A stretch of DNA of 64,000 nt from contig BAAIJX010000005.1 of the NCBI GenBank assembly GCA_054600435.1, positions 62,001 to 126,000 on the forward strand, in the 5' to 3' direction. Below are positions 1 to 64,000 of this stretch, piece after piece. A model generated the notes under the pieces. The model did no database searches. It worked only from the letters and a program-made list of their open reading frames with translations, and had not been told where the DNA came from. Source of the stretch: Neophaeotheca triangularis (Eukaryota). The translations under genes and the position numbers were made by a program. The first letter of the stretch is position 1; the number at the start of each line of letters is the position of its first letter.

Positions 1-2
1 CC

Positions 3-491
3 ACAACCGCATCACAACCACCCCCGGAAATCGCAATCGCCTCCAACACCTCCTCCTCGGACCCAAACGCCCCCCAAACCACCACTGCAACCGCCCCTTC
101 AACAACCGCTACCTCGGCCCTCCCCTCCAATCCAACCAAAAAACACAACCCTTTCCTTCCCTTCCGCAACCCGACAACAGGAAATTGGCACAGTGCCCCC
201 ATCTCCCTCCGCCGACAAGCCGAACTCTTCAAACTCGCCCAACTCCACCACGTCCTTCCGCTCATGCCGGAATCGCCCAAACACCCTGAGACCAAGGAGC
301 AGAAGCGCGTGCAGAATGGGTTGCGAGTGCAGGGAACCGGGTTGGGGAGGAAGGTCAAGGGTAAGATGTGGGAGCGGACATTGAAGGGACGGTTGGAGGC
401 GAGGAAGACGGCGATGGAGGGGATGCCGGAGATGATAAGGCTGTGGAAGGAGAGAGGGCATGGGAGGGGGTGGAAGAAGTGGCCGAAATGA
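3..491 (+). CDS. MRPL25: Mitochondrial large-subunit ribosomal protein mL59 (5'-partial)
   Basis: Frame open from the window edge. It reads NPFLPFRNPTTGNWHSAPISLRRQAELFKLA...KVKGKMWERTLKGRL...RGHGRGWKKWPK*, matching fungal mL59 motifs as I recall them. Confidence 0.88.
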   Translation, partial: TTASQPPPEIAIASNTSSSDPNAPQTTTATAPSTTATSALPSNPTKKHNPFLPFRNPTTGNWHSAPISLRRQAELFKLAQLHHVLPLMPESPKHPETKEQKRVQNGLRVQGTGLGRKVKGKMWERTLKGRLEARKTAMEGMPEMIRLWKERGHGRGWKKWPK

Positions 492-945
492 GGGGAGGAT
501 TTTCCCGGCTGGGGGAAGTTTATTGGCGCTTTCTTGTTGGTTTATGGGCATTCTATGGGTTTTTGAGCCACATGCTAGGCTCGATGCATGGCCTTGTCGG
601 GCGATGGGAGGGAATTGTACGCTGGAAGCTTTGTAAGAGATGGATGGCTGTGAGATCAGATGTACATGTACATACTACAATGACGTGGAAGAAGACGCGC
701 GCAAGAAATGAAAGAGCATTTCGTTGGCCCTAGGCATCCTTGGACGAGTTACTGGTATTTCGGGAAATGCAAATCCCTCCCTCACTGAACCTGCGCCACA
801 ACCATCCAGCAGGCAAAAGAGAAAACTCCAGACTGAAGCACTCACCCAACGCCCCCATCTCTTTCCTAATAATTCTTGCAACCCAACCCCAAAAGCCCTC
901 AAGCACCCCCACTTCCCCCTCCCCCCTCCAACCTTCCCCCCAATC

Positions 946-1611
946 TCAACCTCTCCAAAACCTTCCCCCCAGCGGATCACCCTTCCCCATCTCGCACCCG
1001 CCGAACCCAGCCTCAACAAGCACTTCCCAGACCTCCTCCCGACTAACCTTGTACCCAGTTTTCGCCCACCGGGAATTCAGCCAATCGGCTAGAGCGTCCG
1101 AGGAATGTTCCCACGAGGTCAGGTGGGCGAGGTAAGAGGTTTGGATGAGGTGTTTGATGGGGTCGGGGATTGGGGACCTAGAATGGCTAAAGACGGGTCC
1201 CGAGGAGGGCTTTGATGGTTTGCTGAATTTGGTTAGTTTGGTCAGTCTGCAGCGTCTGGCCGATTTTGGGCTGGGATGTGCTCCTCTTTGGGGGCTGGGA
1301 TGGGAGGCGCGAGTAGACGTGGGAATGGGTTTGGAGCTAGTGGACTTGGAGGCCGCCTTGAACGCCGACTTGGCCTGAGAAGAAGATGGAGAGCAGTCTC
1401 CAGAAACTCGACTCTCGCCTCCGCCGTTGGAGGCGGATGATCTTCGAGACTGGAGTCTAGCATTGAGTTTAGTCAGAAACCCGGCCGGAGAATCAAGGGG
1501 TTGCGGCAGTGGTGCTAGTGGAGGGCACATACTTTGCGGTGTTTGGCTTGTAGGTTTGCAGTCTTGTCGTACAGGGTTTTCTGGTGGCTGGTGGTCAATT
1601 GTAGCTTTCAC
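946..1611 (-). CDS. Hypothetical protein (Ser/Pro-rich N-half, helical C-terminal domain); 5' end unresolved
   Basis: Frame is open from about 1839 to the stop at 946. First ATG is at 1530; a possible acceptor CTAAC...CTACAG ends at 1737. No family recognised. Confidence 0.45.
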   Translation of the reverse strand: MKATIDHQPPENPVRQDCKPTSQTPQSMCPPLAPLPQPLDSPAGFLTKLNARLQSRRSSASNGGGESRVSGDCSPSSSQAKSAFKAASKSTSSKPIPTSTRASHPSPQRGAHPSPKSARRCRLTKLTKFSKPSKPSSGPVFSHSRSPIPDPIKHLIQTSYLAHLTSWEHSSDALADWLNSRWAKTGYKVSREEVWEVLVEAGFGGCEMGKGDPLGGRFWRG

Positions 1612-2648
1612 GTGTCTCGGGGTCAGAGTGATTGATGGTCTGGGATATATCGTCGTCTCGGCGTCTGCTCTTGCTCCTGCTCTTGCTCTTGTTATTGGAC
1701 TTCCCGTGTATAATTCTCTCGACCGGCGAGAGATGTCTGTAGGTGAGTTTAAGAAGTTAGTCGATAAGGCAGAGCAGACAGAGCAGATGGAAAGGACTTG
1801 AAGTGTAAAGTTAGTAACCCGTGGGAGATGGCAGGGCAGTTATCTCTCTGCAGGGGGCCTCTTGTAAGTATACAGACTTCCCTTGTGGTATTTTACGGTG
1901 TCGTTGGAGGGCATAATATCTTTGTGTTGGGACAAAGGGAGCGTGGTTCTTTGGACGTGGACAAAAAGAGGCTATAAAGGGGCATTGTTGTGCTGTGTTC
2001 TGCAAAGCCTACCTCTTTATTCTGAAGGACGATTGATGACCTTAGGGGTTTCATGAGCTGCTGTGACGAGTTGGATCATTCTGTATTTGGTGTAGAGGGA
2101 GCAGGGTCTGAAGGCTTTGTCGTAGTCAGTCGTATACTTGCAAGGCTGGATAATGTTGTCAAGCTGCTCAAGCCGGCTTGAGGGTGAGCAATCAGTGCCA
2201 GCTGCTGTTTCAAGGCAGGAAGGCATCCTCGGAGGTTGCCATTTGTAAAAGAATAAAAAATGAAAGCCGGTCGAGGAAGGTGCAGAGCTTGTGGTAAGTA
2301 CGCTTGAGACATTATCACAACAGAAACGCTTTGTTGGTACTGGTACAATTTTGTACATTTCTCGTATCTCGTGTCCTCGCTATGCTAAACAATTGGGCCC
2401 GGTCGACAGTGCTTGGGGTATACTTCGCCATTCGCCCTGCAGGTGCTCTCTCTCTCTCTCCCGCATCTCCCTGCAATGGCTTTCACTCGAGAGCCTGCAG
2501 AATGCGCAACGTGGTAATCGATGCTTGAAAGAAAATTCTCGCTTCTTGCTTTCTCTTCAAAGTAAGTTATTGCTGGCCTTCATCTCCCGACGAGTGGATT
2601 AATAAGGCGACGAATTACTGGCCTTGTCAAAGAGAAGTTTGTCAGCTT

Positions 2649-4295
2649 TTAGTTCTGAGGTCCAAGTTTGGGGTTCAAACATCCAGGGGCAAGGTTCTCA
2701 CCTTCACGACGCTGCCAAATCTGAATGTACGTCTCGGCATTGTTGAGAAGATGTTCGGCGACTGACTCGACGTGCATGTCCTGCAGAGCCCACCAAACGG
2801 GTCGCTTGGCCGGCTCTCCCTCAACAACCTGGACTTTGAAAACCTTCTTCGTCTCCTCACCTGCGACACTGTCGTCGCGGAGAGTGACGGCCTCGTGCGT
2901 GATATTGGCGACCATGTCGTAATAGATTGGCTTTTTGGAGGGGTGGTGTGTCTTGCTGGGTTCGGTGAATTCGTTCATGTTCAGGCCGAGGCGGGTGAAT
3001 GCGACGATGTGGCGGCTGCGCTCGGGCCTTCCGTGTTTGTTCTGGAAGAAACGGGGAAAGTACATGATGAGGTAGGGGGGAAGAGGGTGCATCAGGCGGT
3101 AGCGCATACGCTTGTCGTTCTTTGCCACAGTGACTTGACCATTGTACTTCTTCAACAAGTCTAGAAGGTCTGCCCTTGGGATAGCGTCTTCGAAGAGTGA
3201 ATTCGTTGGAAGGTCGACAGGAAGAGTGACAAAGCGCATGTTGGTGGTCTTGACAGGGGTGTTCTCAAAGGCCAAGTTGTCTTTCTCGTCGGCTTTGGTG
3301 GTGATGTCCTGAGCTTCGACACGCAGGTGCCCTTGGAAAAGGTCGGACATGATGGACCTGTTGGTCTTGGTATCGCCCGAAGTGATGCTATCCTTCGTAC
3401 CACCAAGACCACGGTGTAGCTTGTTGAGCAGCAGGGCCAAAAACTTGAAGGGATCGGACTGTTTTGTAAAGTCGTATTCCTTGTCCGTGCGAAGACTGAT
3501 TTCTTGTAGGAGCTCGTGAGGGGAGACGTGTCCCTTGAAGGCTTTTGGGTTCCACATCTTGCGCATTAGAATGCCGAAACGCTTTGCCATCTCTGTATCC
3601 CCAACGTTCTTCTCGAGCAAGAATTTGTTGCGAAGCGGACGGATATGAGCGAGCGCCTGCATGACGCAGTTGAACCAGTCGTTGTTCTTGAGGTCCTGAA
3701 GCCCTACAAACCCAGGCTTGAACTTGGTCTTGCCATCCTGCGCGAGAACAAGGTTGTCGAACGTATCCTTGTCGATCTTCTCGACCTGCTGTGGGGTGTA
3801 GATGGGGTCCAGGTTGTACTTGACGTCGTTGAGGCTCTTGCTGGTGACTTCGTAGCCCTCAGGCAAGGCGTAGATCTTCTTGGTCTCGAGGTTGATGACA
3901 ACGTTGTGGTTGTTCTCGAGAGCGTGGAAGTATAGTGGGGTTTTGGGGCCCCTCCCCGCAAAAAACTTGCCGCAGACCAGGCAGCCGTAGATGTGGTTGG
4001 TGACCATGGTCACCGAGCAGAGCTTCTCGAAGTCGAAGTCGAGTCGCTTCCTCTCCACCTGGTCGAGGTACATGTCCTCGAGGCCCTCGTGGGGCTTGTC
4101 CATGCGTAGCTGCGCCTTTGTGTTGTTAATATCCTCACTCCGCGCGACTTCACCACCTGTGCTGGCGTCTACTTCTCCCTCGTCCTCGCGCGAGTCCGGC
4201 TGCTGCTCCAGCAGCGCCTCCACGTCCTCCTCGCTCTGCTTCATCTTCTTGAAGCCCGGAGACTCCAAGACCTCCTCTGCGCTTCGCTTTGTCAT
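2649..4295 (-). CDS. SAD1: U4/U6.U5 tri-snRNP protein Sad1/USP39 (ZnF-UBP plus inactive USP domain)
   Basis: 548-aa intronless ORF with LDFDFEKLCSV, CLVCGKFF, PGFVGL..KNND (Asp at the catalytic Cys position) and WNPKAFKGHVSPHELLQ. Confidence 0.93.
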   Translation of the reverse strand: MTKRSAEEVLESPGFKKMKQSEEDVEALLEQQPDSREDEGEVDASTGGEVARSEDINNTKAQLRMDKPHEGLEDMYLDQVERKRLDFDFEKLCSVTMVTNHIYGCLVCGKFFAGRGPKTPLYFHALENNHNVVINLETKKIYALPEGYEVTSKSLNDVKYNLDPIYTPQQVEKIDKDTFDNLVLAQDGKTKFKPGFVGLQDLKNNDWFNCVMQALAHIRPLRNKFLLEKNVGDTEMAKRFGILMRKMWNPKAFKGHVSPHELLQEISLRTDKEYDFTKQSDPFKFLALLLNKLHRGLGGTKDSITSGDTKTNRSIMSDLFQGHLRVEAQDITTKADEKDNLAFENTPVKTTNMRFVTLPVDLPTNSLFEDAIPRADLLDLLKKYNGQVTVAKNDKRMRYRLMHPLPPYLIMYFPRFFQNKHGRPERSRHIVAFTRLGLNMNEFTEPSKTHHPSKKPIYYDMVANITHEAVTLRDDSVAGEETKKVFKVQVVEGEPAKRPVWWALQDMHVESVAEHLLNNAETYIQIWQRREGENLAPGCLNPKLGPQN

Positions 4296-6200
4296 GGTGT
4301 GTGTTGTCAGCGGAGTTGTTTTGGGTATGGTGTCGATGAGGTGGAGGTCAATGTTTCGCTTTCACATGCGAAAAGTTACAAATGTTCGGCGCGGAAAGCG
4401 CGATCGGGCCCAAGCTTCGGAGCTCCTATCGATAAGGGATATCTCTTGGCGCCAGAGACATCTTCCAACCTCACCTGGCCTGGGCAGTCGAACTTCTTCT
4501 CAGCTAGATGCACTCACTCCAAAGGCGAGCAGATGCCATCGGTGCAGCACGCCAGCTCGTGGCGTAGGCTGCCGCAGCACGCTACCATGAGTACTCGACC
4601 GGAGCCGAGAAGGCGACGCATCGCAGCTATCAAACGACCCGAGCTCCCTTCGAGGCTACGTGCGCACCCGCCAAATGCGAGCATACTCAATCTGCGCAGT
4701 GCGTTATCAAACCACCCAAGCTCTCTTCGAGGCTCTCCCAGCCAAGATTCGGCTCGATATGTGGAGGCCATCCCCGGTCTCGAGGCAGGCATGATCGAAT
4801 TGCAAGCCGCTCGAATCCGAACGGTCTAATGGTCGAGACTTGTAGTTGCTGCCGAGGAGACCATACCGGCGCCATGCTACCCGGACCTCCTCAAGGCTCC
4901 CAGTCAAAACCGATACCGTCGAATAGCCGCTCGCCAGATTCGTTAGGCAACCGTGCGCGGAGTATATTTGATTGAAGCCCAGTCAAGCGCTGGTGTATGC
5001 ACCCCGTCACCGCCAGAATGCGAAGCAACTTAAGCCATTAAGCCAGCTACTAGGGTTCTCAGCCATTATCCTCGCTGGGGTTTGAAACATCATCTCTCAA
5101 TGATGATCGCCACTGGCGGGACTTTATATTAACTACCAGTAAGGGATTCTCTTCCCTTGCTCCAGTCAATACGCCCGAGACGACCTGAGCGCTCTGCACC
5201 GCATCGTGCCAGCAATTCCGGTAGTGCGGATGCCTTATATTCACTGAGCTGTGGTCGTACCTGGAAGGAGTGAGCGTGTAGACGTAGATAGCGTCCTTGC
5301 TGGTAGCAAGAGCGATGAATGGATGTTGAAAAGCAGCTTGGTTTGGTGCTATTCTTTCCCGATATGGCTTAGGAATGAAAGGGGCTTGGAAACCCTAGCT
5401 AGTATCCTAAGTGCAAGTGCAAGTGCATGCAATCAATACACTTTTGGTGGACGTTTGAGAAACCATCGAGTGTGTCTTGTTATTCGAAGGAGTATCATCA
5501 CTTTAGACTGTCGGGCGCTCATGTTGGGAAAACAGGTAATTTCAAGTAGTCACTCCGGAAAGTACAGGTACTCAGAACCTGGTCTTACGGTGCAGAGGAG
5601 ATCGAGACGAGGGTACAGGGTCGTTACAAAAAAAAAGCAGGAGAGGGGCGATGACTTCACCCGCTCGTAATAGAGCAGTATTGGCGCTCGCTCGGCTTGA
5701 ATGACAACCATCGACGATAGGAGTAACGTCTCCGCCGACAGCAGCTCCCACGCCTCATCCATAGAAAACCAGAACGGTCAATCGATTGCAGTGTAGTGGT
5801 ATCATATGCTCAAAACCATGGCCTGCACCTTGTGCTGCCTTGCCATGATGCCCAGCCCATTGCTTCCCATGCGTTCCGGAACCGGAAACCCCTTGGAAAA
5901 GGAAGCGAGACCATGTCTCCCCTCGCCTCCCTACATTGCACCATGGATTCAATGAAACGCCGATGCATCCCAGCCAAACACCAGAAGACCGGAAAATGCG
6001 AAAACGCCAGCCATCATGTCCCAACCCCCCTCTCCGTTGTCGTCGTGGTAGGTATCGCGCAAGTTCTTTGCATCAACGCCTCCTTGCCCGCATCCTGGGG
6101 ACAAGAGACGCTGCCCCAGAGTGAATGAAACTGTCAAGAACGCCCCTTTGAATGATAGCTGGAAAGCTGCCAAGGCTGCCTGTGTTGAAGGAAGCCAGAA

Positions 6201-9200
6201 CTAGCGAGGCGGCGTGCCAGCCGCGGCGCTTCCGCCGCCCTTGCCGCTCGACCCGGACACTGAGCCCCTCTTGGTGGTCGTCTGGGCGTGGGCGATCTTC
6301 TTGCGAATTGTGTGGAGCCTGTGGCGGTTGCCTTCGATGACTGTAAAACAGAGTTAGTCTGAACAATCTCCGCAGTGAAAGGGTAAAAAGGATCAAAACT
6401 CACGCCTCACCACCGTAGCCCTGTCCTCCGTCTCCATGCCGTTGATGATTTCATCGTCTGCCTTTTCCCTCATCTTACTAGGGCGACGAATGAGCGGTTC
6501 ATCGTCGCTTTCCAGCACACCCTCGAGCAGCATAACAGCTGTCTGATAGCTGATCTCGCAGTCCGGAAGGTCGGTGCCCAGCAGCTCCGTCACGGCAGCC
6601 GCGCGACTCATCTCCACAGCGCGCTCGAACATGAGTTTCTCAGCGGTGATGCCACTAGTGATTTGAATCGGGTCTGTGGAGGCGTTGACAGTGCCGGAGC
6701 CGCCGGAAGAGCTGTGGTTCTGCGGATGCCCTGGATGGTCTTCCGGCAAACGCTTCTGCGACTCGAGCAATTTACGACCGACTATCTCGCACTTTTCAAA
6801 GCACTCATTGAAGCGGTTGCGGCTCCACTGGACTAGGTTGTTCATGCGCGTGCTGATCTCCGCTGCTGGCGTAGTTGACTTGGGTGAAGAGCCTTCAGTC
6901 GCCTCACGGGTCACCTCACCGTTGTTGCGCTTTTGTTGCTTACCCCACCAGTATCCGGCTAGATCGATCGTCTTGGCAAGAATTGCGAGAGTCTTGACGT
7001 ATAGTACGAGCGCTTCTTCGCAGACACCGACGAGCATCATGTTAGTAGTGATTCTATCCTCTTCCTCATCGTCTCCGGCTTGTTGCGTTTGCCCTTCGCC
7101 GCCAATTTGCTGTATTCCTAGGCCCTCCTTTGCAGATGGTGTGGGCGGAAAGATTTGCTGGAACTTTACTTCTGCAAACCCGTAGATGACATCACTGCGG
7201 TGTGCAGCATCTTCCATAGTCCGAGCAATTTTAGTGTCCTCGTCAGCCTGACGCTTGCTTTCGTTGCCGTCGCCTAGCGCAAGCGGAGCTTGTGGGGTTG
7301 GGTACGTAGGAAAGGCTGAGTAGACGTTGTTAGGAGGGGATTGGCCCGTCTGCCACGGAGGGGAAAAGCCAGCGCGCGCGGCCCCCGCGTTGACGACCTT
7401 TTGAATGTAGGTATGCAGTGTCTGCCCGCCGTATCGTCTTTCGATCGAACCTATGCGTGTGTGAACCCCCTGTTGTCGGGCGTTTGAATGTTGTGCACCC
7501 GTAGTGAAGGTTGGCTGGCCCTGCGTAGTCGCACGCCGAATCATGGCACCTTGATGTGGAGGTTGGGCGTTGACAGCCATCTCGTCCGCAAAGGCGTTGA
7601 CCTCTACAGCACGCTTCTCTACCACAACGTACTCTTTCTCGAAAGCAAGCGCCTCATCTCGCCTTTCACGCTCCGCTTGCCGAGCATTCTCGGCCTCATT
7701 GTTCGATTCTTCTTGAATCATCGGGCGACCAGCCAGAGGCGATGCGCGGCTTGGACGACGCTCCATCCTCGCTACGGGCGGTTGGGCCTGGTGGAGCTCT
7801 TGACGACCAGGTGCCGTAGCGTGCGGGACGATACTAGGACGACGCTGGTCACGCGTGCTAGACTTACGAGGGATATCGCGTGGCTCTGCCTTGTTCTGGC
7901 TGCCGGAGTGCCTGCGCCGAAGATTTTCGTCGTCACCGCGTTGACGCTCATCAGAATTTCGATCCTGGCGACTGGGACTTCGTTGGACCTCGTCCTGCAG
8001 ACCTCTCTCCTGTAAACGAGGCCTCGTCGTCTCAGCCTCCGAAGCAGCTGAAGCAGCAACTTGCTTACCCATCCTACGGCTGAGTTCTGAGACCGGTGCA
8101 TCTGACTCTGTCTCGGACTTTAGCGTGTTTGTCTCAATCTGATCTTCATCCACCAGCCCGGGGATCGGTCCTGTCACCACAGGGTCCGCAAAAAAGTCTT
8201 CGTAGGATACACGGTCCAAAGGGCTCTTCTTCAACAGCTTACGAATGCAGTCCTTCATGCCCCGGCTGATGGTGATGTTCTTGTTGTCGAACAAAATTTG
8301 GTCGTTAGCCTTTTCGATCCTCCTAAGCAATTCGACGTGGTTTGATGCACGGAACGGCGGCTTGCCAACCACCATTTCATGGAGTACAGTACCAGTGGAC
8401 CACAAATCTGCTCTCGCGTCGTACTTCTCGTAGCGTAGAATCTCCGGTGCCATGTACAATGGAGATCCGCATAGAGTTTCGGCCATGGATGTTGACGGTA
8501 GGTGACGGGCAAAGCCAAAGTCTGCAATCTTTAGCATTGGCAGAGACGGCACACCAACAGCAGGCGTCAGGGAGTTCTCGCTTGCAGCAAGTGGCAAATC
8601 TTCAGCGCTTTGCTTGGCCATTGCAACTGGTGATGGGTTTAGGAGCAGGTTCTGCGGCTTGATGTCACGGTGGATGAAGTTCCTATTCCTCAAATACTCC
8701 AGCGCGCTGGCGATCTGCTTGAGGAAATGACGAGCTAGCACCTCATGTAAGCCTCCATGCTCCGGGTTTGGGTACTTGCGAAAAATGTCACTGGTCTCTG
8801 GGAACTGATGTAGGGTGGTGCGCTTCTTCATGAACTGTGCCAGGTCGGAAAGCTTGCAGTACTCCATGACCAGGTAGATGTACATGGGCTTCTCCTCGCA
8901 AAGAAACAGAGCGACGATATGCGGATGCTGTAAACTCTTGAGGATGCGGACTTCGGATTCGAGGTTGTCTTTGAGCTTGCGCGTGAGCTTCGACATTTGA
9001 ACGGCCTTGACGGCGGCGTAGGACCTCTTCTTCTATTGAATAGTTAGTAAGATGATCTCGTCAGTGTGCTTGTCTCAGCTCGGTGTAATCTTTCTTAGCG
9101 CTACGTACCCTGTGCTTCGCGAGAAAGACGGTAGCAAAACTGCCCTTTCCTATCTCCTTGCCCCGTACGAAATCGCCTATGATCTCGCCTGGTCCGGTGT

Positions 9201-9261
9201 CTGAGCTTGGAGCCGCACGTCTCGAGGACAATGCCGGCGCTGGCTCGCGCGGTGCAGCCAT
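6201..9261 (-). CDS. ATG1: Autophagy Ser/Thr kinase Atg1 (exons 9261-9109, 9032-6404, 6340-6201)
   Basis: GKGSFATV, HRDIKPQNLLL, DFGFAR, AETLCGSPLYMAPE and C-terminal EEALVLYVKTL/AEKLMFERA region. Introns GTACGT..TACTAAC..TAG (9108-9033) and GTGAGT..ACTAAC..CAG (6403-6341) splice in frame. Confidence 0.96.
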
Positions 9262-9799
9262 GATTGCGAGGAAGAGGTGGCTTTGCGCCTACTTGTCGCT
9301 TTCGCCTCCTCTTTTATATATTGCTTTGTACCGGTACCGGGCTGTTGGAGCTATCCTGTAGGTGCCTGCATCGGTGGCTGGTGTGATTTGAAGTTTGTTC
9401 GAGGCGAAGAAACGAAGAGGCGAAGAGTTGGGTTGTGAGGATGTAGGTAGGCGGCTGTTGCGAATCCGGCGTGACGTGCTGTCGAAGCTTTGAAGTCGTG
9501 ACGGCCCACGTGAGACTTAAATGCACGCGGAGGGAATTCGTAGGATGAAGATGAAAGAACGCGCTTAGGTGAAGATGTTTGACGAGGGGTGACGAGCGGT
9601 TGAGTTGTCGAGTCACGAGGTGCTATGGATGGCGTGGTGGAAGGCGGCGGTCAGTGCAGGCTGAGGGGAGGGTCAAGGAACGTCGGGGGAAGAGTGTCTG
9701 GCGTGGCTTGCGTGGGTATACAGTAAGAAGGGGTTGATGAGTATGTAAGGTAGGTATTGGATGAGGGTGCTTAGGGGGAACGGCGAGCAGTTAGGTATG

Positions 9800-10290
9800 A
9801 AGAGGCAAGGCTACCTAGGTAGGCTACGCCTCATGTAGGTACCTTCTAAGGTGCCGGTGACTGACTGACTGGGGGTGATGATGGCCGCCCGGGGAGCTTC
9901 ACGGGCATCGACCAGCTGATAGGCATGCACAAGCTTGACTAGCGCCGCGATAAGAGTCGGACCTCACCCGGCTCTGCACTACCCTACTGTCCTCTGTAAC
10001 TCCACATACTTGTAGGTACCTTACCTACCTACAGTAGGTACTTACTTATCTATCCCCTCTTCTGGTCTTGTCTGCAAGATACCTCCCTCCTTTCCCACGT
10101 ACCACCAAAGACAAGCTTCTCAACACGTCAACGCCTCACCGTCTCCTATCGAAAGGTCCTTGTCGCTGCCAATGCCACCGTGAAGTCGAGCCATCGACCC
10201 CGCTAATGGTGTTGTCGTCCGTTGCCCCATGCAGCGTACAGTGATACCTAGGTTAGTAGGTAGGTAGAAAGTAGGTACCTACCTAGACAC
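9800..10290. repeat. Cluster of TAGG/CCTA-based simple repeats and palindromes
   Basis: CTACCTAGGTAG 9811-9822, GTAGGTACCTTACCTACCTAC from 10012, TACCTAGGT 10245-10253, GTAGGTACCTAC 10271-10282. Confidence 0.8.
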
Positions 10291-10794
10291 CGGCACCACG
10301 GCCTTTATCGCCGTCATGATCATCACCGCAGCAGTGACTTCTCCAGCTCTATCCCTCTGGTCGGAACCGGCACCGGCTCCACCAAATGCACTGCAGCTCT
10401 GGTAGAGCAGCTTCTATTACAGCGAAACCTTGCATGACGATAGCGAACGGATTTTGTAGCGACTTCTCTGAGCGAATCACAAATCTCATTACGCCCACAA
10501 GGCAGTTGAAACGTCTAGATGTACATAAGCAATCGTGATGGAAGAATCTATGAACAACCCAAGCCAAACTCCTTTTGCAATTGTCGCGCAGGAGTCGTGA
10601 CTTCGACTCGGTTGCAAGACCATCCCATGAGCGCCGGTAAGTTGCGCGGAGCGACCAGGGCAGCCAATTGGACCATCGAGACTCCGATCAAAGCAATACC
10701 CCAAAAGCAAGCCAGGATAAACGCCACGCTTCCAAACCCCAAACAAGACCGTTATAACTTACACCACACATCAGAACAAGTCCCTAACAACCAC

Positions 10795-12927
10795 CTAAGC
10801 CAACCCCCCAGCCAAGCCCAAAAACAGCGCCTGCGCCGCAAGCTGCAGCGTCCAAAACCCGACCTTCTTGATCCGCTTCCTCACCCTCGCCTCATCACTG
10901 ACATTCCTAGCAAAAGCCTCGTACGTTTCACGGGACATATCGTCCATGAGCCCACTGTCAAAGATTGTCCACGACCCGTCGAACTCGGACTGCTTCTTCA
11001 CGACGCGGCAGTTGACGGGGATGAACGCTCTCTTGTTGTTGATATACGCGACTATGGGTCGCACGAGAGCGTTGTTGACGTAGCTTAGATCTTTGGTGAA
11101 GATTGGGACGGATGCGCGTACGTCATTGAGGTGGACGCGCAGGTCGAGGATGAGAAAGCGGTCGGGCTCCGAGGTGGTATGGGGTTGGGATATGGATTGC
11201 TGGGATGGGGTTGAGGATGACTGCTGCTCGTCGTTGTGGCAGATCGTGTTGTCTGGCTGTTGCTGTTGTTGAGATCGTCGACCGTTCGCCTCGGCCACCG
11301 TAGCTTCCATGCGGTCGTAGAAGTCCGACATCACTTTTGCGATGCTGCCATCTTCGTCGTTGGGGATCATGATATCGGCCACTATGTCCACATTACCTTC
11401 ATGGATCCAGCCAAAAGGTCCTTCGACGCCACGATTCAAATGGTCGATCTTGAGACCATCAATGCGGAGCCTACTGTGTTTCTTCCAATCGATTGGCTCG
11501 CCGGTAGCTTCCTTTCCATCCACGAGTGTTGCTCCAGTATGATTGTGCAATTGCCGAGGATGAATCGTGAACAGCGAGTCGTCGAAGCTGCCACTCATGT
11601 TGTTTGCTGACAGAAAGTCGTAAAACAACCATTGCTTCCTCAAGCGAGGCAGCTCGCAGTTGTAGACGCTCACAGAAAATGGCCGGAAGTCGTTCGGCTG
11701 GTACAGCGTGAGCAGAACGTCTTCCATCTTGAAGCTGTCAATCTCGAAATCGCCAGTGTGATGCTCGTGCTTGTAACTCCTCGGATCGATATCGTCACCC
11801 TCTGAGTGAACTGAGGTTCGGTCTACTACCCCGCGAACGCCATGAATCTCTACATCACGTAAGAGGCCTTTTCCATTGAACCATTTCGTAAATGACAGGG
11901 TGACATTGACGGTATCCAAGCTCACATCGAATTGTGTGAAGTTGGTATCCTCTTCCAAGTCACCTCCATCCTTGGCCTTCTCCGCCAAAGACGCCGCAGC
12001 GGCCGCGGCTGCAGCGGACGCCGAAGACCCCTTGCTCATGGTCCGCTGCTTGTTCTGGCCAGGCCTTCTTGAAACGAAGACATTCTTGAAAGTGATGACA
12101 CCGTCACCCCACTTGGGCACAATAGCGCTCTCAAATACCACCCGAATTCCTGACGACTGCGTAAGGTAATTACCGACCCAACCGGCCAGGGTCTCTTGCG
12201 CAAAGACTGTATTCACCGCAAAGATCGCCAAAGAGACAAAGGTGGTAGTGCCGATGATGATCCACGCAAGGTGTCCCAAGAAAATCCACGAGGCAAAAGC
12301 AAAAATCTCGTCGGTATTAAAGGGTCGCGCACTTCGGATGGAGAACCACTTGAAGTGAATGCCGAGGCGTTGCCAAAATCCCGTTGCGGCAGCTAAGAGC
12401 TCTTCCTTGGTGGGCCTGTGAAGGTGTGGGAGACGGTCCAGCAGATGCTTATTACTGCCTGTCGCGCCTGCAAATGCTTTCCCTTGCGCAGATAGGCCAT
12501 TTCGGGCTGCCTCGTCTGATTTGGGCAAGACGTCTCTTCCTGCATTCTTCCCAGTCACACCTTCTCCCAAGCCTTTCGATTCACTTTTGAACCTATGTTG
12601 TGTCCATCTTGTCATCATCCGGTCGCTGTGGATACGACTAGTGATCCCTCCATCTCCAGAAGGGATATGGATACTCCGCCATTGTTCGGGCTTGGTTTGC
12701 CTCAGCGCCTCCGATCGAGCCCATCGGAAGGGCGTATTATGGGAGGAGGCATAGCGGAATGCTGTGAAGCTCGATAAATGTCGGGCCCCCGAGGAGGCTA
12801 ATGGGTATGCAGAAGTTGTCCTCGAAAGTATCGAGGGCGCAAAGAGTGACTTGGATCGAATGGTCGAGGTAATGGCGGAATTAGTAGTAGAAATGCGGCA
12901 GGCGTTGGTCACGACATGGCGACTCAT
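10795..12927 (-). CDS. MDM31: Mitochondrial inner-membrane protein Mdm31/Mdm32 family
   Basis: 710-aa ORF with an Arg/Ser-rich presequence, RPFNTDEIFAFASW, NTVFAQE, VFESAIVPKW, LPRLRKQWLFYDFL and KKVGFWTLQL. Confidence 0.94.
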   Translation of the reverse strand: MSRHVVTNACRISTTNSAITSTIRSKSLFAPSILSRTTSAYPLASSGARHLSSFTAFRYASSHNTPFRWARSEALRQTKPEQWRSIHIPSGDGGITSRIHSDRMMTRWTQHRFKSESKGLGEGVTGKNAGRDVLPKSDEAARNGLSAQGKAFAGATGSNKHLLDRLPHLHRPTKEELLAAATGFWQRLGIHFKWFSIRSARPFNTDEIFAFASWIFLGHLAWIIIGTTTFVSLAIFAVNTVFAQETLAGWVGNYLTQSSGIRVVFESAIVPKWGDGVITFKNVFVSRRPGQNKQRTMSKGSSASAAAAAAAASLAEKAKDGGDLEEDTNFTQFDVSLDTVNVTLSFTKWFNGKGLLRDVEIHGVRGVVDRTSVHSEGDDIDPRSYKHEHHTGDFEIDSFKMEDVLLTLYQPNDFRPFSVSVYNCELPRLRKQWLFYDFLSANNMSGSFDDSLFTIHPRQLHNHTGATLVDGKEATGEPIDWKKHSRLRIDGLKIDHLNRGVEGPFGWIHEGNVDIVADIMIPNDEDGSIAKVMSDFYDRMEATVAEANGRRSQQQQQPDNTICHNDEQQSSSTPSQQSISQPHTTSEPDRFLILDLRVHLNDVRASVPIFTKDLSYVNNALVRPIVAYINNKRAFIPVNCRVVKKQSEFDGSWTIFDSGLMDDMSRETYEAFARNVSDEARVRKRIKKVGFWTLQLAAQALFLGLAGGLA

Positions 12928-13281
12928 GTTATTTCATCTCATCCTGCCAGCGCACCTTTCGAAGGGCAATGTTACAGTACAAGGGAAATTAGGTATCGTT
13001 AGTAGGGCCGCAGATGAAATCGTAGAGGAGTAGCCTGAAGGTACAGAAACGATGGAAAGAGGAGTAGCAAGCAGGAAATGACGGATAGGACTTGGCCCAG
13101 ACAAAGGGTGTGACCCACAGACGCCACGGTCGGAGTGAAGCTTGCTAACTCCGCTTTTGCATCTTGTCCAAGAATTTCATGTGCAAATTGCCTAATTCAA
13201 GGATTCGTCTGTCACACAAGCAACCACCAAATCGAATCTAATTCTCGACTCAATCATCAAAAAGAGGAGCGTGAGCCATTG

Positions 13282-13291
13282 TGAAAATTTT
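13282..13291 (+). promoter_or_regulatory. RRPE-like element TGAAAATTTT upstream of PNO1
   Basis: Matches the rRNA-processing element consensus about 50 nt upstream of a ribosome-biogenesis gene ATG, in the divergent MDM31/PNO1 intergenic region. Confidence 0.55.
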
Positions 13292-13339
13292 CCCTTCGCA
13301 CGCAGCAATCTACCGAATCAGAGAGCTTCCGCATCCACC

Positions 13340-14113
13340 ATGCCTGCGCCGACCGCTCTTCAAAGAGCGCCTGAGAACCTTGCCGTCGAAGAGACCATCC
13401 ACGATGCGCCTCAATCTGCAGTCGAGGAAGATGTGATCATCAGCAACCCAGCAGCAGCCGAGCAAGACCCTGCTCAATCCGCCGACTCAGCACCAGCAGA
13501 AGACATGCAAATCGACGACCAAGAACGCCCAACCTTCGCCCCCGAAAAAGCCACATCCCAAAGACACCGCCCCGAAGAGCGCAAAGTCCGGATACCACCG
13601 CACCGCATGGCACCTCTCAAAACCACCTGGCCCAAAATCTACCCCCCGCTAGTCGAGCACCTGGGTCTGCAAGTCAGAATGAATGTCGCCAAAAAGGCCG
13701 TCGAGCTCCGCACCTCCGCCCACACCACAGACCCAGGTGCCCTGCAAAAAGGCGCCGACTTCCTCTCAGCCTTCACACTGGGTTTCGACGTCGAAGACGC
13801 CATCGCCCTGCTTCGACTCGACGACCTTTACATCGAGACTTTCGAGATCAAAGATGTCAAGACTTTGCAGAACGAACACATGAGCCGCGCGGTTGGCCGT
13901 ATTGCCGGTAAAGACGGCAAGACCAAGTTCGCGATTGAGAATGCGAGCCGCACGAGGATTGTGCTGGCGGATACGAAGGTGCATATTCTTGGTGGCTTCA
14001 AGAACATTCATGTAGCTAGGGAGGCGGTGGTGAGTTTGATTTTGGGTAGCCCGCCTGGCAAGGTGTATGGCAATCTTCGCACTGTCTCTGCGAGGATGAA
14101 GGAGAGATTCTAG
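13340..14113 (+). CDS. PNO1: Pre-rRNA-processing KH-domain protein Pno1/Dim2
   Basis: First ATG 13340 (ACCATG). RKVRIPPHRMAPLK, DAIALLRLDDLYI, GRIAGKDGKTKFAIEN, VYGNLRTVSARMKERF*. Confidence 0.97.
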   Translation: MPAPTALQRAPENLAVEETIHDAPQSAVEEDVIISNPAAAEQDPAQSADSAPAEDMQIDDQERPTFAPEKATSQRHRPEERKVRIPPHRMAPLKTTWPKIYPPLVEHLGLQVRMNVAKKAVELRTSAHTTDPGALQKGADFLSAFTLGFDVEDAIALLRLDDLYIETFEIKDVKTLQNEHMSRAVGRIAGKDGKTKFAIENASRTRIVLADTKVHILGGFKNIHVAREAVVSLILGSPPGKVYGNLRTVSARMKERF

Positions 14114-15061
14114 GGCGGTCAAGGAGCAGCGAACAGAAATGTCGCTTGATGAGCAAGATCAAGAATGGTGTTTCTTAGCGAGGAGTCACGGCGTTTTTTG
14201 CGTGAGCGGGTCAGATAGACGAGTCCATGACTTAGAACTACCGAATCTACATTATCTCTTGTGCCGGCATAAATAAAGTCGACCTTCCCGCATCTGTGTC
14301 CTTGCGTTTTATCATACAGCCTCTCGGCAACACCACTACTCTTTCTTAAGTGCAGCCATCCAAGTGCACTGCAGCGCCAAGGTCCGAGATCTATCTGCAG
14401 AACAGACCGTTCTCTAACACAATGACATACCCCGTTCACATTCCTCTTCACGACCATGCTAAAGCGCTAGAATAAATGCAATGTGCCTCGAAAATATGGA
14501 TACCCACTCACGGATAATCATGGGAACCTCAAACGACGTGACTTGGTTTGTTCTTGCAAGGGTGACCGGAGTGGTCAAACACCAGATAGCTCATGGGCTG
14601 AGATTCTGAGAGGACTGACTTGCTTTCTGGGTGGTGTTGGGGTGGAAAAATACGTGGTGAGAAGCGACCTCAGTATTGCATACTTGCCTTGGCCTGCTGA
14701 GATTCAGCCTCGAGACGGCGGAGTGCTCAGCGTATCGGCAGATAGGATGTTTGATGGGTCTGGTTATTCTACGCATTGCAGGTAGCATTTGGCTTCGATG
14801 AGCGTGACGACTGTGACAATCGTTGGTAATAAGAGGTAGGTACGAAGGGAAAGACGAAACTTCACCGGAACCGCTGAAGACGACAAAATGTTCAAGCGGT
14901 CCGTGCCAATCAGTGGCCGAAAGAAGAAGGAAGCTCGAGAAAGCGGATCATCAATAATAATGGAACCAGAACAACCTGAGGTACCCATGGACGTCCTGCA
15001 TACGTAGCCCCGCCACTATCTTCACCGACCACGCCTCTGTTTCACGGCACCCGACTTATAG

Positions 15062-17989
15062 ATGCGACCACCTCCTCTCCCCATCGTCGCTCGCGCAGTA
15101 CGACCTTTATACCGCAACCAAGTCGCATGTGCCAGCTCGGGAGCCCCTCAACTCCAATCCGTCACAAGCTGTCTCCCACGTAGACCCTTCCTTCCGGGCG
15201 TTCGCTCCTACAGCTCCCCCACTCTCCAGTCAAACACAAGGACCGCGTCCTTGACCGATCACCCCTCCTCCTTCCAATCGAACCCTCTGCGCCGTCTCAC
15301 TAGTCGAACCCCTAAACGATACTGCTCACACCGACGCGATATGTGCAGAAGAGAAGCGGACGTCATGGGTGCCAACACCGACATCAGCAAGGGCCGTGAA
15401 GTCTTGCCCAAGAATGTCAAGCCCCTTCACTACGACCTGACCCTTGAACCAAATCTCAAAACTTTCCAATACGAGGGAACAGTCACAATCGACTTGGATG
15501 TTGTCGAGGACACAAAGTCGATCTCGTTGAACACTCTCGACCTCGACATCAAAGAGACAATCATCAAGAGCGGTGGATCCGTCGTTTCTTCCACGCCAAC
15601 ACTCAACTACGATGAGGATTCCCAAACTACAAAGATCGACTTCGATCAGACCATACCGGCCGGTAGCAAGGCAACCCTTACACAGAAGTTCACCGGTACC
15701 CTGAACGACAACATGGCAGGATTTTACAGGTCTTCATACAAAGATGCCAACGGCGAGGAGGCGTACATGGCTACGACGCAGATGGAGCCCACCGATGCCC
15801 GGAGGGCTTTCCCTTGCTTCGACGAGCCAGCGCTCAAGGCCACTTTCACTGTCACGCTGGTTGCGGATGACAAGATGACCTGCTTGAGCAACATGGATGT
15901 TGCCGGTGAAAAGTCGGTCGATTCAGCCATGGTTGGCGGAAAGCGAAAGGCCGTGACGTTCAACAAGACGCCGCTCATGTCGACCTATTTGCTCGCCTTC
16001 ATTGTTGGGGAACTCAAGGTGTATGAGACAAACCAATTCCGCATTCCCGTTCGCGTGTTCTGTACCCCCGACAAGGACGTCGACCATGGCAAGTTCTCCG
16101 CCGAGCTGGGTGCGAAGACCTTGGACTTTTACGAGAAGCAATTTGGCATTGACTTCCCTCTGCCGAAAATGGACATGGTTGCCATCCCTGACTTTTCGGC
16201 TGGTGCCATGGAGAACTGGGGCCTCGTCACCTACCGTGTCGTGGACGTGCTGCTCGATGAGAAAACCAGCAGTGCCTCTACCAAGCAGCGCATCGCAGAA
16301 GTTGTGCAGCACGAGCTTGCTCACCAGTGGTTCGGGAACTTGGTGACCATGGATTTCTGGGATGGACTGTGGCTGAACGAAGGCTTCGCTACCTGGATGT
16401 CCTGGTACTCTTGCAACGCCTTCTATCCCGAATGGAAGGTTTGGCAGGGCTATGTAACCGACAACTTGCAGTCTGCACTTGGCCTTGACTCCCTTCGAAG
16501 CTCGCACCCCATTGAAGTCCCCGTCAAGCGTGCAGACGAGATCAACCAAATTTTCGACGCCATTTCCTACTCCAAAGGCTCCTGTGTGATTCGTATGGTC
16601 TCGAAGCATCTGGGCGAACAGACCTTCATGGAGGGTATCAGGAAATACCTGAAGAAGCATGCGTACGGTAACACGGAGACTGGTGACCTATGGGCTGCAC
16701 TCAGCGAGGCGAGTGGTCAGGACGTTGAGCGTGTAGCCGATATCTGGACCAAGAACGTTGGCTTCCCTGTCGTGAGCGTCACTGAGAACGCCAAGGACAA
16801 CTCGATTTCCGTTAAACAAAACCGCTTCCTCAGGACTGCTGATGTGAAGCCCGAGGAGGACGAGACGCTCTACCCCGTCTTCTTAGGCATGAGGACAAAG
16901 GACGGTGTCAACGAGGATCTCACGCTTAACAAGCGCGAGCAAACTTTCAACGCGCCTATGGACTTCTACAAGCTCAACGCCGATCACTCTGGAATCTACC
17001 GCACTTCTTACCCACCGGAGCGACTGGTGAAGCTGGGTAAGAACGCCAAAGAAGGTTTGCTCACAGTCGAAGACCGTGCTGGTATGATTGCCGACGCAGG
17101 TGCACTTTCCGCTGCCGGGTACCAAAGGACTTCTGGTCTGTTGTCGCTGCTCAAGAGCTTCGACTCTGAGCCCGACTTTGTTGTCTGGGACGAGCTCTCT
17201 GCGCGTGTCGGTGCTGTCCGAAGTGCTTGGCAATTTGAAGACCAGGCGACGAAAGATGCCCTTAAGGCCTTCCAGCGTGACTTGGTCAGTGGCAAGGCAC
17301 ACTCGATGGGCTGGGACTTCAAGGAAAGCGACGGTCACATCGAGCAACAGTTCAAGGCCTTGCTTTTCGGCAGCGCAGCTTCCGCAGGCGACGAGAAGGC
17401 GAAATCAGCCGCTTTCGACATGTTCGGCAAGTTTGTGGCTGGTGACCGTGCCGCTCTTCACCCCAACTTGCGTTCCGCTGTCTACGCCGTCGTTCTCCAG
17501 TACGGCGGTGAGAAAGAGTACGAAGCTGTGCTCAACGAATACCGCACAGCCGCCAACAGCGACGAGCGTAACGCCGCGCTCCGTTCGCTGGGTCGCGCCC
17601 GCCAGCCCGAACTCATCCAGCGCACGCTCGCCTACTCTTTGTCAAAGGAAGTCAAGGAGCAGGATATCTACCTACCCTTGGCGGGTCTGCGCGCCCACCG
17701 CGAGGGTATGGAAGCTTTCTGGACCTGGATGAAGGAGAACTGGGATCTTCTCAAGAAGAAGATGCCACCCAGCTTCACGCTGCTTGGTAGCGTCATCTCA
17801 ATGGCGACGAGCGGCTTCACGCACAAAGACCAGCTGAGGGATGTCGAGGAGTTCTTCAAGGACAAGGACCAAAAGGGCTTCAACCGTAACCTGGCGCAGA
17901 GCATTGACTCTATTAGGGCGAAGCAGGGTTGGTTGGAGAGGGATGGTGAGGATGTTGAGAAGTGGCTCAAGGAGAACAAGTACTTGTAG
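15062..17989 (+). CDS. APE2: M1-family zinc aminopeptidase (Ape2/Aap1 type)
   Basis: 975-aa ORF with GAMENWGL, HELAHQWFG and WLNEGFA; presequence-like N-terminal extension. Confidence 0.95.
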   Translation: MRPPPLPIVARAVRPLYRNQVACASSGAPQLQSVTSCLPRRPFLPGVRSYSSPTLQSNTRTASLTDHPSSFQSNPLRRLTSRTPKRYCSHRRDMCRREADVMGANTDISKGREVLPKNVKPLHYDLTLEPNLKTFQYEGTVTIDLDVVEDTKSISLNTLDLDIKETIIKSGGSVVSSTPTLNYDEDSQTTKIDFDQTIPAGSKATLTQKFTGTLNDNMAGFYRSSYKDANGEEAYMATTQMEPTDARRAFPCFDEPALKATFTVTLVADDKMTCLSNMDVAGEKSVDSAMVGGKRKAVTFNKTPLMSTYLLAFIVGELKVYETNQFRIPVRVFCTPDKDVDHGKFSAELGAKTLDFYEKQFGIDFPLPKMDMVAIPDFSAGAMENWGLVTYRVVDVLLDEKTSSASTKQRIAEVVQHELAHQWFGNLVTMDFWDGLWLNEGFATWMSWYSCNAFYPEWKVWQGYVTDNLQSALGLDSLRSSHPIEVPVKRADEINQIFDAISYSKGSCVIRMVSKHLGEQTFMEGIRKYLKKHAYGNTETGDLWAALSEASGQDVERVADIWTKNVGFPVVSVTENAKDNSISVKQNRFLRTADVKPEEDETLYPVFLGMRTKDGVNEDLTLNKREQTFNAPMDFYKLNADHSGIYRTSYPPERLVKLGKNAKEGLLTVEDRAGMIADAGALSAAGYQRTSGLLSLLKSFDSEPDFVVWDELSARVGAVRSAWQFEDQATKDALKAFQRDLVSGKAHSMGWDFKESDGHIEQQFKALLFGSAASAGDEKAKSAAFDMFGKFVAGDRAALHPNLRSAVYAVVLQYGGEKEYEAVLNEYRTAANSDERNAALRSLGRARQPELIQRTLAYSLSKEVKEQDIYLPLAGLRAHREGMEAFWTWMKENWDLLKKKMPPSFTLLGSVISMATSGFTHKDQLRDVEEFFKDKDQKGFNRNLAQSIDSIRAKQGWLERDGEDVEKWLKENKYL

Positions 17990-18455
17990 ATAAATTCCCT
18001 GGCTTTATGGAGGGGGGTTGAGCCGGCTAGAAAGACCTCGTCGTCTCATGGCTAAAAACAATGTGTATGCAGCTCGCAGCTGTAGATTTTCACAACACTT
18101 TGCTAGCAATGATTTTGAATCATGCCACTTGTTGATTTTGGTCCATGTGAAAGGTGTTGTCTTCTCTTCGCCTGGTCGAGGTACTACCTACCTTAGTCCT
18201 GGTAGCTTTTGCTGGGCGCCGCGGGCTGACAAGCCGCGCAAGCCAGCTTTTCAGAACTGGCGGCCAGGGCAAGGCGAAGCTGCATCATCATCATCACATG
18301 CGATTCCATTGCTTCCTTGTCCTTCATAACACGCAGATGTCCTGGTCAGACTGCAACAGCATGCCCCGTCTGCTTTCTGCAACGACGTATCAGGAAGTAG
18401 AGAGACAAGCGGTGGCGTGCTGCCTTCACACTGTTGTCGTACCCGTCGACCAACC

Positions 18456-21350
18456 ATGTCCCCCGGGCTGAAGACGCCAGACGCCGACTCCAATGGCAGC
18501 AGCTTCGATATACGGGACTTTGCTGGCGCCGGCACAAAAGAGCATGATTATCTGAGAGAATTCACGAGGAGTCCGCACCCTTATGCCAGACAAGGGAAAG
18601 AGATCGAACAGCATTCACAAGGTAATGCGAATTACACAGACACCAACCTAGAGAGGAGCTCAACGAAAACTACAACCAGCCACGAGCGAGGACGACAAGA
18701 CTCAGCCGCTTCAGTAGAGGAGGACGACGACGAATACTCCCGCGAATGGCGAGACCGAGACCGGCAGACTTCCACCACCACCACGACCAGCGAATCTGGC
18801 ACTGAAGCCGACGATGAGCGTCCCCACTTTGTCAAAGCCCTACCGCCCGCCCAGCAGCGCCCTAGAAAAGGCTTGAAAGGCGGCGAGCAGAGTGAAGATG
18901 GTGACACGCCCTTGCTAACGCCGAGCCAACTCGACGACGAGGGCCGCCGCCTCTCGCAATCCGAACAGTACTTTCGCCGTCGACTTTCAGCCGTCAAGAA
19001 CGAGCAGCTCATCGACGAAGAGGAGAAGCAAAAGCGTGCGGCGCAGGACCGGTTACAACGCAGGCGGTTGGCGGAGTTTGTCAGACGCTCTTCAGAGTGC
19101 GCGCTCGTGGGCGTCATCGCGGTTTGCGTGCTCTGCGGTCATGGGGTTTGGGAGCAAGCTTGGGCTGGGAGGAGGGAACTGCTGAGCCATGTTGGAGTCA
19201 TCGCGGCGTTGATTCTGGCTTACCCAGTCAAGTTGTCCATTGTCGATAGCTCGACCAGTTACTCGAAACCCTGGCAACGCTTTCGCGTGCCGGCGTCTTT
19301 CGACCCGGCGACGGTGCTGTATCCGACTTTCCTGCCCGTACTGGTCGCACTGTCGATTTCGCCCGCAAGCCCGGAGGTGCTGCTGCCGAATGTTATTTTG
19401 GCGCTGGCGTCGTTGCCTCAGAGGTTGTTCCCCCGCTCTAGTCGGCTGGCAGGGATCAATGTGTTGCATTGGTTTGTCAGTATTTTGCCCCTAATTGCGG
19501 CGGAGAATACAGCGTGGCCTTCGAAGAGTGCGCCGGGGAAGCCGTATTCGCTGCGAGTACAGGGGAGTGCTTTGGAGCCGGAAACGCTGGCGTCGCTGTA
19601 CGCGCTGCATCATGCCCTGATGGTGCCCTTGCACTTTCTGACCACGACGAGCTTGTTGGCCTCGGAGTTGCATTTGCTGTCGGCAGTACTCATCAACCTG
19701 CTCTTCTTCGCAGCCTCGCCGCAGGCTTCGATCTTGAGCTCTTGTCTCTGGCTAGGTGGGATTTTGTTGTTCGTGCTTTGTGCTAGAGTTTTGCATTGGA
19801 ACGTCACTCTCGCGCGGGTGCCAAAGTGGAAATTAAGGCGACCGGGTCACGTCGACGGAGAACGAAAGTCTCTTGTAGACGCGGCATCGGAGCTTATCAA
19901 TGTGCAGCGCAGTTTGTCGGCTTTGCGCTCGAACACCAAAGCAGAGGATAGCGATGCCGACGAAGACCAGCCAGCGGCTCCCCTGAAAGCGACGTCGACG
20001 GACAGGCCGAAGCTGAGGCTCGGCATGACTTTTGACGGATCTGCTACACCACAAGGGAATTTTCCAAAATCTGCCGTAGAGCCTCTATCCCCAACTTCGA
20101 ATGGGTTCGTATTCGAAAAGCCTAACTTCAGCCGACAACGCCGCAACACGCAGCCTGCGAGGCATCCACCAGACCTCAGAGAGCGGCAGTCGAGCAGCAG
20201 ACGCAGAGGCAGATATTCAAACCTCTTATGGTGCTTGCAGCTCACGCCTGCCCAAGCACAGCGCAGAAAATACCTTTACGCCGCCTTCACCTACTTTACC
20301 GTTCTAGCAACAATCCTCGGACCTATCAGGTGGCAAGTCGGTAAAACAGCCCTTCAAGGTAACGAACCCATAGGTTGGGCTCTAGGCTACCTCCTCGGCC
20401 AGCTCCCCTTCCTTCGCCCCTGGATCTCGTACCTCCACCTCACCGACTGGATCCGTCTGCCCCCCGACCCCGCTTCTCTCGAAACCCTCTTAACGTCCCT
20501 AACCCTACCACCCAACATCCCGCACCTCCGCCTCCTCCTCGGCGCCGCCAACCTCCGCCTCCTGCTAATCGCCTACTGGATCTTGATTCTCCTCCTCGGC
20601 CTCCTAGCCGTCTTCACACTAACCGCCTACGTGGAAGTCGACACGCGCCGCAAAGTCTTCCACGGTGTCATGGTAGCCATGCTCTTGCCCGCGACCTTCG
20701 TAGACCCCTGCTTCTGCTCGCTCGCCCTCTCGCTCATCGCCGCCGTCTTCCTGATCTTCGAGGTCATCCGCGCCGGCCAAGTACCCCCACTAGGTAACGC
20801 AATAAGCCGCTTCGTAGCCCCCTACGTTGACGGCAGAGACTTGCGCGGCCCCGTTGTCGTGAGCCATATCTTTCTGCTCATCGGGTGCGCGGTGCCGTTG
20901 TGGTTCTCGCTCGCGACTACGCATAGAGAAGGCTCGACGGGCTGGGAAGGCTGGGATGTGTATGAGGCGCGCAGGGACGTGGGCATGATTGCGGGCGTAA
21001 CTTGCGTGGGGCTGGGGGATGCCGCGGCGTCGCTGATTGGCAGGCGTTATGGACGGCGCAAGTGGATGTGGATTGGGGGGAAGAGTTTGGAGGGGTCGGC
21101 GGCGATGGTTGTGGCGGTTACGGCGGGTTTGATGGCCGCGAAGGTCTGGATGGCTTTTGGTGGGTGGCCGCATAGTGCTGGCGGACAGCGGGAGGGGTTC
21201 GGGGAGGTTGGTCCGTGGGTGGTGAGTTTGCTCAAGGCTGTGTTTTGTGGTTGTGGGGCGAGTTTTATGGAGGCTGTGTTGACCGGGGCGAATGACAATG
21301 TCGTTGTGCCTGTTGCTTTGTGGCTGTTAGTCAAGGGGGTCAGGTTGTGA
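18456..21350 (+). CDS. SEC59: Dolichol kinase
   Basis: Polytopic membrane protein with DTRRKVFH, SHIFLLIGC, GLGDAAASLIGRRYG, KSLEGS and NDNVVVP; first ATG 18456. Confidence 0.92.
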   Translation: MSPGLKTPDADSNGSSFDIRDFAGAGTKEHDYLREFTRSPHPYARQGKEIEQHSQGNANYTDTNLERSSTKTTTSHERGRQDSAASVEEDDDEYSREWRDRDRQTSTTTTTSESGTEADDERPHFVKALPPAQQRPRKGLKGGEQSEDGDTPLLTPSQLDDEGRRLSQSEQYFRRRLSAVKNEQLIDEEEKQKRAAQDRLQRRRLAEFVRRSSECALVGVIAVCVLCGHGVWEQAWAGRRELLSHVGVIAALILAYPVKLSIVDSSTSYSKPWQRFRVPASFDPATVLYPTFLPVLVALSISPASPEVLLPNVILALASLPQRLFPRSSRLAGINVLHWFVSILPLIAAENTAWPSKSAPGKPYSLRVQGSALEPETLASLYALHHALMVPLHFLTTTSLLASELHLLSAVLINLLFFAASPQASILSSCLWLGGILLFVLCARVLHWNVTLARVPKWKLRRPGHVDGERKSLVDAASELINVQRSLSALRSNTKAEDSDADEDQPAAPLKATSTDRPKLRLGMTFDGSATPQGNFPKSAVEPLSPTSNGFVFEKPNFSRQRRNTQPARHPPDLRERQSSSRRRGRYSNLLWCLQLTPAQAQRRKYLYAAFTYFTVLATILGPIRWQVGKTALQGNEPIGWALGYLLGQLPFLRPWISYLHLTDWIRLPPDPASLETLLTSLTLPPNIPHLRLLLGAANLRLLLIAYWILILLLGLLAVFTLTAYVEVDTRRKVFHGVMVAMLLPATFVDPCFCSLALSLIAAVFLIFEVIRAGQVPPLGNAISRFVAPYVDGRDLRGPVVVSHIFLLIGCAVPLWFSLATTHREGSTGWEGWDVYEARRDVGMIAGVTCVGLGDAAASLIGRRYGRRKWMWIGGKSLEGSAAMVVAVTAGLMAAKVWMAFGGWPHSAGGQREGFGEVGPWVVSLLKAVFCGCGASFMEAVLTGANDNVVVPVALWLLVKGVRL

Positions 21351-21594
21351 ATGCGGCATAGCTTTCATTCTTGAGCGCGGTGTTTATGGAGTACTACAGC
21401 GCTTGGAAAAGTGACGCTTCCACTGGGATTGAATACAGAGCTCACGCATAACGAGACCCTTTCCCATCTAATCACTCGCCATGCTATTTATGCATGAGAC
21501 TGTCCGTTGTCTTGATTTCTAGAAGCAACAGGTATATTATTACAATACACACCCTCTCCTTCCACCAACACTGCCACCACTCGCCTCTGCCCCT

Positions 21595-22451
21595 CTAATC
21601 CTTCTTCAACTCATCAAACTTCTCCTCAATCCCATCCTTGGTCATGATCATCATCTGCAACCCATCACCAACCTCGATATGCCTCTCAACAGCACTGGTG
21701 AAAGCATCCCTGACCAACTGCTCCACCTCAACCCTGTCCAGCGCCTGCGGCACCCTCTGCACCTTCTCCAACCCCTGCCCACTCGACGGATCATACTGAT
21801 TCTTCAGATTGACCTGGTTGTCCAAAAACGGCATGATCAAACTACTCGCCGCGCCCGCAGCCCTGCATTGCTCGCGCTCATAACTCCCCACGGGATCATA
21901 CGAGTACAGCGCACCCTTACCCTCATCATCCACACCCCCCAAAATCGCCGTCACGTAGAAAGGAAAGAACCGCTTCCCATACAACAGGTGGCTGAGGCGC
22001 TGCGCGCACGCGTGCACCCCCATTTCCTTGCCGTGCTGGTACTTGTACATTTTGACGGCGGTGTCGAGGCGTTCTTTGAGAGCGTTGCCGTCGGCGGCGA
22101 AGCCCACGACGCTCAGCACGATGCGCGCGCCGATGTTGTCGGGGCCATCGCCCCCGATTTTGAAGAGTTTGGGCGCGTAGCGGCTGTTGATGTTGTAGCC
22201 GGAGGTGCTGCGCGTGTCGCCGGCGAGGATGGTGAAGTTGCTGCCCGTGATGCCTAGGGTTGAGCCGCCGTTGTCGGTGTAGCTGGGTGGAGTGGGTTAG
22301 TGGGGTGGGTTTCGATGGAGGGGGGTGGGAGTGCGGCTTACGGGTAGAAGCCATGTTGTGTTGGGCCGCCGGATGCTGTTGTTTGTGGTGTTTGGTTGAA
22401 GGAGTAGGCGGGTGCGGAGGAAGGCATGGGGGCGTTGAACATGGCGGCCAT
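21595..22451 (-). CDS. PRE7: 20S proteasome subunit beta-6 (exons 22451-22342, 22282-21595)
   Basis: Intron GTAAGC..CTAAC..CAG (22341-22283) gives FYPYTDNGGSTLGI; also KRFFPFYV, YDPVGSYE and ERHIEVGDGLQ. Confidence 0.96.
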
Positions 22452-23257
22452 GGTGGCCTCGTCGGAGAGGGTGGTAGAAGTGAGTTGCTGGCGAGTGATG
22501 CGGGCGGAGATGCTGGTAGTTAGATGTTCGTGGTGGCGAGGTGATGTTGGAGTGTTGTGCTGAAGTTGTTCTTGTATGTAGCTGTAGCTGTCGTCGTTTG
22601 GATGCTGAGGCGGCCGACGTGACGAATAGAGCTGTAGCTCCTACTGATTGGTGCCTTAGATTTGCTCAGGCATAAACATTCTTGGCGCTAACTAACATCG
22701 CCGCTGGCCTCCTTTGCTTCGTTCTGCGCATTTCTCAACACACCGCAGTTTGCACACCATATCAAGCTACAGATAGTCTAACCATATAATTATGGTCCAC
22801 GCTCGGTGAGCAGCCTCGGCTTTAGTTTCATCGCACAATCTCTGCGCAACTTCACCTATCACTTCCGCTCTTCGCGGCCTTACACTCCCTCGCTCCATAA
22901 GGTACTACCTAGGTAGTAGGTAGGTAGACGTCTCTTCGCAATCCCCAAATGAACGAGTGATGAGAATGGCAATCGCAGTCTTGAAGGTGGCCTCCCCTGG
23001 TAGTGACGTTCGCCTTTCATTATTGGCTCTTGCTTCCCAACGCCGTCCATAGACAACTGTCCTTCCCTTCTTAAAAGAAGCACGGCACGTCGCAACAAGG
23101 TGATCCGCCTCGCCGACATCTGCATCTTTACTAGTAGGTATACTGACAGGCAGCGTCCCACGGGGCTTCTAAAAAAAAGACCTTGGCATAGCTACTAGTT
23201 CTCTGTTTACAAGCAGCTTTATACTAGCAGGGCTCCAAACGCATCCCAATTGCCTCA

Positions 23258-24520
23258 ATGGCTACGCTCACACCACCTGGGCTCGAAGAAGACGCCAGGA
23301 GGTTGTTCGTCTCGCCAGCTTCTACTCCATCGCCTACTGTGTCGCATAAACCTAATATAACGACCAAGCCATCACCAAACGAAGGAGTCATGGCCAGCCC
23401 CATCCCGGCCGCGAAGAAGCAACTACCAAACCTCCAGGAGAGTATGATACGCTGGGGCCGCAAGAATTAGGACGATGCGGTATGCAACGCAAACCCCAAG
23501 GACAATCGCAGAGACTCTGGTTTTGGTTTTCTGCCTCCTCCCCCTGCTGATCCCCATGCTCTGAACCTCGACAAGAAGTACAACCGCGATGAGCCAAAGA
23601 AGCGTGTCTCCGCCCTGCAGTCGAAGGGAGAAGGTAGAAATCCCTTCGATCACGATCCGCCGAGCGACGGCATTCCCGCAGACCTGTCAGACTTTGAACC
23701 TTCCAGCGAGCTTTCATCGCCAGAGCGTAGCCCAGTGGCTTCTTCCTCGCCTGTGAAATGTCGCTCTCGTACTCGCCGCAACGCTCGAGAGCAGCCTCTT
23801 ACCGAATGGGAAATACTTTCCGCCTCCGAGTTGGAGCCTCAGTTGCGCTCCGAGACCTTGCAGCTTTTTTACGCTGTACACGCTGCAAGAGGGTCTGGTC
23901 GCCCGAGCGCTGAGATAGAAGCACAATTGCTTAAGGCGAGCACCGTACTGAGAGACCATCTTCGCCTACCCACAGCCGATCGATTGAACGTTGCTGCTGT
24001 TCGCAAGGCGTGCGGCTTTCCAGCGACTAGCGACCCATCTGAACATGCTGCGTTTATTACTGAAGCAACCCCTAGATCTGTCGGCCTTTCCGACGAAGAT
24101 AGCGGCTTGACCCTCACCAGCATCGCGAGTACGAGGTCCGCCGAAGACGGCGACACAGCAGTGGATAAGGGAAGAAACGTTCCTCGCAGCGCTCGCACAT
24201 GGCGCGAACATCGTACCGCTCGAGACAGCAGATCTCAGCAACGAGCTTCGGGCAAGAAGCGTGAAAGACCGAGTCGGCGTAGAGCCCATGGCAACGGACA
24301 CGGCGACGACGGTTCAGATCCTGATTCCAGTTCTGGCACAGACTATGCGAAACCATCATCTCACCGTGGACCAAAGAGAGTGCAAACTGAGGTGGACCGT
24401 TTGAAGAGAGAGCTCGCGGGCACTGATCTGTTGCTGTTCTCGCGGAAGGGGCGTTTCAACCCTGATGTCAAGGCCATGGTGGAAGCTGAATTCGGCGCTT
24501 CTGGAGACGAGACGAAGTAG
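23258..24520 (+). pseudogene. Orphan ORF of 420 codons interrupted by one in-frame TAG (23468-23470); pseudogene, recoded gene or base error
   Basis: ORFs 23258-23470 and 23735-24520 share a frame, and 23471-23734 has no further stop. Confidence 0.55.
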
Positions 24521-25106
24521 TTGCTTGTCTGTGAGCTCGTCAAATTGCGGCAGAATTTTGAGCAGATGAGTTTGCTCTTTGGTATGTTCGCGGAGGATTG
24601 GAGAAGGGGTTCGGAGCGGGGTTAGAGGGGTACCCGGGGGCTGGGATTCGTCGTGGATATCGTGTTGCGTCTTGACTACAACACTGTTTTATTGGGGAAT
24701 TGATTGCGATTCATCGGTCTCGCCGTTACCAATTTGACCAACACTTTACCTACAAGTACCTTTGAGGCTTTGGCCTTGCACTCTCACTACCTTGGTACCT
24801 AGAGGTAGGTACCCAGGCTGATCTCATTGAAAGGACCTAACCTGTTTCGGTAAAATTAACAGTCACGTGGGTATCAACTTCCCCACGTTTCCCCAGCCTC
24901 CTTCTCCCGAGGCCGGCCAGCTTTGCGACCTCACTTCAGTTCAATGCGCCAACCCAAATCAATAAACGTCATGCCCAGTATCCATTAATGCTACCTAGGT
25001 ATCGCGAGCATCAAAAACTACCTAGGTACCCAATGCCGACCTAATCCACGTCACTCAACCTTCACCGGACTCTTCCAGCGCCATACCCTCCACAACATCA
25101 ACAATA

Positions 25107-26477
25107 ATGTACCGCCGCACCGACCCCCGCTTCCGACGAACCCTCAACGACATCTCCCACACCCTCGAATCCGCCAATGAATCCGCGCAGTCGAACCTCT
25201 ACATCTTCGGACAGCATTATGTAGCGCCCTGTTTTCACTCCATCGAGACCTGCTTCGCCTCCTGCCTCGAAGCCGGCTGCCCGACCCTCAATGTGCGAGC
25301 ACGCGATCGCTTGCGCCGGCGGGGAAGGGCTAGAAGCCGAGGGCGAGCGGAGCTGAGTTTTGATTTCTACGATGATTGGGAGGATCTGGACGAGCAGGAT
25401 GGGTTGTTGGGGTGGGGAGGTGGGGAGGATGGGGGTTTGGGTAGTTTGACTGCTGGGAATGGGTATGGGACTGTGGAGGCGCAGCAGCCCGGTAGGCAGC
25501 CGGGGATGAATTATCCCAAGGCTAGGAGGAAGAGTGTCGAGGAGGCTGGAGCGGGCGGGGGCTTGATGCCGAGTACGGGGCAAGGATTTTGGGGAAGGTT
25601 GTTTGGCGGTAAGGCTGTGAGGTATGCGCCTAGTGCGGCGGATCTGCAGGAGCATCCGGGGAGTAGGAGGTTGGGAAGGGAGAGGACTGAGGGGGAAGCA
25701 CTGTTGGAGGGCGATGAGAGGGAGGGGAGGCGAGGCCATAGGCGGGAGAGGAGCGACACCGTTGGTTCCGGGCAAACGTCTGATTCGTATAGCAGTAGGG
25801 GGGATTTGTTCCCGAGTGATGATGAAAACGATGCAATTCCGCTAGATGATGAATTTGCTATGGTGTTGGAACGGCGAACCACGAATAGCGGGCAGGCTTC
25901 GGCACCAGAGAGCGAGACGAGTTCGGGCAAGCGAACGAAGAAGGGTAAGAGGCCGAGTGCGGGGAGTAGAACCTCCACACGCCGGACTTTCAGTTCCAGG
26001 AGTGTGCGGAGTAGACGAGAAGCTCGGCGAGGCAGTACACCGGCCGCTGAGACTCCGTCCAATGAGCTCCCTGAGCCAGCAATGCACGAGCTTCCGGAAG
26101 ATGAGGATGTCGCACCAGTCTCGATGGCGGACTTGCAGCAACAAGAAAAGCGTGTCGAGGAAGAAGAGGAAGGAGCGGTGAGAATCAAGCGAGAGGCAGC
26201 CGAGCGTGTTGCAGCACGGCAAGGCCTCACTAAGGGCGCTTCCTCGAGCCATGTCGAAGAGGTCGAGGATGATGCTTCCGAAGATGGAAGAGACGCGACC
26301 ACACCAAACGTGACAGCTCAGGCTTTGGGGGAAGAGCCGAGCCAGCTACCTACGCCTTTGGCCACCGATGACGAAGAAGAGCAACTGCAGCGACAACATC
26401 GTGAACAGGATGCTGCCCCAGCAGGTAATGCGACAGTATCTGGCGGAGGGAATCAGGAAGGTCCGGGCAGCCCCTGA
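25107..26477 (+). CDS. Fungal hypothetical protein, largely disordered
   Basis: 456-aa ORF; RFRRTLNDISHTLESAN, RGRAELSFDFYDDWE and SSRGDLFPSDDE resemble unannotated Pezizomycotina proteins from memory. Confidence 0.8.
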   Translation: MYRRTDPRFRRTLNDISHTLESANESAQSNLYIFGQHYVAPCFHSIETCFASCLEAGCPTLNVRARDRLRRRGRARSRGRAELSFDFYDDWEDLDEQDGLLGWGGGEDGGLGSLTAGNGYGTVEAQQPGRQPGMNYPKARRKSVEEAGAGGGLMPSTGQGFWGRLFGGKAVRYAPSAADLQEHPGSRRLGRERTEGEALLEGDEREGRRGHRRERSDTVGSGQTSDSYSSRGDLFPSDDENDAIPLDDEFAMVLERRTTNSGQASAPESETSSGKRTKKGKRPSAGSRTSTRRTFSSRSVRSRREARRGSTPAAETPSNELPEPAMHELPEDEDVAPVSMADLQQQEKRVEEEEEGAVRIKREAAERVAARQGLTKGASSSHVEEVEDDASEDGRDATTPNVTAQALGEEPSQLPTPLATDDEEEQLQRQHREQDAAPAGNATVSGGGNQEGPGSP

Positions 26478-26936
26478 GGAGGGAACGCACCTTGCGAGCT
26501 ATTGTACGACGACACGAATCATTCTTTTCGGCTTTTGCGAAGCGTTCCAAGCGCACGGCTTGTACAAAACTTTATACCCAAATCATTATATCCATCGTAA
26601 CCGGACAGCGGCTCTGTATGCTTCCGCTGGGTGCCGTTTCCATGAATCCGTTGGTGGATGTGACCAAGCGCGCTGGGACAAACGTTCTACACAAAGCCAA
26701 ATTTACCTATAGGGGGAACGTTTGCCGAACCGCAGATATACAAGTTGTTACAGATGCCACAGGGGCCTCAGCTAAACAAGCGTGCGTATCCTGCGGTGCT
26801 CATAAGCCTGATATGCTGCTAGACTGCATGCGCCGCAGATAGCGCTCTTGCCTCGCTAGTGGGTATCGCTCATCAATCACCCCTGCCCTTTCTCACATCG
26901 CAACCGCAGAGCGGCCTGGTGCTCCAAAGCAAGCTC

Positions 26937-28145
26937 TCAGTATCCAGCCCCGCCCTCATACTGCAACACTTGCTCACGAAGGCGCGCAGCATCCGCAACG
27001 GCGTCGGCAAGCTGAACCGTGAAATCCGCCTTCTGATCATCCAGCCGATCCATGAGCCCCGAAACCATCTTGCCACGCAGCATCTTCTCCTTCTCCCGAC
27101 TACCCTTCAGTTCCGCCTTCGTCTTGCCCTCAATCGCAGCCAGCTTCGTCTTTGCATCTGTCTCCACCTCGACAATTTCCTCTTGAAGTTTCTTGTTCTT
27201 CCTCTCTAGAGTCCTGTTCGCCTCCTCGAGAGCTGCAATTTTCTCCTCCGACTCATCCTGAATAGCAGCCAGCTTCGTCTTCGCCTCTCTCTCCATCTCG
27301 GCGATGTCTTCCTGAAGCTTCTCGGTCTCCTCCTCGAGAGTCGTGTTTGCCTCCTTCAGAGCTGCGATGTTCTCCTTTGCCTCGTACTCCACGACAGACT
27401 TCTCCGCCTTGAGAATGTCCAGCTCGTGATACTTCTCCTCCCGCCAGGCAGTGTTGGCATCCTTAAGCACGGCAACATCTTCCTTGAGCGCGGCGATGTT
27501 CTCCTTCGCTTTAGTTTTCACTGCGACTTTCTCGCTGAGCAGCCTGTTGGCGTTGAGCAGCTTGTCAATCTCGCTACCAAGGTCGTACATCCCGCAATCC
27601 TGCCCCATCTTTGTCGATGCTGCAGAAACAAGACGGTTCCGAACTCCCGTGAGTTCTGCTTTGACGCTGGAGAGCTCCATTCTGACTGTGGTGAGTTCAT
27701 CGAGAGTCGAAACATTTCCCTCGGTCGCTTCAGGAGCAGCAAGATCCTTCTCCAAAGCATAGATTCTGCCCTCCAAGACAGCGTTGGTGTCGCGTAGTTT
27801 TGCGTTTTCTTCATTGCGTTTTCCAGGCGCATGCTTCAACCTGTAGCTGTCTGCTTCAAGCTTCGCGCAGTTTTGCTTGAGCAGATCGTTGTTTTCTTGG
27901 AGTTGGCGTCTTCCGGCACCGTGGGTGGCTTCTTCGTCCAGCGGCTCGTTGGCACCTTGCCGGACGTCGAAAGAGTCGTAGGTGGCGTCAAGGGTAGGCT
28001 GAACATCGGTAGAGGGATGGAGAGAGGCCGCAGGGGTGGTATCGTTCTCCTCGGAAGCGGCAATGTTCGCCTTTCTGGCACGCCTGCGGTCAGATTTGGT
28101 CGGACGTTTGCGCTTGTGGCCCTCCTGCTTCCCAATCTCCTCCAT
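26937..28145 (-). CDS. Orphan coiled-coil protein with three 43-aa repeats
   Basis: 402-aa E/K/L/A-rich heptad ORF with a basic NLS-like N-terminus (KRKRPTKSDRRRARK). Confidence 0.75.
   Translation of the reverse strand: MEEIGKQEGHKRKRPTKSDRRRARKANIAASEENDTTPAASLHPSTDVQPTLDATYDSFDVRQGANEPLDEEATHGAGRRQLQENNDLLKQNCAKLEADSYRLKHAPGKRNEENAKLRDTNAVLEGRIYALEKDLAAPEATEGNVSTLDELTTVRMELSSVKAELTGVRNRLVSAASTKMGQDCGMYDLGSEIDKLLNANRLLSEKVAVKTKAKENIAALKEDVAVLKDANTAWREEKYHELDILKAEKSVVEYEAKENIAALKEANTTLEEETEKLQEDIAEMEREAKTKLAAIQDESEEKIAALEEANRTLERKNKKLQEEIVEVETDAKTKLAAIEGKTKAELKGSREKEKMLRGKMVSGLMDRLDDQKADFTVQLADAVADAARLREQVLQYEGGAGY
27117..27503 (-). repeat. Three 129-nt intragenic tandem repeat units
   Basis: E(N/K)IAAL(K/E)E codons start at 27503, 27374 and 27245 (period 129); units 2 and 3 share KLQE.I.E.E..AKTKLAAI. 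Confidence 0.85.
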
Positions 28146-29880
28146 GCTGGACGCTATTAGGGCGTGGAAGGTTTAGGGGGCGAAGTTCCCACAAAACTTA
28201 TCAGCCGCCAGAGTCGAGGATTGAAAATACTTTCAGCAAGGAGACGTCTAAAGACAGAAAGTCCGTTAGAAAAGGGTGAGGTTCAGTGCTAATTGCCAAG
28301 TAATGAGAGAGATTGCCAGTGAATGAAGGCTTCGGTCTACGACAGCTATCCGAACGGCCTGAGGCCTACAAAAGGGGGACGTGCCATCATAACAGCCTCC
28401 GAAAAAATAAAATAAAATAAAATAAATCCATAGAACACCGACAAAAAGGGCAAAAACTCAACAATCAACCGGGCGGAAGGGACTGGAGAAAACATTTGCC
28501 TGCAAGCAGAACCATATAGGCTGTTTTTATTATTTTCGCGATACACGCCTCATCCGAACTGTCGTCGGGTCGTACGGCCTTTTCCAACTTCCTCCTCTTT
28601 CGGGACATGCTTGGACCTCGGAACACCGTACAGTACAAGTATACTACGCGAGAGGATTAACTGCTGCGCGGCCCAGACCGTGAGTCACGTGCTTGCTTTG
28701 AGTTATATATACTCTTATTTCGGCATCGCTTCACTTACCAGTGAGGTGGTGCAGCATCACTCATGCACGAACTTTACGCCTGAGGCCTACTTCTACCTGC
28801 TCAATCTGCCTTTGATTTGGAATGGATTTCGCTATAAACTGCAAAAAAATGCAAAACACTACCCCTGGCAGGAACATAGCGGACTCTCAATGTTGTAGAG
28901 AATGAGTTTGCCAAGAAATGGTCGAAGTTTCCAGTGAATGCTCAGCTATTCAGGGGCAACCAGCCCATCTTCGAGCCGTTGGACAAGGATGGCATAGACA
29001 TTATCACTAGGGCCTAACATGTAATGTGTGAATATAACGTATCGCTGGGGTCTGCTTACCGCCGAAAGAGATAATGGAAACAATTCACCGTTTCGGGTTC
29101 GTGGGGCCTTCTTTGAGTCCCCGGATAGTTATCGACTCACTCGAGGTTGAAAGACTACCTATTGCGGCTTCAGTCCACCAAACATAAGCGGACTAGAAGC
29201 TGTTCAACTAGGGCAATACAGAGTAGAAGCAAAGAGTTTGACATCTGTATTGGTTGCAATTCTTACCAGCCCATGGTTGTTACTGACGATGGAAGGAAGG
29301 ACCCGCAAGGATCTACGAAATCTTCAATGATGCACACTTGAGACACCCGCACCTTGAACAATGCTCGTAGTAGCATTGATGATGATTGTCGCCGCAAGAG
29401 TCCAGAAGTCGTAATTTGACGCTGCGTAACTTTCCCCCTGAGCAACTTTCCCTCCGTGGCAGTTAAACTCTCCGAGCATTGGGTGTGTATCAATATCTAC
29501 GGAATGTGGCGTAATGAATGCTAATGAGCTGATATATTTATTTCAAGATTCCTAGGAACGCCACGGCATCTTGTCAAGATCTTCCGTCGAGAAAGAGTTA
29601 AGCCCCGTCTGGGCGAACTACTAGAGACTGGGGACAGAGCATGGAAGAAATTGATCACCGAGAAACACGCTAATTTGACCAAAGTTGTACATGAGGCATG
29701 TACGCAGGCCGGGCTTTGGCTATTCTAGCCACAAACGAAGAATCGCATGAATCGCCACAACAACTTTCGCAGCTTCGCTCCGGCAACTTTGCCGCCCACT
29801 CCTTCAATTCACTCCGATAATGAACAGGTGGCTTCCCAAGCAATACAGTGCGAGGAAGCATAGCGTTCTCTCAGCGATCC

Positions 29881-30294
29881 TCAGTCTCCGCGCTTGCTCT
29901 CCTGCTCGAGAACCTGGTCGCGGAGACGCATCGCATCCGTCCTGGCCTCCTCCAACTGGACCCTGAGCCCAGCGATGACTTCAACGTGCTCCCCGTCCTT
30001 CGCCTCCAAACCGACAATCTCCGCCTCCTGACCAGCCGTCTCCGCCCCGAGCTTCTCAAGCTGGTCTTTGAGAGCGCGGTTGTCCCAAACGAGCGAGTCT
30101 TCCTTGAAGGCTGCCTTATATGCGTCGAGCTCTTCGGTGAGCGCTTTGTTCGTGATGCGGAGAGCTTCGTTGTCGTGGTTGCGGCTGCGGACAACTTCTT
30201 CCAAACGCACAATCTGCTGTGCACGGTCCGCGTGCTGGCGTTCGAGCTTCTGGACGCGGGTCTCGTGTGGTGGGCGGCGAGCGGGTCGAGCCAT
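29881..30294 (-). CDS. Short orphan coiled-coil protein, probable paralog of 26937-28145
   Basis: 137-aa heptad ORF; VQLEEARTDAMRLRDQVLEQE aligns to VQLADAVADAARLREQVLQYE. Confidence 0.7.
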   Translation of the reverse strand: MARPARRPPHETRVQKLERQHADRAQQIVRLEEVVRSRNHDNEALRITNKALTEELDAYKAAFKEDSLVWDNRALKDQLEKLGAETAGQEAEIVGLEAKDGEHVEVIAGLRVQLEEARTDAMRLRDQVLEQESKRGD

Positions 30295-30800
30295 GGATGC
30301 GGTGGCGTGGTCGACCTGAGAGGTCTTGTTGGTCCCCCTTAGCGCCTCCTCTTATGGGCTGCCTTCTCCGCGCCGGGAGAAGGTTTACTTGCGAGGGGTG
30401 GCCTCCCTGTTTGGTTACCACTTCGCCGCCCGCCATTTCCGCATCTAGTCACGTGTCTGCAAACATAATATTTATAGTCTTGAAAAGATATTCAGCTTGC
30501 GGGTAAGCTGGCTTGATTCCACCTCACGGGCAGGTAATTAATGACGTCGACTGACGTTTTCCGCACGGTTCTTGCATCGAATCCAGGTATCGACCTCGTC
30601 CCTTTTGTGTTTCCAGATATTGCGATACCGTTCCAGGTGGCTTCATGGTCAACTATTACACTTTGTACATCCTTCACTAATTGTACAAAAGCTGGGTATC
30701 TATCCTCTACATCGGTCCTTTTGACACGATCATTGCAACACCAGCGGGCATACGCTCTATTTCATGACCTACATCCACCTCACCTCACCTCACAGACCTC

Positions 30801-31772
30801 TCAAGGCAGCTTCTCCGCCTCCTCCAACAACTCCTCAACCTTGAAATCTGCATCCCCACCACTAAACTGCTCCATTAGCTTCTTCCTCTTCTCCTTACTC
30901 TCCCTCGCGGGCTCGCTCAGCGCCTCGAACCCATAGAACTTCTGCAAACACATCAACAACCACTTGCCCTCCTCCACACTCACGCCGCGCCCGTCCACGA
31001 CCTGCCCCTGTAACAACACTAAGCCATTCTTCTCAACCAGGTCCAAGTGGTACGTAACTGTCGTATGCGGCTGCGCAAACTCGCCCCTCAGCTTGTACTC
31101 CGCCAAATGCGTGAACAGCACCGTCGCAGTTGTAGCAGAGGGGAACGTCCACTGCAGGAAATGAATCTCCGCGCCCTGACCCTCGCGAGGAACCGGTAAG
31201 ATGAATTGAGGGTGCTTGCGCGCCGTGTCGGCAATGCGCTGGAAAGTGTCGGCTTGCATGACGGCGCAGAGGGAGTTGGGGTCGCGGGCATGGCGCAAGC
31301 GCCAGATTGTTTCGGTTTCCTTTTGCGGGAGCTCGGCGACCTTTTCCACGTCGATGTAGCTGTCGAGTTCTTTGATGCCGGCTTTGTCGGATGAAGCGAC
31401 AGCGGCGTGACCTTGGGGCTGCGGTGGGGGCGGGGGTTGGAAGGGGACGCTATCGCCCGCTTTTTCGGGGGTGGGAGCTTGTTGTTCGGAAAACGGGGCG
31501 TTGGCGCCCGGGACGGTGGCTTTTTGCTTCAAATCTTTGATCTTGTCTTGGTAGACTTGTTTCAACTCGTCGACGTCTTTTGCGCCGACCTCTTTGGCTT
31601 TTTGGTCGAGTTTAGCCCTATATTTCTCGAGCACACGGTCGGGTCGCTGGTGGGCGGCGTAGAAGCGGACATCGTGGACTTGAGCCCAGCGGCGTTGGTA
31701 GTGACGAAAGGGGGCACGAAGACCACAGAATGTATGCCGCAATATGGGCGCGGTTGTGGTGATGCTCGCCAT
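30801..31772 (-). CDS. ATP11: Mitochondrial F1-ATPase assembly factor
   Basis: 323-aa ORF with a presequence, KYRAKL, HPQFILPVPR, EIHFLQW, LFTHLAEYKLRGEFAQPH and LQKFYG. Confidence 0.95.
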   Translation of the reverse strand: MASITTTAPILRHTFCGLRAPFRHYQRRWAQVHDVRFYAAHQRPDRVLEKYRAKLDQKAKEVGAKDVDELKQVYQDKIKDLKQKATVPGANAPFSEQQAPTPEKAGDSVPFQPPPPPQPQGHAAVASSDKAGIKELDSYIDVEKVAELPQKETETIWRLRHARDPNSLCAVMQADTFQRIADTARKHPQFILPVPREGQGAEIHFLQWTFPSATTATVLFTHLAEYKLRGEFAQPHTTVTYHLDLVEKNGLVLLQGQVVDGRGVSVEEGKWLLMCLQKFYGFEALSEPARESKEKRKKLMEQFSGGDADFKVEELLEEAEKLP

Positions 31773-32734
31773 GGTAGATGAGAGAAGAATTTATTGCCTG
31801 TGGCCGTGAAGTCGAGATGATGTCTGAAGTCGTCTGCAGAGCCGCATGGTCCACCAGGCGCACGTGCCGAGGCAAGGCAAGACAACCTGCGCCCGTCTTT
31901 CCCGTCGTAGGTACATAGTACTTGGACCTTTCAACAGTCGGTACCTTACCTACCTTACCCACCTCTTGCAAATCGACAGGAAACGCACTAGACCTCATCA
32001 CACCATGAGCTCAATTGTGGACGACATCAGCGTGTATCACGAGCATTGATCTCAAGAGCTACCGCCATGAAATCAGTCTCGCGATCGGGAGACCGGTAAA
32101 TGCTGCCCACCGGCCTACATTGGAAGTCAAATCCATATTGCACTGTGAGAAAGGGTCTCACGATGGCTTTTAAAAGAAAAAGATGCAAGTGTACAGTTCT
32201 AACAACTCTCAAACGTCGATTCCCATATGCTACCCGTAACCCATTTAAAAATCGCAATACCCACGTGCATCAATCGCATACTCCCCGGGCATCATAAGAT
32301 CCTTCTGCCTCTTCACCCCAAAAGCCGTCCCACGGGAGCCCAGAGTGCGTCCAATAAGACACATTGCCACGAATTGTGCAAGCCTGAAGTCACAAAAGCA
32401 GAAAACTCCTGCGTCCCCTAACTTCGTTGACCCAGAAAATGCGATCGCTGACCCGAATCCCTCCATGCTCCATGACATGCAAACGAAAGTGGTATCGCTC
32501 GTTCGATTGCTCGTGCGTTGTCCCTTCTATCGCAATGGAAAATGCAAGTCGCGGATGCCCCGTCCTATATGCCCGTCCTGTATTCCCAGAAAGCAAGGAA
32601 AAGGTTCTCTTTATTCTTTTGGTCGTTTTCGTTTGGAAAATGCTCGCTGGCCGATCTGTCGTAACGTCGCTTTCGCCGTCTTCCCTTACGCCGTCGTCTC
32701 CGCAAGAAGACCCAATGTCTCCGAATAGACAGCT

Positions 32735-33061
32735 CTAGTTCCCCGGGTCCCTAGGTTGGGGAGGCTCTACCATCCGTCCCCTGACCTTGCCAGTCCCTGG
32801 GTCCCTCGGCTGCGGCTTGCCACCTAACGTCACCATGTCGTGGTCAAGCTCTGGTGAAGCCTCGAGGAACGATCGGGATTGGAAGCTCAAGTTCATAGCG
32901 AGAGAGCTGTTCGCGCGTGAACAGCGGTGCATACCGGTGTCGCGTGGTGGAGGACCGCCTGGACGTGGTCGCTGCGGAGGCCGCCTGCCTGTGCCTGGGT
33001 CTCGTGGTTGAGGGGCCATGGCGAAGGCCTGGTCGAAGGTGGTGTAGGTTGTAACGGTCAT
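32735..33061 (-). CDS. Small Pro-rich protein with three PQPRDPG repeats
   Basis: 108-aa ORF with an alternative ATG at 33019 (GCCATGG). The peptide is identical across copies while codons differ. C/A-rich leader; possible in-frame intron 32934-32851. Confidence 0.65.
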   Translation of the reverse strand: MTVTTYTTFDQAFAMAPQPRDPGTGRRPPQRPRPGGPPPRDTGMHRCSRANSSLAMNLSFQSRSFLEASPELDHDMVTLGGKPQPRDPGTGKVRGRMVEPPQPRDPGN

Positions 33062-35205
33062 CGGGGGGGGTTTTTTTGCTTGGTGTGGTGGGTTCGATTG
33101 AGAGAGTGTGTGGTTGACCTTGTTTGTAGCAGGACTTTGACAGCCTTTTTGCGGTAGTGTGGTATTGATAAGGAGGAAAAGAAAGCTTGGAATAGTAGCG
33201 GAATGTCCTACCTTAAGTACATGTTTTCAAAGTAGACCTACCTTGAGGCAGACGAGGCCGATGACTATGAATTGCAACAGCATCGCATTGGTAGGCGCAG
33301 ACAATGAGCCAGGGCCGCCTCTGGTAGCATGGCCACAACGGGCAACATTCATAAGAAGAGCCAGAGTTCACGCTATTCTTTCAGCGCCGTCAGAGGCTCC
33401 AAGGCTCAGCACTGTCTCTTGTCCGTCTGCCTTCGACTGCCTTCGAAAAGTCTGGTCCTTGAGGGGCTAACACGACGCTAGTTGGGTGGCAAAGGTGTTC
33501 GATACTATATTCCTCTGAGAGAGGAAGTCGGGTGGAAGCCTAGGGACCTGACGCTATGACCCGCATGAGGAGCGATGAATGGCCAACGACGGGCTGCGAG
33601 GCTGGTATGACGGCAGACAGAGAGATGCGGTCATTGATAGACGGCGAAGTGGTCAGAGACCAAGAGGTGGTTGAGGTTCGTCGTATTGCGATGACTGAGA
33701 GGAGCGGCCTCAGGCTCTGGGGAGGATTGATTTGTTGCCTACTGCTAAGAAGCTCCCGGGCCGGACGGACTGCTGCGATAGCAACAACAGGACGATTACA
33801 ACAAGCAGCGACTACAACAATACTGTGACTGTGACTTTGACTGTGAGAGAAGAGACACAGCGTGGCTTTGACGTTGCCCAAGTGTTGGTTACCTACGCCT
33901 ACCTACTATGTAACTAACGTCGAAGGAATGGGACCCACTTTCAGCGTGCTCAGCCCTGTGTGAATCCCCGCGGTAGGCTGCCTCAGCTGCACGACACCTC
34001 CCTCACATCATCGTCCCTGACAGATGCATCACCAACACGAATACTACTATGGAATACCATCAGATCCCTGCGACATTCTGAAACGCCGGCAGCGCTGCCC
34101 AATTGCATCAGGCTCGGCCGCGTACATTCAACCCGCCCTTCTTGACGGGGGCCGCCGTCGAGGACGGAAACCAACAGACAAGGCAGAGGGAAGGAAACGA
34201 CAGCCGCAGCTTCGGCCGTCTGCGCCATGCAAATTGCCTACGGGTGTCACGAGCATTCACTTTGGGCTCGGCAGCGTGACTACTGACGGACAGACATCTG
34301 CGCCTGGTACAGTAGCATATTGATATGTCGCTCGGTTGCAGAGCCTCCAAGAAGAGCCTCACGTTTTGGACCCCCACATTCGCAAGCGTCGGCACGATCG
34401 TTGCCCTCCTACGAGTCCTACCTCCCGCTCACTGATGCGGAAGGAATGGAGTAGGAGTCACGTGATGGCGTGACGTGGCACTAGGCCCGTGCATACCTGC
34501 ACTGCCTATAGCAGGTAGCTTCTTAGTAGATAGTTCTACCAAGTCACCTTCTTATGACACTTTGATATCACTCACCCTGCCTCTGGATCTTGGACTCTGG
34601 TCGACGGGATCCCGCCTAAATTGACCTATAGCGGCTTCACTCCGCAGCATTCGTGCATGCAAACGACTGCGTGCAAAGCAGAAAGACCGCTGTAACAGTG
34701 CCTTCGGCACACGCAGATCAACTGTCGACACGGCTCTATACGTTCTTTGAGTGTCCTCACCTTCTCAAGAACATTCTTATCGACACCGACAGTATGGAGC
34801 ACACAAGCCTCGTCCCGCCTGCCTCGTGCTCGTTTGCTGAGACTATACATATGAACGGGTACCTGCAACGCTATGCACTTCCATGCTTTTCGCAAGCTGT
34901 TTTTGATTGCCTGCATCGTTCCAGAGGCCAGAATCTCGTTTGTGCAAACAAGCGCTCTGGTGGCGGTCTCGTTCTGACCGTAAGAGCGTGATTGCAGTAC
35001 TTTCCACTTGCGCTCGCGGCTTCATACTTTGAGAAACTCCAGCTTCTTTATAAGATCGAGAGTGCTATCATCGCTCCTCCCTCGAAAACTTTGCGCCGTT
35101 ACTTATGGTGTTGAGCCTGCGTTATCATCACTCGTTGAGACAAGTTTCCAAGGCTGTTCCTGCTTCTACTTGACATAGCTGTTCGATCGGTCCTAGCAGC
35201 ACAGC

Positions 35206-37179
35206 ATGGTTCAACTCACTTGCGCACAATGTCAAGAGGAAGGTAAGCTCGCGTGCAAAAGCTGCCTGTTGGTGCTCGTAAGTCGTGTGCCACTAAGCTA
35301 TCAGTTTTGCATCGACAAGGCGCTAATTGCAGAAGTACTGTGGCCGCAATTGCCAGGAAAAGCACTGGACTGCCCATAAGCAGGACTGCAAGTCGCCGCT
35401 TACGAAACTTAAGTGGAAGCCACAATGGGAGGTGGAAGGCCGCGCACCGCTCTTCATCGGCGGACCACCAGTGACGATCCTTGGTGAGAACAAGTACCTG
35501 TGGGGTAACATACCAGCCTACGACGTCCTGAAGCTCGACGCCAATGAGGGTGCAAACTACGCCAAAGAGCTTCGCATTCTCTTTGCCGGTAAGGAAGCCT
35601 CTGAAGGCCGCAGGATTAGGTCGATTCGTAACTGATTCCCCGCGCAGCATCCGGAGACATACGTAACGTCGTGAAGACTCTTGCTTCGGTTCCCTCTACC
35701 TTCAAAGGAAAAATGATAGTCACCATCAATGATCTCGACTTTGACCTTGTCGCTAGAAACGCCGTCCTCCTGCTCATTGCCTTCGCCGCCGAGAGCCCAG
35801 AGAAAGCGGTTGATTGCATGATACACATCTGGTATTCCGCAAGCATAGGCCAGGAACATTCGAAGCTTTTACAAGGAGTGGTTCGCGAGTGTGTTCAAGA
35901 CGTGTGCACGAAGATCGAAACCAAGCCCGCCGGGACCCTCCTGGGCAAGACCTGGGAGTTCAAAATGCAAGGCTCTTTGCGGTTGGTACTCCCGAAAGAA
36001 CAATGGTTCAAGCTGCTCAAGTACTTTGAGTGCCCAAAAGACTTGACACTATCGCGTGCGGAGGAAGCACGCAAAGCCATAACGCTCGCCCATGAGCGCA
36101 GAGACCACCGGGACCGGAGTCTGTTTGCTCAACCACCAGGCGTCAGAGTTGCCAAAGCCCGCTTCCGCGAAGATGGAATTCTCCTCCCCTTTGGTCAATC
36201 GAGGAAGCGCTTCACCCAACCCAATCCAACCCTGTTCTTCAGCCAACGGTGGCCACTCAAAGACTCAGCCGACCCTCTCGATGGCTGGAGGCATCAGGAC
36301 CTGCAAAATTCTTCATACGGCGCAGCTCGCAACGACATCTACGGCAGCCTATTCAATCATCTCGAGACAGCTTTATTGGCCTTCCTTGAATGTGTCAACT
36401 CGCACGCCGTCCATTTTGAACTCTTCAACGTGAACGCAGAGAAACTCAACGAGCAGCTGCAAGACAGCTCATACGCACGGGTCGAGGTAGGAAACCGAAT
36501 CCCCCTCCCAGCGAAGCAAAGCAACCACACTAAAGATCAATGTCAGGTTTCGAACATCTCAGACCTGTGGTGTCTCGGCCCAGGAAAAACGGCAGCATGC
36601 CTCGGGCGCTTCCTACAGAGCCCAGACTTGAATCCACACGCTACTCTTATCACGCTCTTCATGAACGCAGTAGCGGAGACGTCGACGATGCTAGACCGAC
36701 TAACGGCTGAGAAGACTGAGAGGGTCAAAGTTCTCGAGTATATGCCCCCAATATCATCTTCGGGAACGCTCTTCGGGGCCCAAGAGTTGATGAACGATAT
36801 GGCGAGGGACCTGGTCCGTGACAATGACAAGTATTTTGACCGGTAAGCGTAAATACTTCTCCAGAACAGTGGAATTAAATCATTGACGCAGCCTAGGTTC
36901 ATGGAACGACATGGTTTCAAAGACATTGAACGAAACATGGGCATCGTCATCAAAGATTGCCACACCATCATCGGCAAATGGCCCATGAGGCTCCAAAGGC
37001 AACCCCACCAGCAAGGTGCGGTGGCGGAGTTCAGAGGCCTGCTCGCTTCCGCGCATACCGGTGCGGAACGTTACGTCGAGTGGAGGAAAGCATGGAACTG
37101 GAAGCAGCATCTTCCCCATGCAATTGCCGTCATGACAAAAGCTGAAGGGAACGCTGCGGAGACACGAGCAAAGAAGTAA
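35206..37179 (+). CDS. MYND zinc-finger plus DUF4470 protein (exons 35206-35277, 35333 or 35336-35588, 35648-36486, 36547-36842, 36897-37179)
   Basis: Spliced product reads CAQC..ACKSC..YCGRNCQEKHW..HKQDC (MYND), then YLWGNIPA, LFAASGDIRNVVKT, VARNAVLLL, IHIWYSA and VSNISD. All four introns are GT-AG. Confidence 0.88.
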
Positions 37180-37238
37180 TTCTCTGTCATGGTCCTAGCT
37201 TTCTTCTGTAGTCTATTCGCAGCACAACACGCACCACA

Positions 37239-40200
37239 TCAGGCATTCTTACGCCTCTTCTGGTCATGATCTTCCTCATCATCCTCCATCTCCTCGTCCT
37301 CTTCCTCAGTCTCATCCTCGCTCTCAGTCTCATCCCCCTCATCCTCCCCATCCGGACTCTCCAATCCATAATCATCCTGGAAAGAATCCAAAGCCCTAAC
37401 CTCAATCTCGAAGCCCTCTTCCCTGAACCTCCGCTCCAACCCCTCCCTCATAAGCGTGCTACATGTGACCATCAAGTTCGCCGACTCGGGCCTGAGCGCA
37501 GGGACCATATACTTAGCCATGACATCCCTGACCTGCTGCGGGCCGACATCGCGAATATTGGGCAGCATCTGATGATTCCAGTCCTTGGCGATAGCTCTCA
37601 AGACTTGATTGGAGTAGCTGAGAGCCGCGGCGCTAGCCATGGTCGGCTGCTCGTTGGCCATGTTGAGGACGATTTCGCTGACGGCGCCCTCGAGGGCGAA
37701 TTTGTTCAGTTCGAGACGGCCAGAGGCGTAGCCCTCGACTTGCTCGCGAGAGGCCAGGTAGGCTTTGAAAGCGTCCGGGCTGCGGCTGATGCTGTACGAG
37801 AGCTTGCCGATGTCGAGCGCTTTGGCCCAGGACATGCCGTAGGCGAGCCCGGAGCCGCGGACTGCTACCCACAAGGGACCTTCGACGGCGTCCATGTAGC
37901 TTTGGGCCACGAGAAGGGCGGGAAGGTCAGGGTGGTCGTGAGAGCTCGGGCCTTGACCCGTGAAGATTGCGAATGAGGAGTCAATGGTGGCCATGGGGAT
38001 GATGTAGGCGGCTGAGCCTGGGTTGCGGCCGATGGCGCTCATGGCATTTTTGCGGCTGTCGAGGGGGGTGAGGGCCGCGGTTGGTTGGTCGTGCGTGAGT
38101 TGATTCCAGGCCGAGACTGGGTTGGGAAGTTTGTGCATGTCGGCTGCGACGAAGATTCGGAAGTTTTCTGGGCGGTGCAGGGCGTTGCAGAGTTTGGCAA
38201 AGCTGTCTAGAACGGCTTTCTCGTCTGTCTTGAGGAGTTTGCGCAGGCGCCGGAGGTAGAGGGCTTTTGATAGGGTCGTGCGTGCTCTGATGCTGGACCT
38301 GCGGTCAAAGTCTACCATGTAGCCTGCTGCGTAGGCCATCGAGTGTCCGTCGCGCTTTTCGTCCGCGATGTCGGCTATGAGTTTGGTGAGCGAGGCTTGC
38401 AGGCGGACGGGATCATGTATAGCATCGTAAAGCATGGTGCGTAGCCAGCTAATGACTTTATCGTAGCTCTCGGGTTCAGTCTCGATGCTCAGAGACAATA
38501 GCTCAGAGTTGCCCCGAGCTGAACCAATGTCATAGTTGATCGTCTCTTGCTCGAAAGCAAGTACGACGTCCTCGAACTCCAAACGCCTGCCCTCGCGCAT
38601 CACAGGGCTTGTGAAAAAGTTCATCATGTATAGAGACAGGAGCGGCTTCAATTCATCGGGCAAAGCGCCAGTGCACATTTGCAGCTTGATGCGAGCGAAG
38701 TTGGAAGTGATGTTCTCGAAGTGTAAGAACAGAGGCGAGTCAGCGTCATCTTTGTCGACGATCTTTTGAATACCATTGTCCAGCTTGCCCATCTGCTTTG
38801 CAGTACCCGCCCGGGCACTGGTGGTCGTGATGAATTTGATCGACTCTGTCTCCGGGATGGGAAACTGCTCGAGTACTTCGTCAGGAATCGGCTTGTCGTT
38901 CTCTTCTTTGGCTGCGTTCAGCTTCTCTGCAAGCTTCTTGAAACCTTCCTCACCCAGACGATCTTGCTGGGCTTTAACTCTCTCCTTGTCGTCCTTCTCG
39001 AGCTTCTCCTGAAACTTAGCAGACGGTACGCCGAGAACAGAGACGTGAGGTGCATCCGATAGCCACTTCGACATGAAATCCCTCCAGTCTTTGTCCGTCC
39101 ACTGAAACAAGCTGTCCAAGTCTGCCAAAGTTTCCAAAGGCTTGAGGTCCCGGCCATCTCGTTTACCGAAGAGGTGGTCCGTAATGACAGGCTGCGCCAC
39201 TGCGTCTCCTCCGTCTTCGCTGGTCAGAATCACTCGTCGTCGGTTTCGTTTGATACAGTCGTTCATGTAGCTCATGTCAAGCTCCTTGCTAGCAGTCTCG
39301 CTGAGCAAGTCGATAACCCTTTTCTCCACAGTCTCCAGCTGCTCTGTCTCCACTGCGGTCAATTGAAACCAGATCAGTGTCTCCGTCTTGAAATCGGTAG
39401 TGTAAACGATGTCGCTGCACAGCTGCTCCTTCTCCACCAGGGTGTTGTCAAGAATACAAATCGAGGAACCGCAGAGGTAAGCAAGCAAGACCATGAGCGC
39501 AGCGTTGCCTATGTGATCGTCGTACTTGGGACCGAAGTAACCCAGCAGAATCTCGCCCATCGACTCGTCTTGCTCGGGGAACTCGACTCTCTCAACAATG
39601 CTCTGCTTCAGCGGAGGCGTCGGTTTCGAGTCCACCCAAGGCCGCCTAAATGGCTCGTCGATCTTTGGTACATCGTCGATAATCGAGTCCTCAAAGCGAT
39701 CCAGAAGCTGCAGCAACTCCGGCTGATCGACTTTTCCAGTCAACACAAGACACAGATTCTTCGGCTGGTACATCTCCTTGTGAAAAGCGCGAATGCGATC
39801 AGCGCTCAGGACCCGCAAATGCTCCATCTTACCACCGGTCTCATATCTGTACCCGCTTCCTTCGGGGTAGAGCAGACGCCTAGCGGCCAGATCCATCAGC
39901 TCGGTCGAGTCATTCTGCACCCCTTGCATCTCCGAGTACACGACGCCTGTATCGTGGCCGGTGGGATCGACATGGTGCACTTCCGTGTAGCAAGCCGCGT
40001 CTGTGAGCGTAGGTACGATGAGATGCTCCAAATAGACAGGCAAAATCTGCTTGAAACCCGCCCACCCGGCCGTCTCAAGGGTGTAACCCGTCTGCTCGGT
40101 CATGGTCCAGGCGTTGGTCATACTGAAAGCTCTCGCGGCGAGTTTGTCCAATAAACCCTTGTAGTGGTAAGTCTTGGAGCCCATGAAGACGAGATGCTCA

Positions 40201-40403
40201 AGCGTGTGCGGTGCGCCAGAGTCATCGTGGATCTCGGTCGCGAGCATGAAGAAGCCGCAGACTTTGGGGCTCTCGTGGTCCACGACGGCCACGCGCATGC
40301 CGGTTCTGGTGGATTCATATTGGGTCAGTCCCACAGGTGCGTAGTCGAGGTTTAATTCTTGCACGGTTTTGAAGTGAGTCGACGCTCCGTTGGTGCCGTT
40401 CAT
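37239..40403 (-). CDS. M16 (pitrilysin/PreP-like) zinc metallopeptidase, YOL098C/SDD3-like subfamily
   Basis: Inverted zinc motif GAPHTLEH, NAWT, GVVYSEMQG, YRYETGG, GPLWVAVRGSGLAYG and an acidic tail. First ATG is 40403 (40433 is GTG). Confidence 0.92.
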   Translation of the reverse strand: MNGTNGASTHFKTVQELNLDYAPVGLTQYESTRTGMRVAVVDHESPKVCGFFMLATEIHDDSGAPHTLEHLVFMGSKTYHYKGLLDKLAARAFSMTNAWTMTEQTGYTLETAGWAGFKQILPVYLEHLIVPTLTDAACYTEVHHVDPTGHDTGVVYSEMQGVQNDSTELMDLAARRLLYPEGSGYRYETGGKMEHLRVLSADRIRAFHKEMYQPKNLCLVLTGKVDQPELLQLLDRFEDSIIDDVPKIDEPFRRPWVDSKPTPPLKQSIVERVEFPEQDESMGEILLGYFGPKYDDHIGNAALMVLLAYLCGSSICILDNTLVEKEQLCSDIVYTTDFKTETLIWFQLTAVETEQLETVEKRVIDLLSETASKELDMSYMNDCIKRNRRRVILTSEDGGDAVAQPVITDHLFGKRDGRDLKPLETLADLDSLFQWTDKDWRDFMSKWLSDAPHVSVLGVPSAKFQEKLEKDDKERVKAQQDRLGEEGFKKLAEKLNAAKEENDKPIPDEVLEQFPIPETESIKFITTTSARAGTAKQMGKLDNGIQKIVDKDDADSPLFLHFENITSNFARIKLQMCTGALPDELKPLLSLYMMNFFTSPVMREGRRLEFEDVVLAFEQETINYDIGSARGNSELLSLSIETEPESYDKVISWLRTMLYDAIHDPVRLQASLTKLIADIADEKRDGHSMAYAAGYMVDFDRRSSIRARTTLSKALYLRRLRKLLKTDEKAVLDSFAKLCNALHRPENFRIFVAADMHKLPNPVSAWNQLTHDQPTAALTPLDSRKNAMSAIGRNPGSAAYIIPMATIDSSFAIFTGQGPSSHDHPDLPALLVAQSYMDAVEGPLWVAVRGSGLAYGMSWAKALDIGKLSYSISRSPDAFKAYLASREQVEGYASGRLELNKFALEGAVSEIVLNMANEQPTMASAAALSYSNQVLRAIAKDWNHQMLPNIRDVGPQQVRDVMAKYMVPALRPESANLMVTCSTLMREGLERRFREEGFEIEVRALDSFQDDYGLESPDGEDEGDETESEDETEEEDEEMEDDEEDHDQKRRKNA

Positions 40404-41158
40404 GGTGGCGATGGGGAACGGTTCGTTCGACACCGGACTGGAAATGTCGTGGGAAAACCCGCGCCGAGACGCTCTTGGCTTTTTGACTTTGTTTCTTGAT
40501 ATCTCAAATGGTCTCCCGAGGTTTAATTTCAGACAATTCTTTGTCTTCTTGCGTATGTGGCGGTGGAGGGAGTATGGGCTTCCGAGAGAAAGTCGTCAAT
40601 CGTCCGAAAAACAGCCCCCAGGGATGGTGGTACCTGCTTTCCTATTACCTAGGCACACTGTATCTTTGTTGTGTTCTTTGAGTATCTCGTCACTTGTGTT
40701 TATGTGTCTTGGAGTACAGGTGTGATGAGTACCGAAATCTGAAAGAGTCGAATTCTGACGCCACTTCCCGACTTCACTGCGGTCGATCCGACCTTGATCG
40801 AAATTCGCACCCGTTGTTTGCACACAACGCTTACAGCTCGAGGCTTGCTATGTATGAGCTAATACTTCATAAACTATCTAATCGGTCCTAAGAGATGAAG
40901 ATGTTGACAGTGGCTATGAAAATCACGAATACCGCAGCGGTCCCTGCGCTTATAACCAAGCCAGAACGTAGATTGTAAACCTGATACACAGGATGCTGTA
41001 GTACGGAGCTGTAGTACCTTGGCTACAGTATAGGCTACATGATAATAGTCACACCCAAAGCCAATGCCATGCTTTTTGAGTTGTGCCTCACAAAGAGCGG
41101 CAATTCAAACGCCTCATTACGCCAGTCTACCCAGAGGATGCGCACCCAAGAGCGACCT

Positions 41159-42715
41159 CTATGCAACAGTCGCAGTCTTCGTCTTCTTGGCGACGGGGAT
41201 CTCGGCCTCAGCGTCGGCGTCGTCGTCCAAATACCTCTTCTCGCCTTCCTTCTCGAGCTCCTTCTCCTTCTGCACAAACAGCTTCTTCTCGTCCTTGGTC
41301 AGCGAAAGCAGCTCCTTCTCCTGCTCGTTATGCAGGTTGTCGTAGAAGTTGCGGAGGACGTTGTCTACGTCGTCGGCGGCCAGCTCCCTCACGTCACCCA
41401 TAGTCTTGATCTTGACCGTGACGGCCTTCATCTGCGCGTCGGTCATGTTCAAGTTGAGTTGCTCGGCACGCGACTTGATGGCGTTCCAGCCTGTGAGGCG
41501 AGATGTGAAGTTAACATATCTCGTCAGGCCAAAGTCCTGAGGGTCGATGATCTCGTAGGTCGAGGGGTTGTTGAGGATGGCCTTAGCGTGAATGCCGGCC
41601 TTGTGGGTGAATGCGCAGAAGCCTGTGACGTAGTTGTTGAAGGGCATGTTGACCTTGACGGCACTGGCGATGAGGTTGTCGATCTCCTTGAGAGTCTCCA
41701 GCTTGTACTTGCCCTTCACGTAGTCGCGGTCGGCGACAATCATACGGGCCATCAGGCCACCGAGAGGGGTGATACCGTTACGCTCGCCGATACCTAGGAC
41801 TGAAGTGTCGATATGGGTCGCACCGGCCTCAAGGGCACAGTAGGCGTTCGCAATAGCGCAGCCAGTGTCGTTGTGAAAGTGTGTCTCAATGTCGCAGCTA
41901 ACAACACCACGAAGCGTGCGTACGAGATCGTAAACCTGGCGAGGAGTGGCGCAGCTTCTTCGCGTTAGCAAATTGTAGTCTCGGATCATAAGAGGGTTGT
42001 ACTCACCCAACAGTGTCGGCAATACCGACTCTGTGAACCCCGACCTTGTCTACAGCCGAGTAGAGAGAGAGGAGATCGACCAGGTTACTGCGGAAAGAGT
42101 CCTCGGAGCTGAATCTGATCTCCTTGCCAGTCGACTTGACGTACTCGATAACCTCAATCGCAGTGTTCTTGATGTATGTCATGTCCTTGCCGTGCGAGTG
42201 CTCCATCAAATGGCTGCTCGTGCCAATCACAACATCTACACCGTCCACACCAGTCTCAACTGCCAGCTTGGCATCGGCCATGTTACACCTCACGTGAGTC
42301 AGGATTTTGGCCTTGAGTCCGAGGTTGGCAATGGCGATGCAGTCGAGCCTGGATTGCTCACTTGCGGCGGGAGAGGTGAGCTCGATGTAGTCGACGCCGA
42401 ATTCGTCCAGCTTCTTGGCGATCTTGATCTTGGTCTCGGTGTCGAAGTAGGCGTTGGCAAATTGCTCACCCTCGCGAAGAGTGGACTCGATGACCTTGAA
42501 GCGCGAGACATTGCTGAGGTAGTCGCCCACAGGTGCGTAGGGGTTGCTAGACTGAGGACGGGACGCTTGGTTGGTCTCGAAGCCGCTACTCTGGAGGTAA
42601 GTGGATGCTGCGGTATTTGCTATAGAAGCAATACGAACCTGTAGCCCTCGTGGTTGCCGTTCGTGCCATTTGAGTGGCCATTGGTGCCGTTGGTGTTGGC
42701 CGCCGACGGGGACAT
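41159..42715 (-). CDS. LYS21: Homocitrate synthase (exons 42715-42639, 42585-42007, 41954-41159)
   Basis: [32 protein letters not shown] (joined across intron 42006-41955), HFHNDTG and HKAGIHAKA. Confidence 0.96.
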
Positions 42716-42823
42716 GCTGGCGGTGTGCTGTCGGGGCTCTAGGTGGGAAGAAAAAGAGTGCTGAACCAGGAGAAGAAGGTGTATTTGATGAGGTAGTGGG
42801 GGGATATATGGGAGCTGCTTGAG

Positions 42824-42830
42824 TGAGTCA
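42824..42830 (-). promoter_or_regulatory. Gcn4/CpcA response element TGACTCA
   Basis: Perfect heptamer about 110 nt upstream of the homocitrate synthase ATG; CACGTGAC also at 43066-43073. Confidence 0.55.
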
Positions 42831-43599
42831 ACCTTGGGGTTAAAAAAGGTACAAGTAGTAGTATGGCAAAGTGTGAGTCGAAGATGGATGTGAGAAGTGG
42901 AACGTGCAAATGTGAAGTGAGGTTCCCAGTAACCGAGAGCAAAACGCGAGCGCCGGCATTGGTAAGATGCCCAGATGACGAAAAATCCAACTAGCGCAAG
43001 CACCCCAGAGCCAAGCAGAGCGAAATCGGCAACAAAAGAGCGAGGCCCGCAGCGAGGCCGCTGGACACGTGACCTCGACAAGACAAAGGGTCACTAAGCC
43101 CTTGGTCCATACTGAGGCATCAATAACGCGGAAATACCGGAAATGCTTTCCTAAAGAAGAATCGTCTGTCAAGAATCTCAAAAGTACATCTTCACCTCAC
43201 AACTCCCACCTCCTATGCTCCTATGTGAGCATGACCGAGCTCAGCCCACTTCACTACGCTCTTCTTTAAACTGCCCCAGGTCGAGGCGTTGCGAGGCACA
43301 GCCAGTAGTGAAGCAGATGCTTTTCCGGATTGAGAAGACGCGCCTAAATTCCATTCTCTTTCAGACGGCACTGGAAAGCTTGATCCCCTAATGCCTCGAC
43401 AACCACATCTAGTCTCGAAGACCAATCCCTGGCATACCAGATAGACACCATACCTAAGCTTTGGCGTCCAACGAGTGAGTATTGTAAGATACGATGGTAA
43501 AAGCGTGGCGAACCATGAGGCACAGCCAACAGCAACTTAAGAGTCTATCTCTTCATGTCAAAATCAGTCCATTCCCCCAAAACAACAAAATACCACTCT

Positions 43600-44042
43600 C
43601 TACTTCATATTCGCCCCACTAGTACTCTCAACATTCACCTGTTCACCCTTAATCCCCTTTTCCCCGGGCTGGTTAGAGGCGTTGTCGATACCGACATTCG
43701 TAGACCCCGAGTCGGAAGCCACAGGCGCTTTGCCGGGGACTTTGTCGACGGTGTCGCCTTCGGTGCGGCCAGGGGCGTTGTCGGCGCCGAGGCCTTGTTC
43801 TAAGAAAGGAGTTAGAGATAGTTTTGGTGGTCGGTGGCGAGGGGTATGGGGGGATCGGGATGGGAGGTGCGGTGGAGTTGGGGTTTGGTTTGTTGGGAAG
43901 GACAGGAAGAAGGGCTTACTCTGCGCTTCTTGCTTTTGGAACTTGGCTGAGGCTGCTTGGCCGCCGCTGGGAAGGAGGTTAGTTCTGGGTGTTGCTCTTG
44001 CGGGAGGTTTTGAGGCGATGCTTACGGGGTCTTGGATGCCAT
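43600..44042 (-). CDS. 87-aa hydrophilic protein absent from the ORF track (exons 44042-44026, 43966-43920, 43799-43600)
   Basis: ACAATGG start and two GTAAGC..CTAAC..YAG introns; exon lengths 17+47+200=264 nt give MASKTPGGQAASAKFQKQEAQKQGLGADNAPGRTEGD...STSGANMK*. Confidence 0.8.
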
Positions 44043-45010
44043 TGTGGAGGGAGGTGGTGGCGTTTGTTGGACTTGAATCAATTTAAGCCGGACTAGGGTT
44101 GATCAGATTGGTTGTGTGTTTTCTTCTGAAAATAAAGCGTTTGAGTATGGTAGGAGATCAGTGTTTATAGGAGCGGGCTCGTCGTTGATAAAACCATCGT
44201 ACGTCCCAATGTAGGCAGTCGAGACGTCATGTTCAGCGTGACATCACGTAGTGTAAGAGGGTCTTTGGTAGGGAGGTGTGGACTTTGAACCACTCCTGCG
44301 TGCCTGTCTGTTTTGACCTCATCCTGTGGACTGTTACGATAAGTAGGGAAACGTATGTCTGAGGCCTCTTCTACGGTAATAAGAGTGGTGTTTGGTTTCG
44401 CGATGTTGCTCTTCTCCCCCCCCCCCCCCCGGTCTCGAAGCATAGACAGCTTCCGCAACACTCGCACCCAAAGACGCCCAGTAATCTGTAAATGAAGACA
44501 AGAGATAGATAACTCTGTCCATGCTTCCAAAAGTGGAGCTACGTTCACAGCAGCAAAATGGAAGGCCCTACCGTACATCTGAACCATTAGCTAGCGTGTA
44601 AGACTCGTGAGAAGTCGGCAGCTGCGCTGAGAGGGGAGTGAAGTTCATCTTGGCTGAGTAACTAGTCCACGTGGCTCTGAACCACTTCCACATCCATACC
44701 AAGGTAGTCTTGTTCGGTACTCATGGGAAACGAAGAGGCTTGACCTTGAAGCCGGACGGAATTCTTAGGAAGAACTAGGGCACTGTGAAGGAAAGATCAA
44801 GTGAAAGCTTGCATGCTTCTATGAGACACGGGGAATTGAGTAAATGTCGCATTCGCTGTACGACTACGGTCTCATTCTCGATCGAAACATCGCTCGATGT
44901 ACGCACGCAAGTGATGCTAGCACGCATAGACCACTTTTCCGACTCCCCGCCCCATCATACACCAAACCAGTCGAACCCTCAAGATCAGCAGCAACAGCGA
45001 CCAACTCCGC

Positions 45011-47343
45011 TTACTGAATAACCTCCTCGCTCTCCTCCAAAATCTCCTCGAAGATCTCCTCAACAACCTTACCACCCTCACCCTCAACATCCAGCGCCTT
45101 GCGCTCATCGCTGATAGTATCGAGACCCATGTCCTCGCGCTCCTCCTCGAGATCCCTAGTGCTGCGCTCGCGGTACGCAAGCCACTCGGCGAGCATCTGG
45201 CGGCGGGCCTCGATGACAGCCTTGTCGGCCGAGCTCTTCTTGGCCTGGTCCTGCTCCTCGAATTGACGGCTGAACTCGCGCAAGTTCTTGCGCACGTTCT
45301 TCATCTCGTCCTTGCTGAGGAGGCGTTCGGGGCGTGGGCGCCACGAGAGCTGCTTGAATTGCTCTGTCGGCTCGTCGCGGAGAAGCGCGCCGGAGAAGGA
45401 GTAGAGGTGGTAACCGTTTTCCATCTGTGGGTGGGAGGGTTAGCGTTTGAGTCGCTGTCTAGGCGGGTTTGACAGGTGGGGTTGCTTACTCTGTGTTTCC
45501 AGACACTGGCGCTGGTGGCGAGGAAGCGACCGCTGGGGTCCCACTCTATGTCCGTCACGCCGTAATGGTCGCCTGTCGACATGAGCTGAAGGTTGGCTGT
45601 GAGGTCCTTGTCCTTCTCGTCTTTCTCGCCCTCGAAGTCGAAATCGTAAAAGTCGAGGTCGAAGGACTGTTGGCTCAGGACTGTTGCCACGACCACAAAT
45701 CGGCCGTTTGGCGACCAGTGAATGGCGTTGTTGTTCTTCTTGTCGACGGTACGGATCAATCTAAAGTTGCCGGTTGCGTTGCCCTTTGCCTTTTCAGGGC
45801 AGTAGAAGTAAACGCATGTTTTCGGAGGAACTGCGGCACCAGTAGGGATCTCGCCAGCGGTGATGAGAACGAAGCGGTCGCCCTTTGGCTCCCATGCAAA
45901 GTTGATGACGGTGTCTTTGATGTTGTCCACGACCTCAACGGGCACACCCTTTTCTCTCACGCGGAAGATTTCGAGGTTCGTCGCGATACTCTTGCCCCTC
46001 TTGCTGTGACGGTCGACCTTGACACAAACAAAGTCGGAGTTGGATTGCCAGTGAAGCTTGGCGTCTGCAACGTTGAAGAGATTCCTCGTGCGCACAACCT
46101 CCTTGCTCGGTACGCTCATAAGGCCGACCTTTGCAGGGTTGCTGCCCATCTCAGGAGTCCAGTAACAGAAGAGCTGCTCGTAGGTCTTGACATTGTCTCT
46201 TTGAGGGTTTGCGGGGCACCACTCAAAGTCCATAATACCTTCGACCTTGACGCTTGCCTTGTCCATGAGGTTCATGCGGGGGAGCTCATAGACGGAAATG
46301 CTTTGGCCTGGGTTCATGCGCGCCACGTACTTGGAGTCCGCAGACCACTTGAACGCGGGCCATTGGATCTTCTTTTTAATGGGATTGCCTTCAGCGTCCA
46401 TGGTAGGCCCTGGCAGATCGAGCGTAACGAAAGAGCGGAGAGGCTTGCCGGTGTCGACGTCCCAGATGATGTAGTTCTTGCCATCCTCTTCAAGCGAAAG
46501 CACAGGGTTGCCCTCTTCAACGCTCAGGGGACGGTGCGACCAAGTAGTGACATACTTCTCGTTGGGTGAGAAATCCACAAGGTTGACGCCGGGGTGCATG
46601 AATCGTCGTTGTCTTGACCAGTTTTGGCCAGCCCAGAGTTGTACGCCTTGAGCGTGCATAGATGTGAGGTAGGTTCCCTTTGGCGACCATTGAACAAAAG
46701 TTTCGGTCCAGTGCATGCGGTCGACAACGGGCTCGGGTTGGTCTTCCTTTTCGTTCCAGAACACACCCACATTGTCGCCCCGGAACATGACAAACTGGTC
46801 GCGGCCCTCTGAGTCTCCCAACCACCACCTTAGATGCTCCTTCTCCTCGAATGGCGGAACCTCTGGCGCCTTGTACTCCTCCTCTATCCTTCCCTCTCTG
46901 CCGAAGCGTTCAATGTCCGTGAGCTTGTTCACAGCGATTGTGTGCCTCTTGTCGAGAGGGGTGAGGTGAAGCGCCTTCACTGCCGCCGCAGCCTGTGCTG
47001 GTGTCTCATATTCCACGAACGCGTAGCCTTCAGTCATCTTCGACTCGTCGTCCAGAGGCATGAAGACATTTTCCTCCTTGGTTTTGCCCACGGGGGTGAG
47101 CTTGCGCAGCAAAAACTTGACAAGCTTCGCCCTGCTGTCCTCGGGGACCTTTGGCAGGCCATCGATGACGATAAATGTGTCTAGACCCTCTTCCATGCGC
47201 ACTTCATACTGCTCCTTGAGATCTGCTGGTTGTCAGTATATTGAAACATGACCGCTCTTCGGCATGCCATGCCTACCGGAGAAGTCAACTTCTTCCTCAT
47301 CGTATTCCGTCTCCGGGTCGAGCTGCTCGAACGAGGGCGCCAT
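45011..47343 (-). CDS. PRT1: Translation initiation factor eIF3 subunit b (exons 47343-47277, 47222-45490, 45424-45011)
   Basis: RRM ([16 protein letters not shown]), beta-propeller ([18 protein letters not shown]) and MENGY..WRPRP; introns 47276-47223 and 45489-45425. Confidence 0.97.
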
Positions 47344-47722
47344 GGTTGCGGTGTTGCTTCTGGGCGGGTATTGTTTACAGAAGCTCGAAGGTGCGCAGTT
47401 ATTGAACCACAGGCGTGTAGTGTAGTGTAGTTGGAGGTCTTGGTGGGCTTTGAATAATTGTGCGCGGGAAATCCCGCCGAGATCACGTGCGCTCTCCCAC
47501 AGATCTACCTACCGGCGCGGGGCCAGCCACAGCCAGCGCGAGAGCAAGCTGCAGGTGCATAACATCTTCCCTTCTTCACAAAGACGCCAATCCATTGTCG
47601 TTTGCCTATCGATACTAAGCCTTCAACTTTCATCCACGACACTCTCTAATCCAGTCTCCATCAATCTAGCTACTTGTTGCTGGGACCCGCATCCTTCTTC
47701 CATCGCTGGAGTATCTGCGAAG

Positions 47723-48735
47723 ATGGCGTGTAAGTCGAGCCGAAGGACCCTCACATGTTATGTTACACTATGCGAATGCAGCAACAACACTAACACCTCT
47801 CACTTCAGTACCACCGGAGCAACGTGCTTCGTACAGCGCCATCATCGATGATATCCTCTCAAAAGCCGATCTGAATCTGATCTCCGCCAAACAGATCCGC
47901 AAAGGCCTCCAAGCGCAGGTCGATTACGACCTTACTCCGCAGAAGGATGAGATTCGGGACCTTATCATGGAGCGCTTCGACAAGGTCCAGACCAAGAACG
48001 AGTACGAAGAGAATGCCCCTGAGCCCGCCCCAACCGCCAATGGCGCAAAGGCGCGAAGGGGAAGCGCCTCAAAGTCAGAGTCGCGTCACACGTCCCCACC
48101 CACCACCAAGCGCAAGGCCGATGAGTCCGATGAGCTCAGTGATGTTGTGGACTCTCCACCACCAAAGAAAATCAAGAAGAAGACAATTAAGCCTGAAGCA
48201 GAGAGCGACGAGGCATATGCCGCAAGACTCCAGGCCGAGCTGAATAGTGTTCAGGGTCGGTTGACTCGCGGGGGAGGGCCGAAGAGGAAACCACCGGTGA
48301 AGAAGGAGAAGAAGACCAAAAAGAAGAGCTCAGCGAAGGTGCGCGCAGAAGATGATAGCGAGTTGTCTGGGACTGGGTCGCCCGAACCGGCAAAGAAGAC
48401 GGGTGGTTTCAATGTCAGTAGCTCCACGATACGCGACCGCGTCCAATCCACCAAAACACTTACTGACATTATATCCTCAGAAACCAATGCTGCTATCGGA
48501 GCCTCTCGCAACATTGCTCGGTGAACCTTCGTTGTCGCGACCGCAAACCGTCAAGCGCATATGGGCGCACATCAAAGAACACGACCTGCAAGACCCGAAC
48601 GACAAGCGGCAGATCCTCTGCGACGAAGCCATGAAGACGGTGTTCAAGCAGAACAAGGTGCACATGTTCACCATGAACAAGCTGCTGGCTGCGCATTACT
48701 CTCCCATGCCAGAAGAGCCGGCGCTGGAGGAGTAG
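47723..48735 (+). CDS. DEK-C plus SWIB/MDM2 domain protein, Tri1/Uaf30/Spp27 family (exons 47723-47729, 47809-48413, 48481-48735)
   Basis: IIDDILSKADL..ISAKQIRKGL (DEK-C); GGFN/KPMLLSEPL..LSRPQTVKRIWAHIKEHDLQDP..HMFTMNKLL (SWIB); two canonical introns. Confidence 0.92.
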
Positions 48736-49552
48736 CAGCTTTCGCGCGCAGGAGCTCAGAAGACGGCGGGCGATATCTTGGGATGCATTGGCCAGGCTGG
48801 CAAGAAGCAGTGGTATGCTGCGTCGTTCTGATTGCTATGCGTTCGCGAAGGGGGTGCGATTTGTGTGGATACACTCTTGGTTTCAAAATCGTGCTGTTTT
48901 TGTAGCGAGGGCGCAAATGAGGCTGTACTATTAGGTACAGCGACGATATCAATGACAGTCAATCCGAACAATGCGAATCGACCAGTGCCTTTGCTTATAG
49001 CCTTTGATAGTTTTGCTTTGGCCATGGCGGTATAGAGACTTCGTTTCTTGGGTTTGACGGAATGAAGCACGAACTAAGGGCGATTGACAGTTTGCTTTTA
49101 CAAGGAGTCAAGTCGCGTGGCCTACCCTGGATAGCTCGAAGACGTGCTATGTATATGTATCGTGAACCATCAATCACTGCCAATACTAACTACCTAGGTT
49201 GACCACGATAGAATAAAATAATAATACAATAGCTCGAGGGCGGTCGGATAGAGTTGAGGTCGAGCGAGCCAATAGAAGAGGCCATGGACGGATTTCTAGT
49301 CTTGTGTTGGCCGCGGTCTGGAGTTAATGGGGTGGTGCTAACCGTCGATCCCACCTTTACTCGAGCTGCACGATGACATCGACAAAGAAGAAGGTGACGC
49401 CACACCTCTCAGCTGTGAGGACAGACGGCACAGAGAGGTCCACCGTTCGAGTTCAACCAGCGGAAGCGCAACTGGGGAGGTAGAAGTCTAACCACCACAG
49501 AGGCCTCTCTGATTCTCTCCCTCGCAGCCTTCCCGGCTCTACTCTTCCAGGC

Positions 49553-49606
49553 CTCTCTCTCTCTCTCTTCCCCCCTCTCTCTCTCCCTCATCCTCTCTCT
49601 CTCTCA
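49553..49606 (+). repeat. Imperfect (CT)n microsatellite / pyrimidine tract
   Basis: Direct reading; lies upstream of the Eis1-like gene. Confidence 0.85.
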
Positions 49607-49788
49607 TTATCGTTGATGGCGTATTGACCTGACTTTGACAACAATCACCAACTTGGTATTGTGCGCAATATATCTCAATCGTGTTTCATCTTCTGCGCAG
49701 CGCTGATCCCGCCCACCGACCCTAATCAACCCCACGCTCAGGCCAGGCCAGGAGCTCCGTGCAAACAACGACCTTTTAATCAGGGACA

Positions 49789-52700
49789 ATGACCGCCGCG
49801 ACAGGGACCTCCAGCTCCAAGAGCGACGACGCATGCCCGGACCCGTCGGCTCACGACAGACAAAACAAGCTGTCTGCGCAGGCCTCCACTGCCGCCCTCT
49901 ATGTCACCAATCCGGCTGGCAAGAAAAGCAGCTCGAAATCGACAGCAATCAGAGACGACGTGCTTACACCGGAGGGCAAGCTCTCGTCTAGCAGCGCAGC
50001 CGCGTCGCTCAAGTATGCCAACCCAAAGGATCTCCCCAGCTATCCCAGTAGTGGCCTCGACGCTTCCAACACAGCAGCCAGCAAGGCGGCACTGCAAGCC
50101 AAAGACTACAAGATGAAGGAACTCTGGCAGCCTGAGCAGAGCGCTGCTGGCTCGAAGGCGGCGCTGAACGCCCACAAGACTGGCAAATTAGATCTTTGGA
50201 TGCCCTCGGCTTCTTCTGAGGGAAACTCTGCCGCAACCATGGCGTTGGGCAACAAGGGTCTGAGCCCGCAGCTCGACCGCGGATACACCAAAGACGGCAA
50301 GAGCAAAGCCCTACTCGCGGCGACTCAGTCAATGAACAAAGGGAGGAATAGGGCCGGCTCAACGCCCGCCCCTGCGCCGCCTGCTTACCCAGACTCCAAT
50401 AACGCCGTCAAGAATGCTCTGAACGCCGCGACTGTATCGCATCGCGCCAAGTCCAGCGTCGATAGTAATAGCAAAGACTCACCAGCTATGCAGGCGGCGA
50501 GAATCCAGAACATCGGCCCCAATGTCAACCCAGAAATGTGGGGCGAGCACCCTCCTGTTCAGATTGAGGAAGATGAGAGGAAGAGGCAAGCTGCGTTACG
50601 CGCCTCTGCGGTTTCTTTTGCGAAGCAAATGTACGACTACCAGAACCGTAAGGAACAGACGCCAGACGCTCTTGGTACCGAAGGCGCTCTCAGGGCGCAT
50701 GCTCGCCAGCCATCCTCTAGCAGCACGCCAGACCTGAAGGCCGAAGCCATGAAGTACATTCATCTGCAAGAGGCCGCGAATAAGCTGGCTCAGGAACGCC
50801 TTGCCAATGCGGACAAGAAGCACGAGGCTGAGCGCTACCGTCAGTACTACGGTTACGACACTCAACCACAGCGCTCTCGACTTTCAATGAGATCGATGCG
50901 CGGTAAGAAGGGCGGCCGTGCAGCAAACGCTGAAGAGGGTGATTCCGATGACGAGGAAACCGCTCGTCGCATTCGCTCTCAAATGTCAGCACTTAACACT
51001 GGCGTTGGCGAAGTTGACAAGAAGAAGCAGGCTACCGATCGTCAAGCCGTCTTGGCTGCCGCAGAGAAGCTCGTCCAGTCCCGCATGCATACTATGGACG
51101 AGAAGGTCTTCAATGAGACTGGCAAGGTCAGTCCTGCCATGATGGAAGAGTGGGAAGCAAAGGCTCGCGCGCGCGCTCAAGAGGAGAGTGACAGCAGGCA
51201 GAAGAACTTTGGCAAGACTGCTATCGGTGGTGGCAGGTTCATGGATAAGAGCGAGATAGAAGCGATTGCTATGCAGAGGTTGCAACCGACGCTGGATGAG
51301 ATTAACGATACTGCTGAGAAGAGGAGAGCTAAGGATGAAGAGATCCGTCTTGAGAAGGAGGAAGTGGAGCGCCAGAGGCAGAAGCTCAAGGAGAAAGTTG
51401 CCGAAGAGAAGGCCGAGCAGAAAAAGATGAGAGGTGAGTGCGATTTTTCCCTGATGTGCCTTTTACAAACAGTACTAACAAACGTTACAGAGGAGCAAAG
51501 GGCTCAGGACCGCGTCGAGAAGGAGACGGAAAAGGCCATGCAGCGTATGAAGAAGGAGGAGCAACGCCAAATGAGGGAAATGAGGCAGCAAGAGGCTAAC
51601 GCGGCCGCGGGCGGTGGTACTGCCGTTGCTGCTGCCAGTGCCCCAGCTGCCACCTCCTCTGACAAAGACGAGAGCGCCGATTCAGTCCGCCAGTCCACCG
51701 AGACCCAGGACGAAACCCAAGACGAGACACCTCGTGAATCGACTGCTACGATGCGCACGAGCAGTGGCGATCACACTGATCCTCATTCCCCAGCGTTGCC
51801 CAACAAGAAGCCGGACCTTGAGCGCCACATTACCAACATCGAAAGCAGTGATTCGGACGATGAGGAAGAATGGGAACGAGCCGACTCTGAGCGTATGAAG
51901 TCAGTGGGATCTCTCGAACAGGCGGTTGAGAGGAGGGAGGCTGAAGAGCAGAAAGCCATGGACGAGGAGAAGGAACAAAAGAAGTCTGAAGAGACAGCAA
52001 AAGACAACGATGATAGCTTCGCCCAGGATGTCGCCAACAGGGTCGTAAGTTGAACACTCCCACCACTCTTGCAGGACAGGAAACGGCTAACACTGCTCCT
52101 CGCCAACAGACAGCAGAACCCGTCGCAGCAACCGCAGCCCGCACGGACGGGCCCTCCAAAACCATCACAACTGAAGACACCCCTGCCAATAAACCCAGCA
52201 AACGCAGCCGCGTGAGCGGCTTCTTCGGCCGATTCAAATCCCGCCGCTCCACTACCGGCCAGCAAAACCCAACCAACGCAGCAACAGGCAAAGACAAAGC
52301 CACCGACTCGCGACCCCCAGCCTTCACAGGGGGCTCCAAACTCACAGGCGCCAAGAGCAAAGAAGATGCCAGCCTAACCGCCTCCAGCGCCCGCGCCCCC
52401 TCAGACCCAACCACAAACGACACCGCAACCCCGCGCGCCGGCCGCTCCACTTCCCCGCCCATCTCCGCCCTCGAGAGCGAGCCCGGCCGCGCCTCCCCCT
52501 CCTCCTTCCGCCGCGGCGCTTCCCCAGCCGACATCTCTTCCCTCTCCTCTTCGGGTCTAGAAGAAGAAGACCTTGACCGCGGCCGCAAGGGGCGCGTAGC
52601 CCGTAAATTCGGACTCGGGAAGGGTGACAAACCCAAGAAAGTGGATGTCAAGGACGGCGGGAGGAGGGTCGAGGCTAGTGACAGTGAGAGTGAGGATGAT

Positions 52701-52826
52701 GAGGGCGCTTTCGAGGAGGCGAGGGATACTTTTGACGAGAGCAGTGCTCCTAGTCCGGCTTTTGCGGGGCAGAGTAAGAGGAGCGCGAGTCCGGAGAGGA
52801 CTACTAAGTTTACTGAGGAGCTTTGA
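49789..52826 (+). CDS. Eisosome assembly protein 1 (Eis1)-like protein (exons 49789-51433, 51491-52044, 52110-52826)
   Basis: GKTAIGGGRFMDKSEIEAIAMQRLQPTLDEIN resembles the Eisosome1 domain; ends TKFTEEL*. Introns 51434-51490 and 52045-52109 join the two ORFs in frame. Confidence 0.82.
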
Positions 52827-53700
52827 GATTGACTTGAGTTGAGGTTGAGATTCGGGGGTGCGAGGATGGGGTCAGCGTTATGGAGGTTTGTTGTTTGGAT
52901 GGAGGAGAGGTGGATAATGGTGATATGGTACGGGAAGGATTGAGGGCGGCTTGTTCTTGGGTTACGTAGTTTGTTGTTGTTGTTGTAGTTCTGTTCACGC
53001 TCTGCTTGTTCCTTGAATGCCGTCTCAATCCGTCGACCTAGCTGGCAGGGACCGGTCAAGTTCCACTCAACGGTTTCGGTACTTTTGGTCGGTTGGCTTT
53101 CCTGGGTTGGTCTTGCTTTCTGCTTTGCTGGTCAAGGTTCGAGTGCTACGAGTTGGTAACGGGTTTGCCGCTCTTTCGCATGAGGAGTAATCCATTCATT
53201 TATCGAGTGCAATATTGTCTGTCTTCTCCTCCACCGTTTCTAGCCTAGTATGGCTGGCATTGAGCTACGTAGGGTATAACTATTTACGTGAGGCGAAATT
53301 CTTACCAGTCTGAGAATTCCGGTGCATGATGTTGGATAGAGCAAGTCGTAAGTCGACAATAGGAGGAATATACTAGGGATGAAGTCGCCACAGTTTCTGT
53401 CCTTCCCTCGCGGCGGTCGGAGGTAATCTATTGAACGGAAGCTCTACTAGGCAAACTGTTGGTGGCCTCGACAGCCTCGCTTTCTTTGAACAATTTCCCT
53501 TTTCCGATTATGCATCATGCTTTGCTCCCTTGGTAATGATAGAGTATACCTTCGCCTCCCTTCCGCATGCAAAAGTAGCAGTAGCAACGACTCCGCCAAC
53601 GCCGACGCTTCACAGAGATAAATAAGCAAACACACGCATTCAAGGCGTCCTTTCATCCCGCCTTCGCTCCATAACACAGCGCGAAAACAAGTTCACCCAA

Positions 53701-54641
53701 TCACGCATACTCCTCATTCTCATCACCAATCCTAGGCGGACTGCGACTCTTACTCCCAGCCTTCCCCTTGACCACACCAGGACTATGACTCCGACTGCGC
53801 CTCCTCTCGCCCTCCTTCCTCCTCGCTTCAATAATTCTCAACATCTCCCTCCTTCCCCCAGTAGCATCGACCTCCTTCCCACTCATGCTCATGCTGATCT
53901 TATCCGAGCTCTGCGCGCGCAACAGCTTATTAATCAACAAATGCTGCATCAGCAGACACACGAAGACACCGCAGTCGCTGCTGTTCTCCTGCTGCGGGCA
54001 ATCCTTCAAATTGCAGAAATCGAACGGTTTCCCCAACAACTGCGACAGCCGGTGAGCGACGATTTTGGCCTCGTTGTAGTTTGCCGGGCTGAGCGAATCG
54101 TAATGAAATGCCACGCCATCAATCACAGACACCAGTAGCAGCGACCAATGGGAGCCGCCCTCGGCCTTGTCGACATCGCGGCAGTCGTTTACGGGAAGGA
54201 AGATGTGCGTGGTTTTGGCAAAGTCCGGGAGCGCGGATTTGAGGCTCAGCGGGTCGCGCGTGTTCATGAGCAGGAAGCACATGGACGGCCGTAGGAGCAC
54301 AATGTGCGCTTTCGGGTACCCGGCCAGTTTCTCGTGCTCGAGGTATTCTTCCCAGAAGGCGATGGCGTTGTCGGTTAGCCAGTCGTCTTTGATGGTCGAG
54401 ACGTCTTCGCGGGTGAGGCGCACGTCGTGGTAGGAGAGGTAGGCATCTTCGGGCGAGAGCTGGGGGGGTGGGTGTTAGTTGGGGTGCTCTTTCTTTGTGT
54501 GAGGGACGGCTTTTTGCGTACGGTTTCGCCAAAGTGCTTGCTCACGCGGCCACCAAAGGGGTGGAAGCCCGAGCCCGACTTGCGGTGAGGTGAGCGGCCT
54601 GAAGGGGAGTCGCCGTGGGAGGAATTCTTGTGGAGAGGCAT
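53701..54641 (-). CDS. DEN1: NEDD8-specific Ulp1/C48 protease, DEN1/SENP8/Nep1 type (exons 54641-54522, 54459-53701)
   Basis: YLSYHDVRL, WLTDNAIAFWEE, GGSHWSLL, HYDS and QQENSSDCG (His-Asp-Cys triad); intron GTACGC..CTAAC..CAG 54521-54460. Confidence 0.9.
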
Positions 54642-55508
54642 GTTGCCTGGAGTGGGTGGACTGGAGGGGAGGGGGGCTGTAGGGATCAGGGTTCGTAGGG
54701 CGGTGTTTCGGGTCGGAGGATATTGACTGGATTGGTGTTACTCAGTGCTGTCGCGCAATAGGAAGAACTGTAGGCGGTGGAAGGTGAAGTTGGTAATGGT
54801 TGTCTTCGCCTCGGCCTTCTTTGTGTTTCAAGATCAAGAGCCCTCTGGAAACGCGTAGTCGTACCGCTTTTCTGGGCGACGCTTACTCCCGTTGGCGAGT
54901 GACGTACAGTGAACCCTGCACAAATCCGGGAAGCTGGGCTTATGCAAGGTTATCTGCTCGTTATCTACTCTATCCATCTGATAGAGATATGATGGAATTT
55001 TGGAGATGAACAGGAGATTTGCATGTCAAGGCCACAGCGATGGTAAAAAGAAACCTTACGTTAGCTGTACTGTATTAACTGTAATTTATACGTATATCCC
55101 TTTAAGCACTTTGCCCCTGAAAAGACTGTTCTGTATTCTTTCGTACGACAGCCCATGCCGTGGGCCCAGTGGACGAAGAACGAAGGCTTTCAATGAAGCC
55201 ACCGCCCTTCTTTTGGCTGCCGACGAAAGACGCGGTCATGTCAAGGGGATCATTGGTGATTCTCCGGCAAGCTGTGGCTTGGGAGAATGGTCAGGCGATG
55301 TCCGATCTCCGGCAGCCTGTCCTTCGCGATAGTACTTCGACTGGTCGATTGCTTCGAGACACGCTGCCATAGACGCCGGAGATTCGGTTTTGGCATCTTT
55401 AGGAGTAAGCCCCCTGACACATAGACTCGCTCCCTCGAAAGTAGAGTCGAGGACAATAAACGCTCGATCTCCATCGTTTCTGGTGAACCGAATGTAATCA
55501 CCAGCCCT

Positions 55509-56588
55509 TCACTGAACCTTCTTCACCTCAAGCTTTCCCTCTGCGCTCCCGCCGACCGTTGCGATGTATTGCCCACTCTCGATCCGCTTCATCCACTTTG
55601 TGCTCTCGTACTGTGCCGTGAATATGGACATCCGTAGGACGGGCGCATTCGCATCGGCTACATCATCGTGATACCAAGTCCAGCGTCCAAAAGACCAATT
55701 GAGAACGTAGCGCGAACGTCCCGTACCTTTTCCATTGACGACGACCCCATCCGCTGACTTGGGCGAGTCGTTCGCGTACATGATGGCCTTGATCCGGTAA
55801 ACCTCATCCTTGGGCGCAGCCTTCAACAAGCCCTCCAACTTCCCCAAATCCACTCCAGCGCCATCATCCCCCGAGGTCAAAGTAACAGACAAACACTCCA
55901 TCTCCGCCCTATGCCCACCATGATCATGCTTGTGATCATGCCCATCACCGCCACTCATCCACGCCCTCGCCATCTTCTCGTCAAACCCGAAAAGCAGCTC
56001 CTTCGCCACCCAACCCTGATCGCTCTTCACCTGCGGCGTTTCCACATCCAGATCCCCCAACCGATCGAGGAAAACATCATAAGCCCTCTCGTCCAGCCCC
56101 TCCCACTTATTCACCACAATCAAATCCGTCTGCTGCGCCTGCAACTTCGCCGTAAAAGACGTGCTAGCGTACCCGCCCCAATTCTCCGCGTCCACAACGC
56201 TCACAACGCCATCGAGCTCATACCGCCCAGTCTCCTTGGCCAAGCGGTTGACTTCCAAAACCAATTTCAACGGTTCCGCACTCCCGGAAGTCTCGATGAT
56301 AATTCTGTCCGGGTAGCACTCGGTCTCCAGCGTAGCAAGGGCGTCGCCGATCTGTCCGACGTTGGTGCAACAGATGCAGTCGCCTAGTAATTCGCGCGAG
56401 CCTGTCATTTCGGCCGCCGCCGCGAGCTGCGTGTCGACGTTCAGGTCGCCGATTTCATTTTTTATTAGTGCGAGTTTGTAGCCAGGGTTTTGGGCGCGTA
56501 GTTGGGGGAGTAGGTTGAGTATTAGGGATGTTTTCCCTGAGCCGGCGAAGCCTGTTATTATTGTTATGGGAACTTTGGGAGTGGTCAT
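55509..56588 (-). CDS. COG0523/CobW-family P-loop GTPase metallochaperone
   Basis: GFAGSGKT, KNEIGD, CICC, IETSG, VNKWE, His-rich linker HDHKHDHGGH and VYRIKA. Confidence 0.92.
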   Translation of the reverse strand: MTTPKVPITIITGFAGSGKTSLILNLLPQLRAQNPGYKLALIKNEIGDLNVDTQLAAAAEMTGSRELLGDCICCTNVGQIGDALATLETECYPDRIIIETSGSAEPLKLVLEVNRLAKETGRYELDGVVSVVDAENWGGYASTSFTAKLQAQQTDLIVVNKWEGLDERAYDVFLDRLGDLDVETPQVKSDQGWVAKELLFGFDEKMARAWMSGGDGHDHKHDHGGHRAEMECLSVTLTSGDDGAGVDLGKLEGLLKAAPKDEVYRIKAIMYANDSPKSADGVVVNGKGTGRSRYVLNWSFGRWTWYHDDVADANAPVLRMSIFTAQYESTKWMKRIESGQYIATVGGSAEGKLEVKKVQ

Positions 56589-57371
56589 TTTCGGGGGTCT
56601 TTCTGGGAGGATGTTTGAGGAGGGTGTTCCGATACTGAAGGTGGTTTTGGATTGAGCATTGGGGAAGACGGCCGTTGTCGGTCGTATGGCGGGTAAAAGG
56701 CTGGACCCTTTCTTTGGTGGATAAGAGGTACTAGTAGATGTACTTCACCTCGCAGCTTGGAGCTCAACCACATACATATCGACCCAGCTGGCTTATTACA
56801 TGGTGGCGCTGCTACATGTACAGGGTGATTGACCATCTCAATAGTCGACGTCGTGACTTTCAAATGCGGGCTTACTTACTCTCTTCGTAACATGAGGCGC
56901 AGCGCTACGTCACTGTCACCTGCGTTGACGTCCAGCTCCAATTAGGCAGGGCAGGTTCGAGCAAACAAGTAAAGACATATAACCTCACTTAATCTCTGCC
57001 TGACTTCAACCTTACCTCTACTTCCACTTCTCGTCCACCACCACCAACACCCACACCAACCTTCTTCTACTTCCACAACCATCCACTTCTCTCTCATCCA
57101 AAGCCCTCAAACCAACCAACCCTACCCCCAATCAGCCAAAAGCCAAACCCTCTCGGCAAGTATGTCGCACTACTTCTTACTATACCTCATGGACAAGGCT
57201 AACCGTGAGCGCGACGAAGCTCCCGCCGCCCGCGCCGTCACTCCCAACAGCTCCTCTGCCCAATCCGCCGAAAACAACACTCCCACCGGCGCCACTGCCA
57301 GCAACCCTGACGTCTCGGCCGTCAACTACTCCAACAACAGCGCCTACGACTCGGCCAACGGCATCCGCATC

Positions 57372-57819
57372 ATGAACTTCGTCAACAAGATGACCGGCGG
57401 CACAGACACCAGCAACGACTCCAACGAACCCGGCAAGAACGCCCCGGAGCCGAAATCCCCCAGCAACGACAACGGCAGCTTCCTCGGCGGCATCGGCGAC
57501 AAACTCAACAGCGCAGCCGGTGGCGGCAAGGCCTCGGAGAAGAACGAAGACTATCTCGACAAAGGCAAGTCCCCCACCCTTTCTTTCCCGGTAACTTCGG
57601 CCCCTTGTTGTTAGAAGAGCTTGTAGCTAACCCTTTTCTACACCTTCGCAGGCATCGACTTCGTGCAGGACAAGGTCCTGGGCCAGGGTCCTCAGGACAA
57701 CGAGTCTGCTCTCGAGCAGGCCAAGGACGAGCAGATCTGACTACATTCGTGGCCAGTACAAGGGGTACGCTGGTAGCGAGATGCCGATCGAGGACAAGAA
57801 GACTGCGCTTGATAAGTAA
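57372..57819 (+). CDS. Small conserved hydrophilic fungal protein with a GC-AG intron (57565-57651) and a frame break at 57738
   Basis: MNFVNKM..DKLNSAAGGGKASEKNEDYLDK/GIDFVQDKVLGQGPQDNESALEQAKDEQI, then TGA; DYIRGQYKGYAGSEMPIEDK continues in the shifted frame to TAA 57819. Confidence 0.78.
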
Positions 57820-58354
57820 AGCTTGAGTGAGCGGGCCTTTTTGTTTATGATGATGAGGATGGGTTTCCGATAGTCTGCTGGCGAGGGAACTGGGAGCTAT
57901 GATGGTTGGGTTGAGCGTGGTTGTTCGACGGACGGTTTGGTCATCTTGCTGTTTACGGGATGATGCTGCCGTTACTGATGGACGAGGAGAGAGAGCCTGA
58001 CGTGGCTACTAGCGTGATGCAGAGCAAGAAGGAATGCATGGTACCTTATGCTTCTGAGTGTGTACGTAGTTAGCACGGCCGAACCGGAACCTGCAAAAGC
58101 TTTCTACCAATCTCCAAAACCACCCGTGCCTAGACTCCCGTAACTACTGCTTGCTATCGAAAGTCAGTCCCATATCCTACCTATCCCAGCAGAATGCTTA
58201 ATCAATCAAGCGCTGAAAATATTACCCGGGTATCTCTTTAGAAACAACAAAGAACAAAAAGCGCAAAACGCCAACCGCTATGCTCACGACCAACCAACCA
58301 ACTAATCCTCTCCAACCCTCCCACAACCCCACTCCACCCTTCTCTCCCCCGGCC

Positions 58355-60133
58355 CTACCTCCCCCCCTCCCAACTCCACCCCCTCCCATCATCAACATTC
58401 CTCCACCTCCCGCCCACAACCGCCTCCCAACCCCCCATGACGCCCAAAACCCTACACCCAGCACTACCAACGGCACAAACAACCCCATCGGCCCCCTGGC
58501 CCAGCACCGCCAAATCGAGCAAGTACGCCCGAGCCACCAACTCCCGCATCCGCATCACCTGCTCCCCCACCACGGGGTTTTTGTTACCGCTGCCGCTGCC
58601 GCCGCCGCCGTTGCGACCGCCCGCGCTGAAGAGTAATGCGCTGTAGAAGCCGCCTTCCCAGCCGGAGTTCTCGTCAATGTGTTTGATGTAAGCGCTTCCG
58701 GGCAGCCGTTGGGGGGAGCGCGGGGATGCGGCGTCGAGGGTTGTTTTTGTGGCGAGTTGGATGCGGGATTGGGCGTGGTGGAGGGTGAAGTGCGGTTGGT
58801 TGGTGTTGGAGAGGGATGGCGGGGGTTGCAGGGTTTCGAGGAGGTCTGGGGAGGTGTAGAGTTCCGGGTCGTCCGAGGCGAGGAGGAGTGGGATTGGCAG
58901 GGTGGGGTCGTTGCCGGAGTAGTGGTTGGGAGGTTGCAGCGTTTGGTATATAGAGCGTGCGGCTGTTGTGTAGCGTTCTAGTGGCAGGTAGTCGGAGCTG
59001 AATTGGATTTCTAGCGGGTGCAGATCACCGCGGCGGATGTGCATGCCGATGAGGGGGTTGCGGGTTTCCGCGCGGAGGCTTTTGATTCGTGAGGCCGCGT
59101 AGGTGGCGTCTTCAGGGTTGAGGCGGAAGAGGGCTTCATAGCCGGTGCGGAGGAGGTCGTAGATGGGTTTGTTTTTTGCCGCGCCGTGTTTTCGAGGGTT
59201 TTGAAATTTAGTGTAGAAGGCTTGGTTGAAGGTTTGAGAGGCCGTGCTGGCCGAGACTACGAGGTGCTGGACTGTGCGAGGGCAAGGCAGAATGTGGGAG
59301 CGCGGAGGTGGCGCGCAGTTTGGGTCTGGGGCCGGCTCGAAGAAAGTCGAGTAGCGACCGTAGGGCCAGTCTGTGTCGTCAATGAAGAATGCTCTCCCTT
59401 CCTTTTTAGCCATGCCGTAGCTGAGCCAGAGCATGAGAAGCGATTTGCCAAAGCTTGCATCCTCTGTCGCCATGGAGAATGTCAAGCTTCGCTCGCATAG
59501 CTTTTTATCTTCTGACTGGGTGGGCGACTTTGGAAGCAGTCCTTGCCTCTGGGCATCGCCGACGTCAACGAAGGTAGGGTCGTCCGCGTAGTACCCTTGC
59601 CACTTGGCGGCGGACTTGGCTTTCTGTAGTGGCGAGGATGCCTTTATGCTCTCCCTCAATGCTTCGCCTTGGCTGCAGATACCCTGGTACTGTTGGCGAG
59701 ACAAAGGGAAAGTATGGCTAGGTGGAATGGACACGGTCCATTTCGAGCGGCCTACAGCATCGGTGACCATCAAAGCTTTCGGTTCATCGGGCAGCAAGGG
59801 GCCATTGTATTCCTCCGACACGACCGAGTGATGTGAAGGTACGATGGACGATGGCAGAAGACCAATGACTGGTAGCGTCGGAGGCAGACATCTTAGTAAT
59901 AACAGCAAGCAAAAGACGATACCAAAGACCTTGAGTGCAACCGTGTGCGGCCTTCTTCGTCTTCGGTTGTTTTCCTTGGTGACCGGTGTTGGCAGCTCGT
60001 CAAACGTCGGCAGTTTCGTCTTCTCGGTAGGACTATTGCCAGGAGTGGTGGAGGAAGAAGATGAGCTGGTTGACGAAGTCGATAAGTTGGTGTTTCGTCT
60101 GTCGCGCATGTTGAAAGAAGAGAAAACGGGCAT
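58355..60133 (-). CDS. Type II membrane protein with fucosyltransferase-like (FUT8/GT23) motifs
   Basis: 592-aa ORF; RRRR then a single TM segment; GMHIRRGD, LLASDD and DLAVLGQGADGVVCAVGSAGCRVL. Confidence 0.75.
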   Translation of the reverse strand: MPVFSSFNMRDRRNTNLSTSSTSSSSSSTTPGNSPTEKTKLPTFDELPTPVTKENNRRRRRPHTVALKVFGIVFCLLLLLRCLPPTLPVIGLLPSSIVPSHHSVVSEEYNGPLLPDEPKALMVTDAVGRSKWTVSIPPSHTFPLSRQQYQGICSQGEALRESIKASSPLQKAKSAAKWQGYYADDPTFVDVGDAQRQGLLPKSPTQSEDKKLCERSLTFSMATEDASFGKSLLMLWLSYGMAKKEGRAFFIDDTDWPYGRYSTFFEPAPDPNCAPPPRSHILPCPRTVQHLVVSASTASQTFNQAFYTKFQNPRKHGAAKNKPIYDLLRTGYEALFRLNPEDATYAASRIKSLRAETRNPLIGMHIRRGDLHPLEIQFSSDYLPLERYTTAARSIYQTLQPPNHYSGNDPTLPIPLLLASDDPELYTSPDLLETLQPPPSLSNTNQPHFTLHHAQSRIQLATKTTLDAASPRSPQRLPGSAYIKHIDENSGWEGGFYSALLFSAGGRNGGGGSGSGNKNPVVGEQVMRMRELVARAYLLDLAVLGQGADGVVCAVGSAGCRVLGVMGGWEAVVGGRWRNVDDGRGWSWEGGR

Positions 60134-61095
60134 CAGGTAGAAGGTAGATCAGGGTTGGATTAAGAGATGGCTCTCGAGAAATGCTTGCTGACTCCAGGTC
60201 ACGATGTAGAAGATGAAGCGTTATAGCCGCTGTCGTTGGGACATGCGGGAATGTCGAGGACAACTCGACAGAGCCTCGATCACGGCCGCTTGCTGAAGCC
60301 CAGGTGGAAGGGTAAAATAATAATAAGAGATGGCGGGTAGCAGTGGGGTCCAAACTACGCGGCAGCAGGGTCGAGGTCGAGCAGGGAAACAGAGAGATAA
60401 GAGTCCAGCTCTTCACATGCCCGTCAGCAACTCTTAGGGTATGCGTGGGTGGCTAGTTAACGAAAAGCAAGGCCAGCCGCATAGTAGAAGAAGAAGAAGT
60501 GAAGAAGAGAGGAGAAAGCGCAGAGTCAGCAGTAGTGCCTGGTGCTCAGGCCATGTTATGCAACACAGGACAAATAATAATCAAAAAGAAGCCAATCGCA
60601 GGGGCGGGCGAGAGTCGGACCTGTAGGAGAAAAGAAGGATGCAAGAGGAGAGGTAAATGGAGGTGGTGGTAGTAGTAAGTACAGTAGTAGTAGTGTAGCT
60701 CTCTGCTCCGCAAAGCCGTGGAGACCGGAGGGGAGTATGCAAGAGGGCACAGGGAGTGCGCCCTCCTCTGCCGTCTCACCTCACTGAGTCACCACTACTA
60801 CTTTTCGAGTTCCGTCCGGCTGCAGCATGTAATGATGATAATGCAACAAAAGTAGGTAAAGTAGGTAGACGGTGATTTAGTTTGTAGGTCTGACGTTGCC
60901 GGGCCCCTAGACAAGACCAAAGGCCTACTACTTTTTTGACCTACTGTACCTATTAGCTGTAAGTTAGGTGACCGGCCCCTGGTCAATGACGAAGATGGCC
61001 TTCCCTCCCGCCTCCCGGCATCAAGACGACCAACGCTTCAATCAACATGAAGAATAATTAGTAAGACGCGGCGGGAGGCAACAGATCTGGCCGGG

Positions 61096-61183
61096 AGACG
61101 TGGACGCGGACGGGGACGTGGACGGGGAGGTTGCTTGGCAAGTTGGCGTGAACGGTGAGAGTAGTGCAGTGCAGTGCAGTGCA
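61096..61183 (+). repeat. Short hexamer (GGACGN)n and pentamer (GTGCA)n tandem repeats
   Basis: gacgtggacgcggacggggacgtggacgggg and gtgcagtgcagtgcagtgcag read directly. Confidence 0.8.
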
Positions 61184-62777
61184 GGTGGGGACACGCAACC
61201 TGGAAGTTTTGAAACCGACGGGACACTGCAGGTGCAGGTGCACGTCTGCAGCATGATGATATGATGGAACCAGAACAGCCGACTTTTTCGGGGAACATGG
61301 AAGTCAGCTAGTAAGGTAGTAGTAGTGTGAACAACAAACGGCGACACGGCTGGCCGGGCGACACGCAACAACGACAACCCGTAGACGGTAGCCCAGACCT
61401 GTCACAAACGGGGCTTGTCTTGATGAATCGGTTTTATACTAGGTACAACACAACACCTTCAGCTATAGGTATAGGTGTAGGTATAGGTATGGATATACCT
61501 TATTCGAAACGCAGTCACATGTAGATTGAAACCCACTAGCCGAGACGATCGCCACAGCCATGGGAGCTACAGCAGTACCTAGGTACAGTAAGTTAGTAGT
61601 AGTGCATCTTATACAAGGCCCGAGAGGCACCATGATCCATTCTCGCTACCTTATTCTTTCGTAGCGCCATTATTGCCCAGGCCGAAACCTAGTCGCAAGT
61701 ACCTCCAGGCACCGAGCGATTGGACTCTGGGCCACCCTCCTGACCTTTGTCTCACTACTACCAGTACTAAGGTACGCAATTGCACTCGCTTGCTTCCAGT
61801 ACTATCGCCTCCCTTATATATTCACAACCGAAACACTGAAACACTCAAACCCGAGGCGACGCAACATCACCTCCCAAAAGCATTCATACAGTAGGGACGA
61901 CACCCAACACTCCCGTCCCATGCTCTGCTCGATGCATCCCGCAATGAAAATGCCGAGCGGACCCCACCTACTGTACCCACGGTCTACCCATCCAGACGAC
62001 CGAGCAATCCCGCTCACGTGCCCGCCTCTTTCAGCAGCAGTGGAGAAGCCACGACATTTCTACCCTAGGCAACTAGGTAGATTTCTGTTGAGAACTGCAC
62101 CGATTGATGAGCTCCACAGGAGGGAGCTGTTGATGATATCCGCCGTCATCAGTCATGGTCATTATTATTGAGCGCAAACTTTCCCGATTCCTCCTCGGCA
62201 CAAGCGGGTGGTGACCGCCCAGTGAGAGATGGGTGACTTGACGTAGATTTTCGTATGGTGATGAGAGATGCGAATTAATAATCTTTATGGCGTGGTGCGA
62301 AGTTGGAACTGCACAGAAATGGAATGGAATGTTTGTTGTGCCGCGTCACCCACGTGGCCCGTCTCGGAGCTGCGCCCGCGGCTCTAAAAGTTGTACTATG
62401 TACGAGCTGGGAAGTGTGCGTAGGTTCGCAGGATGCTACGGTGTTGGAGGTGGTGGTTTTGTTGGTAGTCGTGCAGTGCGAGACAGGTGTGCGAGCGCTG
62501 ACGAGATATTTAGCCATGTCGCAAAGTCTTGTTATATTGCTATTTAAAAACTGCCTGTTGTGGACTCGGCGATGATATTTGAAGTCGGCTCAGGGTAAGA
62601 GTTGGGTTTCTCTCGAGTCACCGTGGCAGCCGAGTCAACATGGCAGCCGGTCATGGTTGCAAGCAGCAATAATAGTATGTTGTCGTGACGGGCATTTTGT
62701 CTTGCTCTTGCCGTTTGCAAGCCAGCCCCAAAGGCAATACAGGGCGCGGACGAAGCAGCTCACTCGGACACCATCAC

Positions 62778-64000
62778 TCAAATCCCTGTTCGACTTGGCT
62801 GTACACTTTCACCGTAGGTGCTTCGCTCATCCTCAGTCTGAACCTTCGTCACACCATCATCAACACTCCCACACGCGGCGTCGATCGCTTTCAGCTCGTC
62901 GTCGAGAGCGCTCATCCTCAACACAAACTCCTTCTGCAGATCCCTCAGCCACTGACTTAGATCCCTTGCGTCCATATCGCCGTCTTTCGCCTGCATAAGA
63001 TGCTCCTTGAGATTCAAGAGTAGTTTCCGTCGACGAGCGTGAACAACGGCAGCCGACGTCGTCTTCCTCTGCTTGGCCTGCTGAACGAGCGTGTCCGAGA
63101 CATATTCCGCGTGCTCCACTACACCAGGGGGCAGAGGCACGACTCTCGCGAGTTTCAGACCGTAGTGCTCCTCCTCGACGGCGCCGGCGGATATGCGGTA
63201 AAGCATTTCCATCTTGTCCTGCTCGCTCGTGTCGACGGCGAGGTGCAGGTTTATGACGCCGTTGCGCTCAGCCATGATGTTTGCGAGGTCTCGGAAATGG
63301 GTGGCGAACCACACTAGTGCTCTGCTTTCGACGAGTGCTTCGGCGATGGCGAGGGCGATGGCGAGGCCGTCTCGTGTGCTAGTGCCCCGGCCGAGCTCGT
63401 CGATGATGGCCATGCTCTGACCGTCGACGTTGCGCAAGATGAAGGCGGTCTCGCGCATTTCGGCCGCGAAGGTCGACACGTTGGCTTCGATATTGTCGTC
63501 CATGGAGACTCGTGCGAAGAGCTGCCGGATGATGGGGAATGCTGCGTACTGGGCTGGTACGAAGCTACCTACCTGAGCCATGATAGACATGAGGGCGACA
63601 GAGCGGATGTAGGTGCTTTTACCGCTCATGTTGCAGCCCGTGATGATTTGAAAGCGCGTCTGCTGGGTCGCGTAGACGTCGTTGGGTATGAATTTGCTTG
63701 ACTGGATCTTCTCACGAACCGGATGACGGCCAGCACGTATGGCGAGAGTGTCTGACATCTGCGGTCGAACATAGTCGTGTGAAGTCACCAGTTGAGCGAA
63801 AGCAGTCATCATGTCGAGCATAGCCAATGCCTCACATATTTTGAACAAGACGGACATGTGCTCCCTCACGTTATCGATCAAATCTTGCACGGCCTTGTCG
63901 CTCATCATCAAGACCTCGGTGTGCGAATCGGCAATCTTTTGGTTGAGCTTCATAATGTCCAGAGTCTGACATTCGATCCAGTCGTTCTTGCGAAAAACAT
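62778..64000 (-). CDS. MSH4: Meiotic MutS homolog 4 (5' part lies outside the window)
   Basis: GRHP, ITGCNMSGKSTY, NVSTFAAEMRE, DELGRGTS and FATHF; GCNMSGKST and LVWFATHF fit the Msh4 subfamily. Frame open to the window edge. Confidence 0.92.
   Translation of the reverse strand, partial: VFRKNDWIECQTLDIMKLNQKIADSHTEVLMMSDKAVQDLIDNVREHMSVLFKICEALAMLDMMTAFAQLVTSHDYVRPQMSDTLAIRAGRHPVREKIQSSKFIPNDVYATQQTRFQIITGCNMSGKSTYIRSVALMSIMAQVGSFVPAQYAAFPIIRQLFARVSMDDNIEANVSTFAAEMRETAFILRNVDGQSMAIIDELGRGTSTRDGLAIALAIAEALVESRALVWFATHFRDLANIMAERNGVINLHLAVDTSEQDKMEMLYRISAGAVEEEHYGLKLARVVPLPPGVVEHAEYVSDTLVQQAKQRKTTSAAVVHARRRKLLLNLKEHLMQAKDGDMDARDLSQWLRDLQKEFVLRMSALDDELKAIDAACGSVDDGVTKVQTEDERSTYGESVQPSRTGI

Follow-up and report, generated by a model that had tools for sequence, protein, structure and literature searches.

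A lineage-restricted family of fungal microproteins with repeated PxPRDPG motifs and a possible multivalent docking role

The window, the whole stretch of 64,000 nucleotides that was analysed, carries on its minus strand an open reading frame of 108 codons (32735..33061), in which the second in-frame Met is codon 15. It encodes a 108-aa repeat-motif microprotein, P0001, whose repeats all lie on the same strand and are, in the order of translation, core 1 (PQPRDPG followed by TGRR, 32993..33013), core 2 (the variant PPPRDTG, 32933..32953), core 3 (PQPRDPG followed by TGK, 32795..32815) and a terminal PQPRDPG core (32741..32761) that stands one residue ahead of the stop, as in most relatives. 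A PxRPRP element (32960..32977), the position of which is kept across the family, precedes core 2, and core 2 itself corresponds in alignment to the second core of relatives, which is of the RDDG/RDGD type. Between cores 2 and 3 lies a long spacer (32816..32932) that encloses a candidate intron and was judged coding. The three PQPRDPG cores had been reported, with their codons, in a reading made from the sequence alone, and coordinates and sequence agree exactly with that report. Pairwise, the three cores differ at 6, 6 and 4 of 21 bases, and all differences are synonymous. A degenerate search pattern for PQPRDPG matched the 25.4-Mb genome three times, about 0.12 matches being expected genome-wide by chance; because all three lie in this one frame and the reversed control gave 0 matches, they cannot be attributed to chance. 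The synonymous-only differences between the cores, together with the conservation of cores over spacers in relatives (see below), show that this is a coding gene under selection at the peptide level, as had been proposed. The window copy is presumably expressed.

An intron had been suggested at 32934-32851. A donor (GTATGC) is indeed present, but there is no branch-like site ahead of the acceptor, and conservation of the enclosed sequence is seen at the protein level: the spacer 32816-32932 is similar to the spacer of P0002, with a score that was reached by 23 of 5000 shuffles, and the G-M-H-R word holding the donor at 32934 aligns with the family-wide G-x-x-R behind the second core. The stretch is thus probably coding, and the sole branch-supported alternative, 32934-32824, which is in frame, may be used as a minor splice form. 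A different intron, located in the last Gly codon or just past the stop, was predicted in 19 of 19 loci (L038 was dropped as cut off). The spliced product is predicted to end one residue past that Gly in 15 of the 19; it ends two residues past in L088, in L062 and L070 the script chose a weaker donor and the unspliced frame ends one residue past, and L016 is the remaining locus without an assigned end after predicted splicing. The stop-proximal intron was noted in L005, L010, L024, L027, L049, L059, L062, L064 and L070, measuring about 97-112 nt in most, and a 13-nt word before its branch site is shared in two locus groups. A snoRNA hosted by this intron was considered and rejected after 0 Rfam matches in 9 loci. 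Unlike its paralogs, the window copy has neither a TATA-like box nor a clear stop-proximal intron, a lone donor-like word being found 54 nt on. In two aligned locus groups the region upstream of the gene contains, as read by eye, frame-breaking indels behind a TATA-like box, so the long N-terminal extensions predicted there are 5'UTR. Promoters in two locus groups (L010, L024, L081, L027, L062 and L070) share a conserved TGA(A/T)TCA palindrome along with GC-rich boxes, a conservation that does not extend to the window or L016. A Crz1-like or otherwise shared promoter motif was rejected as not significant, 18% of control windows scoring as well.

The gene is not single-copy in this genome, as at least three more copies lie on the same contig (C5), a lower bound since 100 of 224 matches were listed; five single matches that were checked had one motif each. 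The paralogs are P0094 (C5 472626-472841, minus strand, locus L090), P0093 with three PWPRDP motifs (489500-489790, minus strand, L089) and P0095 with two (334953-335192, plus strand, L105). In each, a TATA-like box precedes the gene by about 140 nt and a splice donor falls at the stop or directly past it, and two of them have tails of 5-7 residues. The at least four copies in the genome thus come in two motif flavours, PQPRD and PWPRD, and P0001 and the three paralogs have net charges of +2 to +8. Another record, P0098, is 96% identical to P0093, from which it follows that a close relative of this genome is present in public assemblies.

Upstream of P0001, at a distance of 4.2 kb, is a gene for an M16 zinc peptidase (37239..40403, minus strand); the enzyme has an intact HxxEH motif, and among solved structures PreP and falcilysin are nearest to it. 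In all six loci where the upstream sequence extends for 4 kb or more, an ortholog was found upstream; two of these loci are near-identical, so that about three lineages are represented. The site syntenic with the metagenome loci, marked by S13, cyclophilin, DEAD helicase and an unnamed gene, is occupied by the paralog P0094; here M16 is not at that site but beside the window copy, about 370 kb away. Directly upstream of P0094, at the relatives' M16 position, there is an Argonaute gene (L100:4489-8014, minus strand; C5 ~474.5-478.0 kb). In L027 and L059 the M16 gene is inverted and about 6.7 kb away. The link between M16 and P0001 is weakened by this inversion, by the one rearrangement and by the equal conservation of other neighbours, and the linkage may be ordinary microsynteny plus one rearrangement. 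The scanned neighbours were mostly housekeeping genes, and no tailoring-enzyme family recurred among them. No Pfam match to DUF3328 was obtained in the open frames selected near the four copies of this genome or in five metagenome loci, where short exons could escape. The possibility that the gene is a uORF of ATP11, or syntenic with it, was discarded, ATP11 being found in 0 of 21 loci, five of them with 4-8 kb of downstream sequence. Between M16 and P0001 lies a DUF4470 gene (35713-36846, plus strand) with no tblastn match in related loci; judging from this, it is probably an insertion. Elsewhere in the window two coiled-coil frames (26937-28145 and 29881-30294, both minus strand) had no Pfam family above cut-off; their C-terminal ends look alike by eye and the longer one has an internal repeat, which suggests a local duplication.

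Relatives were collected stepwise. P0001 alone as query returned three, and a profile of these four sequences returned 57 proteins at E<=10 (best 8000 candidates scored). A 22-sequence profile searched against 1.84 billion representatives gave 60 matches at E<=0.001, all of 73-224 aa and thus with no sign of fusion to larger proteins, and a final profile including the divergent paralogs added only 4 further records. Named fungal hosts are Zasmidium, Hortaea, Oleoguttula, Extremus, Salinomyces, Acrodontium, Friedmanniomyces, Baudoinia, Elasticomyces, Teratosphaeria, Rachicladosporium and Polychaeton; the six that were looked up belong to Mycosphaerellales, Cladosporiales and Capnodiales. Many matches carry no species name, so this host range is a lower bound, and one record labelled Quercus suber presumably represents fungal contamination. 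All members are annotated as 'hypothetical'. Pfam had no match for P0001 or the three paralogs, and with 38 family members it gave only three stray single-member matches (E 0.04-0.15), none to a stress-protein family. No match was found among PDB sequences or viral contigs; the ESM Atlas yielded nothing usable by features, and its structure matches, obtained from a low-confidence model, all had TM<0.5. In the literature searched, mostly outside subscription papers, PQPRDPG was not found, shorter motifs gave irrelevant matches only, and neither six locus tags nor descriptive terms led to a description. The sequence-only reading had not recognised the family, and the searches of Pfam, PDB and literature bear this out. 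As far as searched, the family is lineage-restricted and undescribed.

The anatomy of the family was derived from 58 non-redundant members, reduced from 97 with at least two cores among 99 proteins. The core, P-x-P-R-D-[PDG]-G, is present 2-7 times per protein, and at least three times in 56 of the 58. The consensus is [DPGE]-P74-Q68/N/W-P-R-D93-[P58/D20/G12]-G80-[N/S/T]-G35-R53 (numbers are percentages), in which P-R-[DE] was fixed by the search pattern itself. Internal cores are thus followed by a semi-constant G-R, with Gly in 35% at position 9 and Arg in 53% at position 10. Spacers vary from 0 to 61 aa with a median of 15. The cores are not interchangeable: the second is of the RDDG/RDGD type and stands behind PxRPRP(xKP), the penultimate is often RDGG, the last one ends the protein, and these positional variants are retained across orders. 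In 28 of 58 proteins a single residue follows the last core, and many of the longer tails are likely to be gene calls running into an intron. AlphaFold gave P0001 a pTM of 0.16 and a mean pLDDT of 62, and the Atlas model of the relative P0005 had a pTM of 0.25; P0001 is accordingly predicted to be intrinsically disordered, without a fold.

For estimating selection, a pattern scan of metagenomes yielded 84 loci, 20 of which had at least two cores in one frame, the rest being set aside as truncated or as chance matches. Ten pairs were chosen from 14 loci; in these the cores showed pN 0-0.052 against pS 0.32-0.99, and the spacers pN 0.07-0.50 against pS 0.29-0.63; the pairs are non-independent and the comparison is partly circular, as the loci were found by the core pattern and the cores masked by it. 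For the window copy the comparison is internal only, core against core. Forty PQPRDPG copies are encoded by 35 distinct DNA strings. Taken at the level of sequence, these data show strong purifying selection on the cores in relatives.

The interpretation that we prefer, to which we would give somewhat less than an even chance, is that P0001 acts as an intact, disordered intracellular microprotein presenting one linear motif several times to a putative partner. The motif, [DPGE]-P-[QNW]-P-R-D-[PDG]-G-[NST]-G-R, would be displayed in 2-7 copies on flexible spacers together with one PxRPRPxKP element, and the copies would bind a peptide-recognition surface of the partner multivalently, the protein serving as adaptor, decoy or inhibitor. 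The protein is presumably intracellular, its function would be binding, and the motif may adopt a PPII-plus-turn shape. We favour this docking role because the cores are conserved islands in free spacers, vary by position, share no cleavage signal and are accompanied by SH3-ligand-like words; position-specific variants, in particular, are more readily explained by a single chain whose sites differ by position than by the release of identical peptides. The class-I-like word +xxPxxP occurs in 47 of 58 members (28.3 in shuffles), RxxKP, which is missing in P0001, in 30 (6.1 in shuffles) and the PxRPRP element in 28 (0.8 in shuffles), although the shuffles overstate these enrichments, which are inherited by kinship. 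We take +xxPxxP and RxxKP to be SH3 consensus motifs. The core itself, P-x-P-R-D-x-G, matches none of the binding motifs testable here. Speaking against docking, a chain that ends one residue past its last core also has the look of a polyprotein precursor, and P0001 is without the TATA-like box and the distinct stop-proximal intron of its paralogs. The sequence-only reading had left the choice between a docking peptide and a precursor; of these the former fits better, and both remain proposals.

A precursor could be secreted or not. That the gene encodes a secreted, Kex2-processed and amidated repeat protein of the KEP, dikaritin or pheromone type, with its signal peptide on an upstream exon, is suggested by the multi-core layout, by GRR and GK after two P0001 cores and by a hydrophobic stretch in the first 35 aa of 12 of 92 records. 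However, all 12 are long upstream extensions, those looked up (two were left out) have no species name, and the upstream region is 5'UTR in two locus groups. No hydrophobic segment was seen in P0001, in agreement with the earlier statement that a signal peptide is lacking: within its first 35 aa the highest 9-residue hydropathy is 0.58, a proxy and not SignalP, and by the same proxy 0 of 25 named records reach 1.8 at the N-terminus. The analogy drawn before with Kex2 and amidation sites was not supported either, dibasic sites being present in 82 of 201 spacers against 93.5 in shuffled ones; every spacer has one in only 5 of the 58 members, and in P0001 it is 1 of 3 spacers. Precursors of amidated peptides would have a peptide-Gly-basic site on every copy, besides an amidating enzyme; here Gly stands at position 9 in 35% of cores, and the additional Gly required for amidation is missing from the terminal one. 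DUF3328 (UstYa), expected in dikaritin clusters, gave no match. A C-terminal CaaX marks a-factor-type pheromones and was found in 0 of 58 members, so this type was rejected. A pheromone locus was likewise rejected, there being no CaaX, no signal-like segment and no flanking-gene match to the portion of PMC10569646 consulted. The core string was not found in those supplementary files of PMC7329392 that were searched, either. Taken together, secretion and Kex2 processing are highly improbable. The main rival to docking, rather doubtful but not to be dismissed as easily, is a non-secreted precursor, in which cytosolic proteolysis of the spacers, maybe by M16C, and exopeptidase trimming halted at X-Pro would yield PxPRDPG(N/T) peptides; these short peptides, linear or modified, would act as signals or inhibitors. 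A terminal core that ends the protein, the semi-constant G-R after internal cores, the variable copy number, the paralogs in two flavours and the recurrent M16 ortholog are in its favour. Against it, there is neither a constant N-terminal boundary nor a common cleavage motif around the cores of the 58 members, the cores differ by position, two paralogs have tails of 5-7 residues, and no tailoring enzyme recurs among the scanned neighbours; S13, cyclophilin, DEAD helicase and the unnamed gene are as syntenic as M16, which is itself inverted in L027 and L059. The broader proposition, an ascomycete class of signal-peptide-less multi-core precursors in three dothideomycete orders, with cytosolic processing, perhaps by the linked M16C, and with paralog-specific signals as products, appears unlikely.

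Two further explanations were considered. The cores could be eIF5A-dependent pauses, or the Pro/Arg chain could bind the ribosome exit tunnel, so that the gene would sense or tune translation. DPG or DDG is present in 170 of 259 cores, and positions 5-7 consist of D, P and G only in 209 of 259; the last core abuts the stop codon, and PRP occurs in 38 of 58 members. D, P and G, however, are also ordinary turn formers, and proline-rich antimicrobial peptide precursors, which the tunnel-binding version resembles, are secreted. The consulted parts of 10.1101/2021.02.23.432471 and PMC7104864 name both DPG and DDG as tripeptides that depend on eIF5A. Regulation in cis, as by a uORF, would call for a conserved main frame downstream on the same transcript; none was found, since ATP11 is absent from the 21 loci and a convergent S13 comes next in L010, L016 and L027. 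A role in translation is on this evidence quite unlikely. Similarly, we regard it as distinctly improbable that P0001 is a generic hydrophilic protein of the Con-6/hydrophilin kind, induced under stress or in spores, whose repeats would work physically, in protection or condensates, without one specific partner. Its small size, hydrophilicity and disorder would fit, as would the TATA-like boxes upstream of three paralogs, and many named hosts are, we assume, stress-tolerant black fungi, but the near-invariant core residues argue for specific recognition, none of 38 members matches a Pfam stress-protein family and the candidate promoter motif was not significant.

Whichever explanation applies, the locus belongs to an unnamed, deeply conserved microprotein family with a sharply defined linear motif, present in fungi that include black extremotolerant and plant-associated species. 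The specificity of PxPRDPG makes it suitable for direct testing by pull-down, peptidomics and knockout. If the docking role is correct, a new motif-domain pair would result; a cytosolic precursor would mean a new fungal peptide class and a peptide pathway outside the Kex2 and POP routes, with a dedicated substrate for a poorly known peptidase.

Among known systems, MSDIN/POPB precursors are processed in the cytosol. As described in the part of PMC6514808 consulted, they resemble the present family in being very small Pro-containing precursor genes in multigene families, but have a single hypervariable core, flanked by Pro, with a conserved leader before it and a conserved follower behind, and belong to toxic mushrooms. 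In the P0001 family it is the repeat itself that is conserved, and the neighbours gave no prolyl oligopeptidase match; membership was rejected on account of the different architecture. With KEPs, dikaritin (ustiloxin) precursors and alpha-type pheromones, as treated in the consulted parts of PMC7329392 and PMC6514808, the family shares small fungal proteins with repeats conserved at the protein level and a last repeat at the C-terminus. KEPs are defined, in the consulted part of PMC7329392, by an ER signal peptide and at least three tandem repeats of at least 8 aa, each between Kex2 sites KR/KK/RK/RR. P0001 has repeats of this kind (three exact 7-mers with conserved flanks, by direct count rather than by the paper's own algorithm), but no signal-like segment, no Kex2-bounded repeats and no DUF3328 neighbour, and its repeats are position-specific. 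It is thus built like a KEP or dikaritin precursor without being a member. Surveys of fungal repeat precursors begin from signal peptides, according to the same part of PMC7329392, and for that reason the family is invisible to them. Apidaecin-type multi-copy precursors have similar Pro/Arg-rich repeats with PQPR and PRP words, but are secreted animal precursors with clear processing sites, whereas the P0001 family has an invariant acidic residue after PR and no signal-like segment. Close to the preferred docking role are disordered tandem-motif proteins such as SH3 ligands, and yeast Vps27 with its PSDP motifs is an example of tandem short linear motifs in a disordered protein. Disorder and conserved short motifs in variable spacers, the features by which multivalent linear-motif proteins are recognised, are both found here, as are Pro/Arg-rich multivalent motifs and class-I-like and RxxKP matches; unlike those proteins, the P0001-type protein is little more than its motifs.
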